Shown here piece by piece: positions 1 to 23,125 of a stretch of DNA of 23,125 nt; within the stretch, counting starts at the first letter, position 1, and every line of letters starts with the position of its first letter. Source of the DNA: Chiloscyllium plagiosum (taxonomy: Eukaryota). Location of the stretch: the NCBI RefSeq assembly GCF_004010195.1, contig NC_057749.1, positions 11,946,839 through 11,969,963 of the forward strand, read 5' to 3'. Below the pieces are notes generated by a model. The model did no database searches and was not told the DNA's origin. It worked only from the letters and a program-made list of their open reading frames with translations. The position numbers and the translations under genes were made by a program.

Positions 1-1170
1 GTCTACCCTGATTTAACAGTTTCAGTAGCTGGCCATTTAATTTCAGAAACAGCTACAGTACTTTCTGTATTTTGTTTGTATTTACCATGTTCCTTGTCTA
101 CTTCACCCAGAGAATATTAGACTGTTGGAAACTGGAGCCAAAAGAGGGACCAGAGACCAAGACAGGGAATAGGAGCCTGAGATGACTGCTCTCATTGCAA
201 ACAGCAAGATGGATGCTGCATATTTCCAACGTTTGCTTTTTGCACTTTATTCCTTTCACAGGTCACTCAATCCTCGAGAGTATTTGCAGTATTTTCTGTT
301 TTCCAAACCATCTTCAACTCAACCTCCACACATCCCGACCCTGGGAAAGTTACTGAGACATTCCCTCCCCTCTGCTGATCACAACTCGATTAGAGGTTAC
401 TGATGACTTCAGGTCATCATTTGCCCAAGTACAGGGAGATGTACAACCTTGGGAATAAGGTTCTACAAATCCTGCAACAGAAGTTTTAACCTCCTCCACA
501 ATCTGCTTTGATAAGGTACTTCTCCTACAGAGAAACACCCCAAGAAAACTGAGGGCGGAGCGGGGGGGGGGGTAACAGTGAATAGCAGACAGTAAGTAGT
601 AAGGGGTAGATACCAAAGAACACAGAGACTTGATGGATTTGTTGAAGTTGGGAAATTGTGTGGTCTATAGAAACTCCAGAGATAGAGGCAAAGAGATTAA
701 AAAAACAGAAGCTGATGGTAGAAGACAGGGAAGTAGAAGTACATGTATTCTGGAGCAACTGTGTGGGACTAAAGCGGGGAGTACAGCAGATTAGCATGAA
801 GACTAGGCATAGTAAAACCATAACAGGATCAAGAAAGGAGGATGTGGAACTTGATTTAAAGAACTAGCAGCAGATGGTGGCTTCACTAAAGTGCGTGGAG
901 GGAACCCAATCACAACACTTTGTCAGTTTGCATTTGAGTACAATATCCAAGTCTTTCTGCAAAGAAATGAGAATGATCTAAAAAGAGTCTGATCCAGGTT
1001 TAAAGGGGAATTCTCTGCCCCATTCTTCATGTTTCCATATTAAAGTTCAATTATCTTCTTTCTGACTGTACTAAAAGGAATTAGAATGTACGGCCACTGA
1101 AGTGGAAACTAGCTCCAGATTTAAGTACAGATTCTCAGGGTTTGAGAGTCAGATGTGAGGGCTCACTCAC

Positions 1171-1422
1171 CATTTTCCCAATCATCATCACATAGGGTCC
1201 CAGGTACTTGTTGACACCAAAGATGTCAAGGACACGGATATACCAGATGATAATATCCACACAGTAGATGACACGACCATAGCTCATATAGGGTTGACTC
1301 TGGAGCCGCAGTAACACACCACAGCTGAAGATAGCAATTGCCACCATGTCAGTGACATTCCAGTATTCCTGCATCCACACTTTCACCTTCTGCCTCAGTT
1401 TACTTGGCTCTGACATCAGAAT
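1171..1422 (-). CDS. TRPM1: TRPM1 coding exon, [25 protein letters not shown]...[22 protein letters not shown] (S3-S4-linker)
   Basis: 252 nt, phase 0/0; acceptor atttag, donor gtgagt; the next exon was not found in 1-1170, so the gene continues beyond the window. Confidence 0.94.
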
Positions 1423-1520
1423 CTAAATTTAAAAATAAATTAACAAGAATGGAATTTGTTATTACCCAATAGGCATAAACATGTCATCTCCAATTTCTGT
1501 GGTGTGTTTGATGTAGTACA

Positions 1521-2272
1521 TATGAGCATACAAATTAGATGCAACAGTAGATCATTTGGTCCCTCAAGCCTTCTCTGTCATTCAATAGGATCACGGCTGA
1601 TCGATTATTCCAGATTCCCACCTCATCCTAAATAACCACAAACCTGCTTTCTCTGCCTTAAAAACATTCAAATATCTTGCTTCCTCCACCTTTTGAAGAA
1701 GGGAGTCTGAAAGTGTCATGACACTGAGGAAAGTTTTTGCCTCATCTCTGTCTTGAATGGATGACCCCTTAATTTAAACAGTGTCCTTACATCTAAATGC
1801 TCTTATAAGAAGAAACATCCTTGACACGTCATTCTTGTCAAGTTCCCTCAGGATCTTATACATTTGAATCAAATTGCCTCTTACTCTTCGAAACTCTGGC
1901 GCACAAGGGCTGGTCTGTCCAAACTTTCTTTATAAGATAATCCATTCATAGCTATCAGTTCAAATATTAGTCTGATAAACATTCTCAGAACTGCTTCTAA
2001 CACATTTTCACCCTGCCTTAAATAAGGAGACTAATACTGTACACAATATTCCCCTATACAACTGAATCATAACCTTCTTACTTTTGTGTTCTATTCCCCT
2101 CACAATAAGCATTAACATTCTATTAACTTTCCTAATTACTTGCTGTACCTGTATCTTAACCTTTTGTGAACCATGCACTAAGACACTCATATCCCTCTGT
2201 AATTACTCGCCATTTAGATAATAGAATTCATTTTTATTCTTGCCAAAATGGAAAATTTCATATTTTCCCATC
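1521..2272 (-). mobile_element. CR1 LINE 3' fragment (decayed ORF2 C-terminus and 3' UTR)
   Basis: ORF 2008-2190 (QVIRKVNRMLMLIVRGIEHKSKKVMIQLYR) is CR1 ORF2-like; the left end is the reverse complement of a CR1-type 3' tail like those near 8600 and 17150. Confidence 0.8.
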
Positions 2273-2639
2273 TTCCTTATGACAGATACTAAACTAACTG
2301 GCCTGTAGGTACCTGATTTTGATCGTTCTCCTGTGAGGAATATTCATAGTAATGCTATTATTGTGATACCGGTTCCTAAAGTAGACTTCAAAGTGGCATT
2401 TTAAAAAGACCCTTGAGGTAAATAGTTCATTGCTTTGGGAAAAATAAAGTAGAAGAAAGAAAAAAAAGGGGCTATTAACTCGAAACAAAGACAGAACCAA
2501 GTTTCCTTTTAGAAAAAACAAATCAATTCAGAAAGTTAGAGAATGAACAGGCTTCTTTTAGAGAGAAGCACACCATTCAAAGGGAAAAGCCTACAACATC
2601 AGTAATGCTGTTTGACAGTCTTCAAAACAGTCAGGGCAG

Positions 2640-3748
2640 AACACAGAACAGTATAGCAAAGGAACTAGCTCTTCAGCTCACCATGTATGCACTGACTATG
2701 ATGCTATTTTAAACCAATCACACCTACCTGCTCACAATCCATAATCGCTCTATCCCTTGCCTGCTCATGTGTCTGTCTCAATGCATGTTAAACATTGCTA
2801 ACATATCTGCGTCTACCACCTCCCCTGGCAGGACATTCCAGGCACCTTACATTCTGTGCAAAAAATTTGCCTCACACACCATCTTTAAACTTTCCACTTC
2901 TCACCTTAAACCCACGTCCCCTAGTTTCCACCCTGGGAAAAAAGACTCCAACTATCCACCCACCTATGTCTCCCACAAAGTTATATACTGCAACCAGGTT
3001 GCCCTCAGCCTCCAATGCTCTAATGAAAACAATCCAAGTTTGTCCAATCTCTCTAGCTAATACACTCCAATCCAGGCAATATCCTGGTAAATCTCTTTTG
3101 CATTGTTCTTACAGTGTGGTGATCAGAACTGTGCACAATACTCCAAATATGCCTTAACTGAATCTTTATACAGTTGCTACACGACTTACCAACTTTTATA
3201 CTCAGTGCCCACACTGTTGAAGGCAATCATGATATATGCCTGCTTTACGACCATATCCAGTTGTGCTTCCGCTTTCAGGAAGCGATGGACATGCACCCCA
3301 AGATCCCTCTATATATCAACGCTCCTTTAGGGTCCTGACTTTTGCTGCCCTTTCCAAATGCGAGTAAATCATGTTCCTAAAGATCCTCTCCAATAATTTC
3401 CCGATCACTAATGTAAGGTTCATTGGCCTATAACTGCCTAGATTATCCCATTGCCCTTTTTAAACAATGGGAACTACAATGGTTATTCTCCAATTTTCTG
3501 GGACCTTGCCTACGGCGAAAAAGAATATAAAAATCTCTATTGAGCTCCCAGAAATCTCCTCTCTTCCCTCCTCCAGTGTATGGGATCAATCCCATCAGGC
3601 CCTCGGGACTTAGCTTACTGCTTTTCAAGACACCGAACAACGCCAATGCCAACGCCAACACCAACGCCACTTCCTCCTCCTCCTCCTTAATATTGACATG
3701 CCCTAGAATGTTAACATAACCCTCTCCAATCATACCATCATTCATGTC
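2640..3748 (-). mobile_element. CR1 LINE 3' fragment with internal deletion
   Basis: Reverse complement resembles the plus-strand CR1 copies (LDKLGLFSLE, YCAQFWSP motifs); many stops and frameshifts. Confidence 0.78.
3638..3686 (+). repeat. Imperfect (CAACGC)n hexamer run followed by (TCC)n
   Basis: caacgccaatgccaacgccaacaccaacgcca then ttcctcctcctcctcc. Confidence 0.8.
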
Positions 3749-4318
3749 CTTATAACTTAAGTCCTGATTGGCTTACAAGTTAGTAAGTGAAACACTCCAG
3801 AAACAGAATGATTTAAAATGCCAAATTAAGATTTCCTACAAGATTGTTCTATGCATAAGTTTAAGGAACACGTTAAGAAGCATGTGAGCCATTTTAGTGG
3901 TTTGTTTAAAGGACCCATGAAGAGGCATTAACTAATGATGATAGCATTGAGCAAATGCAGATATTTACCAGAGAGCAGCAACTGCAGGTGCACCCACTAA
4001 ACAAGGAACTTAAAATGCAGGCAGGTTAACCCTTCACTGTGAGTTGAGTATCTATAAGGCTGTTGTTGAGGGTAAAAGGTAGAATTTTTGTTTCTGATAT
4101 TTGTAATAATATTGATTCAAATTGTCCTGAAATTACGTAAAATTATTTTCTTTAATATTTCTGTCTTATTAACTTTGATGTTTTTTTCTTGAAAGTATAC
4201 TGACAGTCTCTTGTGAATATGTTCAGTGATTAACCATGGTACACAAATTGAAAACATAAAACTATGGGTCTATTCAGTCAGATTTCTCTCTACAACCTGA
4301 CTTGTCCATAATTAACTT

Positions 4319-4412
4319 CAGAGCTGAAAAATGTGTTGCTGGAAAAGCGCAGCAGGTCAGACAGCATCTAAGGAGCAGGAGAATCGCGCTTCGGGCATAA
4401 GCCCTTCATCAG
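4319..4412 (-). mobile_element. Short Penelope-like insert, family A, with degenerate minimal hammerhead
   Basis: Minus strand reads CTGATGA A GGGC TTAT GCCC GAAGCGC gattctcctgctcc...; body matches the copies at 10180, 10527 and 18640. Confidence 0.75.
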
Positions 4413-4439
4413 TTAGGATCGTCAAACTCCCTTTTTGAA

Positions 4440-5360
4440 CAAAGGAATGGAAACATTCTAATGGAAACTTCCCTAAAGGAAATGCTAAGAGAATTCTGGA
4501 AAATTAAAATCAATGCATCAGCTATTGCACTAGCCATTTCTTTTAAAACCCTAGGATGTAGTCCATCATGACCTAGGGGCTTGTCAAGCCACAGTTCCAA
4601 CAATTGCTCAGTACTTCTTCTCTGATGATTATCATTATCTTTAATTCCTCCCTCCCTTCCATTTCCTGATATGGGATGTTACTGGATTTCTTTATAGTGA
4701 AACCTGTTGCAAAATAATAATTCGTGTACAAGCCCTTTATTTTCCATTGTTAATTTCCCAGACTCACTAGTTATTATCCAATGTTAACTTTAAAAACTCT
4801 TTTTTGTTTTTAAATATCTATATTGGTTCTTACTGTTTCTTTTGATGTTTCTAGCGAGTTTTTTCTCATTCTCTATTTTTTCCATCTTCATTGATCTTTT
4901 TCATGGGGCAGCACGGTGGCTCAGTGGTTGCCTTGGGCAACTGTCTGTGTGGAGTATGCACATTCTCCCTGTGCCTGCATAGGTTTCCTCTGGGTGCTCT
5001 GGTTTTCTCCCAGAATTTGAAGATGTACAGGTTAGGTGAATTGGCCATGCTAAATTGCCCATGTGTAGGTTAGGGGCATTAGTCGTGGTAAATATAAGAT
5101 GATAGGGTAGGGGTCTGGGTGGGTTACTCTTCGGAGGGTCGGTGTAGACTTGTTTGGCTGAAGTGCCTGTTTCTACTCTGTAGGGATTCTAATTCTAAAG
5201 CTATAGGTAATATTTTAAAATTTTATTTAACCTGCTCTTTTTTTATATTCTGTCCAATCTCCTTCCACCTGAATTTGTTCAATTATCTACCTTTTCATTA
5301 AGTTTGATGTTGTCTTTAACCTTCTTCATTATTCACAGATGGTGAATCATCCTCTTGGAA
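4440..5360 (-). mobile_element. CR1 LINE ORF2 internal fragment, interrupted by a SINE
   Basis: ORF 4409-4603 DGLHPRVLKEMASAIADALILIFQNSL matches DGMHPRVLKEMVGEIASVFVVIFQNLL in ORF 15676; the extent beyond the SINE is approximate. Confidence 0.7.
4905..5197 (+). mobile_element. tRNA-derived HE1/V-SINE-like element with deletion in the tRNA head
   Basis: ggggcagcacggtggctcagtggtt (A box) joins directly to the central domain; ends ...ctgtagggattcta; homologous to the 6947 and 17741 copies. Confidence 0.82.
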
Positions 5361-5481
5361 TTTTTCTTGTAAAGACAGAGGGGGTGGATCCTAAAAGTAT
5401 GCATACAAATGGGACAGGTTTCTCAGAGTCCTTACAGAAAATTACTGGAGTTTAATAGACCGAATGAAACCATCAATGGAT

Positions 5482-5650
5482 TAGTGACCTTTCACTTCAG
5501 CTGATGACCATTCTGCTACATCCTTTGACTTCTCCTGTGGTCAGTGATCTTTAACCCCCAAGACATATACTGCCCCAAAACTGACCTCTCCAACTGACCA
5601 GTGTCACTCCCTCCAAAACCAGTGACCTTTCTGCATGGTCAATGACATTT
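5482..5650. repeat. Degenerate minisatellite, period about 20 bp (core cagtgacct)
   Basis: TGAC/TGAT-like cores at 5485, 5505, 5526, 5545, 5582, 5602, 5623, 5643. Confidence 0.55.
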
Positions 5651-5782
5651 TCCCAAAGTTACTCTTCCCCTTTACATTCTCCCCTGTTAAGGTTAAAAGT
5701 ACAGAAATAGAGATCCCCATTTTGGGGATACCATAACTGAAAGCTCAAATTTGAAAATAATAAAATGATATGGCTTTCTCAC

Positions 5783-5911
5783 CTCCCTGATTTTCTCAAT
5801 AGCCAACATCAAAATATATGAGATGAGAATCCATTCTGCAATCGAGGGCAAGCCATCCATCTTCACCAGTATTACATAGTTGTAGAGCAGCAAGTAAGCA
5901 AGATATGCCAT
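5783..5911 (-). CDS. TRPM1: TRPM1 coding exon, [43 protein letters not shown] (S1-S2)
   Basis: 129 nt, phase 0/0; acceptor ccacag, donor gtgaga; hydrophobic helices ending in EKIRE. Confidence 0.93.
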
Positions 5912-6479
5912 CTGTGGAAGAATGGACAAAGATGCTTTTTGAATAAGGAGTATTTATAATTTCACAGGGCGTACAAAGATCAATAAGTGTATTTGCAAGC
6001 TGAAATATCAGAGGGAGTGGAACTGTATCAATAAAGACCAGTGCAAGCACAACTGACTGAATCAGCTCCTTCTGTACTATACAATTCCATTAAAATATCT
6101 AAAGCAGAATTTCAAAATATCATAATTCGAAAATAAAGTGATTAGGATAAGGGCTTATGAGGGGCAAGCACTTCTGCAATTTTCTGATGGATTAACATTC
6201 CCACATTCCACAAATCCTCAATCCCTTGTCCACAATATTATAGCATCTTGCTATACAGGAGGCCATTCAGCCCATTGTGCCAGTCTGTGAGTTATCAATT
6301 AGTCCGACACCATTATCTTTCCTCATGGTCATGCTAAATTTTCCTTTTCAAGTGTCATCTGAGTCCCTGATGGAATATACCCCTACACATTCTTGAAGCG
6401 ACGCATAGCACTAATACAAAGAATAGTAAGTCAATGAGTGAAGTTGGAGCAGGAGAGAAAGCGCCAAAAGTCTAAATCA

Positions 6480-6630
6480 AGGTTACTCTGCATACATGCA
6501 TAGGGTCTAGTCAAGAAGTTTGGGGAATTACATGCGCATACTCTCAAGTAGAAATATGATGACATCACTGTAACAGAGATCTGGCTCAGGGAAGGGCAAG
6601 GCTGGTGTTAAATATTCCTTGGTACAAGGT
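6480..6630 (+). mobile_element. CR1 ORF2 N-terminal APE endonuclease fragment
   Basis: Decayed YD.I.VTEIWLREGQGW...NIPWYK motif, similar to 9800-9960 and 22945-23125. Confidence 0.6.
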
Positions 6631-6694
6631 AAGAATCCATTTGGCTAGGTAAGTCATCCATCTTCCCCATAGTTGCAAAGCAGCAAGTGATAAA

Positions 6695-6892
6695 AGGAGA
6701 CTGAGGGGTGACATTATAGAAGGTTATAAAATCATGAGAGGCATCAGTAGGGTGAATAGCCAAGGTGTTTTCCCAGGGTAGGGAAGTCCAGAACTAGAGA
6801 GCAGAATGTAAGGTGAGAGGGGGAAGATTTAAAAAGGACTGGAGGGACAACGTTTTCCACTCAGAGGGTGATGCATGTACAGAACAAGCTGC
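6695..6892 (+). mobile_element. CR1 ORF2 C-terminal fragment
   Basis: gagactgaggggtgacattatagaaggttataaaatcatgagaggc resembles 12220-12265 (RRL.GDL..VYKIMR). Confidence 0.72.
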
Positions 6893-6946
6893 TAATTATA
6901 TTGCTTGGTGTAGGATTTCTTTTTCTTTCATTCATGGGATGTACGT

Positions 6947-7267
6947 GGGGTGGCATGGTGGCTCAGTGGCTGGCACTGCTGCCTTACAGTGTCAGGGACC
7001 CAGATCCGATTCCATCCTCAAGTGACTGCTTGTGTGGAGTCTCCACGTTTTTCTTTGGGTCTATGTGGGTTTCTGCTGGGTATTCCTGTTTCCTCCCACA
7101 GTCCAAAAATGTGCAGGTTAGATGGACTGGCCATGCTAAATTTCCCTGAGTGTTCACAGATGTGCAGGCTAGGTGGATTAGCCAATATAAATATGGCTGG
7201 GAAGGTCTTCAGAGGGTCAGTGTAGACTCCATGGGCCAAATGGCTTCTTCACTGTAGGGATTCTATG
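6947..7267 (+). mobile_element. HE1/V-SINE-like element, full length
   Basis: tRNA-like head ggtggctcagtggctggcactgctgccttacagtgtcagggaccc; central domain; tail cactgtagggattctatg. Confidence 0.83.
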
Positions 7268-7276
7268 TTTTATGTC

Positions 7277-7399
7277 TTATGATCACCTGATGAAGCTCCG
7301 AAAGCTAGTGTGCTTCCAATTAAACCTGTTGGACTATAACCTGGTGTTGTGTGATTTTTAACTTTATACACCCCAGTCCAACACCGGCATCTCCGAATC
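7277..7399 (+). mobile_element. Short Penelope-like insert, family B, with 12-bp target-site duplication
   Basis: ATGTTTTATGTC at 7265-7276 and 7400-7411 flanks the insert; hammerhead-like core at the 5' end; body unrelated to family A. Confidence 0.72.
7284..7310 (+). ncRNA. Minimal type-I hammerhead ribozyme-like motif (stem II collapsed)
   Basis: CAC CTGATGA AGCTCC GAA AGCT A GTG: stem I CAC/GTG, palindromic AGCT replacing stem III, predicted CUA cleavage triplet. Confidence 0.6.
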
Positions 7400-7984
7400 A
7401 TGTTTTATGTCGGCTTTGCTGTCTTGCTAGAGCCATTTCAGAGGGCATTGAAAAGTCAATTGCTGTAGGTATGTTCTCACATATATGCCAGATCAGGTAA
7501 GGATGGCAGAGTTCCTTCCTGAAAGGAACACCGGTGAACCAAATTGGTATTTATGACAATCAACAGTGATCACATGGTTGCCATTAGTCTAGTATTTCAT
7601 TCTAGTTTTTTTACTGTATTCAAATGTCATCATCTATCAAGGTGGATTTGAACCATGACCTCAGAGCATTAACCTGGGTTTCTGATTTACTATTAAAGTG
7701 ATACTACCACTATGTCACCATCTCCCCACTTCTTGGGGATGAAGTGTGCCAAGTGGATCAAGTGTCAACGAGGAAACATTGAGGAGACAGTGTTTATTGT
7801 ATCACAATGTTAGGATGACAGTAGGAAAGAACAACCACCCAGAGTAACAATAACTAATTGTGGGTCAACTGACTCTATTGGGATCAGCAAGGAGTCTTCT
7901 TTGGCACGTTAATAGTGAAAGGAGGGAAGGAAGAGAAATAGAGGATGTTGATCCTACTCAGACTATAGTGATAGAAGAGGTAAG

Positions 7985-8620
7985 TCTACATTAGGAAGGA
8001 TTCAAAATTAATGAGGAATTACTGATTAGCCTGACAGTATTTCAAGTTGATAAAAGACCGGATGAATACAGTACACCAAGGATATTGAAGGAAGTGAGAG
8101 TGAAAATTGATGAGGTACTGGCCATAAACTTTCACTCAAGAGAAGTTCCCAGAGAGCCAGACAATTACAAATTACATCCTTGTTCAAAAAGGTTGTAAGC
8201 AGAAGTCCAGTAACCACAGGCCTACCAGTTTAACCTCAATGGAAGGGAGGCTTCTATAATTTGTATTCAGAAGAATGAGAAGTGACCCTATTGAAACATA
8301 AATTTCTGAGCAGAGTTGACAGGATGGATATTAAAAGGATGTTTTCGCTTGAGGGAGAGATGAAGGGATACAGTTAAAAATATGGCGATGAGGAGAATTT
8401 TCTTTCCCTCAGAGGATCTTGAGTCTGCGAAATTCTCTTCCCCAGATAGCTTTTAATATTTTAAAAGCATAATTAGATAGTATCTTGAACAACAAGAGAG
8501 TCAAAGGGTGTAGGAACTCGGTGACAAAGTGGAGTTGAAGCCATAGTCAGATCAACCATCATCATATTGACTGGCACAGCAGGCTCAAGGGACTGAATGA
8601 TCCACTCCTGCTCTTAATTC
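7985..8620 (+). mobile_element. CR1 LINE fragment with internal deletions and 3' UTR
   Basis: Decayed RILKEVRVKI / VTSLFKKG motifs; 3' end ...ggctcaagggactgaatgatccactcctgctcttaattc. Confidence 0.7.
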
Positions 8621-8621
8621 A

Positions 8622-8918
8622 ATTTTTTTCATCATTCATGAGATGTTGGCATCGCTGGCTATCCCTAGTTCCCCTGATGGCAGTTGACTCTAAACATTGT
8701 TGTGGGTATGGAATCAGATTCAGGCCAGAACAAGGAAGAAAGGCAGATTTCCTTCTCTAAAGGATATTAATGAACCACATGGGTTTTTAATTATTTTTAA
8801 GATCAGACTTTATATTGAGTTCAAATTTTACCATCTGCCATGGTGGGATTCAAACCCATTTGCTGAGAATGTTAGCTTCAGGTTTGAGATTACTAGTCCA
8901 GTGACATTACCACTGCCT
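8622..8918 (-). mobile_element. Deu-domain SINE (SacSINE1-like)
   Basis: Reverse-complement homolog of 13505-13840 and same orientation as 7412-7727 (ttcaaattttaccatctgcca, ggcagatttccttc). Confidence 0.72.
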
Positions 8919-10113
8919 AGTAGCTAATAGATTTAGAGAAGTGATTACACAGCAGGATCAGTCAGATAATTGGGTGACTGTCAGGAAAGGTAAGAAGGTA
9001 TTTCAGAAGTCTGTATGGTTATTCCTCTGTCAAACAGATACTCAGTTTTGGGTACTGTTGAATAGAATAGTCTCTTAGAGGAAAATACAAGAGACAGTCA
9101 GATCTTGGGCACAAGGGATGAATGTTACGTTAGGCTGGGGTTTGACAAAATTTAAAAGAATAATTGTTATGGGGACTGTTCTATCAAGAGCACAGACAGA
9201 AGATTCTGTGAACGTGTGCATGAATCTGGGATAGAATGATGCATTCCTGGTGCGAGGATTAAGGACATCTCAAAATGTTTGAAGCACATTGTTACAGGGG
9301 AGAGTTAGAAACTAGAAATGATTGTATACATCGGTAGGAATGACATAGGGAAAAGATAAAGGCTTTACAGAGTAAATATAAAAGGTTAGGTAGAAGATTA
9401 AAAAACAGAACTCAAAAGTAGTAATCTCTGGTTTACTCCTGGTGCCAAACTCAAATGAGGGAAAGAATAAAAGGATAATGGAAATAAATCAACGATTGAA
9501 GAGATGGTGCAATGCTCAAGGATTTGGGTTCTTAGATCATTAGAATCTCTTCTGGGGCAGAAAAAAAACCTGATCAAAAAGAATAGGTTTCACCTGTACT
9601 AGAAAAGAATGAATATCCCAGTGGGAAGATTTACTAATTCTATTAAAGGAGATTGTAAACTATGAGAGAAATGGGGTGGAGGGATCCTAAGTAGCAGAGT
9701 AAATAGAAAGATGGATGAGTTTGACTCAGAAAAGAACAAATTAATTAGAAAAGACAGACAAGAGCAAGTCAGTGAACAATGTAACTCTGAAGAATTAAAC
9801 TGAATTTATTTCAATGCAAGGAGTCTTATAGGTAAGGCTGGTGAAGTCAGGGTATGTTTGGGATCATAAGATTGGGACATTATAGCTATTATGAAACCTT
9901 GACTGAGGGATGGGCAGGACTGGCAGCTCAATATTCCAGGTTTCAGATGCTATAGGAAGGATAGTCAGGGAGGCAAAACAGGAGTAGAGATGGTGTTTTT
10001 GATGAAAGAAAACATCCCTGCTGTAACTAGAAAAGATATTTCTGAAAAATGATCCTGTGAAAATGAGTTGAAATTAGAAATTAAAAAAAAGGAATGATCA
10101 CCTTGCTGGGATT

Positions 10114-10273
10114 AGGAGACAGTGAGCTCTGCAGATGCTGGAGATCAGAATTGAGAGTGTGTTGCTGGAAAAGGTTTTCCTGATGAAGGGCTCGGCCCGA
10201 AACGTCGATTTTCCTGCTCCTCGGATGCTGCCTGACCTGCTGTGCTTTTCCAGCAACATACTCTCAACCTCGA
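10114..10273. mobile_element. Penelope-like family A insert with inverted arm
   Basis: 10114-10173 is the family 3' end in minus orientation; 10178-10270 is a plus-strand copy with the hammerhead; TGGGATT repeated at 10107-10113 and 10274-10280. Confidence 0.78.
10178..10208 (+). ncRNA. Minimal type-I hammerhead ribozyme motif (core intact)
   Basis: CTGATGA (10180-10186) A GGGC-TCG-GCCC GAA ACGT C (10206): complete core, 4-bp GC stem II, palindromic ACGT, GUC cleavage triplet; stem I only about 2 bp. Confidence 0.72.
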
Positions 10274-10526
10274 TGGGATTGTCCAATTGACCCCCTTCCC
10301 CAGTAGTTAGAGTGAAATTGAGAAACAAAAAATGTAGAGATCTCAGATATATGTAAGATTAATAAGGTGGTAAAAGGTGATTTTAACTTTCTAAACATTG
10401 ACTGGGATTACCATAGTGTTAAAGGTTTGCATGGGGAAGAATTTGTTAAATATATTAAAAAAAAATTCCTTTATCAATATGTAAATGTTTCTACTAGAGA
10501 AACATTATTGCCTTAATAAGACAGGG

Positions 10527-10632
10527 ACCGAAACGTCGATTCTCCTGTTCCTTGGATGCTGCCTGACCTGCTGCGCTTTTCCAGCAACACATTTTCAGCT
10601 CTGATCTCCAGCATCTGCAGCCCTCACTTTCT
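10527..10632 (+). mobile_element. 5'-truncated Penelope-like family A insert with 15-bp target-site duplication
   Basis: CTTAATAAGACAGGG at 10512-10526 and 10633-10647; insert starts aCCGAAACGTC (3' half of the hammerhead) and ends cctcactttct. Confidence 0.82.
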
Positions 10633-12599
10633 CTTAATAAGACAGGGCAAGTGAGTGAAGTGATAACAGGGCAACACTTTGGGTGTAGTGATCATAGTTC
10701 TAGTAATTTTAAAGTAGTTATGAGAAAGAATAAATCTTGCATGAAAATTAAAGTTTTTAATTGGAGTAAGGCAAATTTTAATGGTACAAGACAGGAAATT
10801 TCAAAAATTAATTGGAGTAGACTGTTTGCATGTGGAGGGACATCTGATAAGTGGGAGGCTTTCAAAAGTGTAATAATGAGAGTTCAGAGTCACTATATTC
10901 ATGTTAGGGTCAAAGGTAAGGCTGGTGGGACTAGAGAACAATGGATGAATAAAGATATTGAAGCTCTCATCAAGAATAAAAAGATCGTATATTAGATGTA
11001 AACAACTGAGTTCAAATGAATCTCTTGAAGAGTATAAAAAGTGTAGGGACATTCTTAAGGGGGAGATCAGGAAGGTAAAGAAGGGATACAAGATAGCCTT
11101 GGCAAATAAGGTTAAGGATAATCCAAAGAAATTCTACAAGCACATTACAAGCAAACGAGCAATTAGAGACAGAGAGTAGGGCCCCTTAGAGATCAATGAG
11201 ATTGATGGGATAGATATTACATGAATATTTTGCATCAGTTTTTTTTCTGTAGAGATAGAAATGGAGCTAGAGAACTCTGGGAAATAAATATCGAGGTTTT
11301 GAAAACAATTCACATGACAGAAGAGAAGTGCTGGAGTTCTTAGAAAGTATAATGGTAGATAAATCTCTGGGACTTGATCTAGTCTATCCCCAAATGTTGT
11401 GGGAAGTTAGGGAGGAAATTGCAGGGCCCTTTGCAGAAATGCTTGTATCACTTACATATCTGGGTATGTGCTGAATGACTAGGAAGTGGCTAATGTTGTG
11501 CCTTTATTTAAGAAAGGATGTAAGGAGAAGGCTAGGAACTATGAACCTGAGAGTCTGAATTCGGTGGTAGATAAGTTGTTGGAAGTGATTCTGAAAGATA
11601 GGATTTATCTGCATTTAGAGAGGGATAGTCAGCTTGGTTTTGTGCGAGGGAAGTCATGTCTCACAAACTTGATTGAGGTTTTTGAGGAATTAACCAAGAA
11701 GGTTGACAAGCGCAGAGCAATAGACATTGTTTACATGGACCTTAGTAAAATCTTTGACAATGTTGAGTACAGTCGACTAAAGTTGGTAAAGTTAGATCAA
11801 ATGGGATTCAGGGTGAGTTTGCCTATCGGATACAACATTGGCTTAACAGCACGAGACAAAGAGTGATGGTGGATTGTTGTTTTTCAAACTGGAGGCCTAT
11901 GACCAGCAATGTTCTGGGGGTTTGGTGCTGGGTCCTGTTTTGTTTGTCATTGATGTAAATGATTTAGATGAGAATATGGAAAACACAATAGTAAGTTTGT
12001 AGATGACAGCAAGATTGGTGGAATAGTGGACAGTGAAAAGGCTACCTAAGTTACAAAGAGACCTTGATCAATGGGCTGAAGAATGGCAGAATGTTATAGG
12101 AAGGATATTAATAAGTTGGAAGGGGTTCAGAAAACAGCTACGAGGATGTTGCCAGGAATGGACTGTTTGAGTTATAAAAATAGACTGGATAGGCTGGGAC
12201 TTTTTTCACTGGAGCACAGGAGGTTGACAGGTGACCTTCATAAAGTTTATAAAATCATGAGGGCTATCAATAAGGTGCATGGCAAGTGTCTTTTTCCTCA
12301 GGTGGGGTTTCAAGACTAGGGGGCATTTCAAAAAGACATGAGGGCAATTATTTTACATAGAGAGTGATTCATGTATTGAATGAACTTCCAGAGGAAGTGG
12401 TAGACGTGGGTTTAGTTACAACATTTAAAAGACATTTAAATAAGTACATGAATAAGAAATATTTGGTAGAATATGGGCCAAGTGCAGGTTGGTGGGATTA
12501 GTTTAGTTTTGGATTATGGTTGGCATGGACTGGTTGGACCAAAGGGTCTGTTTCCATGCTTTATGACTCTATTGCTCTACATATAAAGCCAGAACTTAC

Positions 12600-12731
12600 A
12601 GTATGGAACCAGAATTTAACAATTGGTGCATTGTAGAACTCATAAATCTTTCTTCCAATTGGGATGCTTCTGTGATTTTCCATCCCATCTTCTTCATCCC
12701 CTTTTCTTGAAACAGCCTCAGTGTTTGCATC
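12600..12731 (-). CDS. TRPM1: TRPM1 coding exon, [44 protein letters not shown]
   Basis: 132 nt, phase 0/0; acceptor tttcag, donor gtaagt; conserved [12 protein letters not shown] motif preceding S1. Confidence 0.93.
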
Positions 12732-12766
12732 CTGAAATAACAATAATAGAATTTCACATGGTGCAT

Positions 12767-12846
12767 TGTACATGGTCAGTACTCCACACAGGACGATGTA
12801 CCCGCCTGGTCAGTACTCCACACCGGACAATGTACTCCTGGTCAAC
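12767..12846. repeat. Tandem duplication, unit 32-34 bp, about 2.3 copies
   Basis: tggtcagtactccacac.ggac.atgtac starts at 12773 and 12807; partial tggtcaac at 12839. Confidence 0.85.
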
Positions 12847-13013
12847 AAAGCTCAGTCCCATGCTGAACACATCATTCACTTGCTTGGACTCCGATTTTCC
12901 TGTTTTAGATTTTTAATGTTAAACTTCATGGATTATCCCCTCATCCCAACAGTCATTCCCCACCCACTGGGTGCCCATTTCTGCCCCATCCCATTCCCTT
13001 CTGACTCACTTAC

Positions 13014-13133
13014 GTTGTCCTCCTCCTTCTCTTTCCCCTGTTCATTGTCCCCAGTTGCTTCATACGACAAATCATCGCTACTTTTAAACTCCATGAAGAG
13101 AATGGCTGGTGGAAATATGATGCCCAACATAAT
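13014..13133 (-). CDS. TRPM1: TRPM1 coding exon, IMLGIIFPPAILFMEFKSSDDLSYEATGDNEQGKEKEEDN (pre-S1 region)
   Basis: 120 nt, phase 0/0; acceptor tgtcag, donor gtaagt (a second, out-of-frame gtgagt lies 4 nt further into the intron). Confidence 0.88.
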
Positions 13134-13504
13134 CTGACAGGAGATCAAAATCACGTGTTAGTAAAGTATGTTCAGGATGAAAAGTGACCACAGGACTGAT
13201 TTATTAATTGATTTTATAACCATTTATATTTAAGATGCAGGCAGTTAGATCCAAGTAAAAATACCACATATAACATGGAAACACTTGAACTATGCATAAC
13301 ATATCACATTACAGTTTAATTTCACTCGCCACATTAACAATCCCTTGACAAATGTTTTCACATGGGTAATGTGCTGGAAAAATACAAGTTCTTTCTTTCT
13401 GTTTAAACTTGCCATTTCTTCAGAATGTCACTAAGCACAGTACAGACAAGTATGTTATGTTGAAGAGGAGTCACTGATTGTAATCGAGGAAACGCCAATA
13501 ATCT

Positions 13505-13840
13505 GGGGAAGTGGTGGTGTAGAGGCTATGTCACTGGACAATAATTTAAAACCTCAGTGTTCTTAAGATTGGGTTCAAATGCCAGCGTGGCAGATGGTCG
13601 AATTTGAATTTTAAAAAATCTGAAACAAACAGCTGATACTAAATGACCACATAATCATTGTTGTTTGTTGTAAAAACTCATTGTCTTTAGTAATGCCCTT
13701 TGGGGAAGAAAAGACACTTTCTTTAACTGGTCGGGAGTATGTGATACTGCAGAGCTACAGCAACGTGTTTGCATCTTTTATTGGATGGACAATAAATGCT
13801 GGCCGAGCCAGTCACAATCACATCCCTTGGACATAAAACA
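13505..13840 (+). mobile_element. Deu-domain SINE (SacSINE1-like)
   Basis: Head ggggaagtggtggtgtag...gggttcaaatgcc; core taatgccctttggggaagaaa; tail caataaatgctggcc...cacatccc. Confidence 0.72.
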
Positions 13841-13958
13841 AATTGCATTCATTGAGCAATACAAGATTTTTAAAGATGCACCATGGTGAGAGTATCAAAA
13901 GGATAAATGACGAGATATTATGATTATAATTATAAAAAGATGAATGGGTTTGCATTTA

Positions 13959-14225
<267 letters not shown>

Positions 14226-14442
14226 TCAAACAAAGAGAAAGAAATAGTGAGAGAGCAGAAAGGAAGAGAAGCTGTCACAGACATGTGACTGAGCAGTTCA
14301 CAGGTCCTTGACCAATTTTATGCTGTTTATGAATTTTTAATAGGCCGCAAAGCGACAACTGCATTTTGGAGAAGAACGGGAGCCACCATTTTAAAAAAAG
14401 TAAAGAGAAATGAATGTGGGGTTGAAAGGAAGGGGGACTGAC

Positions 14443-14741
14443 TTTGAGTTGTTTTCCAGGTCCTGCGAGATGTCATCCACAAGCTCACTGCCAGAACATT
14501 CATTTGACATGGCTTTGTAAAGCTTGCAGGCAACCAGGGCCTTGGCCAAAGCTTCTTCACCATGCTGCCAGAAAAACAATGCCATTCTCTGCCGTTTCAT
14601 CAACACAGCCCACACTAGCAGCTCATGGAACGGGTAGGCAAATCGGCCAATGGCTGGGTCATCCTCATCAATATCAATCTCTTCTTCCTTTTTCTTCTTC
14701 TTTTTCTTCTTCCTCTTGGATTTTGAGGGTGGTTCATCATC
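14443..14741 (-). CDS. TRPM1: TRPM1 coding exon, [29 protein letters not shown]...[11 protein letters not shown](K)
   Basis: 299 nt, phase 0/2; acceptor tcccag, donor gtcagt; the poly-Lys/acidic tract is characteristic of TRPM1 rather than TRPM3. Confidence 0.93.
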
Positions 14742-15361
14742 CTGGGACAGGCCACAAGCAGTGTTAATAGCACATACCAAATATCCTTTCACATCAACAC
14801 ATCACTCATTCACCAGCACTTTCCATGATGCCAGGTCACAGAAAGGGAAAAAAACCAAGAGCTAGCAGGCATAAGGATGACCAGAAACCAGGCTCATCTC
14901 AAAGGTCTATACATCTGTTTTATTCAAAAAGTAATTTTTAAACCTAGTACTTTTCCGTTTGGAAAATAAAAATGATAAAGAAAATAAAAGTGACGTTGGG
15001 GAAAGGTTTAGATTTGGGAGTAATCAGGGGGTTATGGTGTGTACAAAGTGCCAGCATTGTATCTAATTACACTAACATGACGAGTAAAGTAAAATAAGGA
15101 CAAATAGCTATTCATGCTGGAAATCTGAGAATCACAGGATGGAGGACAAGGGCAGGGTGCTGCTGCTGTTTTAGGTGAATATCTGATTCCTTGTGATGCA
15201 CTCGGAATATCCTGGACACCAATTCATAGGAAGGAGGTTCTTATATTTTGGAGTGGACAGTGCAATATAAGCTGGGGAAAGGGTCAAGAAATTGGGACCA
15301 ATATTGATTGTTGCAAGCCATGTGGACAACAGGCATTGGGAATAAGTAAGCATTAATTTCA

Positions 15362-17178
15362 CGAGAAAGCCTCAAATAGAGCTATAAAGAAAAGTAAGGT
15401 AGAACATGAGAAAAAATTAGCACAGAATGTAAAGACAGATAGCAAAACTTTCTATAAATATATAAAACAAAAAAAAAGTGTGGCTAAAGTAAACATTGGT
15501 CCTTTAGAGGATGAGATGGGGCATTTAGTCATGGGATATGATGAAATGGCTGAGGCATTGAATAGGTATTTTGTGTTGGTGTTCACAGTGGAGGACACAA
15601 ATAACATGCCAGTAATTGACAAAGAGAGAAAGGTAGATAAGGACCAGAAAACAAATCATTATCAGAGATGAGGCAGTGTTGGGCAAGCTAATGGAGCTCA
15701 GGCTAGACAAATCTCCTGGCCTTGATGGAATGCATCCCAGGGTACTAAAAGAGATGGTGGGAGAAATAGCAAGTGTGTTTGTGGTAATTTTCCAAAATTT
15801 ATTAGACTCTGGGATAGTTCCAGTAGTTTGGAAAACAGCCAATGTGATGCCACTACTTAAAAAGGGTGCTGGACAAAAGTTGGGGAATTATAGAACGGTT
15901 AGCTTAACTTCTGTCATGGGGAAGATGCTTGAGTCTATTATCAAGGAAGAAATAGCAAGGCATCTAGACAGAAATTGTCCCGTTGGGCAGACGCAGCATG
16001 GGTTCATGAAGGGCAGGTCATGTTTAACTAATCTTTTGGAATTCTATAAAGACATTATGAGCACGGTGGACAATGGGGACCCAGTAGATGTGGTGTACTT
16101 AGATTTCCAAAAGGTCTTTCACAAGGTGCTGTACAAGAGGCTGCTGCATAAGGTAAAGATGCATGGCGTTACGGGTGAATTATTAATGTGGATAGAGGTT
16201 TGGTTGACTAACAGGAAGCAAAGAGTGCGGATAAATGAGTGCTATTCTGGTTAGTGATCACTAACTAGTGGTGAGCCTCAAGGATCAGTGTTGGGACCGC
16301 GATTACTCATCATTTACATAGATGATTTGGAGTTGAGGACCACGTGCAGTGTGTCAACGTTTGCAGATGACACTAAGATCAGTGGTACAGCGAAGTGTGC
16401 AAAGGACTGTGAAACTCTGCAGAGGAACATAGATACATTGAATGAGTGGGCAAAGTCTGGCAGGTGAAATACAATGTTAATAAATGTGAAGTCATCCATT
16501 TTGGTAGGTATAATGTAAAAAGGACTATTACTTGAATAGTAAAAAGTTGCAGCATGCTGTTATGCAAATGGAATTTTGTCCTTCATTGCTAAAGGGACTG
16601 AGTTTAAAAGCAGGGAGGTTATTTTGCAGCTGTACAGGGTGCTGGTGAGGCCACACTTGGAGTACTGCATGCAGTTTTGGTCTCCTTACCTGAGAAAGGA
16701 TGTGCTGGCTCCAGAGGAAGTTCACTAGGTTGATTCTGGAGTTGAGAGAGTTGGCTTATGAGGAGAGACTGAGTAGACTGGGATTATTTTCATTGGAATT
16801 TAGAAGAATGAGTGGGGATCTTACAGAAACATATAAAATTATGAAGGGAGTAGACAAGAGAGACATAGAGAGGATGTTTCCACTGGCAGGTGAAACTAGG
16901 ACAAGAGGGCACAGCATCAAAATTAGGGGAAGCAGATGTAGGACTGAATTGAGAAGGAACTTCTTCATCCAGAGGGTTGTGAATCCATGGAATTCCCTAC
17001 TCAGTGAAGTAGTTGACATGACTTCAGTAAATATTTTTAAAGCCAAGATAGATTTTGTTTGAATTATGAAGGGATTAAGGGTTATGGTGAGCTGAGGCCA
17101 CAAATAGATCAGCCATGATCTTAAGGCTCGAAGGGCCAGATGGCCTACTCCTGCTCCAATGTCTTATGTTATGTATTT
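15362..17178 (+). mobile_element. 5'-truncated CR1 LINE with RT domain and 3' UTR
   Basis: ORF 15676-16254 (DKSPGLDGMHPRVLKE, QHGFMKGRSCLTNL, VYLDFQK); PQGSVLGP near 16276 and FADD near 16360; interrupted by stops. Confidence 0.92.
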
Positions 17179-17315
17179 TCTTATGAATGTTGTTCCTCCA
17201 TCTATCTTATTGGGGGTGCAGTGTCAACACAAAATCATTGGAACACAGCACTGAAGCTGCAACTTTAATCTTACCACTACTTGTATCCTCCCTATCATGT
17301 ATGTGTCCACCTCTA

Positions 17316-17505
17316 CATAGTGTTACAGCACTATTAGTAACATAGTTACCACGTTACATGGACCTTGTTATGTAGAGTTACCATGTCGCACCCACCATTT
17401 CCCTGTAACCCAATGGAATTATCTCATTCCACAGGCAGTTACTATATTACCTATGTAATTGCCTCTTTATACATGGAATTACTCTCAATACCTACATTGT
17501 TATAT
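17316..17505. repeat. Degenerate low-complexity repeat rich in GTTAC/ATTAC
   Basis: Recurring tgttac, agttacca, ggaattac words without a clean period. Confidence 0.4.
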
Positions 17506-17740
17506 TCTTCACTCTTTGTTTAAGAGAAATCAAAGGATTCCATTCAGTCATAGGAAACTGTGCGAAATGATCACCTTTGAATAAAAGGTCAGTCTTGTTG
17601 GTTAAAGCAAATAATGCAAAGGCTCAATCTCAATGTGAAGGGGTTAGAAAGGGCAAATACTGAAGACAAGCTGCTAGTGATGGAATAAGACTCAGTCCTG
17701 GGAGAAGAAACAGTTTGACAGGGAAAAATGGAATATACCA

Positions 17741-18058
17741 AGATTAGATTCCCTACAGTGTGGAAACAGGCCCTTCAGCCCAACAAGTCCACACCAACCC
17801 TCCGAAAAGAAACCCACCCAAACCCATTTCCCTCTGACTAAAGCACCTTACACTATGGGCATTTTTTTTAGAATGGCTGATTCACCTGACCTGCACATCT
17901 TTGGATTGTGGGAGGAAACCTGAGCACTGGAGGAAACCCACACAGACACAGGGAGAATGTGTAAACTCCACTCAGACAGTCACTCAAGGCCGGAATTGAA
18001 CCTAGGTCTCTGGCGCTGTGAGGCAGCAGTGCTAACCACTGAGCCACTGTGCTGCCCC
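17741..18058 (-). mobile_element. HE1/V-SINE-like element, full length and well preserved
   Basis: Minus strand ggggcagcacagtggctcagtggttagcactgctgcctcacagcgccagagacctaggttcaattcc (Pol III A and B boxes); tail (aatct)n. Confidence 0.88.
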
Positions 18059-18146
18059 AAGGATCAAGGTACCAAGAATCAAAAGGAATCAAAAACCAAC
18101 TGTACATCAAAAACTCTGCATCAAGAATACTTCAAATATCACTCAC

Positions 18147-18176
18147 CTCCATCCCCAGAAGTTTCAGAGCTTTTGG
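18147..18176 (-). CDS. TRPM1: TRPM1 30-nt microexon, PKALKLLGME
   Basis: Minus strand reads ttcttcctgcag|CCA AAA GCT CTG AAA CTT CTG GGG ATG GAG|gtgagt; supplies exactly the peptide between ...FGPKR and DDEPP...; not in the ORF track. Confidence 0.93.
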
Positions 18177-18634
18177 CTGCAGGAAGAAAGAATGAAATAG
18201 ATTAGCAAACAGAGAGTAGGGACTGGTAACATGCCAGAGCAGAATGAGAAAAATGATTAATATTTACACATATTTTCTTTACATTGTCATCAGAAACAGC
18301 CCAAATTATTTCACCAACGATGTTAATCTGTGATTATGAGGTAAAGGTCTGCAACTGTTTCTCAGTGAAATCACCAATAATTAAGAAGGGAGTAAGGAGT
18401 CACTGACCAGCGATCAGAGAACAGCGTGGCTTGTAGAGAGATCGGAGACTTTGGAGATCATTACTGAATTAATAAGAGAGGGAAATTGAAGGGCATTTAG
18501 TGGTTGGGAAGGTGTTGTTATACGGAATCACAGCACTTTCCCACCTATTCCCCGATGATGTGAGGACAGGGAGGCTCATAGATGGGCTTCCTACCCTGAC
18601 ACTAATTGAGGTCTTTGCATGTGCAATTAATACT

Positions 18635-18767
18635 GATTCCTGATGAAGGGCTCCAGCCCGAAACATTGATTTTCCTGCTCCTCGGATGCTGCCTGACCTG
18701 CTGTGATTTTCCAGCACCACTCTAATCTTGACTCTGAGCTCCAGCATCTTTAGTCCTCACTTTCACC
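18635..18767 (+). mobile_element. Penelope-like family A insert with CpG-decayed hammerhead
   Basis: attc CTGATGA A GGGCT-CC-AGCCC GAA ACAT T gatt...; ACGTCG has become ACATTG; complete family 3' end. Confidence 0.78.
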
Positions 18768-19100
18768 CATTTAAAGGCCTAATCCCACAACAATCAGCAT
18801 TCAATCAGCAGCAGGGAGGGTAATTAGCACAGGGACAAGTAGAGGTCCCTAATTGCCTATGTCCAAAGATTAGGACGGGGGAACCATTGAGAGTGCTTTC
18901 CGATCGCCAGTGAGTCCCTCCGTGGACTCCAAATGCCCCCAGTCTTTGTGGACTGGATTCCTGAATGATCCTGGATCTCTGGTGAGATTCTCAGCACAAT
19001 AATCTATCCCACAGATTGTAACAAGCAATGCTGTCTTCTGATTGGCTGGCAGTTCTTGGTGGGGGGATTTCTGTTCCTGGGTTTCTTAATCTTTCTTAAA

Positions 19101-19203
19101 GTTAGATTAGATTCCCTGATTAGATTAGATCCCCTACAGTGTGGAAACAGGTCTTGCGGCCCAACCAGTCCACACCGACCATCCGAAGAGTAACCCATCC
19201 AGA
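19101..19203 (-). mobile_element. 5'-truncated HE1-like SINE 3' end with duplicated tail
   Basis: Matches 17741-17825; ttagattagattccct occurs twice. Confidence 0.8.
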
Positions 19204-19419
19204 AAGGAAAGCCAGCAGCTGCGCTGAAAGGTGCTGGAATGTGGTACCACTTGAGTTACCGTGACAAGGGGCCCTTGCCTGCTTTCCTGCCAGAAGCCAA
19301 GATCCCTGTCACCTTGGAATAAAATTTGTCCATTGTGTTTTGTTTACACTGCGGTGGTTTACAGTTTGAATTGCATTTGGAAAATCTGTAAAAGACTGCT
19401 CTCGGAAAATGAAAATAAA

Positions 19420-19610
19420 GATGTCATTTATCATAAAACATACCTTACTCGCAAGGGTCCCTTAGGGAAGGAAAGCTGCTGTCCTTACCTAACCTTGGTC
19501 AATTTGTAACACAAGCCCAACTGAATGATTGACTCCTGAAAATTCTCAGCCTCAAATGAGATTAGCTAACTGAACCCTGTAGCCCAAGAATGGGTAGCAA
19601 TTGTCATCCG
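19420..19610 (+). mobile_element. Highly decayed Deu-domain SINE fragment
   Basis: cccttagggaaggaaagctgctgtccttacct resembles the Deu core of the other copies. Confidence 0.4.
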
Positions 19611-19773
19611 GAACAGTCAGAGTGCATGTGCGCGTGTGTATTCTTGTCTTGGTCACAGGGTGACTGTTGTCCTAACGGGGAGCCCTGGAGGTTACAGTGT
19701 GAACTTTAAACACCTTTCATTCAAATCATATCAGAAATTATTGTTTTTACTTAAAGATCAGGACTATATTTAC

Positions 19774-19914
19774 CCGTTTTGGCCCAAATAAATTATTGTA
19801 GAGAGTGCGGAATGTTTTCCTTGTGTAAGTGCAGCGATAGGCTCCTCCCATCAAGTACTCTATGACCAGTCCAATGTCGATCAAACTGATGTGGTAGTCA
19901 GGGGGCAGGTTTCC
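19774..19914 (-). CDS. TRPM1: TRPM1 internal coding exon (first in window), [47 protein letters not shown]
   Basis: 141 nt, phase 0/0; acceptor tttcag, donor gtaaat; near-identical to the recalled TRPM1/TRPM3 N-terminal MHR segment. Confidence 0.93.
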
Positions 19915-20315
19915 CTGAAACAGAAAGTCAAAATACATCAGCATGTGTTACACCCAAATTCACAACCTCAATCTACAGGGCAGCATCCTGTTACATAGAG
20001 AGAGAAGCCAAGAACACTGAAGGTCTTGGTTCATTACTCACTCCCTATACTGGGGATGGGAACAAACCTCCCGCTCTGAGCCGCAAACATGTCTTTTCCA
20101 TTTCTACCTTGACAATATCAGTAATTTTAATGTTCTATTCTCCTCACTGATATGAGCTGACTGTTAGCAGCTGTTTAAAATGTACATTTGAGTTTCAAGC
20201 ACAAATTTAATTAAGATTACAAAAGTATCCAGTCATTAAAAAGTGTTTAAAGTGGACAGCTGAATTTAGACTCAACAGAACGATGGGACTGGCCTCCAAA
20301 TAGTTGGACTGGCCC

Positions 20316-21198
20316 ATGTCACCCATCCTTCATCGAGACATTTGCAAAGAAAAACACCTTTGACCACCAGTCCATCAGGAAGTGGTCAGCATGTAATGTC
20401 CTTGTGACACCGCAACAAAAAGAGAGGGTGGATCCTGTCAGGCTGTTCCCTGAGCAGACTGTCAAAGTAATTTGGCAGAATGGCTGATCACCAGAACTTT
20501 CCAACAAGCACCAAGACATAGCTCGGCTGGTGGTGAGAAGGGCGCTGCCAGACAGATCCTTCATGTACGCCCAGTCTCTGTGTGCTACTGCACATTGGGG
20601 GGTGTGGTGGAGTTGGTGGTGTAGAGACCGTCACACCTCTCATTCTGGAAAATCCTTTGCAGAGGAAGTCTGGAGAGAGATACAGAGTTTTGTTGAGGTC
20701 CATCCTGAGCAGATCCATGACACAGGACTCTGTGCTCTACAGATTGTTCCCTCGGACAGACATTGAAACAAAGGTTGACAGCACCTAGAGGACCATCAAT
20801 TTGGTGAAAGAATGCTGCCTGAAACCTGTTTGTTTTCCAAGAGTAAGGAGATGGCCTCAACTGAGTGTTGCTGACTGGCACATTCCAAGGTTCAGAACTA
20901 TGTGCTGAGGGAGGCACTAAAGTTTGGGGCAGCTGCCGCCAATGCACAGTGGCGAAAGACCCCGTCTGAGGTCTTTCTGCCAAAATACAATGAGCATCTG
21001 TTCAGTAATTGGACTCTACCAGTGCCTCAAATATATGTAAATAGTGTCTTGCATAGCTAAGAAATGCTTTTGGGTTTTTTGGAACTGTTGGGAAAGTAAA
21101 CTATGATGTTTGTTTGTTTCTCCATATGCAAAGACTGTACAGAACTGAACTGCTTTAGTGACTATGTTTGTATATAAAGTTTTTTTATGAATAAAGTA
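20316..21198 (+). mobile_element. Tx1/L1-clade LINE 3' fragment (decayed ORF2 zinc-knuckle region and 3' UTR)
   Basis: Fragments LVVRRALP...SLCATAH / GCGG...ETVT.LILE / FAEEVWRE resemble the C-terminal CCHC region; T-rich UTR ending in AATAAA at 21190-21195. Confidence 0.68.
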
Positions 21199-21350
21199 CA
21201 TAGAACATTACAGCGCAGTGCAGGCCCTTCAGCCCTTGATGTTGCACCAACCTGTGAAACCAATCTGAAGGCCATCTAACCTACACTATTCCATTTTCAT
21301 CCATATGTTTATCCAATGACCATTTAAATGCCTTTAAATTTGGTGAGTCT
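21199..21350 (-). mobile_element. CR1 LINE 3' end fragment
   Basis: catagaacattacagcgcagtgcaggcccttcagccc is the reverse complement of a CR1-type tail, similar to 2641-2690. Confidence 0.7.
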
Positions 21351-22310
21351 GGGAGATTCAAGATGGCACCGACCCAGCAAGTCTGAGTCTGTAGTGCTCT
21401 GCCTAAGACTTGGGCAAAGTGGGGCACCCGCCTTCACCACACCTTTTAAATCATTTAAAATACTTTTTGCCCAGCATAGTTAGTCATTTTACATCAAACG
21501 TTTACAGTTGTTCTTAAAATGACTAAGGGCAAAAATTCCTGCAGTTCGCAACAGGCGGGGACCCCTCTTCCACCCCTCCAGCAGCAGTGAAGACGCCCGC
21601 GGCTGCCTCGGGGGACTTACCTGCGGAAGCGACCCTGATCTCCTGGATCAACAAGCTGCAGGAGAAGATCAACACCTTCGTTGAAGAATTCAGGACCAGA
21701 TGGGAGTCGTTCTCGGTCGTGCTGCAGAAGCACGACCAAGAAATTGAAAAAAAATCGAACAGTGCGTCAGAGGGTCGGAGCAAAAGGCCGCGACCTCGGA
21801 AGCTGCTGCCAAGTCAGCCGTGGGCCGGGTCCGGGCTCTCGAGCAGCGAGTCCAGACCTTGGAAGAGTACATCGACCACCTCGACAATCGGGGTTGTTGA
21901 AAAAATATTCGTTTGCTGGGCCATCCCAAACGGGAAGAGGAAGGCCAGCTGGCAGTTTTTTTGGAGCAATGGCTCCCTCAAATATTTAAGTTGGAGTCTT
22001 GATCAGGCCAGGTACAGGTGGAGTTGGCCCACAGGTTGCTATACACAGGCCCGGGTCGGACCAGCGCCCCTGCCCGGTTCTGTTCCGGCTCCAATACTAT
22101 AAAGAGAATCAGATGCTCGTGGAAGCCTCCAGAGTCCTGGGGAAGGATCCTCAGGCTGTGATACACAAGGGTTCCAGAATTATGTTATTTCAGGATTTTT
22201 GTCCAGCCGTGGTCTGCAAAACGAGGGCATTCAATGAGGCAAAGAAGTGTCTAAGAGGCCTAAATATCCAATACACCTTTCGTTACCCAGCAACGCTCCG
22301 CTTCAGCCAT
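21351..22310 (+). mobile_element. L1 LINE 5' end: 5' UTR plus frameshifted ORF1 (ATG 21519), 3'-truncated
   Basis: Starts gggagattCAAGATGGC; coiled-coil region, LEEYIDHLDNRGC*KNIRLLGHP (ENRxRRxNxRIxGxPE-like) and IMLFQDFCP...YTFRYPATLRF, typical of L1 ORF1p. Confidence 0.8.
21359..21367 (+). promoter_or_regulatory. YY1-like site at the L1 5' terminus
   Basis: CAAGATGGC 8 nt from the apparent element start, the usual position of the L1 internal-promoter YY1 site. Confidence 0.5.
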
Positions 22311-23125
22311 GCACTCAAGAGATCAATTGTGTTGGGGATTCTGTAGTTAGAGGTACAGACAGATGTTTCTGTGGCCAGCAAAGAAAAAGCAGAATGGTAT
22401 GTTGTTTCCCTGGTGCCAGGATCAAGGATGTCTCAGAGTGGGTGCAGAATGTTCTCACGGGGGAGAGGGGCCAGCAAGAGGTCATTGTCCACATTGGAAC
22501 CAACGACATTGGAAGGGAAAAGGTTGAGACTCTGAATGGAGAATTAGGCAGAAATTTAAAAAGGAGGTCCTCAAGGGTAGTAATCTCTGGATTACTCCCA
22601 GCGCTACGAAATAGTGAGGACAGGAATAGGAGGATAGAGCAGATGAATGCATGGCTGAGGAGCTGGTGTATGGGGGAAGGATTCACATTTTTGGATCATT
22701 GGAATCTCTTTTGGGGTAGAAGTGACCTGTACAAGAAGGACGGATTGCACCTAAATTGGAAGGGGACTAATATACTGGCAGGGAAATTTGCTAGAACTGC
22801 TTGGGAGGATTTAAACTAGTAAGGGGGGGGGGTGGGACCCAGGGAGATAATGAGGAACGAGATCAATCTGAGACTGGTACAGTTGAGAACAGAAGAGAGT
22901 CAAACAGGCAGGGACAAAGCAGAGAACAAGGTAGGACTGATAAATTAAACTGCATTTATTTCAATGCAAGGGGCCTAACAGGGAAGGCAGATGAACACAG
23001 AGCATGGTTAGCAACATGGGACTGTGATATCATAGCAATTACGGAAACAAGGCCCAGGGATGGGCAGGACTGGCAGTTTAATGTTCCAGGATATAAATGC
23101 TACAGGAAGGATAGAAAGGGAGGCA
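22311..23125 (+). mobile_element. CR1 LINE: ORF1 SGNH/GDSL esterase domain (to 22819) and start of ORF2 APE; runs off the window
   Basis: VGDSVVRG, FPGA, HIGTND and DGLH blocks in one open frame; then KLNCIYFNARGL...DIIAITET. Confidence 0.9.

Follow-up and report, generated by a model that had tools for sequence, protein, structure and literature searches.

Five short stretches in the introns of a TRPM1 gene of Chiloscyllium plagiosum resemble minimal hammerhead ribozymes, which raises the question of what they are, how they came to lie within a single window (the whole 23,125-nt stretch of NC_057749.1 analysed here) and whether they act where they now stand. Our answer is that they are very probably relics of target-primed insertions, in which the end modules of two families of Penelope-like elements (PLEs), F1 and F2, were copied into the introns. 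The observed basis for this reading consists of the anatomy of the inserts, their link to PLE coding sequence, their copy numbers and the covariation between the two lineages.

The earlier note had placed five minimal hammerhead motifs in TRPM1 introns. The setting is supported by an exon at 14394-14801(-) that scores best against TRPM1 and puts the gene on the minus strand. All five motifs are present (Table 1), but by a strict descriptor, which asks for the core, a stem II with 4 bp or more, the palindrome, H17 and a helix I with 2 bp or more and allows a bulge, only that at 10180 is intact, and this is the descriptor's one site in the window, against none in the reversed window. The loops at 10180, 18640 and 4412 differ while the GGGC/GCCC pairing is kept, as had been read from the letters, and the two families do use different self-complementary tetramers at stem III, ACGU in F1 and AGCU in F2. 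The motif at 18640(+) has the layout of 10180 but reads GAA-ACAT-T, two CpG-type changes having broken the 15.2-16.2 palindrome, and that at 4412(-) reads GAA-GCGC on the complement of 4385-4412, hence A15.1 has become G and U16.1 has become C. The supposed 3' half at 10528(+) proved to be just that, part of a copy truncated at 10527 inside the 3' strand of stem II. The motif assigned to an unrelated body at 7284(+) is there and belongs to F2, but half of its stem II is lost: it reads CAC-CTGATGA-AGCTCC-GAA-AGCT-A-GTG, in a copy that lacks 8 nt of the usual genomic F2 form, the 5' strand and loop of stem II. Among the window copies, then, the conserved core survives at 10180 and is broken in the other four. 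The looser pattern CTGATGA-N4-30-GAAA occurs four times in the window against 1.02 expected, a count reached in none of 100 shuffles; one of these matches, at 18274-18293(-), has no stem II and is probably due to chance.

Table 1. PLE end fragments in the window and the hammerhead motifs that they carry.
Feature	Position	Strand	Details
F1 PLE end fragment (window-type subfamily)	4319..4412	-	94 nt, without tail; nhmmer E 2.6e-22; sole window copy in sense orientation of TRPM1
Hammerhead motif of the preceding copy	4385-4412	-	Loop TTAT; stem III changed to GCGC
F2 PLE end fragment with tail	7277..7399	+	12-bp target-site duplication 7265-7276 / 7400-7411; nhmmer E 1.6e-40
Hammerhead relic of the preceding copy	7284-7310	+	5' strand of stem II and loop missing
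Inverted, 5'-truncated F1 fragment (tail end only)	10111..10173	-	Head to head with copy 10176..10271; 87% complementary to 10576-10638
F1 copy without tail	10176..10271	+	Sole intact minimal hammerhead in the window; E 2.4e-26
Intact hammerhead of the preceding copy	10180-10206	+	CTGATGA-A-GGGC-TCG-GCCC-GAA-ACGT-C; predicted cut after C10206
5'-truncated F1 copy with tail	10527..10632	+	15-bp target-site duplication 10512-10526 / 10633-10647; E 9.8e-23
F1 copy, 5' strand of helix I (ATTC) through tail end	18636..18767	+	132 nt; E 5.8e-29
Hammerhead of the preceding copy	18636-18672	+	Loop TCCA; stem III and cut site decayed to ACAT-T

The link to PLE coding sequence is most direct for F1. At nine of 12 endonuclease loci, the endonuclease ORF is followed on its own strand, after 50-330 nt, by the F1 hammerhead-plus-tail module. 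At one locus (L040), a single frame with one stop contains both a reverse transcriptase match (RVT_1, E 6.4e-6, 26.4 bits, under the 29.6 cut-off) and a GIY-YIG match (E 1e-4, 22.9 bits, cut-off 22.6), and is colinear with an 896-aa RT-endonuclease database protein (P0001; 42% identity over 464 aa, E 7e-115). This is the order of an EN+ type PLE, in which the RT is followed by a C-terminal GIY-YIG domain in one ORF. Upstream of F2, at a distance of approximately 700 nt, there is an endonuclease-like ORF that is diverged (tblastn E 1e-12 and 3e-7) and had no Pfam match; the association of F2 with PLE coding sequence is weaker than that of F1. The endonucleases of the two lineages are only about 30% identical. 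Together with the tail described below, these observations support the view that F1 and F2 are the terminal modules of two PLE lineages, and the joining of such fragments to an RT and GIY-YIG ORF, which the earlier note had proposed as a check, is seen for F1 and more faintly for F2. The endonuclease query returned 229,206 first-look candidates across the genome. A 497-aa ORF at another locus (L041), with RVT_1 and GIY-YIG matches, was rejected as proof of a PLE; its RT match belongs to an adjoining LINE-like RT fragment fused in frame, which makes up the N-terminal 110 aa and is 53% identical to a LINE-like fragment at 11477-11833 of the window. The open frames at L036 and L037 contain stretches read as X, so that no weight attaches to their lengths; a PDB sequence search with L036 gave no match, and a word-index protein search for longer relatives returned one protein only.

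The ends of the inserts are as informative as their interiors. Many copies carry a further tail, approximately 34 nt long in F1 and 39 nt in F2, that others lack: 15 of 28 F1 loci have it, 12 do not and one has neither marker, and the corresponding F2 counts among 28 loci are 12, 15 and one. An optional tail of this kind is peculiar to PLEs and implies two alternative 3' ends in both families, and it is from these genomic ends that we place the start sites of reverse transcription. Besides the two duplications in Table 1, target-site duplications flank further F1 copies, and head-to-head pairs are frequent in both families. The F1 copies in the window lie 331 and 8,130 nt apart. Of 86 F1 matches in all, about 80 have E <=1e-8, and approximately two of these start within 3 nt of G1.1; since so few genomic copies begin at the predicted cut site, cut RNA seldom served as template.

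We suggest that the source elements are ordered as an RT/GIY-YIG ORF, a short untranslated stretch and then an end module of three parts: a minimal type I hammerhead, some 65-70 nt that would reach the first start site, and the optional tail of 35-39 nt that would reach the second. In the hammerhead, helix I (3-4 bp) is followed by the CUGANGA box, a single bulged A, stem II (4-5 bp) and GAA, and the self-complementary ACGU or AGCU stands in for a closed stem III. Inserted copies invariably stop at the first or the second start site. Their 5' truncation point varies but falls preferentially where helix I begins, a few nt ahead of the CUGAUGA box. From the literature, we infer that cleavage after GUC or CUA would take place only if two copies pair through the palindrome or if the PLE protein assists, and that the main template for insertion would be something other than cut RNA.

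We considered whether the short copies, of approximately 90-135 nt, might instead be separate non-autonomous families, SINE-like or retrozyme-like, that have the hammerhead at their 5' end and depend on PLE proteins acting in trans for their copying. A discrete 5' end 4-6 nt upstream of the CUGAUGA box, seen at six of the 28 F1 target loci and in further examples that bear target-site duplications, is what such families should show; short copies also greatly outnumber long ones among the window-type F1 subfamilies, and a 2026 preprint argues for a PLE origin of animal retrozymes (10.64898/2026.07.22.740005). However, short and long F1-A copies have common variants just downstream of the cut site and thus come from the same source lineages, and the hallmark of retrozymes, the motif-bearing tandem array, is not found in the window, where TRF reports four small arrays, none with the motif. 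Moreover, reverse transcription that starts internally, close to the 5' end of any PLE transcript, would give rise to the same short copies with no need of separate masters, and on balance we consider independent families unlikely.

A variant of the internal-initiation idea, which we put forward as a speculation of low probability, is that the short copies are retrocopies of the capped 5' leader of PLE mRNA. Transcription would begin a few nt before the CUGAUGA box, making the hammerhead the first structure of the mRNA, and the RT would prime at the internal start sites of the leader and run off its 5' end after approximately 95-135 nt. Such an origin would explain why the 5' boundary is so sharply set where helix I begins, why there are two 3' ends and why short copies number several hundred thousand. 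If it were true, cleavage would strip the cap-bearing first ~33 nt and could switch the RNA between translation and use as a template, and the repeats would be among the largest ribozyme-motif families known in a vertebrate.

The preferred reading, in which the inserts are PLE end modules, also implies that the hammerhead belongs to the source elements, and here a comparison of the lineages is helpful. F1 and F2 share the design of minimal type I PLE hammerheads, in agreement with the first reading of this DNA: A9 is followed by an unpaired nucleotide and then a G10.1-C11.1 pair, 15.2-16.2 is palindromic, loop 3 is absent and helix I is short. The core C3 U4 G5 A6 N7 G8 A9 ... G12 A13 A14 A15.1 ... 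U16.1 H17 is conserved at the level of the family. N7 is U in F1-A/B and F2, A in F1-C, and G or A in the D-type, while H17 is C, A or U. Stem II begins with G and ends with C in F1, F2 and the D-type and occurs as GGGC/GCCC, GGAGC/GCUCC or GGGUC/GACCC, closed by many different loops. None has a closed helix III; its place is taken by a dimer-permitting tetramer, ACGU in F1 and the D-type and AGCU in F2, so that 15.2-16.2 is C-G or G-C and palindromic in all. Helix I is 3-4 bp long: its commonest F1 form, AUUC/GAUU, has a U-U mismatch, the CUGAAGA subfamily has the fully paired AUUC/GAAU, F2 has CAC/GUG, and the D-type, in decayed copies only, has AGUU/AACU. Between lineages, the catalytic core is constant except at N7, and covarying changes are seen in helices I and II and in the palindrome of stem III. 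This variation sits where a hammerhead tolerates change; core conservation and stem covariation had been named beforehand as a check on the idea.

Exact motif matches in the 3.56-Gb genome number 21,286 for F1, 34,022 for F2 and 380 for the D-type, at least 55,688 in sum, with no match in any of the reversed controls, and relic copies perhaps number several hundred thousand; the very large family suspected from five motifs in a single locus thus exists. In 257,035 bases of sampled genome DNA, the strict descriptor found 17 intact motifs that had not been used as search targets, against none in the reversed control. The one-nucleotide bulge is present in all 17, and the bulged nucleotide is A in every intact descriptor match.

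Could the likeness to a hammerhead nevertheless be a coincidence in an abundant repeat, with no ribozyme role in the source elements? Published minimal hammerheads cleave poorly in vitro (PMC4209133), and helix I is weak in the present motifs. The curated Rfam hammerhead models give no match even at E<=10 for the whole window or for 101-nt pieces, as is expected of a motif without helix III. Monomers fold no better than shuffles (z from -2.15 to +0.40), and in the predicted minimum-energy fold of F1 the core is paired with the region around the cut site, so that a molecule folded in this way would be inactive. A polyA single-cell RNA-seq run (X5), a library poorly suited to the purpose, covers the repeats on both strands about equally and shows no pile-up of molecule starts or ends at them; a second run (X6) gave no alignments, and two further sets (X7 and X1) consist of contigs. 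Against coincidence, an Anolis PLE hammerhead is reported to cut when its protein is present, with a C3/G8 rescue (PMC11167929). Furthermore, two lineages with such dissimilar endonucleases, and with flanking RNA that is unlike, keep the same 11 core nucleotides and the bulge, N7 being the only variable core position. Both keep a paired stem II and a palindromic stem III, each of different sequence, and in both the hammerhead occupies the same position with respect to the pair of 3' ends. We consequently regard coincidence as very improbable.

That the host has taken over the motifs as intronic ribozymes acting on TRPM1 pre-mRNA is scarcely credible: they do lie in introns of a TRPM1 gene, and intronic hammerheads occur in amniotes, but the gene is on the minus strand and four of the five copies are on the plus strand, the sole sense copy (4412-) is altered at A15.1 and U16.1, intact motifs are one in five, and the copies are ordinary members of families numbering tens of thousands. 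The window copies themselves are inert: the one intact motif stands alone and in antisense orientation to the host gene, the rest are mutated or truncated, and the inserts have no visible bearing on TRPM1. Their interest lies elsewhere. With intact motifs in the tens of thousands and relics that perhaps number several hundred thousand, this genome offers a rich natural series of mutants of the motif, and in genome annotation such short inserts are better labelled as PLE ends than as new SINEs.

Elements of this kind have already been described (Cervera and de la Pena, 2014; Frangieh et al., 2024), and it is useful to set the present families beside the known systems. They share with canonical type I hammerheads (Rfam Hammerhead_1 and others) the catalytic core and the sequence in which helices I, II and III follow one another, but have neither a helix III hairpin nor loop-loop contacts. 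With non-LTR retrozymes (Cervera and de la Pena, 2020, PMC7229834; Li et al., 2026 preprint, which places retrozymes in one chondrichthyan), they share the character of non-coding hammerhead repeats with a presumed dependence on PLE proteins. Retrozymes, however, are described as tandem arrays with canonical type I hammerheads and circular RNAs, whereas the present inserts are dispersed, single or head to head, and flanked by target-site duplications, with no motif-bearing tandem array in the window.

The present families also resemble the minimal hammerheads found in the pseudo-LTRs of metazoan PLEs (Cervera and de la Pena, 2014, PMC4209133), although in the sampled DNA, where many upstream stretches read as N, no full-length copy preceded by a repeat was seen. 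Those hammerheads too are of type I with an unclosed stem III, a palindromic 15.2-16.2, an unpaired nucleotide between A9 and 10.1, a G10.1-C11.1 pair and a short helix I; they form many sequence families per genome, adjoin a PLE ORF, and are mostly solitary and dispersed, with some copies on opposite strands 100-700 bp apart. The differences concern host, number and helix I: the present host is a cartilaginous fish, which is apparently not among that paper's named examples, and the known pairing of PLE and minimal hammerhead is extended to this group; there are at least 55,688 exact motifs here, against counts of ~4,000 for coelacanth and ~9,000 for Xenopus in that paper; and helix I has 3-4 bp here where 4-5 bp are described, with 2 bp in D. 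virilis.

The Poseidon element PAc of Anolis carolinensis (Frangieh et al., 2024, PMC11167929) offers a further parallel. There, the hammerhead lies at the junction of an untranslated repeat with the next unit, reverse transcription starts at two adjacent internal sites, insertions end at two adjacent sites ~70-120 nt beyond the hammerhead with an optional tail of 30-40 bp, and copies beginning at the ribozyme cut site are rare, all as in F1 and F2. In PAc, however, the ORF is reported to begin at stem II, whereas here the AUG within CUGAUGA opens a frame of only 17 codons in inserted copies and is absent from the CUGAAGA and CUGAGGA subfamilies. Two diverged shark lineages keep both the ribozyme design and the two-ended tail that, as far as that report describes, have been worked out biochemically only in the lizard element, and this favours the idea that the design and the tail are ancient and general among the PLEs of vertebrates.

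All five hammerhead motifs that the earlier note had assigned to two families of short inserts, F1 and F2 (stem III ACGU and AGCU, respectively), can be read in the window where they were claimed. The motif at 10180 is the only one to pass a strict descriptor (core, optional bulge, stem II of at least 4 bp, palindrome, H17 and helix I of at least 2 bp), which finds nothing in the reversed window. The looser pattern CTGATGA-N4-30-GAAA has four matches against 1.02 expected, a number reached in none of 100 shuffles; one of the four, at 18274-18293(-) and without stem II, looks like a chance match. Curated Rfam hammerhead models matched none of the five (whole window; 101-nt pieces, E<=10), as expected when no closed helix III is present.

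Features in the window and in related genomic loci (L labels)
Feature	Position	Strand	Basis or remark
Motif, F1	10180-10206	+	CTGATGA-A-GGGC-TCG-GCCC-GAA-ACGT-C
Motif, F1	18640	+	Design as 10180, loop TCCA; stem III and cut site now ACAT-T through two CpG-type changes
Motif, F1	4412	-	Loop TTAT; GAA-GCGC, A15.1 and U16.1 both altered
Motif, F1	10527	+	Starts within stem II 3' strand
Motif, F2	7284	+	CAC-CTGATGA-AGCTCC-GAA-AGCT-A-GTG; without stem II
F1 copy	4319-4412	-	Repeat finding, profile search
F1 copy	10176-10271	+	Repeat finding, profile search
F1 copy	10527-10632	+	Repeat finding, profile search
F1 copy	18636-18767	+	Repeat finding, profile search
F1 inverted tail fragment	10111-10173		Head to head with copy 10176-10271
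F2 copy	7277-7399	+	Only F2 copy in window
Target-site duplication, 15 bp	10512-10526 / 10633-10647		Around F1 copy 10527-10632
Target-site duplication, 12 bp	7265-7276 / 7400-7411		Around F2 copy
Head-to-head pairs	L047:2375-2596, L045:2886-3117, L045:8592-8801, L037:439-652, L037:2846-3087, L004:392-632, window 10111-10271
Exon	14394-14801	-	TRPM2-like domain, E 6.2e-18
Exon	13959-14225	-	TRPM2-like domain, E 3.7e-14
Exon, TRPM-family channel gene	1138-1422	-	Weak Ion_trans match only, E 0.0084
LINE-type RT fragments	11483-11863, 15637-16251, 16258-16464	+	CR1/L2-like, non-PLE
ORF	22238-22816	+	GDSL-lipase/esterase-like domain, E 4e-12
Second short repeat family	17741-17820, 19122-19201, 5114-5193, 12516-12563	both	Interspersed
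Direct repeat pair, 222 nt	9754-9975 and 22904-23125		76% alike
Predicted long-range stem, F1	L007:1545-1552 with 1601-1608		Fold prediction
Predicted long-range stem, analogous, F2	L071:1403-1539	-	Fold prediction

The F2 motif is 8 nt shorter than the usual genomic form of its family. Target-site duplications are clear around one F1 copy and the F2 copy, and no tandem array holding the hammerhead motif is present in the window. Head-to-head inverted pairs of the module are very common (three in 50 kb of arbitrary DNA), with the junction within a few nucleotides of the CUGAUGA box; a read-through transcript of such a pair would form a long hairpin burying the ribozyme core. The placement in TRPM1 is also supported: compared with solved structures, the exon at 14394-14801 gets its highest score from TRPM1 (165.6 bits versus 139.8 for TRPM3). 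Since this is a minus-strand gene, just one of the five motif copies is in the sense orientation, that at 4412, and its core is mutated; the other four are antisense. Nothing suggests a role for the motifs in TRPM1. The window also contains three LINE-type RT fragments, none followed by an endonuclease or hammerhead module, an ORF that possibly corresponds to a LINE's esterase ORF1 (more open frames lie at 21527-22343), a direct repeat pair, and a second family of short repeats that has no relation to F1 or F2.

The very large genomic family that had been suggested is borne out by exact-match counts in the 3.56-Gb assembly containing the window. The F1 motif occurs 21,286 times (10,588 forward, 10,698 reverse), the F2 motif, searched without fixing stem II, 34,022 times (17,036 and 16,986), and the D-type motif, an older relative with stem II GGGTC/GACCC, 380 times (195 and 185), against 0 in each reversed control. 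The strict descriptor found 17 intact non-target motifs in 257,035 bases of locus DNA from outside the window and 0 in the reversed sequences. A search with the F1 profile on 50 kb taken at arbitrary places gave 12 pieces; scaled up roughly from so small a sample, this suggests several hundred thousand relics genome-wide.

Linkage to the RT and GIY-YIG endonuclease of Penelope-like elements (PLEs), which the earlier note had proposed to look for, was found for F1 and is weaker for F2. Conserved sequence lies upstream of the F1 motif in many loci, and a PLE coding part can be read there in a minority (L001-L042). A genome-wide first look with an endonuclease-like ORF from an F1-bearing locus gives 229,206 candidates; in 9 of the 12 endonuclease loci fetched, the hammerhead-plus-tail module follows in the same orientation, 50-330 nt downstream, and in the other three it is inverted, ~1 kb off or absent, once each. 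Sound evidence for the link comes from the fully readable locus L040, where matches to RVT_1 (E 6.4e-6, 26.4 bits, under the 29.6 cut-off) and GIY-YIG (E 1e-4, 22.9 bits; cut-off 22.6) share one frame with a single stop. This frame is colinear over 464 aa, at 42% identity (E 7e-115), with P0001, an 896-aa database protein that combines an RT domain with a homologous endonuclease at its C-terminus. Five further copies have sub-threshold GIY-YIG matches at the equivalent place. We rejected as proof the 497-aa ORF at L041:526-2016(+), in which the pairing of RVT_1 and GIY-YIG is misleading: its RVT_1 match is a LINE-like RT fragment that by chance continues in frame into a PLE copy truncated at its 5' end. 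For F2, 4 of 28 loci show a diverged endonuclease-like ORF ~700 nt upstream, in the same orientation as the motif. This ORF resembles the F1 ORF (tblastn E 1e-12 to 8e-5) and, in L055, P0001 (E 3e-7), and has a recognisable GIY...YIGET-type stretch and no Pfam match.

Since the decay of dead copies is uninformative on selection, we judged constraint by comparing lineages: F1-A, F1-B (the window type), F1-C, D-type and F2. Between them, core position N7 is U, A or G; stem II is GGGC/GCCC, GGGUC/GACCC or GGAGC/GCUCC; loop 2 differs; 15.2-16.2 is C-G or G-C, self-complementary in every case; H17 is C, U or A; and helix I is AUUC/GAUU, AUUC/GAAU, AGUU/AACU or CAC/GUG. All of these lineages keep the remaining eleven core nucleotides, the lone bulged A and the G10.1-C11.1 pair, and covariation is seen in helix I, stem II and the stem III palindrome. 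Identity between the F1 and F2 endonucleases is just ~30%, and the RNAs downstream of the cut site show no likeness. These hammerhead features correspond to the four marks of genuine PLE minimal hammerheads set out in the available text of Cervera & de la Pena 2014 (PMC4209133).

The anatomy of the module, its place after the PLE ORF, its two 3' ends and its 5' truncation pattern can be observed in the copies themselves. According to the accessible portions of the PLE papers (PMC4209133, PMC11167929), cleavage requires two palindrome-paired copies or help from the PLE protein, and insertion is templated mainly by uncut RNA. By analogy, cleavage of the F1 and F2 hammerheads would require such paired copies or the protein, and their insertion would proceed mainly from uncut RNA. 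The F1 start sites fit uncut RNA as the main template: only about 2 of ~80 hits with E at most 1e-8 (86 hits in all) start near G1.1, whereas the start falls at the first base of helix I, 4-6 nt ahead of the CUGAUGA box, in 6 of 28 loci, and at this place also in additional copies with target-site duplications. An inverted F1 copy upstream beside the target motif in L029 starts exactly at the nucleotide that follows the predicted GUC cut site; among the copies seen, it alone is a clear candidate for an origin from cleaved RNA. In X5, a polyA single-cell RNA run that adds little here, RNA ends do not pile up at the repeats, and coverage is about equal on both strands, which looks like passive read-through transcription.

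Copies located through the hammerhead end at either of two sharp 3' sites. The F1 tail (last ~34 nt) is present in 15 of 28 loci and absent from 12, which stop just before it; the F2 tail (last ~39 nt) is present in 12 of 28 and absent from 15, one locus in each family having neither marker. This two-ended arrangement matches the optional 30-40-bp tail of Anolis Poseidon, which the available text of Frangieh et al. 2024 (PMC11167929) traces to two adjacent internal reverse-transcription start sites and calls unique to PLEs; there, as here, the hammerhead lies ~90 nt upstream of the two sites. In predicted folds, a long-range stem of 7-9 bp closes a loop that contains the first 3' end, and the 3' strand of this stem would lie within the optional tail in both families despite their unlike sequences.

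Since 2014, minimal hammerheads of PLEs have been on record from fishes, coelacanth, amphibians and reptiles, and the motifs described here are a known kind of element. Our literature searches found no paper describing these dispersed shark hammerhead families, which is weak evidence of their absence from print. In the portions of the sources available, PLEs are recorded from shark genomes (PMC8455134, PMC4350176) and tandem retrozymes are reported from one chondrichthyan in a 2026 preprint (10.64898/2026.07.22.740005). The main distinctions of the present families are their copy number and the tail signature, shown in two shark lineages.
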